A stretch of DNA of 64,000 nt, from NCBI RefSeq assembly GCF_000315625.1, contig NW_005434561.1:124001-188000 (forward strand), written 5' to 3'. Under the pieces are notes generated by a model. The model was not told the origin of the DNA. It made no database searches and saw only the letters and a list, made by a program, of their open reading frames with translations. This document shows, one piece after another, positions 1 through 64,000 of this stretch; the stretch's first letter is position 1, and each line of letters begins with the position of its first letter. Source of the stretch: Guillardia theta CCMP2712. Its lineage: Eukaryota > Protista > Cryptophyta. The translations under genes were made by a program, and so were the position numbers.

Positions 1-12
1 TAGTCTGCTGAG

Positions 13-748
13 ATGGAAGGGGCTGTGGAAACCTCTTTCAAACCGCGCAAACACCACCCGTACCTTCACCTTGTTGAAGATATGATCTCCGACACGTTGA
101 CGGTACTTGGAGTAATCATGTATCTATTGGACTCAATCAGACTCACGATTTCCTCGCACCCTTTGCCCTCCTCCTCCTCCTCCTCTCTCTCTCTCTCGCT
201 CTCTCTCGCTCTCCTCTATCGTCGTTGTCTTCTTCAACCTTCCCGTCCTCGTCCTCCTCTTCCACCCGTCCCCTTCTTCCTCCTCATTCCCCCAGCCTCC
301 TCTTCTTCCTCCTCCTCCTCCTCAGCTCATGCATTACTGGGCAGGCTGTTGACACTCCCACGGGTGAGCAGGTCCGACCATTTTCCTCGGGATCGTGTGA
401 TAATGCAGCTGGTTACAAGAGTCACTTGCCAGAAGCATCCTACCTCTCCTACCTTGTTGTTCTCATCTCTTGTGATCACCACATTGCCCAGACAAGGCGT
501 CTGATGCGTCTTATCAGGTTTGATCTGCTCGATCCTTTCCCAGCAGCCGCCATGCCCGGTTGCAGTTGGAAGTGACGTACCTTGTTTCCGCATGCGCATC
601 GTTTAGCGAGGCTGTTCTTTCCTTTCGGCTTCCTCTTGAAGATTCTGGACAGCAAGTGATTCAGCAGCAACTCTCTTGCAGCAGTGCAGCAGCTCTCTTT
701 CTCTCTCCCTCAACACTCCCATAACCCTTCTCCTCTCTCTGGTTCGGT

Positions 749-785
<37 letters not shown>

Positions 786-1716
786 TTATTCACTCACGAT
801 AGTCCTCGCTTCTCGGTCTCTCTCGACGTCAACAGCCTTCCAGTCTCCTCATCAAGCACACGCCTGTCGTTGAACAGCCTTAGCAACATGCAGGAGAAAA
901 GAGACATGGGGGAGGGAAAGCAATACACGGAATGAAGAGGTATGTGAAATGAAAGAGGCATATGAAATGTAAGAGGATCGGAAAGTGAGAGAGGTATATG
1001 AAGGGAAATGAAAGAGTATGTGGAGGATAGATGGTATGCGCAAGGGGAGATCTGTCTCACTTGATTCTGCCGAAGGTTTCTAGCGACATAGGCTCGGGAT
1101 AAATCATATCTCCATCCTCCCCATATTGAACCTGCAAAGGGCATAGAGCCTGAGGAGCCCCGGACGAGAGAGGAAGAAGAGGAGAAGAGACGCATACAGG
1201 CTCAGGAGGGTAGACATCCGGGTCCAATGATTTCCTCACTTCCTCCATGACACTAACTGCGACACTTGTTGAGACTGCATGTCCGACGACGAAATCAAAC
1301 CTTGTGTGACGTTGAAATAGTAGGGGTCGTCGTCGTCGTAAAGCTCGATCGGCCGCGCCGGCACGTTTATTTTGAACTCTGAATCTGAGTCCAAGTATCC
1401 TCCTCGAAGTCTGAGCAGAGGATAGGATGGATCTGCCGCGAAAGTCATGAATGCGCCGATGTTGTGTTGAGTTACCTGGCTGCATCCCCAACATGTGCCC
1501 ACCAGGGCTCCTGCATATCCTGCCCGTGTTCGTGCGAGCACTTGGTCTGAGAGGAAGGAGGTCAGAGGAAAGCAAGATACGTGTCCGACATGCTGATACG
1601 TCAGGAGCGATGAGTTCTCCACGTTGATGCATAGATGCAAGGAGACTATGCAGATCAGGGCCAGGCGATGGCTCCACATGCCGCTCCTCATGATCGCAGG
1701 AGACATCCGTCTCCAT
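13..1716 (-). CDS. Probable multi-exon host gene of unknown function (fragments; boundaries uncertain, may extend beyond window)
   Basis: Minus-strand ORF pieces (1236-1706, 1057-1150, 476-670) separated by GT..AG-bounded, pyrimidine-rich spacers; no recognisable domain. Confidence 0.3.
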
Positions 1717-2347
1717 CAGCTATGGCAGCAGACCGCTGCGAGATCAGTCATGATCTTCTGTCTCTTACCGCATGACCCTCCTCTCCTCCTCTCTTTTCCT
1801 CCCCTTCATCACAGGGCGCATTGCGGCCGATCGCATCGGACCATTCTGAGGCGGGCTGATGTTCCAGATGAAATGTGAGGGTGGGTGTTCAAATATAGGA
1901 CAGGGGTGGGGGGGGGGGTTGTTTTTCGAAAGCGCTCAATGCGCGGAGACCGATGAAGAGGAGGGGCAAGAAAGGGAGGGAGGAGGAGAGGAGAGAGAAG
2001 AGGAGAGGAGGAAGAAGTCAGGAAGAGACAAGAAGGACCAGGGATCGTGGGACCTTGCAACAGGAACACGAGAAGATAGGACAAGAAGTGAGATGATGGT
2101 AGGGGTGGGAGAGATGGGGTAGTGATGAAAGGTAGAGCCAGGTTCCTCTTAGGCCCTGTAGACCCTGAGAGGATGTAGGGAGAGGGAGCCAACTAAGATC
2201 GTTCGTTTCTGACTTTCGCTATCAGGATGAAAGATCCCAAGATGACATTGGTTTGAGTGAAGGTCAGAACTACCCTGCAGCCCTCGTAGTCTAAAACCTT
2301 GACAGTCTCATCGGCATGCGCGCAAGCCCACTGGGAGAGAAGTAGAC

Positions 2348-5300
2348 ATGAGCAGGGCGCAGGACCAGCAGGATGAGGGCGACGAGGAGCTCGACTCGCT
2401 CTCAGAGCTCAAGATCGGAGTAAGAAATCACCGAGCCTTGCCTGTCTGGCTCAGCGACAAAGGTACCCGAGGCTCAACTGTGTGGGAGCTTGACTCGTCT
2501 CCTGCAGAGAAAGGAGGAGAGGTCAAGTCGCACAGAGGGCAGTATGGTGAAGGCGGTGCAGCAAGCAGAAGTACAGCGTTCAAGCATTCCGACCATGACG
2601 CGTTGGAGGAATTCAGGAGCAACCGGCAAGGGGTCTCGAAGCAAACAATCAGATTCTCTGACGATGTCAACGCTAAACATTCCGGCAAGAGCTCTTCAAC
2701 ACAGTACAACCCAGCGAGTGTGTATCGGAGCAAGAGAAGCGCCAAGACTACGCAGAAAGATGTAAATAGAAGTGCCCGACGAACTCAGAACTGGACTTCT
2801 GACTCTGAAGCTAAGATGCGGCAAAGAGACATGGTAACTCTGTTGGCCTTGTACCATCTCCTTCGTCTCCCTTGACGTTTGTGAGCAGGTCCAGGACTCG
2901 TGGGACTCTCTGACCTTCTTTGCCAACCGTCATGCAGGGCGCATAGCTCCATCGGCGCTGAGAAGTACAAACGCCAAGACGAGGCGCAAAGGTAGTTGGG
3001 AGATGGAATGAAGATCGAACGTGATGCGTCTGTGCAGGGGATAGCAACTTTACGTCAGACCTGAACCTCAAGAGCCGTCTGGACTTGACCAACAGACTGG
3101 GAAGTGCTCCGGTAGAAGGCAGGACCGAGGAGGATGGGGAGAACCTGCTATCGCCATCGAGGCAGACCGCCTCCTCCCACGGCTTCAAGGAGAAGCTGTG
3201 CTTCAGGGCTGACCCCTCTCCCTTCCACATCCCTCTGCTCCCAAGCGGGCGCCACCTGAAGTTTGACATCCTCAGTACTTGGGGCGACGTCCACTACGTC
3301 GGGCTGTCCGGCATCGAGATCTTCGACAAGGCCGGAAACCCCGTCAAGATCGACCCCAGCTCGATCTCAGCAGACCCGCCCGACATCAACATCATGCCGG
3401 GATATGGCGATGATCCGCGGACGGTGGACAAACTCATCGACGGGGTCAACAGGACGTGCGACGACATGCATGTTTGGCTGGCCCCCTTCACCGCCGGCCG
3501 CCATCACTACATCTTCATCGACCTGAGCTGCTCCTTCGTAGTCTCCATGATCCGCGTGTGGAACTACAACAAGAGTCGTATCCACTCCTACCGCGGGGCG
3601 AGATACGTCGAGATCCACCTGGACGAGAACCCCATCTTCAAGGGGGAGATACAGAAAGCTCCTGGCTGCCTCCGGGTACGCATCCCCTCCCCGGCCCCCG
3701 GGCGACTGAGAGTTTTGTATCCCAGGGGTCGGAGGAGAACGCGGAGAATATTCTCTTCACCATGGACGAGAGCGTTCTCTGCGCTATCGAACAGCACGAC
3801 GCCAACGACATCAACATGAACCCCCAGACGACTGAGGTGAGCCAGACAAGGAGGGGGAGGGGGAGTGGGAATCAGGACAAGTAGATGAAGGAGCAGGAGC
3901 AGGAGCAGGAGCAGGGGGGGTGAGATGGGCTGCGGAGGAAGAGGAGGAGCAGCAGGAGCACATGGGTTGGGGGTGGGCGGGGAGGGAGGAGTGACGGGGG
4001 GACAGGTGCATGTCGAGGAGAGCAACCTGAAAGACTTGGAGCGTCCGAAGACGGCAAGTGGGCGCAAGAATGAGGCAAAACAGGAGCAGGGGCACGGCAT
4101 GAAGGAGCAGGTCCTGCCGAGTGAGACGGAGAGCGTCGAGATCTCTGGCCCGACCAAGCGCCTTCCTCCTCAGGTCGGTTGGCAGGTGCCCTACTGGGGC
4201 CCAGCTGATCTGGTGCAGGTCGTTGTGACCGAGTCGGGAGACATCGAGGAGGAGGAGATGATCGTCACTCCTCCCATCCCCTCCAGGATTGCGCAGGATG
4301 GATCCGATCCCTTCATGCGCATGGACCGAAGGCCGTTGGGTCTGGATGGGCGGCCGATGACGGGGATGGTGGAGATGGGGAAGCTGCAGGGAAACTCCTC
4401 CTCGTTCCCTTCTTCCTTCTCCAGCGACCTGCTGCCCTCCAGCCCGACGACGATCAGCGGCAGGGTGAGCTGAGGGAGGAGGGAGGAGGAAGAAGTCGTG
4501 TTGAGCTCTGTCTCTGCAGAATTTGACGCTCGTGCTGCACTCCAACTGGGGAGACTCGGAGACTTTGGGCCTCTGCGGTCAAACTTTGTGGTGCCTTGAC
4601 GGGTGGAACTGACGCTGTCAGCAGGTCTAGACATCATCTTGCAGGATGACAGCAAGCTGAGGGTGAGCTTGGAAAATCATTGCCCTGGTCATCAGCGAGC
4701 TCGTTCTTACAGCATGCAGGTTAACGCATCCATGATCCTAGTGACGTGCGAGGGAGCTGATGGTGGCCATGAAGCTGCTTGCCTCGGTCCGTTTCGCTTC
4801 CTCCCCTCTGCTCCTCGTCACCTTCCTGCCAGACTCGACGTATGCCGCCTCCCTCTTCATGGGCCCGCACGAGCTCAAGGGCGAGGAGGAGATGTGGGTT
4901 GTTCCCCACTACCCCTACGTCAAGTATCGTATCAACATCGACATGGGTGAGCCTCGCCTCCTCAAGCATTTCTGTGTGTGGAACTACAACGGGAGTATCG
5001 AGAACACGTATAGAGGTGACGCCTGACTTCTCCTCCTCCTCTTCCTCCTCCTCCTCCTGCGCCTCTCTTTCTCTTCCTCCTCCTCCTCCTCATCCTCCTC
5101 CTCCTCATCCTCGCTGCCCCTCTCCAGACCTCTACCTTCGCATGCCCTTCCTTGTCACACAGTCTCCTCATCTCCCTGGGACGCAGGCGTCAAGAGGATG
5201 TCGATCGTGCTGGACAACAGGTCGCTGTCTCCCCCTGCTGGGCACCTGGTCAGGAAGGTAAGGGGCTCCAACCGGAAATCTCCGTCAGGTCCCTCACCTT

Positions 5301-6823
5301 CCTCCCCGCAGGCTCCTGGGCCAACTCGCATCAGCATCGACTTCTCGCAGAAGATTTGCCTTACATCCCTCGGGGAGCGGATCGGAACCCCGCAGATTTT
5401 CCGAGGAAGCAGCTCGATCATAACGCCAGAAGGCTACGTGATGGTAAGACGTGTGAAGACCCTGCAGACTCGTCCTCCATTCCTCCTTCTTTCCTTCTTC
5501 TGCCCTCCTTACTCCCTCTGGACTCCTTTCCTCTGCTCTCCTTTCTTCTACCCTTCTTGCTTGCTTTGCTCTTCTTCCCTGCTCTCCTCCTCAAGACCCG
5601 TCCTGTTTTGTTGCTCTCTTCCTGCGATACTCTCCATGTCGTTTCACTACCTCCGTTTGTGCGGAAGCTTGCTTTCCAACTCAGAGGTGATCCCTGCAGC
5701 AAGAATACGAACCGCCGACGCTGCCGTCAGGCTTCATTTTCAAGGTGTCCCTCCTCCTCTCAGAGCGAGTTTGCTTACCTTGACACCAGTTCTCCCTCAT
5801 CTCTACATGGGACGATCGATTCTACATCGGCCTTAACGGTATACAGCTATACGATCAGTTTGACAACCTCGTCCCCGTGAGTTTCTCATGTTGTCAAAGA
5901 CTCTTCAAGCTGAAACTGCTGCCCACCAGGTTCACCCCAGGAACCTCAAGGTTGTCTGCACTGAAGGAGTCACTTCCATCGCTGAGCTGCCAGACTGTGT
6001 GGGGGACCCTCGCACGGCAGAGAAGGTTTTCCTGCTCCTGCTCCTGCTTCTGCTTCTGCTCCACCACCACCACCACCTCCTCCTCCTCCACCTCATCCAC
6101 CACCACCCGCTCGTCCTGCTCCTCACTTGTTTTAGATCATCGACGGAGTTAACGACACCAATGACGAATCGCATATGTGGCTTGCTCCCTTCAGGTGACG
6201 TGAAAGAAACAGGGAGGGCAGGCGTGTGAAGGAGGCGTGTAGGAGGGGAGAAACGAACAACATCTTCTTCATGTTCGACGAGCCGATCACTCTCTCCCTC
6301 ATCAAGATATGGAACTACCGCAAGGTCTTCTTTCAAAGTCTCAGGTCCTTCTGCTAACGTGAGGCTGCAGACGGTCGGGCGAGGCGTTAAAGAGTTCCTC
6401 CTCAGCATCGACGATGTAAGTTTGCTTCACTCGACTATCTCCCCTGTCTTCCCCTCCTTCTCTCTCCTCCCCTCCGCATCTCTCCTCTCCTCCTTGTCTG
6501 CCCTCCCGTCCTCCACTACTGTGCCTCCCACCTCCTGAGCCCCGCTGCAGACTTTGGTGTACAAGGGTCACTTGAGGAGGGCGACAGCAGCAGGGGAGGA
6601 CTCATGGCAGAGCATTCTCTTCACGCATGACAGGCACATCGTGAGCCGGGAGAGAGGTCACGTGTACGTACACTTCCAGGTCCTTGAACCGCAGCTGAGT
6701 CGCTCCCTGACTGTGCTGTAGGAGGAGCCTGACGAGCTGCTGTTCTTTGACGATGCGGAAGAGCAGGAGAAGGTCGAGGAGCAGGAGTCGCGTCCTAGGA
6801 CCAGCTTTCTGCCATCCAAGTAG
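2348..6823 (+). CDS. KATNIP: Katanin-interacting protein (KATNIP/KIAA0556, DUF4457 repeats), multi-exon ciliary protein
   Basis: Exon 3085-3675 encodes LKFDILSTWGDVHYVGLSGIEIFD...DPRTVDKLIDGVNRTCDDMHVWLAPF...IRVWNYNKSRIHSYRG. The motif recurs in later exons (VWNYNGSIENTYRG, STWDDRFYIGLNG, DPRTAEK, IWNYRK). Stop TAG at 6821-6823. Confidence 0.85.
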
Positions 6824-6899
6824 GTTTCACACGGCGGGAAGGGAGAGGGCGAAAGTGATTTATTCTGTACATTATCAAACATCAAGTGTTGTCATCGGT

Positions 6900-7696
6900 G
6901 CTCCATGTCGAGGCTCTCATCATTCTCGTCCTGCTCCTACATCAGAGACAGGTCACACTCTCGCTCCTCTCACCCACACGTCCTTCAGCTGCATCTTCAT
7001 GAACTTGAGGCTCTGCAGAAACTATCAGAGCCCTGCGGGTGAACAGGCGGCACATGTTACATGAAACTCAACTTTGCTTCGCAAGCTCTGGCGGAAGAAC
7101 AACATCTTCTTCATATCTTTCTTCTGCGGCACAAGCCTCGGCTGGCGATGTAGCTGCAAGCACAGTCAGAACGGCCTCACTCCACACCTTCATTCCCACT
7201 TCGTCTTTGTTCGCAGGCTGTCGCAAACCCACTGAAACGTACGGCTGACTTTCTCCCCTGCACAAGCAAGTCATGGAAGGAGAGGAAGCCGAGGGAAGAT
7301 ACAGCGCGAGTCTCATGAGCTGATCTGCTCTCTCCTTGTCCTGAAAGTGATCTCTGACCATCACTGAGTAGTGCAGCAGCGTTTGCACATCGTTCTGCCG
7401 CAAACGAAAGCATCGGATCATGCTGGGCTCTTCAGGGCCAAGACAACCAGCTCGCCTCACCTGATCTATCTCCAGCGCTTTCCTCCACTTCTCCTCCGCT
7501 TGGTCAAACTTCTTCCGCTTGTACCTACAACAAGTACAGCATCTCACATCATTGAAAGCACATCGAGCACATACATGTCGAGCCCCTCAGCAAACAGCTG
7601 CTGCAGCATGCTAGCTTGACCGTCCCGGCTTGTGCTCATCGAGAGGTTATTTGGCTCTCCCCCCCCTCCTCCTGTGACTTCTGCCGCTGCTGCCAT
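6900..7696 (-). CDS. Small TPR-like repeat protein, multi-exon
   Basis: Exons encode YKRKKFDQAEEKWRKALEIDQ / NDVQTLLHYSVMVRDHFQDKERADQLMRLA, a TPR-type pattern; ends approximate. Confidence 0.5.
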
Positions 7697-8400
7697 GCTG
7701 CTGCTCCGTCCACGTTTGCTGCTCCCCCCCGGCATGCAGTGCCGTACCGTAGTACGGTCCCGAAGTTGACGGACTGACGGCTGCGATGAGGCAGGCTCAC
7801 TAGACTAGTAGGTCCCGGCCCGCCCCCCGGCGTCAGCGGACTGTACCGACTCTCAGTCTTGGGCCCACCCGGTGACCGCCGGCCCGGCCCGGGCTCCGGG
7901 CCCCGCCGCCGGGGCCTGGTATTTAAAAAACATTGAGTGAAAAAGCTGTCATCCTATATCGGGGGGATTATGCGAGTCGGAGAGTAGGCCAGGAGCTGGA
8001 GAGGCAAGAAGAGAGAGGAGAGTGAAGGTGACGGCTGAGATAGGAAGAAATCTCGAAAATGTTTGCTGATATCCGAGCACTGGTTGATATGATCGAATCG
8101 AATGCCAAGAATCGAGGTGACATGCTCTCGAAAGATCTCAGATCTCTAGAAAACACAGCAGAGCAAGAGTCTGAATCGAGCCCAACGCTGGTGTTTTGAT
8201 TTGTATGTCTTGAACTCACTTTGGAGGATTTATCATCACTTGGAGATGACTTGAAGGCACAACGAGCGACGCATCATTATTTTTCTTTTACATTATTCTT
8301 AAAAGATAGTTGACAAACATCTTAATGAAACACTTGCAATGAATCCATGACCATTGACCATTGTCTTCTTCAACGCTTCCATTTATTCAGCGAGACATAC

Positions 8401-10175
8401 CTAGCGGGTCGAAAGACCCAGCAGGGTTGTAATAGTCCTTAGGAAGCGCTTTCTTATCCATTTCCTGGACAGGGGTGTTATCTGTAACTTTCAAGGTCAC
8501 AGCAAGATCCCTCACCTCCTTGTCCCCTGCACCCTCGACCACCTCAATCTCGTAGATCTATAGAGCCCGTCATCTCATCGACTGATAAGTGGGTTGTAGA
8601 TGCCATACCTTGGTCCACATTTTTCCGGTCACGAACAAACGATCCTCCACCTTATGTATGCAAAAGTCAGACCCGGCTCTATGATCCGGCTCTATGGAGA
8701 TGCTCAAAGTGACCTCGTCATATGCGATGCCGTTGAGACAACGATCTGATCTAGTCCACTTCTGCTCTCGCAAGTCAGTAAAGCTCAGCCACGGAGGAGG
8801 CGCATCCTAACCTGAATCCAAGGGTCGCTCTCGTCCAGCATCCCCTTCAAGTCTATGAACCTCTCCACGATACCTTATCAAACTTCCGTCACAACTCTAA
8901 CGCTTCCAAGCATAAGTGATAGAGATAACACAGATCGGTGGCAAGCGACTTAACAAGGATACGTAAGTCTGCATAAACAGGTACGGGACACATAACTTGA
9001 TCGGAAAAATAGGGTCGCATAGCACAAGAATGGTTAGCAGAGATAGTGCAGATCGAGACAGGTCACGGGGTTTGATTGGGATGGTAGCAGAGCAAGCACC
9101 TGTGTCAGGGTTGATCACTGCAATTCTGTCTGCCTCCCAGATGTTTGAGAAGACTTTCCCCTTCACCCACTGCAGGTCGTTTAATCGTCGGAGCGGGGTC
9201 ATCTCGCCCGATCGCTTAGCCAGGTATCGGACCGTCATCTTGCGCGTCTCCTTCAACGTCTCAGCGTCGTGGAAGTAGAGAGTGGCCGATCCATCCGACA
9301 TTATGAGCTCCTTTCCGTTGTTAGTCAGGCCCCAGCCCTCGTGGTCGTAATGGAAGTCATCCAGGAGCTCCAAAGTGTCCTTGTCGTATACAAAGCCAAC
9401 GTTGGACCGCCAGGTGAGCTGGTACAGCTTGTTGCCCAGCACGGTGATGCCTTCCCCGAAGTGTCTTGTAGGAAGAGACCTGTACTGCAGCACCTTGCCG
9501 GTCTCAAGGTCCATCTTGAAAATCCTAGTTCCGTGCGAGAAACTCGGGCCTCCGCTTCCTTCGTACCAGACCTTCTCCCCGTGCACCCACTCAACGCCCT
9601 GCGTAAAGCTCTCCTTCACATGCTGATATTCCCTCACCACCCGGAAACTGTCCACACAGTCAATGATAAGCGGCAACAGCATCTATCTCGCTCACCCATC
9701 GACAGGAGGAGCATCTAGCTGGCGCGGTCCCTTCTTCGCCTCAGAAGCTTCCAGGTTTGCCATGATGATGGGATCGGATTTCGGTTCCTGGAAGACGCCT
9801 CAAGTCACGACGAGAGAAGCCACCAACCGTTGCTCTCACCAAAACCTGCGTGAAGGCCTGCCCAATCTTGCCAAAGAACCCCCCATCTTGTTGCGGCTGT
9901 GAACGAACAACACCCTTGCGAGCTTGCAGCGCCTGATATTCAGCCTCCCATGCTTCAATACTCGATGGACCCTGATCATTGCTCGTCATTCTGAAAGGAG
10001 CTCGATAGCTCCTTTTCCCCCAACTGCACGAAGCTTGTTCGGATCCGAACGGCATGAAGCGTTTGTGCTGCATGCCATGCGTGCTTGGGGTTGGCGACCA
10101 TGCATAGGAGCATTGCATGACTGCAGCAAAGCAAAGGAAGGGGGGAGCCAATCTCCTGTAGATGGACGACAACAT
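8401..10175 (-). CDS. Glutaminyl cyclase (plant/bacterial beta-propeller type, glutamine cyclotransferase) with N-terminal targeting presequence, multi-exon
   Basis: Family motifs FTQG, FGEGIT, LYQLTW, EGWGLT, LIMSDGS, LNDLQ, CLNGIAYD, LFVTGKMW. Exons can be spliced in frame from ATG 10175 (MLSSIYRR..) via AFTQ/EPKSD..PVDG/FRVVRE to stop at 8401-8403. Confidence 0.85.
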
Positions 10176-10745
10176 TCTGATCGATAGCAAAGACTCAGGT
10201 GTTCCTCAACCCTGCAACATCAAACATTCAGAACGACATATTTCCCCTCCTGTCCTTCCTCTTTCCCTCTCATCTCGCTTCATCCCTCTTGCTCTCAGCC
10301 TCCCGGAAAGAAACGATTTATTACATGCGACACATATTTGTGACGACATAGGCGGTTCCCTAACAATACATTGCTGTCCTCTAAGCCCGCGACCGAAATT
10401 GTACAATGATTGGCGGGGCGGGCCCGTCACAGTATGAAACGAGCCGCCCGGCGCGCCGGCCCGGGCCCGGGCCGCGGCGCCCACTGAGTGCCGACCGCCG
10501 CCCCGCCGGGCACGGCGGGATCACTAGTTACTCCGGGGCCGTGGCCGTTGTCCAGGCAGCGGCCACTGCAGTGAGAGTCACTCAGCGTCAACTCATAGTC
10601 TCTGAAGTTGACAGTTGCAGGTTGTAACCATATCTCAATCCGAGCCCCGTGCAACGGTCAGCTGGCCGCATGACAATCGCTAGTCACGTGACTCTGACAG
10701 CATCAGCGGTTATAGAATTAGATCTCATTCACATTTTTACTTCTA

Positions 10746-12030
10746 CGACTTTACAGGCAAATCCCTTGCTGACATATATCCGTCCTAGGGTACGGTCAGC
10801 AGGTCACAGGCCTCCCTCCTCTATATTTCATCGCTAGGGCTTCCCTTCCGCTCACGACTTCCCTGCGCCCTCCCCTCAGCACGTCTCCTTCCTCTGGTCT
10901 CTCCGGCTCCGTTTGACTCCCTGTGTTGCATCTTGTTGGCTGGGTCTCTAGCTTACGGCTCGAGTCTGTCTCCACATCAAGCGCTATGTCCTCCTCTACC
11001 CCCCTCTCCTCCTTCCTCTCGTTCTTCGGCACTGGCGCTTTGGTGTCCGTAGTCCCTACTCATCATAACCTTCCCCCATCCTTCCCTGTCGACCTGCCCC
11101 CTCTGTCCTGCCTCCCGTCCTCCCCGAGCCAGGTCTCCCCTTCCCCACCTCTCCCTCTCCCTCACTCCCCGTCCTCCAAGGGCTTCTTCTTTCCGTTGGT
11201 CAGCACGGCCTCTCCGTCGTTCTCATGCTCCCAGAAAGCGCTACGGCTGAGCTACAGGCAGCTGATGAGCGCGCATCGGGCAACAGCTCATGGCAGCTGC
11301 AGATCGGGCCACCATACACCCTCGAGCCCCTCGAGCCCTCAGAGCCGGGCGCCCAGGACGAGGCTACGGAGCAGTGGAAGGAGCTGAAGCACAACTACGC
11401 TCGGTCGTTCTAGTAGGAGGCACCGATGGCATCTTTGTGAGAGGCCGCTTATGGCACCATACAAGACTTCTGGAGGGAAAGCCGATGGAACGTGTTTGGT
11501 CTGTTTGTTTTCAATCCGCTGCCAATTCCTACTTTCGTTGCCTAGGTTCTATGCAGCTTTGTTTGAGCTTAGCTTTGCTTGAGCTTAGCTTTGCTTGAGC
11601 TTAGCTTTGTTTGAGCTTAGCTTTGTTTGAGCTTAGCTTTGCTTGAGCTTAGCTTTGCTTGAGCTTAGCTTTGCTTGAGCTTAGCTTTGCTTGAGCTTAG
11701 CTTTGATTTTTTTTCGATTGATCATTATTAAACCTTCTTTGCTTTTTGATTACAATCCGGCCAATGTTTGTTTGCGTGAGTTTTCCTTGAGTGGATCAGG
11801 GGATGTTGGATCTTGGTTTACACGCCTCTTTCAAGAAATCCATCACCGTGACAGCAAGGGATCTCATGACTTCGGATGACTGCGAGAAGAAGAAGAGCAT
11901 TCAATCGCTGCCAGTCCTCGGTGAGGGTATTCATTCATTCTTTCTCAATACCGTTCACTCGTTTAACACTGACTGAATAGCAAGGAGAGCGATGAAGCCC
12001 GCAGAACCGCCTCAGAGAGAGATCACCGAT
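10746..12030. repeat. Segmental duplicate copy A (uninterrupted 'empty' copy of the PLV insertion locus)
   Basis: Near-identical to 12177-12793 joined to 35671-36259. Confidence 0.95.
11555..11706. repeat. 16-bp minisatellite (GAGCTTAGCTTTGYTT)n, about 9 copies; about 4 copies in the duplicate at 35864-35934
   Basis: Directly visible tandem array. Confidence 0.9.
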
Positions 12031-12176
12031 CATTTAACTTTTTGTCAGCAGGCGCAATTGGACTGGAGATGTTTTTGTTTTTTTAACGCTAGCCACGTGA
12101 CTCTGTCACAGTGTGACCATGTCGACCACAAGGAACGCTATCGGTACGTTAGGGCATAGTTTTCTGAATCAGCACT

Positions 12177-12793
12177 CGACTTTACAGGCAAATCCCTTGC
12201 TGACATATATCCGTCCTAGGGTACGGTCAGCAGGTCACAGGCCTCCCTCCTCTATATTTCATCGCTAGGGCTTCCCTTCCGCTCACGACTTCCCTGCGCC
12301 CTCCCCTCAGCACGTCTCCTTCCTCTGGTCTCTCCGGCTCCGTTTGACTCCCTGTGTTGCATCTTGTTGGCTGGGTCTCTAGCTTACGGCTCGAGTCTGT
12401 CTCCACATCAAGCGCTATGTCCTCCTCTACCCCCCTCTCCTCCTTCCTCTCGTTCTTCGGCACTGGCGCTTTGGTGTCCGTAGTCCCTACTCATCATAAC
12501 CTTCCCCCATCCTTCCCTGTCGACCTGCCCCCTCTGTCCTGCCTCCCGTCCTCCCCGAGCCAGGTCTCCCCTTCCCCACCTCTCCCTCTCCCTCACTCCC
12601 CGTCCTCCAAGGGCTTCTTCTTTCCGTTGGTCAGCACGGCCTCTCCGTCGTTCTCATGCTCCCAGAAAGCGCTACGGCTGAGCTACAGGCAGCTGATGAG
12701 CGCGCATCGGGCAACAGCTCATGGCAGCTGCAGATCGGGCCACCATACACCCTCGAGCCCCTCGAGCCCTCAGAGCCGGGCGCCCAGGACGAG
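12177..12793. repeat. Segmental duplicate copy B, left part (interrupted by the PLV)
   Basis: Matches 10746-11362 up to ...CCAGGACGAG, where viral TIR sequence takes over. Confidence 0.95.
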
Positions 12794-13813
12794 TATTTGC
12801 TTCGTGACCATTCATGACCAATTTGACAAATATTGAACAATTTGTCAGTAAAAGTTCAGAATTTTACAGCTCAACTTGAACAAATTTGTCATAATTGTTC
12901 AGCAAATTTACCCCATATTTGTCAGAGCCTAGCACACTACCGGGAATACATCATTCATATGATGACCTCCCCCAATATCTAGCTATATGTCCGTAGAACC
13001 TCTATGAATAGATGTGGCCCGGGGAGATGGAGAGCTCATGCCGCTGTGCGATGTCGTCGTGACCATTCGTGACCAAAAGGAACAAATAGGGGCTTATTTG
13101 TCAGCTCTTACAATGGTCTGAATAAATGCTTTCGTGACCATTCGTGACCAAAATGAACAAATAGGGGCTTATTTGTCAGCTCTTACAATGGTCTGAATAA
13201 ATGCTTTCGTGACCATTCGTGACCAAAAGGAACAAATAGGGGCTTATTTGTCAGCCCTCTAAATGTCCGAAGAAGCAATGTATAAAACACAATATACACG
13301 TGGGGTGAGGGGGTAAAAAATATAACACACCGTATGTAATCAATATAAGGGCCTTTCTAAGAGGCGCAACTACTAACATGTGAGCATCCTATGATGTTTT
13401 TATTAAATAGTCACCCAACTAAGTTGGGTGGTCAATTGACCACCCCCTTTGAGCTACTAAGTGATTGACGCAAACTTCCGATTAACCTTTTAACGCTCAC
13501 ACATACCCCTTTGAGCTACTAAGTCATTTATTTCTTCAACATTGTTTGATTGTTTAGTAGTGAATGAACTAAGGATAAGGGGGGTCAAGGATAAGGGGGG
13601 GTATTTGGTAAGTGTTTGGACCTTTTGTGATGGATTTGTAAAATACTTTTCAAAACCCCCCCTTATCTTTCACCCCCCTTATCCTTGGTTGTTTTATTAC
13701 TATCTTTTTTTTCAAGAGGGAAAAAACATATTCAATAGAGGATAATAGCATCATCTCCCTCAGGCATCATCTCCCTCCTCTTCATCCAACGAACCATACT
13801 CTATCTCTTGCCT
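12791..13813 (+). repeat. Left terminal inverted repeat of PLV
   Basis: GAGTATTTGCTTCGTGACC...CTATCTCTTGCCT is the reverse complement of 34554-35665, apart from internal repeat copy-number differences. Confidence 0.95.
13058..13257. repeat. ~75-bp tandem repeats inside left TIR (CGTGACCATTCGTGACCAAAAGGAACAAATAGGGGCTTATTTGTCAGC...)
   Basis: About 2.7 copies at left; four core copies in a different mosaic order in the right TIR (35105-35412). Confidence 0.9.
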
Positions 13814-13905
13814 AAATTTTATATCTCCTTACCACCCAAAAGACCTAGCGCCGTCGGGGGGGCGCACCCCCCGGAATTTTATATCTCCTTACCATAGAAC
13901 TACAT

Positions 13906-14139
13906 ATGGCAAGTGACAACCGAGTCCGTGGTGAGTACCGAGATTATATGGCCTTCCTTAGGACTTTCACAGACCGAGTGTTCAGAAACAAGTTTCTCGT
14001 TCAGCAGCTACTCCAAGAACAAATCATAACAGAAGAGGAACTCCAATTTTATGAGAGCTCGCGCTTCACAGCAAAACAAAGGAAGAACAAGGGCTTGATT
14101 CAAGTCCATAGAAGAGACACTAGGCTATTCTTTGACTAA
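13906..14139 (+). CDS. PLV small hypothetical protein
   Basis: 77-aa ATG ORF directly inside the TIR and co-oriented with the structural gene block. Confidence 0.55.
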   Translation: MASDNRVRGEYRDYMAFLRTFTDRVFRNKFLVQQLLQEQIITEEELQFYESSRFTAKQRKNKGLIQVHRRDTRLFFD

Positions 14140-14163
14140 GAATATATCATATATACTATAAAT

Positions 14164-17100
14164 ATGAGCTGGGTAGCCAGCTTAGGGGTGGATAGGGTCG
14201 AGAATGAAATAGAAGACCTTCTATATAGACTCAATCAGCTTGAAGCTAGGCTTAATAACTATCTCCTTATCAATGACCTGCCATCATATGATACTCAATT
14301 CCAAACGATAGACTCAGATATATCCATCAACAGGGGCGCTATCAACCAGCTGTTGGACTTAATCAATATCGAGGGAACCTCGAACACTGTCTTGTATAGC
14401 AGCAATCAGGACCTCATAATATTGGATTACAGCTCTAACACCGATATATATAACATTCATCTAAGAAAGCAAGATGGCTCATATGTGCTGCTTCAAGATG
14501 TCATTGATACCATCAACTTAAACATAGAAGATATTGAAAACCTCACCCAGAACGTCGAGGACATAAGCAATGGCCAAACAACACAAGCACTCCAAGATGT
14601 CGGTTCAACTCTCAATGATGGCGTCGATATATTGAGTGGGTTCGGCGATATAGTAAAGGGCGGCCTTGCTATTGGGACAGGTTTCATAGGTGGCCTTATA
14701 TCATCCGCGACCTCGACCTCCAAGGCTGACGGCCTGTTCATCTTGTCTTGGATTAATGTTCTTCGAATGGCTGTCGGTATCATCATCGGGGTTTTAGAAA
14801 GAGAGGTTCTCAATACAATGAAGCAGGATAAGGTCATTCGGATTTACTCACGGACACAAGACGGTAATAAGCTTAATTTCATCGAAGGCGAGGCATACAT
14901 ATATAGCAATATATATAAGACCATCACTATCGATGGCCAAGAACAACAGGTGCTGGACACAAGGAACATCATATTCCAGGGCGAGGAGGTTCTCACTCTT
15001 GGCCAAGAGTTAGATGTGAATGAACTAGACCTATATGTTTTTAATTCGAATGCGGATAGTGGCCTAGCACCATATCGAACAATACTTAAAGGGGAAACAC
15101 TGTTCCTGGACAGGGTTTATTTCAACAACAACACCTTCTATTCTAGTTATGACACATCGAATTATCTTGTGACAAATGGTTATATCACATCTAATGAGGT
15201 CGTTGATATCTTGGGGTCTTATTACACATCAAACGAAGTCAATAACATCCTGGGGTCTTATTACACATCTAATGAGGTCAATAACATCCTGGGGTCTTAT
15301 TACACATCTAATGAGGTCGATGACATCCTGAGGTCTTATTACACATCTAATGAGGTCAATGACATCCTGGGGTCTTATTACACATCTAATGAGGTCGATG
15401 ACATCCTGAGGTCTTATTACACATCTAATGAGGTCGATGAATTGTTCTTACAGTACGAGGCAAGTAACGCTATATTGACAAGCAACTATATATATCAGCA
15501 AAGCATAGGCACCTTGTCCGGACTGCTTCAAGATGTTGATTATACCGCTGTCGGTTACCCCTTTTGGAATGACTCCGGACAGTGGGAGATATTGCCTAAC
15601 TATTGGATTGAGAACAGCGGCCGAATGATACTATATGCCAATAGCGCGAATGAGTTAATGATAGATACAACCTCTACTAATCTTTTAAAGATTGGGCACG
15701 TTATCAATGACGCGACGACCGTCTCCTTGGAATCAAGAGGGAACGCTCAGGTCGTGATAGACAGCAATGACAACAGCACAACCGCAACTTTCAAGATATT
15801 GAACAACAGCTCAACAAACAGTTCATACCTGTTCCGAGTCAATGAGGATGGAGACACCGATATATCGCGTGACTGCTATGTTACAGGCAATATCTACGGA
15901 AGCAACATCAGACTCTCGAATGATATATCGGCCAACACTGGAACAATCGACACAGCATATGTGAATGGCAATATCTACGGAAGCAACATCAGACTCTCGA
16001 ATGACATATCGGCCAACACTGGAACAATCGACACAGCATATGTGAATGGCAATCTATACACAAGCAACATTGAGGTTTCAAATTCTCTAAAACTGAGTGA
16101 CAAGGTCGCAATCGATACCAATAGAATCGATATCAAATACCCATATAGCAATTACTTGAAAGGAGATGTGTTCCTTGGCCCTTCAAAATCTACAGAGGTA
16201 ATCAATGAGCTGAACACAAGCTACACAAACATCCAATTTTTTGGCACTATATATGACACATTCACGGTGTCAAGTTTTTATCGTATGAATTGCGACAGCA
16301 GCCAGAAAATTATTTTGGATGACCTGGTCTTTGGTCAATACATTAATCTTGCTTGGTGGTTCAGATTTGACAACTTCGACGAGAACGATGGAGGTAACAC
16401 TGAATATCGCTTATTCCAAATCAAATATCGAAAGAAGAGCCTGGACCCGCTTTATAATCTTGACCCATACTATGATGGCACAGAGCTATATTACAACGTT
16501 TTTAGAACACCAGCCGGTGTTTTATATGAGCTTCAAATCATTGTAAAGATTGTGTATATCGACACTACACACAATAGGGTTGAAAACTGGTATTCTTTCG
16601 TTATCAACAACACACTTGATGTGTCAGCTGGCAAGTTCCAAGACTGGAACCATTACGCTGTAAGCCTTACAAAGGATTCCTTTAAGTGCTATCTGAACGG
16701 CGATATAGTATATAACAACACCAACCCGCCAACAACAGACTGGCTCCAATTGTACCCCCCTGTCTTGTCTGATTACAATGTAAGGTGCTATTTCCTTCTA
16801 GATGGCAGGTATAGCCTCGATAGAGGCATAGCTGGAATTCTGTTCAACGCAACTAATGGGGTATGGTCTGATGCCGATGTGAAGGCAATCTATGGCGGCT
16901 CAATCGAAAATTTGAAGACACACATCGAGGGAGGCCTATACGTCGATTATATGATGTGTGAGACGATGCTGTATAAAGGGGCATATATCAATATCAATAA
17001 CCAGAGCGTGAGCACGACAGACACTGTTACAGTAAGCAACTCGGTTAAAAGGAGCCTCACCATAAATGGTTCAGCAGCTAAGACTAATATAACTGACCTG

Positions 17101-20100
17101 TATGATGCAAACGATAGCATAGGAGTATTGAGGACTTACGATAATGCCGGAACTGTTGATTTCAAGATTGAACCATTTCAACTCAATTTCAAGAACACAA
17201 AAGATGGCGATGTTACGATAACATTTGATAATTACAATAGCAAAAATATCACTTTGCCCGATGGTATCAAGGGAGATAAGGGGGATACTGGGGCAACAGG
17301 GGCCACAGGAGCAACAGGGGCCACAGGACCACAAGGAGCCACTGGGGCAGCAGGCACAAATTGCCCGCAGATTATACTTCAAGATAGCTTTAATACTGAG
17401 CTTGTGAGGTTTGGAGATGCGAACGTATCAAGCACAACCGTGATATTGCCAAAGCTATACAGCGATACAGACACAAGCAACTATCTATATAACAATGAAT
17501 ACATTCAACGGGCTGAGCTATTGGATACATCTAATCTATTGTATGAGCAAATACCGTCATCCTTTGACTATAACACTCAGATAACAGGAGCTCCAACACT
17601 GGCAACTGTGGCCACAAGCGGCCTATACTCTGACCTATCAGGGTATCAGTATGACCTTACGAACAATGCCTCAACTGATTTTAATTCTAAATCTGGCACT
17701 TGGACGGCAAACAGCACAAGCACAAGATGGTCCGCAACTTACCATATCGGAGATTTAGGATATATATACACAAACACTTATGGTTTGGATACATCAGCAT
17801 CAGAGTACATCATATACGATGTGCCAGCTGGAAAATCTCATATGTTTATAAACCATCTATGTTGGAATAATTGTGGGTATTTCGATGTGTATGGCCTGTA
17901 TGGCAGCACTTGGTTATTCATCACAAGAATAAATAATTATCACAAATATTCTGGTTATGTTGATCCAGAGTTTGATGGTGTCACTGTTGCCCAGATTGGG
18001 GGCGTAAATCGATTTACTCAAATAAAGATACAGGCACGCAAGGGCCGGATCCATCTTATGGGCATAGGATGGAGTGAGTTACAGAATGGGCCAACAACAG
18101 GAGCAGAAGGATGCGGGTTCATCCACTGGGACAATGTGGTATCTGCTCCGGCATTCATAACCTCTACAGGTCAATACATTCAGAGTATCACGAGTGATTT
18201 TGTTAGAAGTGGCACAGAGCTACAACTCGCATCTGGTGTAAAGACACAATGGACCACATCTGGAACATCCATATATTACAACAGCGGAAACATTGGGATA
18301 AACCAGAGCGCACCATCTGAAAAACTCGACGTTGTAGGCAACATCAAATATTCTGGTTACGTATATAAAAATTCAAAATGGTTATCAACGCCTTATGCGT
18401 CATTGCCTGCTTGGATAAAGATTGGGACATACAATAATCGCGCTTTCTCCAAATTTCAGATAAACATTGCAGGGGGTGGCAGGCACGACTTTATTGAGTT
18501 TGAGTTGTATATGAATTATGGCACCATATCTAATCCAAAGGAACAACTTAAGGTGTTTTCTTCAACTGCTCACAGCAACAAATTTACAAGTATATTGATT
18601 GAGAATTACAACGCTTATTATTCTACTACAAGGACAATATGGGTATATTACAATGGCACAGCATCAAATAACGCAGCATACGATGGTGCTATTGCTACAA
18701 GGGAGTGGATGAACCATTACAGCAGTAGTTTTTCATTAACTGATATTGAGCTTACAACAACGAAACCAACAGGCACAGAGTTTTTGATAAATGACAATGA
18801 AGAGCTATGGATAGGCTTCGACTTCAACTTTACTGGGACACTGACAGGCGGTACAGTGCCAGCTGCGAGAGTGACAGGACTTGGGACCGTAGCCACTACA
18901 AACGATTACAATGACCTTGATAATCTCCCTGATATCATAAACAGTCAATGGGCAACATCTGGAACATCTATATATTACAACAGCGGAAACGTTGGGATTG
19001 GGACGACTAATCCATCTCACAAGCTCGATGTTGTTGGTGATATAAATAGCACCTCCCACATGACATGCGGAGGGGTCCTTACATCACTCGGAGGATGTAA
19101 GCTGTCCATACAAGATAGTCAAGATGGAGGCACAGGAAGGGGAATATATATGTGGAATGATACGGATACAAACTGGGCAATTTATATGGGACAGTCTGGG
19201 GCATCTAAGGCGATTAATGGCGGCACGGCAGTGGCAGGGAACGACTTCACATCACACGCTATCAGATTTAGGGTGGCTGATGGTGCTACAACAGGTTTTA
19301 TATTTGAAAACCATAATAACGAACTCTTAGCATCTTTGAGGGGGTCAGATGGTAACTTCTATGTGAAAGGTATAGTAACAGCAGCTGGATTTAGTGGGAT
19401 AACGGAGGCAAATGTTCCAAATCTAAACGCTAGTAAGATAACAGCGGGGACATTGAATAAAGACAGGCTCCCTTCTAGTATTGGAGATAGTACAGACTCT
19501 AGGGGAAAATTTACAATTAATTTAACGAGCACAGCAACATACGCCGCAAACGCAGATATTGGAGATGGCAATAGATGTCTTACTGTACAAAATCCGACAA
19601 CCTCTACAACAAATGGGCTTTATACAGCACTTCATTTACAAGTAGGCCCAACTACCACAGCCCGCGCAATGTGTGACATCAAATATATCAGGAACAATGG
19701 GAAAGAAGGCAAATTATGCTTTACCATTACAGATACAAGCGGTAACCGTAAAGACATTATGACGATGATAGGAGGAGGAACAACTACCATAAACGGAGAT
19801 TTATCATTTACTGGAAGTCTGACGGGGGGTACTGTACCAGTAGCACGGATAACAGGCTTAGGAACCGTAGCCACTACAAACGATTACAATGACCTTGATA
19901 ATCTCCCTGATATCATAAACAGCCAATGGACCACAAGCGGGACATCATTATATTACAATACTGGTAATGTCGGGATAAACAAGGCATCACCATCTTATAC
20001 ACTGGATGTTGGCGGTGTGATTAGAACAAACAATAAGATAGCTGTCGTAAATGATGCGTTATGGGACCATTTACAGTTATGGCACAATGGCTCAACAGGT

Positions 20101-21987
20101 TACCTTGACTTTGGGGGTGCTGAGAGTGGATTTAAGATAAGATTGAACACTAGCGGCTCCACATTTCCAGCGTCTTCATATTCTGATGCTATCTCTTGCG
20201 ATGGCAGTCGGAACATAACATTGAGTGGTGCTAATTTGGCAATTAGTAACAAGCATGCGTTCAGAGGCAATGATAGTTGGTTAAGGCTTAACCAAGATGG
20301 AGCATTCACAAGCGGCACATACACGCCAAATAAGTTTAGGTGTGACGGGGGGATATTCTTAAACGGTGATACCTGTCGTTTGGAGTATCCAACTGGTGAA
20401 TATGGTAGCTGTCAAATAACAGGCAGCGGTAATAACAATTGGGAGGGCTATTCAATCGATGGGCGGGTTGTGTTCATGGCTGATGGCGGGAGTTCATGGG
20501 GGTTATACAACGACGTAAATAACCATTGGATGATATATGGACTTTTGAACAACTATGTAGAGTTGCGATATGCCAACACGACAAGGTTTCAAACAACAAG
20601 CGACGGCGCGAGTGTGTCAGGCAATCTCTCAACTAGTGGCAACCTTTCAGTTGGCGGGACAATTTCAGGAACTGGTGTGAGCCGTTTGTTTAACTTAATG
20701 GGAAACAATCACGGAAGTTACACAGACTTTAACGCTATCCCTGATTTTGGAAATTGGTTTATTACTAGCACAACAAACGGACCCAGTGTCAATGGGGCTA
20801 ATCAATATTATAGTTGGAACATAGGACTTGGAGCAAATTACCCTTGGAGCGGCGCGGGTTCATATGGTGCTCAGTTTGCTTTGCCTAGAGGGAATGTCAG
20901 TTTTAACAATCCTTATTTGTGTGTGAGATACAAGGAGAATAATTCTCTGTCAGGTTGGAAGAGAATAAGCGCAGGATATGCCGATACAGCTGGCTCATCA
21001 AGTGGCAATTTTACAGTAAATGGAAGCGTTTTTATTTCAGGGACTGAAATCTTACAAAGCGATAGCAGTTGGACAAGGCTCTATGGTAGGGCTAATGGTT
21101 GTGCTATATATAAGGGAATTTCTATGGCTGACCAAGGATATCTCAATGTTGGGAGCTGGGAAAGAATACCGGATAACACTGTTAAATGCGTAACCCTGAA
21201 TACTGACCGTATAAATATACCTAGAGCAAGTGGTCCATACAATGACGATGGACGCTGGAAGATTTATATGCTTGGCGGTAGTACTCCTTGGGGAGGAGTG
21301 TCAGCGCAGTACGACCTTATGTTTCAGTATGGAACATCAGATAATTATGGCGAACAATGGCTGAGGCACAACGACGATGGGAACGACGACCTCGATTTCA
21401 CCGGCTCGCATAGGTGTATAGCTGAAACATCGAACCTGCTAGATGATATAACATCAAACATTGATTACTATCAGGGCATGCTTGTTAGCACTACAGGATA
21501 TTATCAAGACCTCAACAGAATTGATAATGAGTTTAGTTCAAACATAAGGATTGACAGCTCTCTACCAGTCATAAAGATGACTGATTTAGCTATGGACAAG
21601 GCCGTTTATGGGGTTATATCAAACGTTGAAGAGGGAGATAAGAGAGTTTATAAGACCGGCAATTGGCATTATGCCTATAAGAAGCTAGATGGCAACCGGT
21701 TGATGATTAACGCAGTGGGCGAGGGTGCGATATGGGTGACGAATTATAACAACATTCAAAAAATAGACAATGGCGATTATCTGTGCTCATCCCCTATAAG
21801 AGGGTATAGTATGGTCCAGAGCGATGACCTTCTACACAGTTACACGGTAGCGAAGACTAGCTGCCCAGTTGATTTTATTGATGAGAATTCAGACTGGTAT
21901 TATAAGAACTTTAAGCATCGATATGAGACCTATGAGGGCAATGAGTATATATGTGTGTTCATTGGTTGTACATATCACTCAGGTTAA
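14164..21987 (+). CDS. Giant modular fibre/receptor-binding protein with LamG-like lectin fold, collagen-like stretch and C-terminal autocleaving chaperone (peptidase G2-like) domain
   Basis: 2607-aa ORF; 13-aa YYTSNEVxxILGS repeats; WNHYAVSLTKDSFKCYLNG (LamG-like); G-X-Y run GDKGDTGATGATGATGATGPQG; three QWxTSGTSxYYNxGNxGI fibre joints; C-terminus FTGSH...GEGAIWV...GDYLCSS...HSYTVAK...IGCTYHSG. Confidence 0.8.
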   Translation: MSWVASLGVDRVENEIEDLLYRLNQLEARLNNYLLINDLPSYDTQFQTIDSDISINRGAINQLLDLINIEGTSNTVLYSSNQDLIILDYSSNTDIYNIHLRKQDGSYVLLQDVIDTINLNIEDIENLTQNVEDISNGQTTQALQDVGSTLNDGVDILSGFGDIVKGGLAIGTGFIGGLISSATSTSKADGLFILSWINVLRMAVGIIIGVLEREVLNTMKQDKVIRIYSRTQDGNKLNFIEGEAYIYSNIYKTITIDGQEQQVLDTRNIIFQGEEVLTLGQELDVNELDLYVFNSNADSGLAPYRTILKGETLFLDRVYFNNNTFYSSYDTSNYLVTNGYITSNEVVDILGSYYTSNEVNNILGSYYTSNEVNNILGSYYTSNEVDDILRSYYTSNEVNDILGSYYTSNEVDDILRSYYTSNEVDELFLQYEASNAILTSNYIYQQSIGTLSGLLQDVDYTAVGYPFWNDSGQWEILPNYWIENSGRMILYANSANELMIDTTSTNLLKIGHVINDATTVSLESRGNAQVVIDSNDNSTTATFKILNNSSTNSSYLFRVNEDGDTDISRDCYVTGNIYGSNIRLSNDISANTGTIDTAYVNGNIYGSNIRLSNDISANTGTIDTAYVNGNLYTSNIEVSNSLKLSDKVAIDTNRIDIKYPYSNYLKGDVFLGPSKSTEVINELNTSYTNIQFFGTIYDTFTVSSFYRMNCDSSQKIILDDLVFGQYINLAWWFRFDNFDENDGGNTEYRLFQIKYRKKSLDPLYNLDPYYDGTELYYNVFRTPAGVLYELQIIVKIVYIDTTHNRVENWYSFVINNTLDVSAGKFQDWNHYAVSLTKDSFKCYLNGDIVYNNTNPPTTDWLQLYPPVLSDYNVRCYFLLDGRYSLDRGIAGILFNATNGVWSDADVKAIYGGSIENLKTHIEGGLYVDYMMCETMLYKGAYININNQSVSTTDTVTVSNSVKRSLTINGSAAKTNITDLYDANDSIGVLRTYDNAGTVDFKIEPFQLNFKNTKDGDVTITFDNYNSKNITLPDGIKGDKGDTGATGATGATGATGPQGATGAAGTNCPQIILQDSFNTELVRFGDANVSSTTVILPKLYSDTDTSNYLYNNEYIQRAELLDTSNLLYEQIPSSFDYNTQITGAPTLATVATSGLYSDLSGYQYDLTNNASTDFNSKSGTWTANSTSTRWSATYHIGDLGYIYTNTYGLDTSASEYIIYDVPAGKSHMFINHLCWNNCGYFDVYGLYGSTWLFITRINNYHKYSGYVDPEFDGVTVAQIGGVNRFTQIKIQARKGRIHLMGIGWSELQNGPTTGAEGCGFIHWDNVVSAPAFITSTGQYIQSITSDFVRSGTELQLASGVKTQWTTSGTSIYYNSGNIGINQSAPSEKLDVVGNIKYSGYVYKNSKWLSTPYASLPAWIKIGTYNNRAFSKFQINIAGGGRHDFIEFELYMNYGTISNPKEQLKVFSSTAHSNKFTSILIENYNAYYSTTRTIWVYYNGTASNNAAYDGAIATREWMNHYSSSFSLTDIELTTTKPTGTEFLINDNEELWIGFDFNFTGTLTGGTVPAARVTGLGTVATTNDYNDLDNLPDIINSQWATSGTSIYYNSGNVGIGTTNPSHKLDVVGDINSTSHMTCGGVLTSLGGCKLSIQDSQDGGTGRGIYMWNDTDTNWAIYMGQSGASKAINGGTAVAGNDFTSHAIRFRVADGATTGFIFENHNNELLASLRGSDGNFYVKGIVTAAGFSGITEANVPNLNASKITAGTLNKDRLPSSIGDSTDSRGKFTINLTSTATYAANADIGDGNRCLTVQNPTTSTTNGLYTALHLQVGPTTTARAMCDIKYIRNNGKEGKLCFTITDTSGNRKDIMTMIGGGTTTINGDLSFTGSLTGGTVPVARITGLGTVATTNDYNDLDNLPDIINSQWTTSGTSLYYNTGNVGINKASPSYTLDVGGVIRTNNKIAVVNDALWDHLQLWHNGSTGYLDFGGAESGFKIRLNTSGSTFPASSYSDAISCDGSRNITLSGANLAISNKHAFRGNDSWLRLNQDGAFTSGTYTPNKFRCDGGIFLNGDTCRLEYPTGEYGSCQITGSGNNNWEGYSIDGRVVFMADGGSSWGLYNDVNNHWMIYGLLNNYVELRYANTTRFQTTSDGASVSGNLSTSGNLSVGGTISGTGVSRLFNLMGNNHGSYTDFNAIPDFGNWFITSTTNGPSVNGANQYYSWNIGLGANYPWSGAGSYGAQFALPRGNVSFNNPYLCVRYKENNSLSGWKRISAGYADTAGSSSGNFTVNGSVFISGTEILQSDSSWTRLYGRANGCAIYKGISMADQGYLNVGSWERIPDNTVKCVTLNTDRINIPRASGPYNDDGRWKIYMLGGSTPWGGVSAQYDLMFQYGTSDNYGEQWLRHNDDGNDDLDFTGSHRCIAETSNLLDDITSNIDYYQGMLVSTTGYYQDLNRIDNEFSSNIRIDSSLPVIKMTDLAMDKAVYGVISNVEEGDKRVYKTGNWHYAYKKLDGNRLMINAVGEGAIWVTNYNNIQKIDNGDYLCSSPIRGYSMVQSDDLLHSYTVAKTSCPVDFIDENSDWYYKNFKHRYETYEGNEYICVFIGCTYHSG
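15181..15441 (+). repeat. 39-bp coding tandem repeat (about 6.5 copies) in the fibre gene
   Basis: GGTCTTATTACACATCTAATGAGGTC(A/G)AT(A/G)ACATCCTG(G/A) units. Confidence 0.9.
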
Positions 21988-22071
21988 AATAATAATATAG
22001 CTGGGGGTTGCGCCCCCCAACGGCGCTGTTTTTTGGTTAAGCTTTTTTTAAAAGCTTACATCTTTATAAAG

Positions 22072-22836
22072 ATGACCGTAAAAGTCAGGAATAAGAGGAG
22101 CGGAGTGTCTGTGGAGGTTAATATCAAGAACGAGAACAATCAAGAAAGCAAGAACAAGTATGTCCCACACATCCCATCGTGGCAGGATGAGGGCCAAGCA
22201 CCACCCCCCCAGACACACATCCAGCATGTCATCCCATATTTCAATAAGAATTTTTCATTTGAACCTCAGTATAACAGCAAGAAATACGCAGACAGCACTA
22301 ACCCAATGATTCCAGATGGCAATAGCGAGATACCGCAATATATAGCAGCACCCAAACCAGCATCAGAAGAACCAGCACCACCAGCACCACCAGCATCTGG
22401 AGCAGCAGGAGCAGCAGGAGCAGCAGGAGCAGCACCACCAGAAGAACCAGCACCACCAGCACCACCAGCATCTGGAGCAGCAGGAGCAGCAGGAGCAGCA
22501 GGAGCAGCAGGAGCAGCAGGAGCAGCAGGAGCAGCACCTGAACAGGAACTTATTGAGCCGCTGGACTATTGGCCGCCGTCACTCGTCACTCGTTTTAATG
22601 AATCTTCACGACGAACGCAACAAAGGATGATTGAGACCAGCAATGAAAGATATAGAACACTCTCTAGGTCGTTATCAACTGGCGATAATCTTCTCAGCGC
22701 CAGGGCTATCACCGATAGTGGGCTATGGGCTATTATCCAGGAAATGCTCGACACAGAGTCTATCCCAAGCTCAGAGGCTGAACAGCATTATTCAACTCTC
22801 TTGAACAGAAGATTGAGAAGGAGGAATGAGATTTAG
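22072..22836 (+). CDS. PLV hypothetical protein with Pro/Ala/Gly repeats (possible virion core/cement protein)
   Basis: ATG at 22072 after TAAAG; duplicated EEPAPPAPPASGAAGAAG units; immediately upstream of MCP. Confidence 0.65.
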   Translation: MTVKVRNKRSGVSVEVNIKNENNQESKNKYVPHIPSWQDEGQAPPPQTHIQHVIPYFNKNFSFEPQYNSKKYADSTNPMIPDGNSEIPQYIAAPKPASEEPAPPAPPASGAAGAAGAAGAAPPEEPAPPAPPASGAAGAAGAAGAAGAAGAAGAAPEQELIEPLDYWPPSLVTRFNESSRRTQQRMIETSNERYRTLSRSLSTGDNLLSARAITDSGLWAIIQEMLDTESIPSSEAEQHYSTLLNRRLRRRNEI

Positions 22837-22886
22837 GCTGTTGATTCTGGAATCAAATTTTTTTTTTTGTGAAGCTATCTTAAAAG

Positions 22887-24338
22887 ATGGCCGAATCGAG
22901 TTCCCAGTACCTACCCACAAACCTCAGATGGAGGATTTCGAGCCTTCAAAATATGTCGAAGGTCAAAATCCAGGTCATCCCTCAGACGCCTTCCACTGTG
23001 AAGCCAGGGCAGAAGCTACAGGTGACATTGCCTTATAGCTCGTTGCTTGACCTGAGTACGTTTTCGATGGAATTTACAGGGGAGACCGTGGATGGGGTTC
23101 TTGGCAAGACCGGGGGCTCTTACTACAATACCCTCCGCTTTCCTAGGAATACCTTCTCGCTGATTGACAGCCTTATGATTAAGTTCAATAATGTTGTGGT
23201 TCAAAATATTACCGATTATAATGTCGTTCAAAACATACTATTCGATATCGTCTCGAACAACCAGGACGCAGACGGTCGTATGAATTGCTCTATGTTGAAC
23301 AACGACCCAAGCGTAAAAGTAGCCGGCGATTATCGATACATTGGCTGTGGGCCAATCAGCACTACCCTCGTCGATGGCACCACTGCTCTGGACGCATCGG
23401 ACGATATCTGTAAGGACAGGGCCAACTACTATATTAAGAACTGGCTGGGCATCCTCCAGCAGGGCAACGTGAATATTATCGACACAAGTCTGGTCGGGAC
23501 TATCCAGATTACCATTGGATTTGCCTCAGCGGCTGTGTTGGCTAAGAGCTACCCCAACGCTACAGATGAAACCACATACCCAAGCCCTGACTACACCCTG
23601 AGCGACATCAAGTTCAATATGACTAAAATCAATATGCCGTCGTGGTGGTATGAGGGCATGAGAACTCAGCTAATGAACGGGACAACCTATTCATTGTATT
23701 TCCCGCATTACAATGTCTTCACGGGCCAGTCGAACCCGAGCAAGAGTCAGACCACTAGATTTACCATCGCTTCAGACAGTCTGGATTACGTTCTCGGAAC
23801 TTTTATCCCAAGTGACTACACCGACACTACCAAACTCAAGACCTTCGGCGATTCGACTAATAATAAAGACAAAACCATCGATGCTGTCATATCGGGAGGC
23901 AAAGGTTCTTCTCAGAATCAGAGCCGATATTTCCGGCGAAACGGTGACAATTTGCTGAGCTCTCAATGGACGCTTGGCAGTGAGAAGTTGCCCCAGGTCC
24001 CGAATACCCTCACGGGCTGTGTCCAGTCTGTGGTGGAGGCGTTCAACCTCCACCAATCAGCAGACGGCGGATTTTATAAGGGCTGTACTGACATTGAGAT
24101 GTTTTCAACATTTTTCTTTGCCGATATTTTGAGTCTCCAACACGTCGGAGATACGAGCGGAATTATGCTGGTTTCGGGCCTAGACACAAGGCAGCTCCCA
24201 ATAATCGTCGAATGGTCCACAAGAGATGTTGGAACAACTACTTATTCGACTTCAAGTCAATATTGGACACCATTCATCATCGCCGCAGAGACCCGCAAAT
24301 GCGATATCAGTGCCGGAAACAGTGTGAGCATCAATTAA
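22887..24338 (+). CDS. Major capsid protein (double jelly-roll, PLV type)
   Basis: 483 aa; LPTNLRW...VKPGQKLQVTLPYSSLLDLSTF...FPRNTFSLIDSLMIKFNNVVVQNITDYN...SGLDTR pattern resembles PLV MCPs; located in a cluster with ATPase and mCP. Confidence 0.82.
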   Translation: MAESSSQYLPTNLRWRISSLQNMSKVKIQVIPQTPSTVKPGQKLQVTLPYSSLLDLSTFSMEFTGETVDGVLGKTGGSYYNTLRFPRNTFSLIDSLMIKFNNVVVQNITDYNVVQNILFDIVSNNQDADGRMNCSMLNNDPSVKVAGDYRYIGCGPISTTLVDGTTALDASDDICKDRANYYIKNWLGILQQGNVNIIDTSLVGTIQITIGFASAAVLAKSYPNATDETTYPSPDYTLSDIKFNMTKINMPSWWYEGMRTQLMNGTTYSLYFPHYNVFTGQSNPSKSQTTRFTIASDSLDYVLGTFIPSDYTDTTKLKTFGDSTNNKDKTIDAVISGGKGSSQNQSRYFRRNGDNLLSSQWTLGSEKLPQVPNTLTGCVQSVVEAFNLHQSADGGFYKGCTDIEMFSTFFFADILSLQHVGDTSGIMLVSGLDTRQLPIIVEWSTRDVGTTTYSTSSQYWTPFIIAAETRKCDISAGNSVSIN

Positions 24339-24367
24339 ACTAAAAATATACACTGATAGTAAAGAAC

Positions 24368-24709
24368 ATGTTTTTGCCACCGACCACAGTCAAAGCCGGC
24401 ATCAATAGGCATTTGAGCTTCCAGCAAATCGACAAGGATACCGACCACCATAAATGCTACAATCCAATTAAGCCAAATGACGATACTTATAAGCTCCCAT
24501 ATCCAACGTCGAGCATCTACTATTTACAACACGAGACGGCTTTCAAGCCTGATATTTACAACTCAAAGAGCTCATATGAGCCTCTTAATCATGATGACTG
24601 GTATCCAATGTATGCGGACAAGCTGCCAGATAGAAGGATGAACGTGATGTACCAGATGACGCCTATCTCTGAGATACCAAGGATGCCCATCAAGGTACAT
24701 CGGCCATAA
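24368..24709 (+). CDS. PLV hypothetical protein
   Basis: 113-aa ATG ORF tightly packed after MCP. Confidence 0.6.
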   Translation: MFLPPTTVKAGINRHLSFQQIDKDTDHHKCYNPIKPNDDTYKLPYPTSSIYYLQHETAFKPDIYNSKSSYEPLNHDDWYPMYADKLPDRRMNVMYQMTPISEIPRMPIKVHRP

Positions 24710-24743
24710 TTCAGTGTTTTTATTTTCTTATTCTTCTTGTAAA

Positions 24744-25301
24744 ATGGGAAGAAAGCCTAAGGTACAGGTTGAAGAATCAGATGTTGAACAACCGGCGAAG
24801 GTTGTCAAACCAAAAAAGGAGTGCTCACCCGAGCTGCTCGAACGACTAGCACAGATGAGAATCAAGGCAGAGGAAGCACGCAAGGCCAAGGCTAAGCTGA
24901 ACGCAAAAAGCAAAGTTAATAAGATGATTAAGATGGAGGCCTTAAAGCAGGACGCCCAAGAGTTCGACAGGATTGTTGAGAGGGTCACAAAGCCAGAGGT
25001 AAAGTCGGAGCCAGAAGTCCCTAAACCAGCTCCCGAGCCAGTCCCCGAACCAGCCCCTAAGGCCGCGCCTAAGAAAAAGATAAAAAAAATCATATATGAG
25101 GAGGATGATGACAGCGATGAGTATGAGGAGGTGGTGGTCAGGAGAAGACGTGACAGAGCCCCCAGAGTGGCAACCCATTATGACGACGAAAGAGAGATTG
25201 GAGCACTAGCAAAGCAGGCAGTTAATCAACAGCTAAGGCAAAGGGTGAATCAGGAGCGCGCTAAGTATATAAGTAACCTGTTGGCTCCTGAATATTACTA
25301 A
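24744..25301 (+). CDS. PLV Lys/Glu/Pro-rich helical protein (possible DNA-binding/core protein)
   Basis: ATG at 24744 (MGRKPK); basic patches, EPxPEP repeats and an acidic tract. Confidence 0.65.
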   Translation: MGRKPKVQVEESDVEQPAKVVKPKKECSPELLERLAQMRIKAEEARKAKAKLNAKSKVNKMIKMEALKQDAQEFDRIVERVTKPEVKSEPEVPKPAPEPVPEPAPKAAPKKKIKKIIYEEDDDSDEYEEVVVRRRRDRAPRVATHYDDEREIGALAKQAVNQQLRQRVNQERAKYISNLLAPEYY

Positions 25302-25332
25302 TATCAAGTTATAATAAATTGACAGTCAAAAA

Positions 25333-26250
25333 ATGGAGGTACAAGAGCACCAGATAGATGGTATGAACAATAAGCCTAAGCCATATCGGAAGGCCAAGTT
25401 CCCAGAGAGCGACAACATATATCTTCCCAAAGTGTTCTTCTCAATGCTCAGCGTAGCCCAGAAGAACAGCGGAAAGACCTTCAACATTTGTAAGCTGTTC
25501 CATCACTTTGAAAAATGGCCACTTAAAGACCCAGAGGATGGCGAGATAGTGCCTATTCGTGTCGTATGGTTCAGCCCAACCACCACATCGGCAAACAATA
25601 GCATTCTCGAAACCTTGTCACAGCTCGATAGAGAGAATGATATCGTTGATGAGTATGAGGACCACAAGCTCCAAGAGAGGATTGATGAGGTTGAGACCAT
25701 TCGCCAGGAGGTCCAAGAATACCAGGAGTACTTAAGGGCATATAAGAAATGGATGAAGGTGGGAGAGAATAAACTGGATTTCGATGACCTCTTGACGCTT
25801 GAAAAACACAACTTTGAGCATCCTAAGGATGTTTTCGGAGATATGAAGTACAAGAAGGTCCCTTGTACCGTTTTTGTGTTTGACGACCTGGCTGGGACGA
25901 AGGCCTTTAAGAATGGCAGGAGCGTGTTGAACAAGTTCTTGATTGCCCATCGTCATACGAGCGGGGGAATCAATGTCATCTTCACAACACAGAACATGAG
26001 GAGCATACCCCCGATTCTAAGGCGAAATATGGATATATATGTAATGTTCAAGAATATGAACAAGAAGCACGTCGTTGAAACATTATATGAGGAGGTCAGC
26101 GGGTTGCTGAAGCTCGAAGAGTTCGAAGCATTATATGAACATTGTATGAGTCAGGAATACGGATGTCTCATAGTCGATAACCACCCTCGGTGTGTTAAGA
26201 GTGCTCGATTTAAGAATGGGTGGGATAAGGTCCTTGAGATAAAAAAATAA
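25333..26250 (+). CDS. DNA packaging ATPase (A32/FtsK-HerA family)
   Basis: Walker A VAQKNSGKT, Walker B VFVFDD, HRH arginine-finger region, TTQ sensor, IPPILRRN. Confidence 0.9.
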   Translation: MEVQEHQIDGMNNKPKPYRKAKFPESDNIYLPKVFFSMLSVAQKNSGKTFNICKLFHHFEKWPLKDPEDGEIVPIRVVWFSPTTTSANNSILETLSQLDRENDIVDEYEDHKLQERIDEVETIRQEVQEYQEYLRAYKKWMKVGENKLDFDDLLTLEKHNFEHPKDVFGDMKYKKVPCTVFVFDDLAGTKAFKNGRSVLNKFLIAHRHTSGGINVIFTTQNMRSIPPILRRNMDIYVMFKNMNKKHVVETLYEEVSGLLKLEEFEALYEHCMSQEYGCLIVDNHPRCVKSARFKNGWDKVLEIKK

Positions 26251-26268
26251 TGTTGCTATTTGGTAGCA

Positions 26269-26658
26269 ATGAACAAAAATAACGGCGCCGTCGGGGGGCG
26301 CGACCCCCGAGAGGAACTACAAGAGCAGCTTGTGGCTGTTGAGGAGGTGGAAGAGACCCCACAAGATAGGGCACATAAAGAGGCCTTGAATCTTGTCCAG
26401 GAACTTAAAGGGCAATACCCAGAAATACCCGAGACTCTGCTCTATACAGCCGCTATCGATTTCGTCCTCTATCCTGACAAAACCAAAGAGGACTTTGAGC
26501 GGGATTATGAGGCTGTCGAAAGGGCTAATGCCATGAAGGCTGAGGCAGACGCTGTGCCTACTACGTTCTACGGAGTCAAGGTTCTTGATGCCAATGATAA
26601 CGAGGTCATTAAAAATATCTTACCAGAGGTTAAAGATGCCCAAACTGTTCAAGGTTAA
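26269..26658 (+). CDS. PLV acidic hypothetical protein
   Basis: ATG at 26269 (MNKNN); fills the gap between the ATPase and the next ORF. Confidence 0.6.
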   Translation: MNKNNGAVGGRDPREELQEQLVAVEEVEETPQDRAHKEALNLVQELKGQYPEIPETLLYTAAIDFVLYPDKTKEDFERDYEAVERANAMKAEADAVPTTFYGVKVLDANDNEVIKNILPEVKDAQTVQG

Positions 26659-27262
26659 GAAGCTTTACCATATATTCCTCAATCTGGATGATAGTGAAGA
26701 GGCTATCAAGGCTCAAGCTTATATTGATACTAATCCTAGCGACACTGAGCTTGTGAATTATTTCAAGAATATCAAAACGCTATCTTGGAAGCTGACGAAT
26801 ATTGAGCCACAGCTGCTCTCAGAGAATGCTCGTATTGTCCTTGATTCCTACACGGTACGTCGAGTTCAAAGATTGTCAGATATGAACCTCTACACAAGCG
26901 ACCTTAACGTCGATGGTATGGCCTATGAATCGATGAACAACAATATGTATGGCACAATCCTGATGAGCCTAAGGAAGGATTACCTGGGGGTCAATGTAGC
27001 AGCTGACCCGACACAGACGGTCGATTTCATCTATAGCAACACTAACCATGAGTTCTCAAGCAATTGGAAGGCCAAGCCGAATATGCTCCAAAACAACCAA
27101 TACTTCCGGCTTTATATCGATGGCGGAAACCTTGGGCATATCTCCGAGTTGAAGATAAAGCTTATCGTCTATGACGAGGTACTTAAGACCCAGGAAGACA
27201 CCGATATGTGGAGCGACGAGCAGGTCATAAGTGGTAAGACACCAGCTAATTTTTATAAATAG
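26636..27262 (+). CDS. PLV hypothetical protein, possibly a second single jelly-roll/penton-like protein
   Basis: ATG at 26636 after TAAAG; beta-strand pattern (YHIFLNLDDS ... YFRLYIDG ... LKIKLIVYD) loosely echoing the adjacent mCP. Confidence 0.55.
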   Translation: MPKLFKVKKLYHIFLNLDDSEEAIKAQAYIDTNPSDTELVNYFKNIKTLSWKLTNIEPQLLSENARIVLDSYTVRRVQRLSDMNLYTSDLNVDGMAYESMNNNMYGTILMSLRKDYLGVNVAADPTQTVDFIYSNTNHEFSSNWKAKPNMLQNNQYFRLYIDGGNLGHISELKIKLIVYDEVLKTQEDTDMWSDEQVISGKTPANFYK

Positions 27263-27271
27263 AAAACTTAA

Positions 27272-28147
27272 ATGACAGATAGGACACATATCTTTATAAA
27301 CAGTAGGAACAGGCTTCCATATGAGAGCGCCAGCTCATACATCGTCAATCTCCCCAACGGGTTGATATATGGGGATGATAAGACACAGTATAGGCTAACC
27401 GTCAATTATTTCCAGGTGACTAATAGCTGGTACAACATACAAGATGGATATAACAACCAGTTCCAGATATCAACCGACAACTTCGTCGATAGTGTCATCG
27501 ACTTCTCGATAGACATCGGCAATCCATCCGTCTATGACCTCGATAATGAGCTCCAAACCAAGCTAAAGGACTATTTCACAGTCGCATATAATAGGAGCCT
27601 TAACAAATTCGTGTTTAGCAATACAACAGGTTCCACATTATACCTAAAGGTTATGAACTGCGGGCAGTTCATCGGCTTCTACAATGACCAGACATTCGAG
27701 GTGTTGGCCGGTGAAACGCTTGAGAGTGAGAAACCGGTTAATATGTTAGGGGATGAGCTCATCATCATGAGGGTCCGGGGTGATATCAGCTTTGAGAACA
27801 GCACCATCGAGAACATGACAACCGCCGAGTTCTACCCCTCGGACATTTTATTCACATTCCCCGTGAATGTTCCCCCATATAGCCTCATTACGTGGGAGAA
27901 CATAACTCAAACAAGATTTACCCATCTGATAAATAGCCAGTCGAAGAGCATCGACCAGTTCGTCCTTGAGGTTTGCAACGAAGATGGTCGAGTGATACCA
28001 CAATTCAGCGATTATATGTTACATCTGATGGTCGAGAGGGTGGTCGATAATAATGAGTTCAAGACAAACATATTGTCAATCCTTAATCAGGTGCTTGACT
28101 ATTTAAAGGAAATCTATATGCTTGTTGGCTCTTACTTCACACAATAA
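27272..28147 (+). CDS. Minor capsid protein (penton, single jelly-roll)
   Basis: HIFINSRNR...YIVNLP...TNSWYNI..NNQF...GNPS...ILFTFPVNVPPYSLITWEN...IDQFVLEVCNEDG..Y.LHL pattern of PLV/virophage pentons. Confidence 0.8.
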   Translation: MTDRTHIFINSRNRLPYESASSYIVNLPNGLIYGDDKTQYRLTVNYFQVTNSWYNIQDGYNNQFQISTDNFVDSVIDFSIDIGNPSVYDLDNELQTKLKDYFTVAYNRSLNKFVFSNTTGSTLYLKVMNCGQFIGFYNDQTFEVLAGETLESEKPVNMLGDELIIMRVRGDISFENSTIENMTTAEFYPSDILFTFPVNVPPYSLITWENITQTRFTHLINSQSKSIDQFVLEVCNEDGRVIPQFSDYMLHLMVERVVDNNEFKTNILSILNQVLDYLKEIYMLVGSYFTQ

Positions 28148-28171
28148 AAATATGTCTGGTATGATTAAAAG

Positions 28172-28405
28172 ATGATTTCAAAGCTTGGGAAGATGCTCAC
28201 ATTCACCCGTAAGCTGGGGCAGGGCTTACAACAGGCCAGGATGATAGGGTCTTATGCCAATAAAGTGATGGGAGGACGGCTTATGGCGCATCCGCTAGGA
28301 CAGCGTATCAATGATATCACAAAGGGAGCCCAGAGTGCGGTTGGAGTTGCTCAGGGAGCCCTTGAGAAGGCTCACTCTGTAGAACAGGGCATCCGAAGGC
28401 TCTAA
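28172..28405 (+). CDS. Small basic amphipathic-helix protein
   Basis: 77-aa ATG ORF, MISKLGKMLTFTRKLGQGLQQARMIG. Confidence 0.6.
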   Translation: MISKLGKMLTFTRKLGQGLQQARMIGSYANKVMGGRLMAHPLGQRINDITKGAQSAVGVAQGALEKAHSVEQGIRRL

Positions 28406-28586
28406 TTCTTTTTAAGCGTTATTCTTAGAATTGGAATGACTGAAAAAAAAATTGAAATTGTTAATATACATACAAAACAACAATTGGATGCCTTGACTCA
28501 TAGCATCAGGTTCGTAATGTCAAATGGCCGGTACATCACGGCCGATGGAAGGATAGAGGGTTTTGGATATTCTTTTAATATAGTAA

Positions 28587-29156
28587 ATGGCGATGCCAGA
28601 TAGTAATAACAGCCATGAGCTGTTTGAGAAATACCGACAGATGAGCAAGGTGATGAGCATCCTATGTAATAGAACAGGAGGATGGTATAACCTGTGGAAG
28701 AACATTTTGGTTATACCAATCATACTTATATCATCAAGTTTGGCCATATTGAATGGCTCTTTTACAGATGGAGAAATAAGGTATGTAAATATTTTATGTA
28801 ACAGCCTAGCGGCATGTTTAATGGCGATATCTTCACAGCTTAAAATAGCCGAGAAGGCTGTTATGTATTATGACCTCGGCAGCAAATTCAGCAAGCTTGA
28901 ACACAGCATAGAACAAGCTATCAGTATGTCCGAGACTAGCTCAGACCGTCTCAATGGTTTCATTCAGTCTTATGATAGCACTATGGAAAGTATAAATGGA
29001 ATACCAGAGTTTATTAAACAAAATATGAGTGCTATCATAGATAGATATAGATATATTCCTTATATACTACAAGGGTACTCTATGAATCATAGCGACAGTC
29101 CTATTCAAGGCGTTTCAAGTGAAAGCGCCGGAGAAAGTGCTCAAATCCCTTGGTGA
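28587..29156 (+). CDS. Two-transmembrane SLATT-like protein
   Basis: WYNLWKNILVIPIILISSSLAIL (TM1), TM2, then LKIAEKAVMYYDLGSKFSKLEHSIEQ helix: the SLATT layout seen in algal virus proteins. Confidence 0.65.
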   Translation: MAMPDSNNSHELFEKYRQMSKVMSILCNRTGGWYNLWKNILVIPIILISSSLAILNGSFTDGEIRYVNILCNSLAACLMAISSQLKIAEKAVMYYDLGSKFSKLEHSIEQAISMSETSSDRLNGFIQSYDSTMESINGIPEFIKQNMSAIIDRYRYIPYILQGYSMNHSDSPIQGVSSESAGESAQIPW

Positions 29157-29415
29157 TGGATGGATGTTCCCACAGTATCCATCTAGCGGCTGAGGCAGCT
29201 GTATCTGGGACAGACCAGTTCTCGCGACCGTTATTGTGTCTTGCTATATAGTATTTTTTGAGCTTATCGTTGTGGGTCTGTGTGAAATCCTCATAACGGT
29301 TGTCACCAAACTGAATTGTCTTTTGTTTTTGCTTATCTTTGTCATAGAGTACAAGCTGCCATTTCTTGTTCTTGGCTTGTGATGGTCTGAGAGAGGCATA
29401 CTTATATACACCCAT
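29101..29415 (-). CDS. Tlr6F-like protein
   Basis: S..KNKKW...IQFGDNRYEDFTQ.H.......YIARH...ENW....A...ARWILW signature. Confidence 0.85.
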   Translation of the reverse strand: MGVYKYASLRPSQAKNKKWQLVLYDKDKQKQKTIQFGDNRYEDFTQTHNDKLKKYYIARHNNGRENWSVPDTAASAARWILWEHPSITKGFEHFLRRFHLKRLE

Positions 29416-29468
29416 TTATTATTTCAAAAGAAAAAGGATAAGCCCCCCCTTCTTTCTCTTCTTTTTTC

Positions 29469-29605
29469 TTAGTAGTGAATGAACTAAGGATAAGGGGGGG
29501 TGAAAGATAAGGGGGGTATTTGGTAAGTGTTTGGACCTTTTTGAAAGATTTGTATAATACTTTTCAAACCCCCCCCTTATCCTTCACCCCCCCTTATCCT
29601 TAGTT
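29469..29605. promoter_or_regulatory. Internal copy of a TIR-borne palindromic G/C-tract module (candidate replication origin)
   Basis: Similar to 13554-13686 and 34697-34829; arms AACTAAGGATAAGGGGGGGTGAA / TTCACCCCCCCTTATCCTTAGTT; function is inferred only. Confidence 0.5.
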
Positions 29606-29701
29606 TTACTTATTCTAAAAAAGAAATATTATATTATCATTCTAGTCTTAAAAATATATAGTAACAACATAGTATAATATTAGGATAACCCCCCCCCCTC
29701 C

Positions 29702-31725
29702 CTAAGATTTCATCTTAATGCCACATAGGCACATCGCCTGGTTCCTGAAAGTGTTTTTTGCGTTCTTCTTGATGATATTATGGACGGTCTCGAAGTAGTC
29801 ACACATCACATCGTATATCATAGCCTGTTCATTATTGGAGACCGGTTTATTGTATTCTGATAAGAACATACTATAGATATATTGGGTTGGTATCCTGTTG
29901 TGGATGTCATCGACGTTCGTTATGTCGATAACTGGTAAGAACTTATGTTTAAGCCAATGCTGGAAGACTGCCACAATGTCATTGTCTTCCGTTTCGGTCT
30001 GGTTGTTCGAGGGTTCATCATCTTCCTCGTCGCTCTCCTCCTCCATCCTCATCTTACAATACAGGACATACTTCTCGTCTCTTGATATCACATAAGCGTT
30101 TTGTTCGAGTTTCCTCTTGACGTCCTGACGCGTCACATTCACGCTTATGCTAGCGTTCGATTTCAACCACTTCATAAATCTTGAATACAGGTTACTAATC
30201 AAGAGCTTGTTGTTTTTGTTAGAATCTTTCTTATCCAATGCTATCACCTCCTCGGTGAGGAACTGTCTAAATAGGTCGGTGTCCTTCTGGTATTGGTTCG
30301 TGTTGTACTGGACAGATTCGGGCACATCGAACTCCAATTCTGGATAAATCTTTTGAATGTTGTGGATGATGAGACTCATAAGATAGGCAGGGAACTTTTC
30401 AAGCTTTTTATCGATGTTAGGGTCTTTCTTGAAAAAGTTTTGTTTCTGATGTTGGCCGGTGGTTTGTCGCCGCTGTGGAAATATGCCTTATGTTGAATGA
30501 CCCTCATACGTCTCCACGTTCCGCCGTCATTGGCGGCGTTTAGAGGCACCTTAGGGAACTTATTACAACAGAGTATGAACTTGGCCATAAGCCGAAACTC
30601 AACCGGTGTCTTATACAACCCCCTCGCGGTTATCATATCATTGCCTGTGTATTCCTTTACAATGCCTACGTTGAAGACGTCGTCCTCGTCTGGTTCTGAT
30701 GTTGTAACCAATCGCGCGCCCTTCAATCGTTCGACCTCAGCACAGGCGGCATTTGATGCTGCCCTTTTCTGTGTGAAGAGTGCCACCGGTAACGTCTTGG
30801 CATAATCTCCAAATGCCTTTTGAAGCAAGCTCATAAATGTGCTCTTTCCATTCGCCCCTGAGTCACCCCAGAAGATGTTAAACTGTTCCATCTTGCCACA
30901 GCAGGCAGCCATCCCGAGGATGTTCATAACATACTCCTTGACGTCATCATCAGCATACACCTGTGATATATACCTCTCTAACTCTTTCTGGGTCTTGTCC
31001 TCTGGGTTGTACTCGATGTAATCATAGCGTGTTGAGAGGCTGATATAATCGGTAGGCTGTCCCTTCCTGAATACTCCTTTCTCGAAGTCATAGACACCGT
31101 TCTTGAATCCTAAGAGGTGCTCCTTTGTGTCTAGTTTCTCGATAAAGTAGTTGTCGCATAGGAGATATTTAACTTCCTTGATATAGTTGTCCTTCTTGCC
31201 GCTCTGCTTCAACAGTGTAATGATATTATCACACTGTGCGGACATCTTGGTATATCGTTCCTTCATTAAATCATCCTTCTCGTTCCTCATCTTCGCAACA
31301 TAGTGCTTCTTCCTGTTGCCGTAGAGACTAACAATGACGGTCGAGATGTTGTTTGAGAGGATGCTCTCGGTTGTCTCAATCCAACGATTGATGCTGTCCA
31401 TATAGACATACCATATGCGATTCCCTACATACTTGATAAGGGTATTGTTCATCACAATATCAGGGTATGCCTTGTCCTTGTAATCGATGATGTCGAGGTT
31501 GTAGTAGGAGGCAATGAGCACGGCGATGTCGAAGTCTGTGGGTTGTAAGAGTGAAGCGTCGATGAAATAGTTGAGTTCATCCATCTTCTCACTTGAGTGC
31601 TTGATGTGTATGAGCGAGCTATCGAATGACCTATCCACCCGGCTCAGTCGTTGCTTCTTGTCATCTTCGGACTCAACAACGATGTCATCATAGATATTAT
31701 CACAGATTCTTTCCTGAGGTGCCAT
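29702..31725 (-). CDS. D5-like superfamily 3 helicase, split by a frameshift near 30430-30475 (ORFs 30376-31725 and 29702-30379)
   Basis: D5_N (LLGFKNGVYDF..G.FR.G.P.DYIS.ST.YDY), Walker A GDSGANGKST, RLKGARLVTTSEPD, KEYTGND.ITARGLY, DGGTWRRMRVI; continuation FFKKDPNIDKKLEKFPAYLMSLII lies in the -1 frame. Confidence 0.88.
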
Positions 31726-31889
31726 TTATTTATAGCTGAGAAAATATTTTCCGGACCTTTACGAATATATACGCAACGTTTCCTTATATCCTTTTTCGGA
31801 CATTCATTTTTTCTCCGGACTTTCATTTTTTTGTTCAAACGTAAAATAGAGCCAATAAAGGCCCTTTATACATTTCTAGAAAAATAACA

Positions 31890-32120
31890 TCATATGCTCA
31901 CTTCTTGCTTATTTGCCTGCTCTGCTTTCTTCTTGTAATACCTCTCTCTTGCCCTTTTGAGCTCCTTCTGTCTATACTCTGGGTCGGTGTTGTACTTGAT
32001 GCTCTTGTATATCCTCAATCGCGCGCGCTCCTGTTCATAGAATTCTTTGTCATTAACAATCCTCTTTGCGTAATACTTGGATTGAGGACAAGAATATTGG
32101 GGGATGTTGATATTCTCCAT
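31890..32120 (-). CDS. Small basic helical protein
   Basis: 76-aa ATG ORF rich in K/R/Y/E (DPEYRQKELKRARERYYKKK). Confidence 0.6.
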   Translation of the reverse strand: MENINIPQYSCPQSKYYAKRIVNDKEFYEQERARLRIYKSIKYNTDPEYRQKELKRARERYYKKKAEQANKQEVSI

Positions 32121-32209
32121 TATTGGAACCTTTATTTTCAGTGTATATAATTATTCTCACCTTTATATCATTTTTTGAGCTTTTATGAAATATTGGTATG
32201 TCATAGGGG

Positions 32210-34117
32210 TTAATCTAGTAGTTTAGATATCCATTGACCATTCACTCTTTCTAAGGCATACTTTTTTATTGTGCTTGCCCTAACCTTACCCTCTGGCAAG
32301 TCATTGACGCGTCTCACTGCCTTCTTTATGCTTATCTCCTTTTTGTTCTCTTCATAGTAATTATGTTGATACTTGTTATAGGCATCCTTACCTATCTTCT
32401 GAATATAGCGTTGTTGTGCCTTATATGCCAGATTCCGCGGGTCCTTATATCCTTGGGCTGGTGCTCTTGGTTGTGGGATTACTGCTTGGCGCATGTTTGC
32501 GGGGGTGTTTGCGGGGGTGTTTTCTTGTATTGTTATCGGTCCCTCGTTATCATCGCGTGGTTCCTGCTTGATTCGTATAATATCGGTCGGCAATAGTGCC
32601 TTCTTGTAGTTCTTATATTGTGCTATTATGCTGTTTCTCATCTTCAAGCTGACATCAGTTAAAATGTTCGCCGATGCGTTGTTTGAGTGTAGCCAAGTAA
32701 TAAAGGACGAACGGAACATATTAACGCCCAACCGATGGCCTTGAAACATAGCCGCAAGGTACTTTTCCATGTTGCTCTTAGCCGGTGCGTTCATGTTATT
32801 GACCTGCGTTATGTAATACTCACGAGGATATAAGGCGATGCTCTCCCTTACAAAGTCGCTAAGCTTGTAAGCCAATGGGTTTATATCATTAGGGTTGTTG
32901 AACCAACCGACCTTATACCTGATTGGGGAATGCCCTTTATGTGCCTTATTGAATACGTACATAATAAGGCCATTCTCTGGGACATAGACATAGTTGGTCT
33001 TTTTGTCTAGGTTCTCGAGCGTGTGCGTTATCTTCATATTGTTCAATTCACTCCTCACGGGTGGTGTATAGAGATATGACATCATTATAATGGTGTATGT
33101 ATGGAATTTATAGGCATCTGTTGAGTTATCACTGAATGCCTTTATGAATGTGTCGAGCATCTCCTCGGTCATGTCCAGTAGCATTCCAAAGGGAAGGAAT
33201 GTTTGCTGCTCGTACTTGTTCAGTCTGTTGATACCTTCCTGTGATAGGATGATGCCCATATGAAAGTCGGTCGTTATCATACTCATCTTATAATACAGTT
33301 CGTGCTCATCTCCTAGACATATCTTTATCAATCTTGTAATGGCCTTTAAGTCATTCCAAAATGTGCTTAGTGATTGGCTTTTATTGAACCTATAAACGAG
33401 CATATCAAGGATTATCGCCCTGTGATTCTCAACCATCCACGTGAGATTCTCATCTATCCTATTCGATAGCGTCTTATCAATTATGGATTTGAGCACCTGA
33501 TATGTGTTCTTGTCATTGCTTACCTTTCCGCCTACATACTTATTATCTTTTATCTCTTGGAGGGTGGGCTTGTGGATATAATTGAGGTTTTGGTATTGCT
33601 CCTTAGTCAAGTCATAGGCGTATATCTCGTTTGTCCAGCTATTGGGACCGTTTATGTTATTATCGATTCTCTCTTTCATCTGTTCCATTTTCTGGTAGAT
33701 AGTGAAGGCATATCTATCATCATTGTAGAAGTCGAACTTGAAGGTTTTGATTGACTGCGTTATGTCCTTGCTAATATCATCTGAAACCTTCCTAAGCAGT
33801 TTATAGCTACTTGGAAGCCTGTATTTCTTGTTAAGAGGGTGTTTGATGGTCCTTAGTGGGTTGTCCTTTGGAACTGGTGTTCTTGGGTCTATTATCTGAA
33901 TGGCTGGCAACACTGCCGGAGGTTCTGTGGCCGGGATTGGTTGGATTAGTTGTCTTGGTTGTCTTGGTTTCTTCTCATTCTTGGCCTCAGTCGGTTTCAG
34001 GTAATTAACGGGCTTATATCTCTGCGTCGGTTTCCTCTCCCTAGCGGGGGTTGCGCCCCCCGACGGCGCTGTTCTTTTGCTCAAGCTTTTGCGCGAAGCG
34101 GAAAAGGTTGCGGCCAT
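32210..34117 (-). CDS. Tyrosine recombinase (PLV/OLV11-like integrase)
   Basis: Catalytic spacing YTPPVRSE (R), FNKAHKG (K), LGVNMFRSSFIT (N-x-x-R), KMRNSIIAQYKNYKK (Y); basic N- and C-terminal extensions. Confidence 0.78.
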   Translation of the reverse strand: MAATFSASRKSLSKRTAPSGGATPARERKPTQRYKPVNYLKPTEAKNEKKPRQPRQLIQPIPATEPPAVLPAIQIIDPRTPVPKDNPLRTIKHPLNKKYRLPSSYKLLRKVSDDISKDITQSIKTFKFDFYNDDRYAFTIYQKMEQMKERIDNNINGPNSWTNEIYAYDLTKEQYQNLNYIHKPTLQEIKDNKYVGGKVSNDKNTYQVLKSIIDKTLSNRIDENLTWMVENHRAIILDMLVYRFNKSQSLSTFWNDLKAITRLIKICLGDEHELYYKMSMITTDFHMGIILSQEGINRLNKYEQQTFLPFGMLLDMTEEMLDTFIKAFSDNSTDAYKFHTYTIIMMSYLYTPPVRSELNNMKITHTLENLDKKTNYVYVPENGLIMYVFNKAHKGHSPIRYKVGWFNNPNDINPLAYKLSDFVRESIALYPREYYITQVNNMNAPAKSNMEKYLAAMFQGHRLGVNMFRSSFITWLHSNNASANILTDVSLKMRNSIIAQYKNYKKALLPTDIIRIKQEPRDDNEGPITIQENTPANTPANMRQAVIPQPRAPAQGYKDPRNLAYKAQQRYIQKIGKDAYNKYQHNYYEENKKEISIKKAVRRVNDLPEGKVRASTIKKYALERVNGQWISKLLD

Positions 34118-34234
34118 TTATTATTGACAAACAAATATTTACTAGTCATAGCACGCTTTATGTTAATAACCCGATAGACTATGAACCCTCTTTCATTAAT
34201 TACTCTTTATGTAAATCATTTTTTACTCAATGTT

Positions 34235-34503
34235 GGCAATTCAGGCATTTTTACCTTTATCAGTGGGCCCGCCTCAGTACATCCATTTTGTTTTTTTTTT
34301 TTCCCAGGCGTACCGCCCGTGGGTGTTTTAATGATGTCCGGGCCCAGTGGCCCAGTGGCCCAGTGGTCCGGTGGCCCGGTGGTGGCCCGGTGGTGGCCCG
34401 GTGTGGCCGGTGGATAGGTTGTTCCCGGCCTGTCGGCTTTGGGAATCGAACCCGCGTCGTTACAGTGGCTAGCGGCCCTATATCCCAAAAAGGCTAAATT
34501 GCC
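34235..34503 (-). ncRNA. Candidate Pol III-promoter structured RNA (VA-RNA/SINE-like)
   Basis: TATA at 34535-34525, A-box-like TAGCCTTTTTGG at 34496-34485, B box GGTTCGATTCC at 34452-34442 with tRNA spacing, complementary termini GGCAATT/AATTGCC. Confidence 0.4.
34341..34412. repeat. GC-rich 8-11 bp tandem repeat (GGCCCRGT)n
   Basis: Directly visible. Confidence 0.85.
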
Positions 34504-34553
34504 ATACTAATGCCCAAGACATAGTTATATATATAGGGCTGTTGGGAGGGAGG

Positions 34554-35665
34554 AGGCAAGAGATAGAGTATGGTTCGTTGGATGAAGAGGAGGGAGATGA
34601 TGCCTGAGGGAGATGATGCCTGAGGGAGATGATGCTATTATCCTCTATTGAATATGTTTTTTCCCTCTTGAAAAAAAAGATAGTAATAAAACAACCAAGG
34701 ATAAGGGGGGTGAAAGATAAGGGGGGGTTTTGAAAAGTATTTTACAAATCCATCACAAAAGGTCCAAACACTTACCAAATACCCCCCCTTATCCTTGACC
34801 CCCCTTATCCTTAGTTCATTCACTACTAAACAATCAAACAATGTTGAAGAAATAAATGACTTAGTAGCTCAAAGGGGTATGTGTGAGCGTTAAAAGGTTA
34901 ATCGGAAGTTTGCGTCAATCACTTAGTAGCTCAAAGGGGGTGGTCAATTGACCACCCAACTTAGTTGGGTGACTATTTAATAAAAACATCATAGGATGCT
35001 CACATGTTAGTAGTTGCGCCTCTTAGAAAGGCCCTTATATTGATTACATACGGTGTGTTATATTTTTTACCCCCTCACCCCACGTGTATATTGTGTTTTA
35101 TACATTGCTTCTTCGGACATTTAGAGGGCTGACAAATAAGCCCCTATTTGTTCCTTTTGGTCACGAATGGTCACGACATTGCTTCTTCGGACATTTAGAG
35201 GGCTGACAAATAAGCCCCTATTTGTTCCTTTTGGTCACGAATGGTCACGAAAGCATTTATTCAGACCATTGTAAGAGCTGACAAATAAGCCCCTATTTGT
35301 TCCTTTTGGTCACGAATGGTCACGACGACATCGCACAGCGCATTGTAAGAGCTGACAAATAAGCCCCTATTTGTTCCTTTTGGTCACGAATGGTCACGAC
35401 GACATCGCACAGCGGCATGAGCTCTCCATCTCCCCGGGCCACATCTATTCATAGAGGTTCTACGGACATATAGCTAGATATTGGGGGAGGTCATCATATG
35501 AATGATGTATTCCCGGTAGTGTGCTAGGCTCTGACAAATATGGGGTAAATTTGCTGAACAATTATGACAAATTTGTTCAAGTTGAGCTGTAAAATTCTGA
35601 ACTTTTACTGACAAATTGTTCAATATTTGTCAAATTGGTCATGAATGGTCACGAAGCAAATACTC
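34554..35665 (-). repeat. Right terminal inverted repeat of PLV
   Basis: Reverse complement of 12791-13813; ends ...GAAGCAAATACTC followed by TTAGAG. Confidence 0.95.
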
Positions 35666-35670
35666 TTAGA

Positions 35671-36259
35671 GCTGACGGAGCAGTGGAAGGAGCTGAAGCA
35701 CAACTACGCTCGGTCGTTCTAGTAGGAGGCACCGATGGCATCTTTGTGAGAGGCCGCTTATGGCACCATACAAGACTTCTGGAGGGAAAGCCGATGGAAC
35801 GTGTTTGGTCTGTTTGTTTTCAATCCGCTGCCAATTCCTACTTTCGTTGCCTAGGTTCTATGCAGCTTTGTTTGAGCTTAGCTTTGCTTGAGCTTAGCTT
35901 TGCTTGAGCTTAGCTTTGCTTGAGCTTAGCTTTGATTTTTTTTCGATTGATCATTATTAAACCTTCTTTGCTTTTTGATTACAATCCGGCCAATGTTTGT
36001 TTGCGTGAGTTTTCCTTGAGTGGATCAGGGGATGTTGGATCTTGGTTTACACGCCTCTTTCAAGAAATCCATCACCGTGACAGCAAGGGATCTCATGACT
36101 TCGGATGACTGCGAGAAGAAGCAGAGCATTCAATCGCTGCCAGTCCTCGGTGAGGGTATTCATTCATTCTTTCTCAATACCGTTCACTCGTTTAACACTG
36201 ACTGAATAGCAAGGAGAGCGATGAAGCCCGCAGAACCGCCTCAGAGAGAGATCACCGAT
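35671..36259. repeat. Segmental duplicate copy B, right part
   Basis: Matches 11363-12030 except for minisatellite copy number and a few substitutions. Confidence 0.93.
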
Positions 36260-36430
36260 TGACATGGGTTTAATTCGTAACGTTGTCAGCAGGCGCAATT
36301 TCTATATCCGTTCTTAAGTCACAAGCCGGGCCTTGCGCCTGCATATCCTTGGCTAATCGAGTCTCCTTCATCGCAGACCCATCCGTGTTCCGCTTCTCTC
36401 GGATTGCTTTGCGCCTTCTTCCATCCGTTA

Positions 36431-36622
36431 TCATGCTCCCAGAAAGCGCTACGGCTGAGCTACAGGCAGCTGATGAGCGCGCATCGGGCAACAGCTCATG
36501 ACAGCTGCAGATCGGGCCACCGTACACCCTCGAGCCCCTCGAGCCCTCAGAGCCGGGCGCCCAGGACGAGGCTGACGGAGCAGTGGAAGGAGCTGAAGCA
36601 CAACTACGCTCGGTCGTTCTAG
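36431..36622 (+). repeat. Third copy of the ~190-bp exon-like segment containing the PLV target site
   Basis: TCATGCTCCCAGAAAGCG...TCGGTCGTTCTAG near-identical to 11223-11413; encodes ...RAPRTRLTEQWKELKHNYARSF*. Confidence 0.9.
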
Positions 36623-37065
36623 TTGCAGCGATGGTTGAATACATGAGTCAAGCCAACCGTTGCTTGGACAAAGTGAAAAGCGACGTAAGGAAATAAATGA
36701 AGCATTCATTGCATCACTCTTAACTGATCTCGTTACATGGAGCTATTGATTTAACTTGTTACGTTGAGCTATTGACTCTTGCTTGGGATAATGTGACGGT
36801 AGCTTGGGCCGAGCAGGAGGGACTAGGTGAAGGGTGGGTTCTCGGGGCATGGGAGATCGACGAACCGGATTCCCACTTTACAGCCGAGGGCCGGCATGCT
36901 GTTTCACGGACTCTGAACGGTGCTGACAGCTGGAACAGTCATTTACCTGACGAAAAAGATCGATTTCAAGGACAGTAGGCACGAAACGTTGAGTTTTGAG
37001 ATTGTCACGAGGACATTGTCAGCAGCCAGAAAGTTCGAGCTTTATCTTCGTTATCATAGCCTCTT

Positions 37066-37560
37066 GTGCGCCTCTTATTTCACCTCCTTCCAACTTATTT
37101 GCCGCCCCTCGCCCTGCCCGCCCCCTTGTCGTTTCTTATCAACTCCTGCCCCTACAAGCCTGCCATCGAACTTCTTACCTATCCCCATTGTGCGCTCAGT
37201 CTGTCTGAACAAGCTACGGAAACAATGCACGTCTCTCCTACTCCTGTCGACTCCTTCCTCTCCTTCTACGGCTTCTCCCCCTCGACTTCCGTGGTCTCCA
37301 CTCCTGATAACCTCGTCACTGACTTCACCGATATACCCGACGAGCTCAAGGATGCTCTTTCCTGTGACTGCAACGATTGTGAATGTCCGGCGCTTCCATC
37401 CTGCCCTTCTCAGATCGCTCCCTGCAAGGACCACGGCAAGCCTTCCTATCGCGAGTACGTGCGGTCGAGAAGAGAGAGGTGCAGTCGACGCCAATCAGCG
37501 ACAGGGTCGTGGATGGAAAGCTGGAGGGTACGGTCGGACTTATTCCGGCGATCATTCTAG
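37066..37560 (+). CDS. Possible small Cys-containing host protein
   Basis: ORF with CDCNDCECPALPSCP..C; exon structure unresolved. Confidence 0.3.
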   Translation: MRLLFHLLPTYLPPLALPAPLSFLINSCPYKPAIELLTYPHCALSLSEQATETMHVSPTPVDSFLSFYGFSPSTSVVSTPDNLVTDFTDIPDELKDALSCDCNDCECPALPSCPSQIAPCKDHGKPSYREYVRSRRERCSRRQSATGSWMESWRVRSDLFRRSF

Positions 37561-37869
37561 CCAGACGAAGGGTCAGAAAGTGAAATAGGAGGCACCTGTA
37601 GCGTTAGTGTAAAGTAAGTTGTTGTACACTATGTCTTTTGTGTCATTTGCCCGTTCTTACAAACTGATGATGGAAGGAAAGTAGGTGAAGCTTATTCAAT
37701 CAACAGAAGATCTTTTATGTGTTCTGACATTTACAACAACACTCCGCTCATCGCGGATCTGATCCGTTGAATTATTTCACAACATCAAACGTAGAACATC
37801 AAACGAAAGCATGTACAAGAGGTGCTAGTTCACGAGTTGAGATCGAGCAAACAAGTCACGAGCGAACAA

Positions 37870-40548
37870 CTACTCAGTGATGGAGTCGATGAAACGGCAG
37901 AACCTGATCGCGTACTTGGCTGGTGGCTGGGAGGAGCATCCTCCTCCTTCGGAACCTTCGAAAGTCTGACAGCCAAGTCACTCGTACACGAGGCGAGGGA
38001 TGAGAGTTGGAGAGGGACAAGCAGGAGGAGGAGCCTCACCGTCTTCCACATCCTCTCCAACTTCTTCCTGCGGGTGTAGAGCATGAGGATGTCGATTATG
38101 CCCATGAAGTATCGCTCGCCTACCAGCACATTAGGAAGCTCTCAACCTTGACCTCTCCCACGTTCCCCTACCGGTAAAACTGCCGTCCGCCATGCACCCC
38201 TCGACTCCTCCCTGCGACACATTGCCATGAGATAGGGAAGAGATGATACAAATTTTTCCGGTCCTACCGCGTTGAATCTTCCAGGGTCCCCGATGTCCTG
38301 CTGAGGAGAGAAGACAAGTCAGATACTGGAGGAGGAGGTTCGAGTGCTGACCATGGCCATGTTCTCGCTGTGCATGTCTTCGTGCGTCCTGTCGTCTTGA
38401 TAGATCGACTGCGGCGCTGTCCCTCCCGGCAACCCGATCGTCGAGCTTCGCCCATATTGCTCCTGGTCTCTCTCATGGATGCCGAGAAGGAGACTGTAGT
38501 CCATGATCTTCAAGCTCATCAGGAAGTGACAGTCCGATCTGATCTGATCCATGAAAGCTTTCTTCCTCTGAGGCCCGAGCTTGATCTTGACCCCCATCTC
38601 CTTGATGTCCAGGTCCTTGAGGATTGCTCGAGGACCCTTGGCCTTGTCAGCTTCAGAGGCTGCTCGTCCTAACGTGCTGCCCTTGAGGTCAAACCGCCGA
38701 TGGATCGCCAGGTTGGTAGCGTACACGTTGTTCATCACCACAAAGCGTACATTCCTCCCATACTCTGGTTTCCACCGATGCAGCCCGTAGAAGCGCGGCA
38801 GGTAAGTCCCCGGGTTCTGACGGACGTGTTGGAAGTAGTTGGGCAGGATCTCGAGCAGGAGCTTTGCCTCTCGTTTCGGGAGGGTCTTGACGATGAACTT
38901 CATGTCATTGCTGAAGAAGAAGAGAGAGCCGCTCTTCCCGGGCGTCCCCATGATCCTCAACGCGTTACTACCATCCGCCTGCGTGTTGCACAGAGCCACC
39001 ATGTAGTCAGCCGTGTCGATGTCGAAGATGGCGCGCAAGCTGCGGAAGACAGCAGGAGCGTAGTCCTTGAACTTGAACGCAGGGCCCTCGTGCGGAGGTG
39101 TTATGCTGCTCCCCCCCGTCGGAAACTTGAGCTTCACCTGTTCACATCATTTCACTGCGGCAGCTTGTGAAGGGGAGGCTGCTCAGCATCACCGTCTCGT
39201 GGAAGGCTTCGAACTCCGGCTCGTCCTCCTTCGAGATGCCATGGTTGTTCATCCCCACGTTCACCCGAATCCCCAGCTGAGGTAGAGCATCAGTTTTCAC
39301 GTGACGAGGAGGAGGAGGGGGTTCAAAGGCTGCAAAAAGGGGGGGTTCACAAGCACAAACCTGCAGCCCGCAGGCCATCTCCCATGCGACATGCCCTTTC
39401 CTGTCGACTATCTGCAGGTGGGATCAGCAGGGGGATGGGGGTCGACCTACCCTACCTCTCCAACTTCGTTCAGTTTGTGAACTTTCATGTGCTTTCGCTC
39501 CCACAGCCCGCCTTGCCTGGGGAACATACATGTCAATTCGCCGCAGCCAGCATTCTTTGGCGGAAAAGTCTCATGTGACATGTTCACGCACTGTCACCTG
39601 CTCTTTGAAGATCTCTTCTCCCTGCTCCTCAAGTTGGTGCCACTGCCGACCCTGCGCTTGCCCTCGTATTCGCCGTCGCTCTTTGAGGTATATCCACCGT
39701 CTTCATCATCCCCTGCTCTCGCCTTCAGCCGTCGCTTTCACTCCTCCTAACAGGATACGGACCTGAGTCTGACATGTGCCCTTTCCTCTCCTTGGAAGAG
39801 GAGGCTGTTCGTGAGAACTCTACATTTCCAGCAGGGAAATGATCTTTCTTGTAGTATCCTTGAGGACCGTCACGGGGTATCAAGGCAAACATTATTCTTT
39901 CTCACCTGCTCTGCTGTGATTTCTTTCCCCACCACGAAAGTCTCTATCATCTGTTATCTCGTTCCCGACCTCCATAGGAGCAGGTCGAAGGTAGATCCGA
40001 GAATCGCCAAGCTGCGCGTGGCTGGTTCCCTTCTTGTAGTGGATGGGACCTTCTCCTCCCTCCTCTCCGTCCCAGTCACCCTTGCTCGGCGCATGCGGCT
40101 TCAAGTACTGCTCTGTTTCGTTGGTCACGTACACGAAGGGCCTGTTCCGCTCGCTCGTCTTGGGAGGAGGCAGGTGAATGTCGCTGGGGTGAGGGGGGAC
40201 AGCGGCTGTCGAGATGTGACTAGGGGCAAAAGAAAGGATTGATGTTTCCTCGTACCAGCAATCACCGTGGAGCCGTCAGAAGGCACGACTGGGTTGTGGT
40301 CTGCCAAGTTAGTCTTGAAGTCGACAGCCACTGAGCAAGCAAGAAAATGTCAGGAAGTACAACAAGTAACTCTTAGATCACCAGGGTGATGGGACGGAGA
40401 GTGCGGCGGGACGAGGGTGTGGGAGGCTGACGAAGAGTTTTCTTGCGTGATCAGACTGTGGGAATTTTCATTCCCATCTTTACACAGACATGCAAACATA
40501 CCGAAAACCTTCGCTGGGCCTCAAAACTCCGGACTTGTCATAGACCAT
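37870..40548 (-). CDS. PIP5K: Phosphatidylinositol-4-phosphate 5-kinase, multi-exon
   Basis: FKFKDYAPAVFRSLR, GKSGSLFFFSND.KFIVKT, FDLKGS, LKDLD, IMDYSLLLGIH, YFMGIIDILM.Y..RKKLE; start codon tentative. Confidence 0.92.
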
Positions 40549-41650
40549 GCTCTGTGCTATCGGGGTAGCAGGATGTAACTTGAATTCAATTTCAGGGGCA
40601 AGGCCAGTTTGAAATGAAATTAGACGTACGGCAGTGAAGGTGCTGATGCTTGAGGCGACGAGTCGAGCTCTCTGAATCGCCTCCTCCTACACATCAGATT
40701 AGGAGCGAAGAAAGGAGCTCGCTTCCTCCAGTTCTACATCGGTCTCCACTCCTCAACTCTGATTCCTCCTCCATCCCTGGCCTCCCGTACTTCCCTCTCC
40801 ACCTTATTCATCGTCCATTCCTTGCCATCTCACCTGCCGAGCCATCGCCTGCTCCCTGAGCCTCATCGCGTCCTCCTTCACCTCCGCCGCTGTACGCGCG
40901 TCCGGCATTGTGGGGGAGTTTACTCTGAGTCCCACTGTTCCCACCCGTCGGTTTAAGACGGGTGGGGTACAAGTTAAAGAGAAATGACCGGGTAGATAAC
41001 CTCAAATAAAGACTAAAATCAAGGGTTGGGGTGCTTTTTGTACCGGTAGTGTTTCCCTCCATACTCTTGCCGTGACGGGTGGAAGCATGTGCCTATATGA
41101 GAACTGGGGTGGCCAGCTCTAGGTAGTATTAAAAAAGAGGGTAGGGGGTGATACCTTTGAATGTACAATCACAGAGGTATCTAGTAATTGAAAATATGTT
41201 ATGACTATACTTAAATAATTTTCATGGAGGACTAGGAAGTCAGTTCACAAACTTTTGTTTTACAAGTTTGATGTGGGGGTGGATGTTAATTTTGGGAATT
41301 ATGGGGTAGGGTGCCCTTTTCAGCACCGGTCCTCTAGAATCCACTTTGCAGAACGAACTTGGAGTGCTGCTGTAGGGGGTAGTCTATCATGGTACCCGTA
41401 CAGTCAGACACCCTGTTTTTGCAGTAAATCAGAGGGGTGGCTGGAGGGGTGGAGGTGGCTCAGATGAGAATGAGGGGGATGAGATAGTTGAATGCGCGGG
41501 GATGAGGTTACCAAGAGGGTTTGGTGGGGGATGAGGGCCACTCCCAGACTGGCCGTTACAGTCTGGGATGTGTCAGGGAGAGGAGAAGGAGCAGGCGGAG
41601 AAGGAGGAGGAGTAGGAGGAGAAGAAGGAGAAGAAGCAGGAGGAGGAGAA

Positions 41651-41716
41651 TCAAGATCAAGATCAAGATCAAGATCAAGATCAAGATCAAGATCAAGATC
41701 AAGATCAAGATCAAGA
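41651..41716. repeat. (TCAAGA)n microsatellite
   Basis: About 11 perfect units. Confidence 0.95.
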
Positions 41717-41904
41717 TATCACAACGAGGGGAGAAGAAGGAAAGGGAAGGATTGAGCGGTTGAGCAGTGAGGGAAGGAAATTTTCAAAAAAGGACCGATG
41801 GGGGCAGCGAGCAAGGATAGTTGCTTCTAGACGAAAGCAGATCGGATTTATCGAAGAGCAACAACAGGCAGGTTGATCTCTCCGTAGCTCACTTCTCCAG
41901 AGCG

Positions 41905-43975
41905 ATGAGCGTCAACTGGGTGGGAAGCAAGGCGAGGGCGAGTGCTGGGATGCCTGACACCGAAAGAAAGCATCAGAATGATATGCTTTCCTCCAAGAGC
42001 AACGACGAGCTCAGATACGGAGACAGCATCGTGCTGCTGGCAGAGCGCATCTTTGGCTTCCTTCAGGCATCGCCGATGAAGAACGAGGAGAACCAGCTGC
42101 TCATACGACCGATCGATGCTAGCCAGGGCCTGAGAACAAGCACCGTCGATCTTGAAACGTTTCAGGTACAAACGTGTCACGAGTACGAAGCACAAGACAG
42201 GCTACAAGAATTCCTTGTTAAGCACGGCTTGCACCATCCCTCCGATGTTGCAAGGCTTGACGAGGACCAGAAGGCATTCCTCGAGGAGGTTCAAAATCTC
42301 GCTGAGGAGGAGATCAAGGGCAACGAAGAGCGCCAGCTGTTTCATCTCGGCCGGCCGATCAGATATGGAGACCCCTTTCAGCTTCTTCATGTCAAGGTGA
42401 CCTGATCCTCCCCCTCCACCTGCTCTCTGACTGACATGATCGCGTGCTTACAGACCCGGCTCTTTGTCACGCTAGAGAATCACAGCATCAAGGTCTCCTT
42501 GTCCACCAAGTTCCCCAGCTCGTCGAGGAGCTCGTTCGCCTTCCATCTCACTGAGGGGCAGAAGGGAAGCCAGTTCATCTTCGACACTCCAGCTCGTCTA
42601 GAGCTGGGAGTCTCGCAGGAGGGGGTAGTTCGCCCAGGGGACGCGGTGGTCCTCGAGTCCATTGCGTATGAGGGTAAGAGGCTATCAGCGCTCAAGAGAC
42701 AGGGAGAGAACGTCTGGTCCATCCACGCGTCCGACGACGACCCTTGCGAGCTCACCATACAAGTGCAGGCGCAGGCGAAACCAGCACTCAGCGGAAGCTC
42801 TCTCAAGTACAACTCGCTTTCACAGGCGACAGCGAGCGCAAAGAAGGAGCTCGAGGCGTCGCTGCACGTGGTAGAAGAGCGGAGACAAGGGATCGCTCGT
42901 GAAATGGCCCTGCTGGACATGCGGCTGACGGACGTGAACAAAGGGTTTGACCAGATGGTTCTGCAGATGATGCTTCACTTCCAGGAGCTACACCAGGCGC
43001 TTGAAGCGCGCGAGAACCAACTGCTCTCTGAGGCGAGGAAGAGGATTATGGAGAAAGTCACCTACCTCAAGGAGAGGAGGGAGGAGCTGTCCAAGGCCAA
43101 TGATGAAGCCGACAACGGTATCCAGTTCGCCTCCAAGGTCCTGGCTATGGACAACGACGTGGAGATGCTGCAGATGCAGCCGCACGTGATGAGGAGGCTG
43201 AGCTCTGTCAAAGGAGCCGTACACACTTCCTCCCTCCCCACAGAGAACCTGACCTTCCGCTACACCTACAACGAAAGGCTGATCGACTCCATCGGCGAGC
43301 ATGGAGAAATTTTCATTGGGAGTGCGCACGAGGAGCGAGCAGTTCCGTCGTCTAAGAGAGCCGCGCGTCCTTCCTCAGCGCATGCTGCTGCTCGATCGAG
43401 TGAGGCAGAACCTCCGAGGCCGTCCAGTGCCATCCATGATGGGGGCACTAAGAGCACAAGCAAGCAAAAGGAGAAGATCGGAAAGCAGCTGCAATTCTGG
43501 CATGGCTCCGACCATCCGGCTCTTGGCGAGTGGCTCTCAGATCTGCGACAGAGCGGAGACAGCATCCGAAAGAGCAAGAGTGCCAACGACTCGTACAACA
43601 AGAAAACGGTGAGGAGCTTTTGCATGGCTGCTGCTGCCGCCACTGACCTGGTCCCTTCCACTTTAGCGCATCTCTGCTTCTTTCAGTGGGAAGACAAGAG
43701 GATCCAAGTCAACGGACAGGAGAGGTTCATGATCGCTTGCTGACTCGCCTTTGTTGTTGACCCACCCCACAGAAACGTCGATGGATGGGAGGAGGAGAGC
43801 AGTAGACAGTTCAGCTGCTTTCGACGCGTCCATGGCCGACTTGTCGCTCGACTCCAAGAGCCATCGGCAAAGCTCGGACATCAAGAGGATGCACGAGAGA
43901 ATGACGCTTGCTTCAATGTCCAAGATCACCCCAAAGCGGACAAGTGCCCCTCTCCGAGATTACTACGAAGGATAA
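41905..43975 (+). CDS. Protein with IP3-receptor N-terminal (suppressor beta-trefoil)-like domain and TRIM/B-box-C-terminal-like coiled coil, multi-exon
   Basis: LRYGDSIVL..GFL...F.V....YEAQ..L...AEEE...NE......GRPIRYGDPFQLLHVKT..FVT...VRPGDAVVLES; then FQELHQALEARENQLL...DVEMLQ. Confidence 0.6.
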
Positions 43976-44225
43976 GAAAAGAATAAGAAAAGAATTATTC
44001 ATTTGAGTAAATGACGCTATCGTCAGTAGACTCCGATTCTCACATCTAGAAGTCTTTCATAGAAAGGTTTGATAGTTACTCTGCAGGTCTTCCAGGCAGG
44101 GGCTACAGGAGACAGACCGTCTTTCGACGCTACCAGCGAATTCCAACGTTATTTCAAGGACTGGGGCTACACAAAAAAATTCATACTTTCGCGCGTTTCT
44201 TTAGTTCTTGCCCTGCACCGAAGGG

Positions 44226-44867
44226 TTACATGAAGGTCTGTTCAATCTTAGGCAAGCTCACAGAAGCTTTGCTTGCCTCAGCTGGCGTTCCCTTCCCCTT
44301 GTGCAGCACCGTTTGCTTCGTCTCAGCCTAACCCAATATCAGCGTCGGTGTCATCAAGTTGCGGAAGCAGGAAACCTTAGTCTCTGCCGTCGTCGGTTGA
44401 GCCTCCTTGTCATTATCTCCCTTAGCCAACAAGTCCTTTGCATCCTTCTGCTCCTCAGGTGTCTTAGCCGCAGACATCACTTTCTTCGCTGCCTCTTCCA
44501 AGAGATGCTTGGTATTGACTGGCGGCATGTAGTTCTTGGCGCACTCGAGCACTTTGTCTCTCACGTCAGGAGGGAGCTTTCTTGGCGTGTCGTCGCCTGT
44601 TATTTTCTTTGCGCACAACATGACTTGCTGTTTCTCTACCTCCTCAAGCTGCTGCTTCCCCTTCAGCGAAAACTTCTTTACCCCTTTCCCAGATTTGGCC
44701 TGAAGTGCTTTCATCCTGTCCTTCACCACCTTACCATGCTGCGACGCCCCCCCACTTCGGTTCTCGAGCATCTCTGAAGTTTCACCGGCATGATCGAGTG
44801 ATACGAGGCAGATGCCGGCCACCAGCAGCATGGCACAGCCAACCACTGCTACCTGCCGCCACGCCAT
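44226..44867 (-). CDS. Small Lys-rich protein with N-terminal signal/anchor, two exons
   Basis: MAWRQVAVVGCAMLLVAGICLVSL hydrophobic leader; GT..AG intron near 44325-44375. Confidence 0.55.
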
Positions 44868-45747
44868 GGCTATATCGGGCGCTAAGCGAAAGCTGGCTGA
44901 CCAGATAGTCGGAGATCTCACTCTCAGTGCTCACGGCCGACGGGCCCCGGTCAGGACCCGGCGCGGGCTCACCCAAGAAAGCCAATGATCCACGTTATCA
45001 CCCCCACCCCCTCCTACCATCACCCCACCTCCTTCCCCAAAGTCTGGAGAGTGTGGTTTTATCACCCCCAAATATTCCTTTATTTTGAGACATATCAATA
45101 GGTAGGGGTAGTGACCCCCCCGGAAAGGAGCCTCATGGATTTTACCCCCCAGCTGGCACCAATGGCGTCTCCCCCCATGGCCTGACTTGTGTCATGCCGC
45201 TGCCGCTGATGACACTTCTACTCCTCCAGCTCATCGTCTCCTGCTGCTCCTCGTCTCATGCTGCTCTTCGTCTCCTCGTGCTCCTCGTCTCCTCGTGCTC
45301 CTTGTCTCGTCCTCCTACTGCACTGACTCCTGCCCATTATCGTTCCTGAGCTCGTCGGCGGCTTGATGTCCTGTCTCCTTGTGCCCCATCGCCTCACGTG
45401 TGAAAATCTTTTGCTCCTGTCTTATAATCCATCAACACCATCGTATGCCCTCATTCCTTCCTTCTCTCCGCTTTTCTCTATCGCATCTCGTCCTTTCCCT
45501 GGTGATTTTCTGCATCACCTCCCCATTCCTCTCTGTCGAACTCTTGGTAACCACCTGCTCCTTCACGTTCTTCATCGCTCTTCATCCCTCCTCTTGCCTC
45601 ACTCGTCGTCCTATCACACGAAGATAACATGATGACTCTCGCTTCGAGTTCGTGTCCTCAAACCTAACCCGTATCTTGATCTGATTGGTTTCGCATAGGT
45701 CGTGATGCTCGCATCACAGTTGCGCATCCTGTGACGACCATCTGCCG

Positions 45748-48714
45748 TTGACTTGGTTGCTGGATGAGCAGCAGCCGATAGCTGAGAGGAGACACACAAT
45801 GACGTCTACCGTCCCCTGGCACGATGTCGGAGCCGGGTGCATTGCCCTGATTGGAACTGTTGCGCTATGTATCTTAGCCTCGCTGAGGCTGGACAACATG
45901 TCAAACATCCTCAAGAGCGGGAGTCTGAAGAAAGTGATCATCGAGTCAGAACAGAAGTTCGAACCACTCGGAAGATTTTGCAAGGACATCGTCCTCTTGT
46001 CACTGATCCTGCTGTTCACGTATCAGAGTGAGTACTACCCGGTCTTCCCTCACCTTGCCAAGGAGCATGACATGGATATGTTCTGGTTTGCGACTCTGCT
46101 CTTCCTGGCATACTCCTTCACCCGTTGGCAGAAGTCCAGGACGGACGACCTGCTGGGGCGGGAGCAGACGGAGGAGTGGAAGGGGTGGATGCAATTTATG
46201 TTCCTGCTGTACCATTACTGCGCTGCTTCAGAGGTCTACAACATCATCAGGGTGATGATCACGAGCTACCTGTGGATGACGGGGTTCGGGAACTTTTCTT
46301 TCTTCTACATCAAGAAGGACTACGGGATCGTGAGGGTGCTGCAGATGATGTGGAGGCTGAACTTTTTTGTCTTCCTGCTCATGATTGTGCAGGGCAACAC
46401 GTACATCCTCTACTACATCTGCCCCCTCCACACGTTCTTCTTCCTAGTGACATGGCTGACCATGCGGGTCTGCTCCAACCTCAACTACACGAAGTGGGGA
46501 GTGAGGATCAAACTGTCTGTGGTTGCAGTGGTCATCTTTGCGGTCTGGGATGGAGCTCCATGGCTCTTCGACCTTATCTTCGGCTCTTTCATGGGCCGGG
46601 CGCCATGCAAGGGAGCGACGTCTGGGTTCCTGTACGAGTGGTATTTCAGGACGACTTTGGATCACTGGAGCACGTTCCTGGGCATGATCTTTGCCCTCAA
46701 CTACCCCTTCACCAACATGTGGTTCAAGGAGCTTGCAAAACTTCCTGCTGCCTCGCAAGGAAAAGTCACCTTGGTCGTTGCCGCTGTCTCTTTGACGCTC
46801 ATGGTACTCTGGTTTTGCTTCATTTTTACCCTCCCGAAGCTCCAGTACAACAACACCAACGCCTTCCTGGCTCCGGTCCCCGTGCTCAGCTACATCCTCC
46901 TCAGGAACCTGACCCCCTACATGCGGACATGGTACTGCGACATCCTGCATGACTTCGGCAAGACGACTCTGGAGACTTACCTGCTGCAGCATCATGTCTG
47001 GCTGACCTCCAACGCCAAGACTCTCCTGCAGCTGATCCCCGGCAGCCCCAAGTGCAACTTCTTCGTCTGCACCATCCTCTTCTTCGCCTTGTCCCGCGAG
47101 ACGCACAGGCTGACCATGTCTTTGAGGGCGGTTGTGCTTCCAGACTCCAAGGTACCCTGCCTCAGGAACTCGTGCCTGTTCCTCGCGGCCCTCGGGGTCT
47201 CGTACGGCGTCTCCTTCCTGCTCGTTACTCAGGTTCAGGTCTTGTTCGTCCGGCTCTGCCTCCTTGTCCTGATCGCCATGGCCTGCACTGCTGGCGTCTT
47301 CCGCGTCCTCCAGCGGACCAGCTCGGAGGAGTACGGGAACGCGGTGAAAGACCTCAGCCTCCAGCTCTTCGAGAAGGCTCCAGTCATGGGCCTCATCTTC
47401 TTCCTCCTCATCATCTTCACCCTGCGAGTTTCCACCTCCTCCTCCAGCTACGTCCCTTCCCACCTCGACTGCCTCTCGGCCCTCAGCGCCGTCCCGGGCT
47501 CGTGGATCTCGACGCTCCCGCTGGCAGATAAGAAGGCCAGGAAGCTGAGGAGCGGAAACCACCTTGCCGTCTCTGAGGTCAGCTCCAGCTGGCATTCGGA
47601 CTCCATGACCGTGTCCAGCTGCCTCGGGGCTGGGAACGCCGCTAAGATGAACCAGGTGGCGTCTTGTGAGATGCGTGCGTTCCGCTTCGATGATGGGCCG
47701 GGCTCTCGAGCTCTCGGCTGCAACTTCCGCTTCCTGTCCAAGGACGCTGCTCGGGCTCAGCTGGGGAAGGGGACGCGGGTGGTGATCTTCGGGGATAGCG
47801 AAGCTCGCAACCTCTACTACGCGATCCGACGGGCCGTCGGGCTCCCGGTCGTCAACGTGAAGGCCCATGAAGACTTGACGCCCATCGGCAACTCCAGCGC
47901 TGCCATGCCGGACGTCGCGTTCCTGTGGACCCCTAAAGTCTCCGACGTCGCTGCCAGGCTGGCTACCGTCCTCGCAGACAGCAAGCCGCATGTGCTGGTG
48001 ATGAGCTTCGGGCTGTGGGACGCGTTGCATGTGCGGGACTTGAGCGCGTTCGAGCAGAGCCTGCAGGGGCTGAGCAGCAAGTTCCAGGAGTCGCTCCCCT
48101 CCCTCCCCGTCAAGCCGCTCACCGTCTGGATGCCCCCGCCCACCATCCGCGACCACCTGCTGACCTCCAAGGAGAAGAAGCAGTTCATGACGGAGGCGCT
48201 GGTTGCGGGCTACCGCCAGAAGGCCCAGCAGGTCCTCAGCTCCAGCGGCCTCCAGCAGTTCACTGTCAACTTTCCGCTGCTCACAGCTCTCGACGCCGCA
48301 CAGCTGGACTCGACGGACGGGGTGCACTACAGTCAGGTCTACTACGACACGGCAGCCCAGCTCTTTCTCAACAGCCTCGAACACGCACGGAAGGCGGGGA
48401 AGGTCCAAGTGAAGGAGGAGGCGGCCAAGGGGAAGGGGACAGGGGGCATGGCGGACGCCTTGGCCTCCCTGTGCATGCTCGTAGCGGTTGGCTTCATGCT
48501 CGTGGCGTGTGACGCGTACGGAGGTTTCCTCCCCCTCCTCGCTGTGACCTTCGGCAGCAGAGAGATGGTAAAGGCAATGGACCTCAAGTCCAACCCCTGC
48601 CCCTGCCTGCGATCCGCCGGGTCACTCGAGCGAGAGCACGGGGAGGACGAGGACGAGGGGGAGAAGGACGTGGAGACAGGCGAGGAGAAAATCCTTGCCA
48701 GCACTGCGACCTGA
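45748..48714 (+). CDS. Cas1p/RWA-like multi-TM O-acetyltransferase fused to C-terminal SGNH (PC-esterase-like) domain; 5' exons probably upstream
   Basis: REQTEEWKGWMQFMFLLYHY, SYLWMTGFGNF, WRLNFF, LYYICPLHT, EWYFRTTLDH, GKTTLETYLLQHHVWL; SGNH motifs IFGDSEARNLY, FGLWD, TDGVHY. Confidence 0.88.
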   Translation: MTWLLDEQQPIAERRHTMTSTVPWHDVGAGCIALIGTVALCILASLRLDNMSNILKSGSLKKVIIESEQKFEPLGRFCKDIVLLSLILLFTYQSEYYPVFPHLAKEHDMDMFWFATLLFLAYSFTRWQKSRTDDLLGREQTEEWKGWMQFMFLLYHYCAASEVYNIIRVMITSYLWMTGFGNFSFFYIKKDYGIVRVLQMMWRLNFFVFLLMIVQGNTYILYYICPLHTFFFLVTWLTMRVCSNLNYTKWGVRIKLSVVAVVIFAVWDGAPWLFDLIFGSFMGRAPCKGATSGFLYEWYFRTTLDHWSTFLGMIFALNYPFTNMWFKELAKLPAASQGKVTLVVAAVSLTLMVLWFCFIFTLPKLQYNNTNAFLAPVPVLSYILLRNLTPYMRTWYCDILHDFGKTTLETYLLQHHVWLTSNAKTLLQLIPGSPKCNFFVCTILFFALSRETHRLTMSLRAVVLPDSKVPCLRNSCLFLAALGVSYGVSFLLVTQVQVLFVRLCLLVLIAMACTAGVFRVLQRTSSEEYGNAVKDLSLQLFEKAPVMGLIFFLLIIFTLRVSTSSSSYVPSHLDCLSALSAVPGSWISTLPLADKKARKLRSGNHLAVSEVSSSWHSDSMTVSSCLGAGNAAKMNQVASCEMRAFRFDDGPGSRALGCNFRFLSKDAARAQLGKGTRVVIFGDSEARNLYYAIRRAVGLPVVNVKAHEDLTPIGNSSAAMPDVAFLWTPKVSDVAARLATVLADSKPHVLVMSFGLWDALHVRDLSAFEQSLQGLSSKFQESLPSLPVKPLTVWMPPPTIRDHLLTSKEKKQFMTEALVAGYRQKAQQVLSSSGLQQFTVNFPLLTALDAAQLDSTDGVHYSQVYYDTAAQLFLNSLEHARKAGKVQVKEEAAKGKGTGGMADALASLCMLVAVGFMLVACDAYGGFLPLLAVTFGSREMVKAMDLKSNPCPCLRSAGSLEREHGEDEDEGEKDVETGEEKILASTAT

Positions 48715-48945
48715 GCAGGAAAAAATAAAGTTTACAGCAAGTCAAAACGCCCCCGCGCTGTTCACTCCCTCCTTCAACTCTGTGCCCTGTAAGATGTTCC
48801 TGCGGAGAATATAGAACCTGCACAAACGATCACTCACAACCGATCACCTTCGTCCTCCTCCTCCCTTCTCCTCCTCCCTCCCTCGCTCCCTCCCTCCCTC
48901 CGTTCTCCTTCTGCTCCACTCTCCTCATCCCTCGCCTCCCCTTCC

Positions 48946-51293
48946 TCACTTTACAAATGTCGACCAGTAGCTCAAAATTCGCATCTCCCAGTCGGGGGGT
49001 CGACGAACCTGCAGCGATATCAAGGGGAGGAGCACAGGGGCAACAGGAGAGAGGGAAGGAAAAGAGGGAGAGGAAAGGAGTAGGGAGAACGGAGTGGACA
49101 GAGAGGAAGGAGGACGAGAGAGGAGAGCGGGAGGAGGGGATGGGGGGGGGGGAGGAGGGGTTGGGGAGAAAAGGGAGGGAGGAGGGAGGAGGGGATGATT
49201 CGACCGTCCTCTTCCTGGGATCTCTCTTGTGATATTTCTTTCGCGTTCCACATCCGTCGCCTCGTCCGTCGGAGATAACAAGTCGAACTCCTGTGACCCA
49301 ACAACATTCACCTCCTCCTCTTCCTCCTCTCATCCCTCCCGCCCTTTCTTCCGTTCCTCCTCCTGCCCTTCCTCGGCATCATCCTCCCCCTCACAACCGT
49401 AACCTTAACCTCCTCACCGCCGCATCGCTCTCCCCAACTCCTCTTTCCACATCCCCGCCCATCGTCACCTCCTCCTCCCACTCTTCTTCCCCACCGTCGT
49501 CTTCGTTCACCATTTCGCCTCTTCTCCTCTCCCTCACCGTCTCTGAGCTTGGCAAGGTCCTGAGCGAAGATCTCCGCTCCTTGCTTCCTCGGCTCTCCCT
49601 CCCCCTCCTCTCCTCGCAGCTCACAGTCCTCGTCGAGGAAGACGCATCTGCCGGGCCAGGCCCCGAAGTAGAGGAGGCGGTTGGCCTCGGAGAGCAGCCA
49701 CGTCAGCAGCGACTGGTCGGAGATGTTGGACGGAAGCACGAGCTTCTTTCCCAGCGAGTCTCTTTGCGGGATGTTTCTGTTCACGTAGACGACCTGCGCC
49801 CTCCTCGCCTGCGCCCTTCGCTCTCTCCGCCTGCTCTTCTCTGCTGGTGCTTCTGACGCTGACGCCACCGACCGTCTCGTGACCATCTCACGGTGGAGCG
49901 ACAGGAAATCCTCGCAGGTGAAGCTCTCGACGAGTTTGTTGTCGGCGATGGCACGCGACTCGGATCGGAAGTGAGCAAAAGACGCGACTGTCTCTGCCAT
50001 GCTCCCCATCCTCTCCTCCTCGTACCTTCTGTTCCTCAACAGCAACGGCTCTATCTCCTTTGCGGCCTCCTGACAACTGTTGTTCACAAGGACCAGAGCA
50101 GTCAGACTGGTGTTGCCTCTCAGCACCTCCACAAGTCCGTCCATCTTCTCATCGCTGCTGATCTCGTTGCAAGACAAGTCCAGGCTCTTCATCGTCTCGT
50201 TGCACTTGAGCACGGGCATCAGCTTTCGCACCCCTGCCATGGCGATCCGGTTCTGACTCAAGTCAAGGTGTCGCAGCCGTCGGTTCCCCTTCATCGCCTC
50301 CGCCATGTCCGTCAGCCCCACATCCCCTATCTTGTTGTCCCGGAGCCCCAGGCTAGTCAGCGAGCTGTTCCGCATCAGTGCCATGCGCATGACAGCCCCC
50401 AGCTGGTTCCCGTCTGAGCTGCACATCCTGCCGCCCTCGCTGAGGGAGAGCGAGAGGAGGGAGACCTGGTTCTTGGCGAGGGCGAAGGCGATGGAGCGGA
50501 AGCAGGAGGAGCTAAGGCCGTTGCGAGAGAGGTTGACGTGCTTCATGCTCCCGCTCTCCTTCAGGGCTTCCAGCAGCAAAGCCAACCCTCGCGGTCCCAG
50601 CTGGTTGTCGGAGAGGTCCAGGGACCGCAGAGTTGAGTTGACCTTGAGGGAGGAAGCGAGAGCCTCGGCTCCCAGGCATGAGATGAAGTTGGAGGAGAGG
50701 TCGAGCGAGGAGATGGTCTGGTTGCTGCCCACAAGCCTCGCGATGTGCCTGCATCCTTCATCCTTGAGCGACGCGTGGGAAAGCGAGAGGGAGACGAGGG
50801 AGAGGTTGGCTGGAGACTCGAGGATCGCCTTCACAATCCTCTCGCCTCCTCTCGGGAGCAGAGGAAGCCAGTTCACGTCCAGCTCAGTGAGGATGCCGTC
50901 GTCCTCCCTCGACTCCCTAAGTTTCCACGCTTCCAGCTGCTGCTCAGCTGTCTGCTTGGAGGGCACGAGGATGGGAGCTTCGTGCGGGAAGTGATGGGAG
51001 CTTTTGATGCGAGTAATCCGCTCCTCCAGCAGCTCCTCCAGGTCTCTTCCTCTTCCTCTGAATAGCTCCGCATGGCTGGCACGCCCATCTCGTAGACTTG
51101 CAATGAATCGTCGAGACGCTGCCTGCCATGTCGCTGTTGCTTCTTTGCGGAGATGCGAGTGGCGGTCTGAAGGGAGGTGGCGATGAGATGAAGGATGTTG
51201 AGAGGAGGGAGAGGGCTGAAGATGGAGAAGAGGAGAGGAGGAGGAGGAGGAGGAGGAGGAGGAGGAAACACATGCTGCGAACATGCGTATCAA
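48946..51293 (-). CDS. Ribonuclease-inhibitor-class leucine-rich repeat protein
   Basis: Repeated L..N.TL..LDLS.N.I...G...LA..L 28-aa units; 3' exons uncertain. Confidence 0.8.
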
Positions 51294-51646
51294 CGGCCAA
51301 AGAGAATTAGCAGAATTATGGTTAATTTCATTTCAATATAACCAAATTGAACTTAAATTAGCACAGATCTTGGTGGAATGGAAAGGGGGCCAGTTGGACA
51401 CTAGCGCCTCCTCCCCTACCCCTTCCTCCTCCTGCCCCCCCTCCTCCTCCCCTCCCCCTCCCCCTCCTCCTCCTCCTCCTCCTGCCCCTCGATCCCTCTC
51501 CTCTTCTTCGTTGTCTTCTCTCTCTCTCCTCCCTCCACTCACCTCTTGGTCCTCGTCCTTCTCTCTGTCTGCTCGCCCTCCTCGTCCCTTGTCCTCTACT
51601 TTATCCGCCCGCCTCTGCTCGTCTCTTCCTCCTCTTGCCTTCTGCC

Positions 51647-52700
51647 ATGACGGGCCAGTGCCTTGCCGCCTCTTCTTTCCTTCCGCTTGCATTCCTCTTC
51701 TTCAATCACGTGGCAGCGTTCTTGTCCCCGTTGCCCGCATCGAAACCTCTGTGCTCAAGGACTCCTATCTGCATGCAAGACAAGCTGACAGAGGCCGAGC
51801 AAGTCGCGATCAAGTCAGGACTGCAGTTGGTCCCATCACAGAAACATTTCAGCAGGCTGAGCATGAGTAGCAAGCGGGGAAGGAAGAAGAAAAGTTCGTT
51901 CGATGCTGACTTCGACTCCATGGACAAGCTTGAGCGAGAGGCTCTGCTGGAGTCGGCGCAGCTCTCCTCCATCAATCCTTCTCATCTCCTTCGCGCCATC
52001 CATGTGCCTGATGGTGATCGAGTCAAGGCCGGCAAGGCGCTCATCAGGAAGTCGATGGGAGTAGCGAGTCTCCCGGCCTTCCTGCCAGCAGACAAGTGCG
52101 CGAGGGTACGAGAGCACATCGGGAGGACAGTAAAGGGGGACACTATCGACTCGGTCGATCACTGCCCTGAGTTTCAAGTCTCCCTCTCTAGAGAACAGCT
52201 CTCCTCCCTCCTCGAACCGCATGTCGTAGCTGCTCTCTGGGCTCTACCCACAGTCTTCCTGGAAGAACAAGCCTCTGCTGCTGCGCTGGCAGAAGCTGTC
52301 TCGAGATTGACCGAGCGTGAGCTGGAGGAGCGGGGATGGAAGGGGAGGGTGAGGCGAGAGGCGCGGGAGAGCAAGCGTTCAAGTGTGTTGACAGGTTGGG
52401 ATCTTCGGGAGGAAGTACGAGGATGGAGGACGGACGCACCTCGGCTTCCACATTGACACCAATCGAGTGACCATCAACATCAGCCTCTCACCCCAGTCCT
52501 CCCACCTGTGACTGCTCCTCCCCTCTCGCTTCTTGCCTGTAATGCCTTGCTCGCAGAGGAGGAAACCTGCTCTTCCTGTCCGGCCAGGCTCTTCAGCTAG
52601 TGCGGCGCGATGAGGGGGAGCTTTCGATTCACAGGGGAGATGTTGCGCACGCTGGTAAGTTATTGTTTGTTGTAGCACGTTTGACCTGCCGCAGTGACCA
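51647..52700 (+). CDS. 2OG-Fe(II) oxygenase-like protein with bipartite plastid-targeting presequence, multi-exon
   Basis: Signal peptide ending VAA|FLSP; DSVDHCPEFQ; next exon IFGRKY...HLGFHIDTNRVTINISL (HxD); later HRGDVAHA; 3' end approximate. Confidence 0.65.
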
Positions 52701-52898
52701 AGATGCAAGAAGGCGTTCGTTACTCTGTGATCCTTTTCTTCCATTGACCTCTCTTCTCAACTCCTTCCTTTCCCTTCTCGATCGTTCCCCGTCGTACCAT
52801 CTGCACAGACAAGCTTCTTTGATGTCTTCATTACAAGAGCATGTACATGTTGTAGAATAATTACAAGGAAACACGCGGGGCCTGTCGTTGCCTCCTGC

Positions 52899-55800
52899 TA
52901 CTCAGATTGACTTCTGTTAATTGTCCAGGTTCTGTATCTCCAGCTGTGACGGAGCTGGAGGCGCCTCTCGTCCTCTCTCAGGGTTCCACACTCGCACGAA
53001 GTCTGTTCCGATCTCGATCGCTGAGACCGACCCAGACCTTCGTCGCTGCACCTGCCCCGTTCGCAAGCTGCTGCTCGAGGACGCGCGGTTGAAGGCGAGC
53101 CGAAGGCCCCGCCCATCGAAAGGCTCCACCTGGTCGGAGCCGATCTGAATGATTGAGAGTCTGGGGCGCACTTTCTGCTTCTTCCTGCAGGAACGCATCC
53201 AGCTGATGGCGTACGTCAGGATGCCACAGACCAAGACGCCGGCCAAGGCGTAGAGAGCGATGGTGGCCTGGAAAGGAAGGGAGAAAGAAGAGACAGGGGA
53301 TGAGGCCGCCAGGTTCGAGACAGTAGCGTCTGAGTTCTGCACTCCCAGCGGCAGTCCTCGCTTCTGAAACTCGTCGTTGAGGTTGTTCATCCTCAGCTTG
53401 CCCGCCACGCCTGCTGCGCTCTTCTCGTTGCTATCGTACACGCCAAACTTGACGTTGATGCCTGACCCGCCTCTTCGAGCTGCCTGCACGCTGTCGATCT
53501 GCACCAGCGACACGTCGACCGACGCCACTGTAGCCACAGAGATCCTGAAAGCCGTCCTCCTCGTCTCGTCGAACTGCGCGACAGAGAGGGGAAGACCGAC
53601 CGACATCTCAACTTTGTAGTTGCCCAGGTTGGGGGATGGGGATGACGGTGAAGATCCAGTGGAAGAAGGCGATGCCGACGACGAGTTCCCTTGAGTCTAA
53701 AGAAGAAGAATCAAACTCGAATTCGCACAAGAAAATGCGGACAATTGAAGCATAGACAGACGCTGAACAACACCAATCAAAAAACTCACCCTCGTGTCGC
53801 ATGGCAATGTTACGGTCCGATTCACGTAAATCGTGCGATTAACATAAACCGTCTGCGAGAATAAAAATTTCAGATAAATCTCCAAATGAATGAGATTTCG
53901 TATTGAAAGCTTATCTGACAAAAAAAAAGAAAAGAAAAAAGAAACAAACAATGCAAAATCAAACAACAACAAAAACGATGGTCACCTTGGTCTCGCAAGG
54001 CTCCATGATCGTCCTGTTGATGTACACCTCCTTGGGTACGTACACTGTGTTGTTGATGTACACCTCCACAGGCACCTCCACCGTCCGGTTGATGTACACC
54101 TCTACAGGGACCTCCACCGTCCGGTTGATGTACACCTCGTACGGCTCTCGGATCGTCCGGTTGATGTACACTTCAACAGGAACAACCACCGTCCGGTTCA
54201 CGTACACCAGCGTTGGCACCTCCACCGTCCGGTTGATGTACACTTCCGTCGGTACGTACACCGTGTTGTTGACATACACCGTCTGATCCGATCGTCCCCA
54301 CCCAGTACAAAACACGCCCGTCACACACTCGTACTTGCAAAGCAACCCAAAGCCCCTTTCCTCCTCTGCCCTTCCCCTCTCCTTCCCTCCCTCTCTCAGC
54401 CCCAAGCCCCTTCCTCCCAGACAAGCCCGTCCTCTCTCTCCCTCTCTCACCTTGGTCTCGCAAGGCTTCATGATCGTCCTGTTGATGTACACCTCTACAG
54501 GCACCTCCACCGTCCGGTTGATGTACACCTCTACAGGGACCTCCACCGTCCGGTTGATGTACACCTCGTACGGCTCTCGGATCGTCCGGTTGATGTACAC
54601 TTCAACAGGAACAACCACCGTCCGGTTCACGTACACCAGCGTTGGCACCTCCACCGTCCGGTTGATGTACACTTCCGTCGGTACGTACACCGTGTTGTTG
54701 ACATACACCGTCTGATCCGATCGTCCCCACCCAGTACAAAAACACGCCCGTCACACACTTCGTTGCGAGATCTCTCCCCAATACACTCACACTCGCACAC
54801 ACCCCTCCCTCCCTTCCTCCCNNNNNNNNNNNNNNNNNNNNNNNNNNNNNNNNNNNNNNNNNNNNNNNNNNNNNNNNNNNNNNNNNNNNNNNNNNNNNNN
54901 NNNNNNNNNNNNNNNNNNNNNNNNNNNNNNNNNNNNNNNNNNNNNNNNNNNNNNNNNNNNNNNNNNNNNNNNNNNNNNNNNNNNNNNNNNNNNNNCGGTA
55001 CCTCCACCGTCTGGTTCACGTACACTACCTTGGTCACCTCCACCGTCCGGTTGATGTACACTTCCGTCGGCACGTAGATCGTGTTGTTCACGTATACAAC
55101 CTGCCCCCCACCCCAAGCCGTCAGTCTCTCCGCCCCGTGCTCGTGCCTCCCCGCCACCTCCTCTCCTCCCTCCGTACCTTGTCTACGCTGCGGTTCACGA
55201 ATACCTCCTTCGGTACCTCCACCGTCCGGTTGATGTACACCACAACCTCCTTCTCCACCGTCCGGTTGATGTACACCTCGTACGGCTCTCGGATCGTCCG
55301 GTTGACGTATACGACCGTCGGCACCTCCACCGTCCGGTTCACGTACACCAGCGTTGGCACCTCCACCGTCCGGTTGATGTACACTTCCGTCGGCACGTAC
55401 ACCGTGTTGTTGACATACACCGTCTGATCCGATCGTCCCCACCCAGTACAAAAACACGCCCGTCACACACTCGTACTTGTAAAGCAACCCAAAGCCCCTT
55501 TCCTCCTCTGCCCTTCCCCTCTCCTTCCCTCCCTCTCTCAGCCCCAAGCCCCTTCCTCCCAGACAAGCCCGTCCTCTCTCTCCCTCTCTCACCTTGGTCT
55601 CGCAAGGCTTCATGATCGTCCTGTTGATGTACACCTCCTTGGGTACGTACACTGTGTTGTTGATGTACACCTCCACAGGCACCTCCACCGTCCTGTTGAT
55701 GTACACCTCCTTGGGTACGTACACTGTGTTGTTGATGTACACCTCCACAGGCACCTCCACCGTCCGGTTGATGTACACCTCTACAGGGACCTCCACCGTC

Positions 55801-58800
55801 CGGTTGATGTACACCTCGTACGGCTCTCGGATCGTCCGGTTGATGTACACTTCAACAGGAACAACCACCGTCCGGTTCACGTACACCAGCGTTGGCACCT
55901 CCACCGTCCGGTTGATGTACACTTCCGTCGGCACGTACACCGTGTTGTTGACATACACCGTCTGATCCGATCGTCCCCACCCAGTACAAAAACACGCCCG
56001 TCACACACTTCGTTGCGAGATCTCTCCCCAATACACTCTCGCACACACCCCTCCCCTCCCCTTCCTCCCTTTCTCGCCCCCTTGCCCCCCCCCCTCCCCC
56101 TCCAATACCCCCAACGTCCTCAAACGTGCCCCCAGCAATGCCCGCTCTCCCTCCCTCACCTTGGTCTCGCAAGGCTCCATGATCGTCCGGTTGATGTACA
56201 CCTCGTACGGCTCTCGGATCGTCCGGTTGACGTATACGACCGTCGGTACCTCCACCGTCTGGTTCACGTACACTACCTTGGTCACCTCCACCGTCCGGTT
56301 GATGTACACTTCCGTCGGCACGTAGATCGTGTTGTTCACGTATACAACCTGCCCCCCACCCCAAGCCGTCAGTCTCTCCGCCCCGTGCTCGTGCCTCCCC
56401 GCCACCTCCTCTCCTCCCTCCGTACCTTGTCTACGCTGCGGTTCACGAATACCTCCTTCGGTACCTCCACCGTCCGGTTGATGTACACCACAACCTCCTT
56501 CTCCACCGTCCGGTTGATGTACACCTCGTACGGCTCTCGGATCGTCCGGTTGACGTATACGACCGTCGGCACCTCCACCGTCCGGTTCACGTACACCAGC
56601 GTTGGCACCTCCACCGTCCGGTTGATGTACACATTTCTTGGAACATCAATTATTCGATCCTTGTAAATTGTATTGTTGACGTACACAACCTAGGTCGCCC
56701 TTTATTTTGATTGAATGAAATGAAATTCAGAATTCACCTTCTCGTTGCAAGGTAATTCGACTGTTCGGTTAATGTAGACCTCTTTTGTGATGTAAATGAT
56801 TCGATCAACATAAACTGTGTTGTTAATCTTTGAATAGTCAGAATGAATTCAATGTTAGATTCAATTTGTGTCTGTGTACCTTTGTTTTGTTCCTCTCGTG
56901 CTTATTATCATCAATAGCATTCTCATCATCTATAGAATGTTCATCGGTGAATTTGTTCAATTGCAAGCTTTTCATACCATCCTCGTCATCTTCTTCATCT
57001 TCTTGATCGCCTCCATTTTCTTCATCTGAATGAAGCATTAATTTCGCGCAATCCATGGCACATGTGGCTGCATGAAATCCGGGGTTGTAAAATTACCGTC
57101 AGCTTGTGAGTCTTCGCCATGTGATTTGTCGTCTTCGTTGTCATGATTTTCCTTGCTTTGATTCTTTTGATCCACTGGAGTTTTGTACACGTACACAATT
57201 TTTTCAATAGGACGATCAATGTATACAATTTTTCCACCTGCAAATGAGTCATGGATACAAGAAACTTCAATCGCTGGAGTCTTACAATCACTGGCACTTC
57301 AACAGTGCGATTCAAATAAACTATCCGGTCCTCCCCATATTTCTTGCCACTTTCCTCATCCACATAGACTTTTTTCTGAACCTGCCAAAAATTGCTTCAG
57401 TCGCATCATAGCGGATATGAAATGCGTCCGCTACTCACCTCTATTGGCACTTGTTCTTTGACTTTAATGAACTTTGGCACTTCAACTGTCACATTGAGGT
57501 ACACAGATTTTTCCACAGTGTTGTTTCGCACAATCTGTATTTGTGTAAGAACATGCCCAAAAAAAAAACAAAAGTCTTCAAAAATGTTCACCACTTTGCA
57601 GCATGAGCTCGACCCAACTTCAGACGCATATCCTTCTTGACATCTTGTACACACTGAAGAGTTCCCTTTGGAAAATGTCCCAGCTGGACAATCTACACAA
57701 GACGTGGATCCTTTTTCAGAGTATTGTCCAGCAGGACAAGGCATGCATGCAGAGCCCAACTGATAGAACCCAGCATTGCAAGTCCACGGACAAGAGTTCG
57801 TGCTCGAGCCTTTTATCTCCAAATATTCCGAGGAGTCTGGCTTGTTCGAGCACGGTATGCATTCCATAGAGTCAAATCCCACTTTAAATGTTCCCGGATT
57901 GCACGGCATACACGTTGACGACAGCTGTGACTTGAAATGTCCAGGCTCGCATACACAGTCTGCCCTATTCGGCCTTTCATTGCAAGAAGGAGGGGGACAC
58001 TGGTGTGGGGAAACAATTAGTACTAATGTGAACACTTCACATCGACTTACTCTCTGTGTGTTCAATTGCATATAGTTTGCAAGATCAATGGTCAGAATAG
58101 GGTATTAAGGTATGAGGCAGGGATTGCGGACTTACAACCTGGAAAATTTCAAATCATTATCGGGATTCGATGAAACATTGTCTTACATTCTATAAATAAA
58201 TCAGAAGCGGAGGAATTCCAATTAAAATCAAAAGTTTCAGTACCAACAAACTAAACGAATGTGACTGATCTTACCGGGTTGTCCTGTACACAAAGTGAGC
58301 CAAGCACAATTTCAAGAAATGAAGCAGGTGGTACTTACGTAGAAGCACTGAATAGAAGAAAGTTGGAATCCACGGGAGGAAAGCGCAATTCAAGTAAATG
58401 CTTCAAATTTCATGAGAAGGCAATGTAGACTTACATACTGCAAAGAAGAGGAATTTCGAAAGATTAAATGATCAGATCACTGTTCAACAAGGAAAGGCAA
58501 GAATCTTACATTCTTCTTGAAGGATGAAGGCTGTTTGGTTTAACGAGAAACAATCCAGTCAGATTAAAAAATGTTTTCAAACAGGATGAGAATTACCCCC
58601 TGGAGACGAAGGAGCAAAGAGAAGGAAAACCAAGGGTGCATTTCAGACCATAGGTGCAATCGTACAAAAGATCAAAATTAAAAGCTTACCGGCTGCAAAA
58701 ACAAAGTCAGCACAATGCTAAGAATGGAAAAACTAATCCATAAGATCAAGTGATCAAAGGTTCAAGGGATCAAGGATCAAGGGATCAAATATGTCATGCA

Positions 58801-59072
58801 CAAAAACTCTGACTCACCCCCTGTTGATGCGAAAATGAACAAAAAGTAGAAAAGAAGAAGATTCAGAAACTTGAAAGTATTCAAGAATAGAAACTTACGC
58901 AGAAGTGCTTGAAAGGGCGACCTGTAGGTGATGCCACGTTGTTGCATCCAGCATATTCACAATCAAACGTGTAATTGCATGCAATTACGTTAGACGCCAT
59001 GGAAAAGGGAACCATGAAAGAAAAGAAGAATCCCAGAAGGGATAACGTCATGATTTTCTCACTGGCAGTCAT
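52899..59072 (-). CDS. Large type-I surface glycoprotein: signal peptide, micro-exon-encoded Cys-rich tip, CxxC (ephrin-receptor-like/GCC2) repeats, long VYINRTVEVP repeat stalk, TM helix and short tail
   Basis: Signal MTLSLLGFFFSFMVPFSMA; CMPCNPGTFK, CPWTCNAGFY, CMPCPAGQYS; dozens of V(Y)(I/V)NRTVEVP units across duplicated exons; TM IALYALAGVLVCGILTYAISW followed by RKKQK; assembly gap inside. Confidence 0.7.
53985..56690 (-). repeat. Tandemly duplicated exon-intron cassettes encoding VYINRTVEVP repeats
   Basis: Near-identical exons and introns recur (e.g. 54285-54450 vs 55425-55592; 55100-55180 vs 56348-56428). Confidence 0.9.
54822..54995. other. Assembly gap (N run)
   Basis: Ns in sequence. 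Confidence 1.
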
Positions 59073-60782
59073 CGATGATATATCTATCAGAGGATGTTCA
59101 TGGTGAGATCTTGCATCTCATGAGCGAAGACTCTGCATCGCTCGGACCGTCTCCTTGCTCGGGACTGCCGTGCATGATAGGTGCAAACTTTCTAGTTAGA
59201 ATGCCACCCATTGACCACCCCCTCATTTTACATGTTTTGGACGGGTGTGTGGGAAAATGTGCAAGGGTATTGCATTTCGGCTGACGGGGGGTTGTTTCTG
59301 AAATGGGTGAAATTGGGAAATGAGGGGGTACTATCATATAGCAAGGTCCTAGAGGAGGGTGGGTTGTCCTGGTAGGAGCAAACCCGACAAAGAAGAGCTT
59401 GTCGAAGAGTTCTCATGCGCCACCCCCCCCCTGTGACAGGACCCCTGGGATACAATGAGTACCCGTCCATCTCTGCTTGAAAGAACTGGAATAGGACCCC
59501 TTCGGCATGTCTGCACCCTTTCGAGGCACAGCCTCCCCACAGCCTTGTGGTAAGAGTATATCCCCCAGGCAAAAATTTGAAATGGTGGAGAGCAAGATAT
59601 GTACTACCCACCAGATGTCGTGGAGTCAACATATGAAAGATGGGGTACTTGTAAATAAAAGAGGCTCCAGCCGTATCTTTTTTTGAATCTTCCAGTCAAA
59701 CCGATAAAATGTAATACAATTATGTGATTTCAAAGTTTCTAGAAACCCCCGTACAGTTTGGAGCTACTTATAAAAAAAAACGCAGAAAGGCATATGACCC
59801 GTGACAAACATAAAATCTTATAAGTTTAAAAGGGCTTTGTAAAGTTGGGACGGCCGCAGCCCGGAATTCAGAATCCGGCCGAACTGGAAAATGGCCCAGG
59901 ACTCACGGGTAGAGACAAGCCGCTCGTATTATTGATTTTTAAATTAACTTTGAGTAAAATTTTGACCCCCTAGCCCACTATGGAGGCCGGGTCACAGTCC
60001 ATGATTACGACTAAAGATTACAACTAGGCTGTGATACAGAAGATACACCGCACAGCCGCTGAATCATGTGATGCCCGGCGGTCGGAACGTGACTCGTAAC
60101 TCGAGTCGTGGCCCGGACTCAAAGTTAAGTGAAAGCCGGTACTGTACGGTATATGAGTAAAGTATATGACCGAAAGAGTTTGCTGCGCGGCGACTCAGCG
60201 GGCGGCCTTGAAAGAGACTCGGCGGCTTGAAAACTGAAGTACCGTCAGTCAAGTTATACGGCCAGTGACCGACCTCTCATCCGATATGATCAGTGCCGCG
60301 CCGCGCACCCGGCCGGCCCTGAGCTCTGGTTTACTACGGCGGTACTGCTACCGGGTGACCCGGTCCGTTCAACTAGCCTGTAGTAGTACTATAAAAAGTA
60401 CTAACTTAGTAAGTCATCCGATCCGATCATCTGGTGCTTCCGTCTCACGGCGTGGCACACTGTGACACGCAGCCTGACACTCCGCCGGACTCGGCCGCTC
60501 CGAGCTCGGCCCCGGCCGGGGATTCCGACCGACGTCGGCGTGCCGCGTGCAGGAAAGACAGTACTAAGAATCACCCCTGCCCATCCTGGCAGTGGGCCCA
60601 CCGTCGGAGTCCGACGGTCGGCGGCCCGCCACTCCGGCAAACCGTTTTATTTGACCGCGTCGGTTGTGTAAATCATATCAGTCTTGACAAATGTTGGAGA
60701 ATGTGTATGCGCGGAATTGCGACAAGAGAGGAAGAAATGCAGTAGAGAACTTTCAGCTGCGGATTGCAATGACGATGATGCA

Positions 60783-64000
<3,218 letters not shown>

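What the first reader, a model, noticed from the sequence alone, without database searches (positions are those of the whole stretch)
58000..58899. Array of ten codon-aligned micro-exons, seven of them a single codon, at the tip of a surface protein
Seen: this apparently non-coding 900 bp is, on the minus strand, a run of short GT(A/G)A..YAG introns separated by tiny exons. They are 58820-58818 GGG, 58692-58690 CCG, 58599-58597 GGG, 58530-58510 (21 nt), 58437-58435 TAT, 58347-58339 TGCTTCTAC, 58283-58275 GACAACCCG, 58189-58187 AAT, 58138-58136 GTT and 58053-58051 AGA. All are multiples of 3 and phase 0. Splicing gives ...PFKHFC-G-P-G-PSSFKKN-Y-CFY-DNP-N-V-R-CPPPSC with no stop. Known: schistosome micro-exon genes diversify secreted proteins by skipping symmetric exons. 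Inference: a splicing-based system that could vary the distal loop of a surface glycoprotein residue by residue (up to 2^10 combinations), for example to evade viral attachment. Standard gene callers would miss it.
Basis: partly seen in the sequence, partly recalled or inferred. Interest (0 to 1): 0.88.

Follow-up and report, generated by a model that had tools for sequence, protein, structure and literature searches.

The report
Ten spliced micro-exons, algal surface protein
An algal cell-surface protein gene writes 20 amino acids of its outer tip through ten tiny exons, seven of them one codon long; RNA shows all ten joined in order and a wild relative keeps them unchanged, so this is a fixed and very odd gene layout, not the proposed mix-and-match diversifier.

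Summary
All ten micro-exons are real (seven 3-nt, two 9-nt, one 21-nt; 60 nt, all phase 0). A transcript contig from one study joins all ten in order, letter for letter; contigs from a second study cover them in pieces. The only variants seen were retention of intron 3 or 10, both containing stops. No skipping was seen, though contigs drop rare forms. An environmental relative keeps the same layout with 0/60 micro-exon changes, against 7.9% in introns and 7.1% in flanking exons, which argues against an arms-race loop. The gene encodes a probable type I surface protein (signal peptide, Cys-rich repeats, SEA-like fold, one transmembrane helix) of Guillardia theta. Chains of 3-nt exons recur at about 20 loci, one with about 85 exons; 2-nt and 4-nt controls give almost nothing outside tandem repeats. 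All seven arrays parsed lie between two cysteine codons. This scan already found such arrays on other DNA of this genome, in kinase-RING and Roco-TIR genes. New here: an unrelated extracellular protein, plus orthologue evidence for purifying selection. No paper searched describes the layout.

The parts
58899..59051 (-). Exon 1 coding part (51 aa): probable signal peptide, then Cys25, 31, 36 and 51; ends on a Cys codon, phase 0. The transcript starts at or above 59180.
   Evidence: hydropathy 1.7; no Pfam match
58818..58820 (-). micro-exon 1, GGG (Gly)
   Evidence: identical in L042
58690..58692 (-). micro-exon 2, CCG (Pro)
58600..58689 (-). intron 3 (90 nt, in-frame stop); retained in one X1 contig with intron 2 and upstream removed and intron 4 removed
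58597..58599 (-). micro-exon 3, GGG (Gly); GTAAT donor
58510..58530 (-). micro-exon 4, 21 nt (PSSFKKN)
   Evidence: mapped directly in X1 and X3
58435..58437 (-). micro-exon 5, TAT (Tyr)
58339..58347 (-). micro-exon 6, 9 nt (Cys-Phe-Tyr); carries Cys63
58275..58283 (-). micro-exon 7, 9 nt (Asp-Asn-Pro)
58187..58189 (-). micro-exon 8, AAT (Asn)
58136..58138 (-). micro-exon 9, GTT (Val)
58054..58135 (-). intron 10 (82 nt, stop); retained in one X1 contig with introns 5-9 and 11 already removed
58051..58053 (-). micro-exon 10, AGA (Arg); joint 58051/57999 seen directly
57592..57999 (-). Exon 12 (136 aa): starts on a Cys codon; EGF-like spacing, then Ephrin_rec_like / TNFR_ELAPOR1 Cys-rich repeats
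   Evidence: Pfam E 1e-9 and 4e-8; best PDB sequence match Chlamydomonas-type mastigoneme protein Mst1, 8tx1, E 3e-16; joint 57592/57534 in RNA
53790..57534 (-). Multi-exon stalk: acidic segment and V-Y-I-N-R-T-V-E-V-P type repeats rich in N-glycosylation sequons; includes an assembly gap near 54820-54995 and a 1-base frameshift in the reference near 57230
   Evidence: Pfam IMCp E 1e-7
52917..53696 (-). Last exon: Ser/Pro linker, ferredoxin-like SEA/MAD-type domain (about 53636-53310), one transmembrane helix (about 53261-53205), cytoplasmic tail
   Evidence: pLDDT 83; best fold matches CELSR1 Z 8.3, dystroglycan complex 7.8, PCDH15 7.5, only middling; hydropathy 2.25; Hanusia phi homologue 39%

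Best explanation
A constitutively spliced micro-exon array. The 20 residues between Cys51 and Cys72 at the tip of a type I surface glycoprotein are encoded by ten codon-aligned exons, and all ten are joined in the main mRNA (shown). Splicing most likely works by intron definition. Each 48-125 nt intron is removed on its own, so a 3-nt exon is fused to a neighbour rather than recognised alone. Partly spliced contigs lacking every nearby intron but one show this independence. Strong donors and AG-poor zones before each acceptor would favour the nearest acceptor and so inclusion (inferred). The cost is slow introns (3 and 10) whose retention gives stop-truncated products. The loop is under purifying selection (shown against one relative). 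The layout is a genome-wide habit of this alga: loops between two cysteines are written in units of one intron plus one codon. These probably grew by duplication or gain of such units, so length varies between genes over evolution, not between transcripts (inferred).
For: RNA contigs of two studies. Conservation in L042: 0/60 changes vs 65/822 in introns (Fisher P=0.018) and 40/561 in flanking exons (P=0.025). AG in the last 40 nt of the introns: 4 observed vs 12.5 expected, P=0.0014. GTRAG donors in 10/11 array introns vs 2/6 downstream introns. Genome-wide pair pattern: 136 hits for 3-nt exons vs 6 for the reversed control, 21 for 4-nt (all in three tandem repeats) and 2 for 2-nt. Six further arrays parsed, mostly 3-nt exons; all seven begin after and end before a Cys codon. 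Intron retention exceeds skipping in nearly all eukaryotes studied, G. theta included in the set (PMC6142364). Detained introns beside constitutive plant microexons are described in PMC8831610.
Against: Assembled contigs drop rare variants, so skipping at low frequency is invisible, and only two studies covered the array. Only one orthologue was found, and the conservation P values are modest. Similarity among this gene's own introns is weak (introns 6/7/8, z about 3.5 among 55 pairs), so the duplication origin is not shown here. The boundaries of the other six arrays rest on sequence only.
Confidence: 0.8

Rival explanations
1. One reading: MEG-like combinatorial skipping varies the exposed tip residue by residue, for example against viral attachment.
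For: All exons are symmetric phase 0, so any skip keeps the frame. The loop lies at the N-terminal tip of a surface protein. Schistosome MEGs do this (PMC4350168). Contigs cannot show rare forms.
Against: No skipping contig in two studies. The loop is the most conserved part of the region, with no sign of diversifying selection. It holds a cysteine whose loss would leave an odd number among the first ten (inference). Short introns and AG-poor zones favour inclusion.
Confidence: 0.1
2. The array's role is regulatory: eleven serial introns act as a splicing-efficiency gate, and retention of intron 3 or 10 switches off the full protein or releases short secreted peptides (56 or 86 aa).
For: Retained forms survive as contigs in X1, with depth 99 vs 229 for the spliced path at intron 3 and 106 for intron 10. 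A few X13 raw reads also lie in intron 3. X3 shows only the spliced form.
Against: Contig depth is a poor measure of abundance, and these may be nuclear intermediates. No condition data. Both retained introns contain stops, as expected for unproductive forms. This reading can hold alongside the best explanation.
Confidence: 0.15
3. The introns are a neutral relic of a burst of intron gain into one stretch; codon alignment is an accident of the insertion mechanism and has no present function.
For: Arrays at several other loci share a look-alike intron body (C33, C70, C72, C118, C146; seen by eye). All introns, phases and splice sites are retained in the relative, as any intron would be.
Against: It does not explain why arrays sit exactly between two Cys codons in seven of seven genes of unlike architecture. 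This gene's introns have no DNA match elsewhere in the genome and only one 28-nt match to other arrays.
Confidence: 0.3

Closest known systems
Schistosome micro-exon genes (MEGs)
   Same: Run of 10 or more very short symmetric exons after a signal-peptide exon, in an exported protein; hard to annotate (10.1101/2023.06.21.545858, PMC4350168).
   Different: MEG exons are mostly about 15 bp, with 0.1-5 kb introns, and make up most of the coding sequence; they are alternatively spliced and have raised dN/dS. Here 7 of 10 exons are one codon, introns are 48-125 nt, the array is only 20 residues of a long membrane protein, no skipping was seen and the loop is invariant.
Constitutive plant microexons (1-15 nt; AP2, invertase, APC11)
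   Same: Conserved, mostly included, missed by annotation, with detained flanking introns (PMC8831610).
   Different: The passages read describe isolated microexons, most often 9 nt and about half multiples of three, not chains of single-codon exons.
One-codon exon arrays in G. theta kinase-RING, U-box and Roco-TIR genes
   Same: Same genome, 3-nt phase-0 exons, short introns with AG-poor 3' ends, array bracketed by Cys codons, no skipping reported.
   Different: Five of the six end in a CC-N/I-C motif (C33 by eye) and those with a recognisable domain lead to intracellular ones (U-box at C120). This array lacks that motif, follows a signal peptide and precedes extracellular Cys-rich repeats; no sequence homology was detected.
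Ephrin_rec_like / ELAPOR1 / Mst1-type Cys-rich surface proteins
   Same: Exon 12 repeats.
   Different: Domain-level match only; the N-terminal domain holding the array has no detected relative.

Membership tests
Micro-exon gene (schistosome MEG type) | Run of very short symmetric (3n, same phase) exons | tested here: met
   10 exons, all phase 0, RNA-confirmed
Micro-exon gene (schistosome MEG type) | Micro-exons make up most of the coding region | tested here: not met
   60 nt of a gene spanning about 6.1 kb with long exons
Micro-exon gene (schistosome MEG type) | Long flanking introns (0.1-5 kb) | tested here: not met
   48-125 nt
Micro-exon gene (schistosome MEG type) | Isoform pool by exon skipping | tested here: inconclusive
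   None seen in contigs of two studies; rare forms not detectable; raw reads too few
Micro-exon gene (schistosome MEG type) | Raised dN/dS in the mature region | tested here: not met
   0 changes in 60 nt in L042; flanking exons, not the array, carry the amino-acid changes
Micro-exon gene (schistosome MEG type) | Signal peptide, exported product | tested here: inconclusive
   Hydrophobic N-terminus by hydropathy only; also a C-terminal transmembrane helix
Constitutive microexons (plant type) | Internal exon of 15 nt or less included in the major transcript | tested here: met
   9 of the 10 exons are 9 nt or less and all are in the X3 contig
Constitutive microexons (plant type) | Conserved across lineages | tested here: inconclusive
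   Identical in one close relative; no N-terminal sequence of a distant orthologue found
G. theta CC-N-C one-codon array family (kinase-RING / Roco-TIR) | Array bracketed by Cys codons | tested here: met
G. theta CC-N-C one-codon array family (kinase-RING / Roco-TIR) | Terminal CC-N micro-exons and a downstream intracellular signalling domain | tested here: not met
   Ends N-V-R, followed by extracellular Cys-rich repeats
Type I membrane surface protein | Signal peptide, ectodomain, single transmembrane helix, cytoplasmic tail in one open frame | tested here: inconclusive
   All parts present, but the reference has a 1-base frameshift near 57230 that the relative lacks and an assembly gap; localisation untested

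The most novel reading that the evidence does not exclude
Under conditions not sampled (virus infection, stress), single-codon exons are skipped in combinations, giving residue-by-residue variation of a surface protein tip. The roughly 20 arrays of this alga, up to about 85 exons long, would then form a splicing-based receptor diversification system in a unicellular eukaryote.
Probability: 0.1. Interest if true: 0.92.

Novelty: new variant of a known kind. Interest (0 to 1): 0.64.

Why it matters
Chains of exons one codon long, accurately spliced, push the lower limit of exon size from isolated cases to whole protein segments. They give a tractable test of intron-definition splicing and of the order of intron removal. 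This locus shows that the layout is not confined to one intracellular gene family: it also builds a Cys-bounded loop in an unrelated surface protein, which points to a general process in cryptophyte genomes. It also supplies orthologue evidence that such a loop is held constant. In practice, public models of this reference alga probably lack the N-termini of such genes.

Tried and rejected
Chance or artefact: rejected by shuffles, RNA and 2-nt/4-nt controls. Direct joining of 58899 to 57999: no contig shows it. Relatives of exon 1: none in the genome, Pfam (47) or ESM Atlas (best 0.83, noise level). The three HMMER hits are unrelated repeat proteins. Exon 12 alone found nothing at its own length; the longer open frame found the relative. 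JGI metagenome loci L043-L047 are generic Cys-rich proteins with open frames upstream and no array. A single 3-nt exon pattern is not enriched genome-wide (543 vs 632 reversed), so only chains are. That listing ended before C17, so the sister gene stayed untested. Literature: no paper for micro-exon + Guillardia, microexon + cryptophyte, or single-codon exon arrays; the original MEG paper was not held.

Full report
Source. The window is G000:C113:124001-188000 of an 87.1 Mb, 669-contig eukaryotic assembly. That size matches Guillardia theta CCMP2712 (my own knowledge). A G. theta model and a Hanusia phi protein are the named relatives of this gene's C-terminus.

Observation. On the minus strand, exon 1 (ATG 59051 to 58899) is followed by ten exons of 3, 3, 3, 21, 3, 9, 9, 3, 3 and 3 nt, then exon 12 from 57999. 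The introns are 48-125 nt, all GT..YAG, and ten of eleven donors are GTRAG. YAG-NNN-GTRA occurs 7 times against 0.10 expected, with a maximum of 2 in 2000 shuffles; the spliced frame is open for 207 codons.

RNA. Laying four runs gave one 1356-nt contig in X3 (study P2) running from 59179 through exon 1, the 21-nt exon, exon 12 and beyond. The letters between the mapped pieces equal exons 2-4 and exons 6-11 exactly. X1 (study P1) shows the same joins in pieces, plus two variant contigs: one keeps intron 3, the other keeps intron 10, each with the neighbouring introns removed. Both retained introns contain stops and would give products of 56 and 86 residues. No contig skips a micro-exon or joins 58899 to 57999. 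Limits: these runs are only guessed to be RNA (the splice joints support it), contigs drop rare forms, contig depth is a poor measure of level, and the raw-read run gave only 15 reads of up to 60 nt. Inclusion is shown; absence of rare skipping is not.

Conservation. The exon-12 open frame found a 90% identical protein on an ENA metagenome contig (L042), whose DNA covers the whole array. All ten exons and their GT/AG ends are in place. Substitutions: 0/60 in micro-exons, 65/822 in introns (Fisher P=0.018) and 40/561 in exons 1 and 12 (P=0.025). The flanking exons show 19 amino-acid changes in 186 codons. The array is thus the least variable part of the region, which is not what an arms-race loop would show; schistosome MEGs have raised dN/dS (PMC4350168).

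The protein. It has a hydrophobic N-terminus and Cys at 25, 31, 36, 51, 63, 72, 77, 86 and 88. Cys63 lies in a micro-exon, and Cys63 to the next Cys at 101 has EGF-like spacing (inference). Then come Ephrin_rec_like / TNFR_ELAPOR1 repeats (best PDB sequence match the mastigoneme protein Mst1) and a long sequon-rich repeat stalk (IMCp). The last exon holds a ferredoxin-like domain (pLDDT 83) whose best, middling, fold matches are membrane-proximal SEA/MAD domains (CELSR1 Z 8.3), one transmembrane helix and a tail. A type I surface glycoprotein is the best reading. One caveat: the reference has one A fewer than L042 near 57230, shifting the frame; a homopolymer assembly error is likely but untested. 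A sister gene lies at C17 (exon 12 37%, last exon 42%). The public model GUITHDRAFT_135760 is probably that gene, and it begins at the equivalent of the first Cys of exon 12 without a signal peptide. This suggests a missed N-terminus, but I could not read its DNA.

Genome context. Two consecutive 3-nt exons with strong sites match 136 times against 6 for the reversed pattern. About 70 of the 100 listed matches fall in intron-like clusters, and together point to about 20 loci. The same pattern with 4-nt exons gives only three tandem repeats, and with 2-nt exons two hits. I parsed six other arrays: 8 to about 87 exons, overwhelmingly 3 nt. All seven arrays start after a Cys codon and end before one. 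Five of the other six end in CC-N/I (C33 by eye), and at least one leads to a U-box; this gene shares neither feature nor detectable sequence with them. Earlier notes of this scan describe such arrays in kinase-RING and Roco-TIR genes on other contigs and also report no skipping. My parsing agrees on the layout; I did not re-test their RNA claims.

Mechanism. Shown: full inclusion in the main transcript, independent removal of single introns, and conservation of the loop. Measured correlates: stronger donors than in the gene's downstream introns (10/11 vs 2/6 GTRAG) and AG depletion before acceptors (4 vs 12.5, P=0.0014). Inferred: splicing by intron definition, in which a 3-nt exon becomes part of a longer exon as soon as one flanking intron leaves, with first-AG choice enforcing inclusion. 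This fits the dominance of retention over skipping across eukaryotes (PMC6142364) and detained introns beside plant microexons (PMC8831610). The origin is inferred, not shown: growth by units of one intron plus one codon. Look-alike introns at other loci and weak similarity among introns 6, 7 and 8 here are hints only.

Comparison and novelty. It resembles a MEG in layout but fails three tested MEG features (share of coding sequence, intron length, raised dN/dS), and skipping was not seen, so it is not filed as one. It works like constitutive microexons taken to an extreme. No searched paper describes chains of single-codon exons; isolated 3-nt exons are reported in a dinoflagellate (PMC12584245). 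I rate it a new variant of a known kind, interest 0.64.

Left out. 

Noticed in passing
L032:322-7770 (G000:C105:49820-57270, +): Array of about 85 micro-exons, about 75 of them 3 nt, spelling hydrophobic Trp/Leu/Ala-rich stretches; the longest array seen here; sequence evidence only.
   Followed up: partly
L033, L034, L035, L037, L038 (C19, C112, C120, C22, C33): Five more arrays of 8-36 micro-exons, each between two Cys codons; the C120 gene ends in a U-box.
   Followed up: partly
G000 C12:596400, C14:526400, C29:208900, C33:175300, C56:349200, C60:260100, C66:309200, C70:335900, C72:415900, C92:12400, C116:130900, C118:17100, C146:6300-10200, C147:16600, C221:62700, C228:32800: Further candidate arrays from the pattern lists; several share a look-alike intron body ending in a CTGAC branch-like motif. 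Not fetched.
   Followed up: no
window 57228-57232 (-): The reference has one A fewer than the relative L042 in exon 15, shifting the frame before the stalk and membrane anchor; assembly error or strain allele.
   Followed up: partly
G000:C17:131417-134409 (-); P0010: Sister gene with the same architecture; its probable public model starts at the exon-12-equivalent Cys without a signal peptide, so an unannotated micro-exon array may lie upstream.
   Followed up: partly
window 53790-56700 (-): The stalk repeats come as near-identical exon+intron blocks with purine-rich introns, around an assembly gap, so copy number is uncertain.
   Followed up: no
window 45748-48714 (+): 988-codon open frame with a Cas1_AcylT O-acetyltransferase domain (E 1e-79).
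   Followed up: partly
window 49308-51293 (-): 661-codon open frame with LRR_6 leucine-rich repeats.
   Followed up: partly
window 13000-36000: Lower-GC block (0.39-0.48 vs about 0.55 on the flanks); earlier scan notes call it a tyrosine-recombinase polinton-like virus. Not examined.
   Followed up: no
window 59938-60631: Three short inverted repeats (18-22 nt arms) upstream of the gene, two GC-rich; possibly a small transposon remnant.
   Followed up: no
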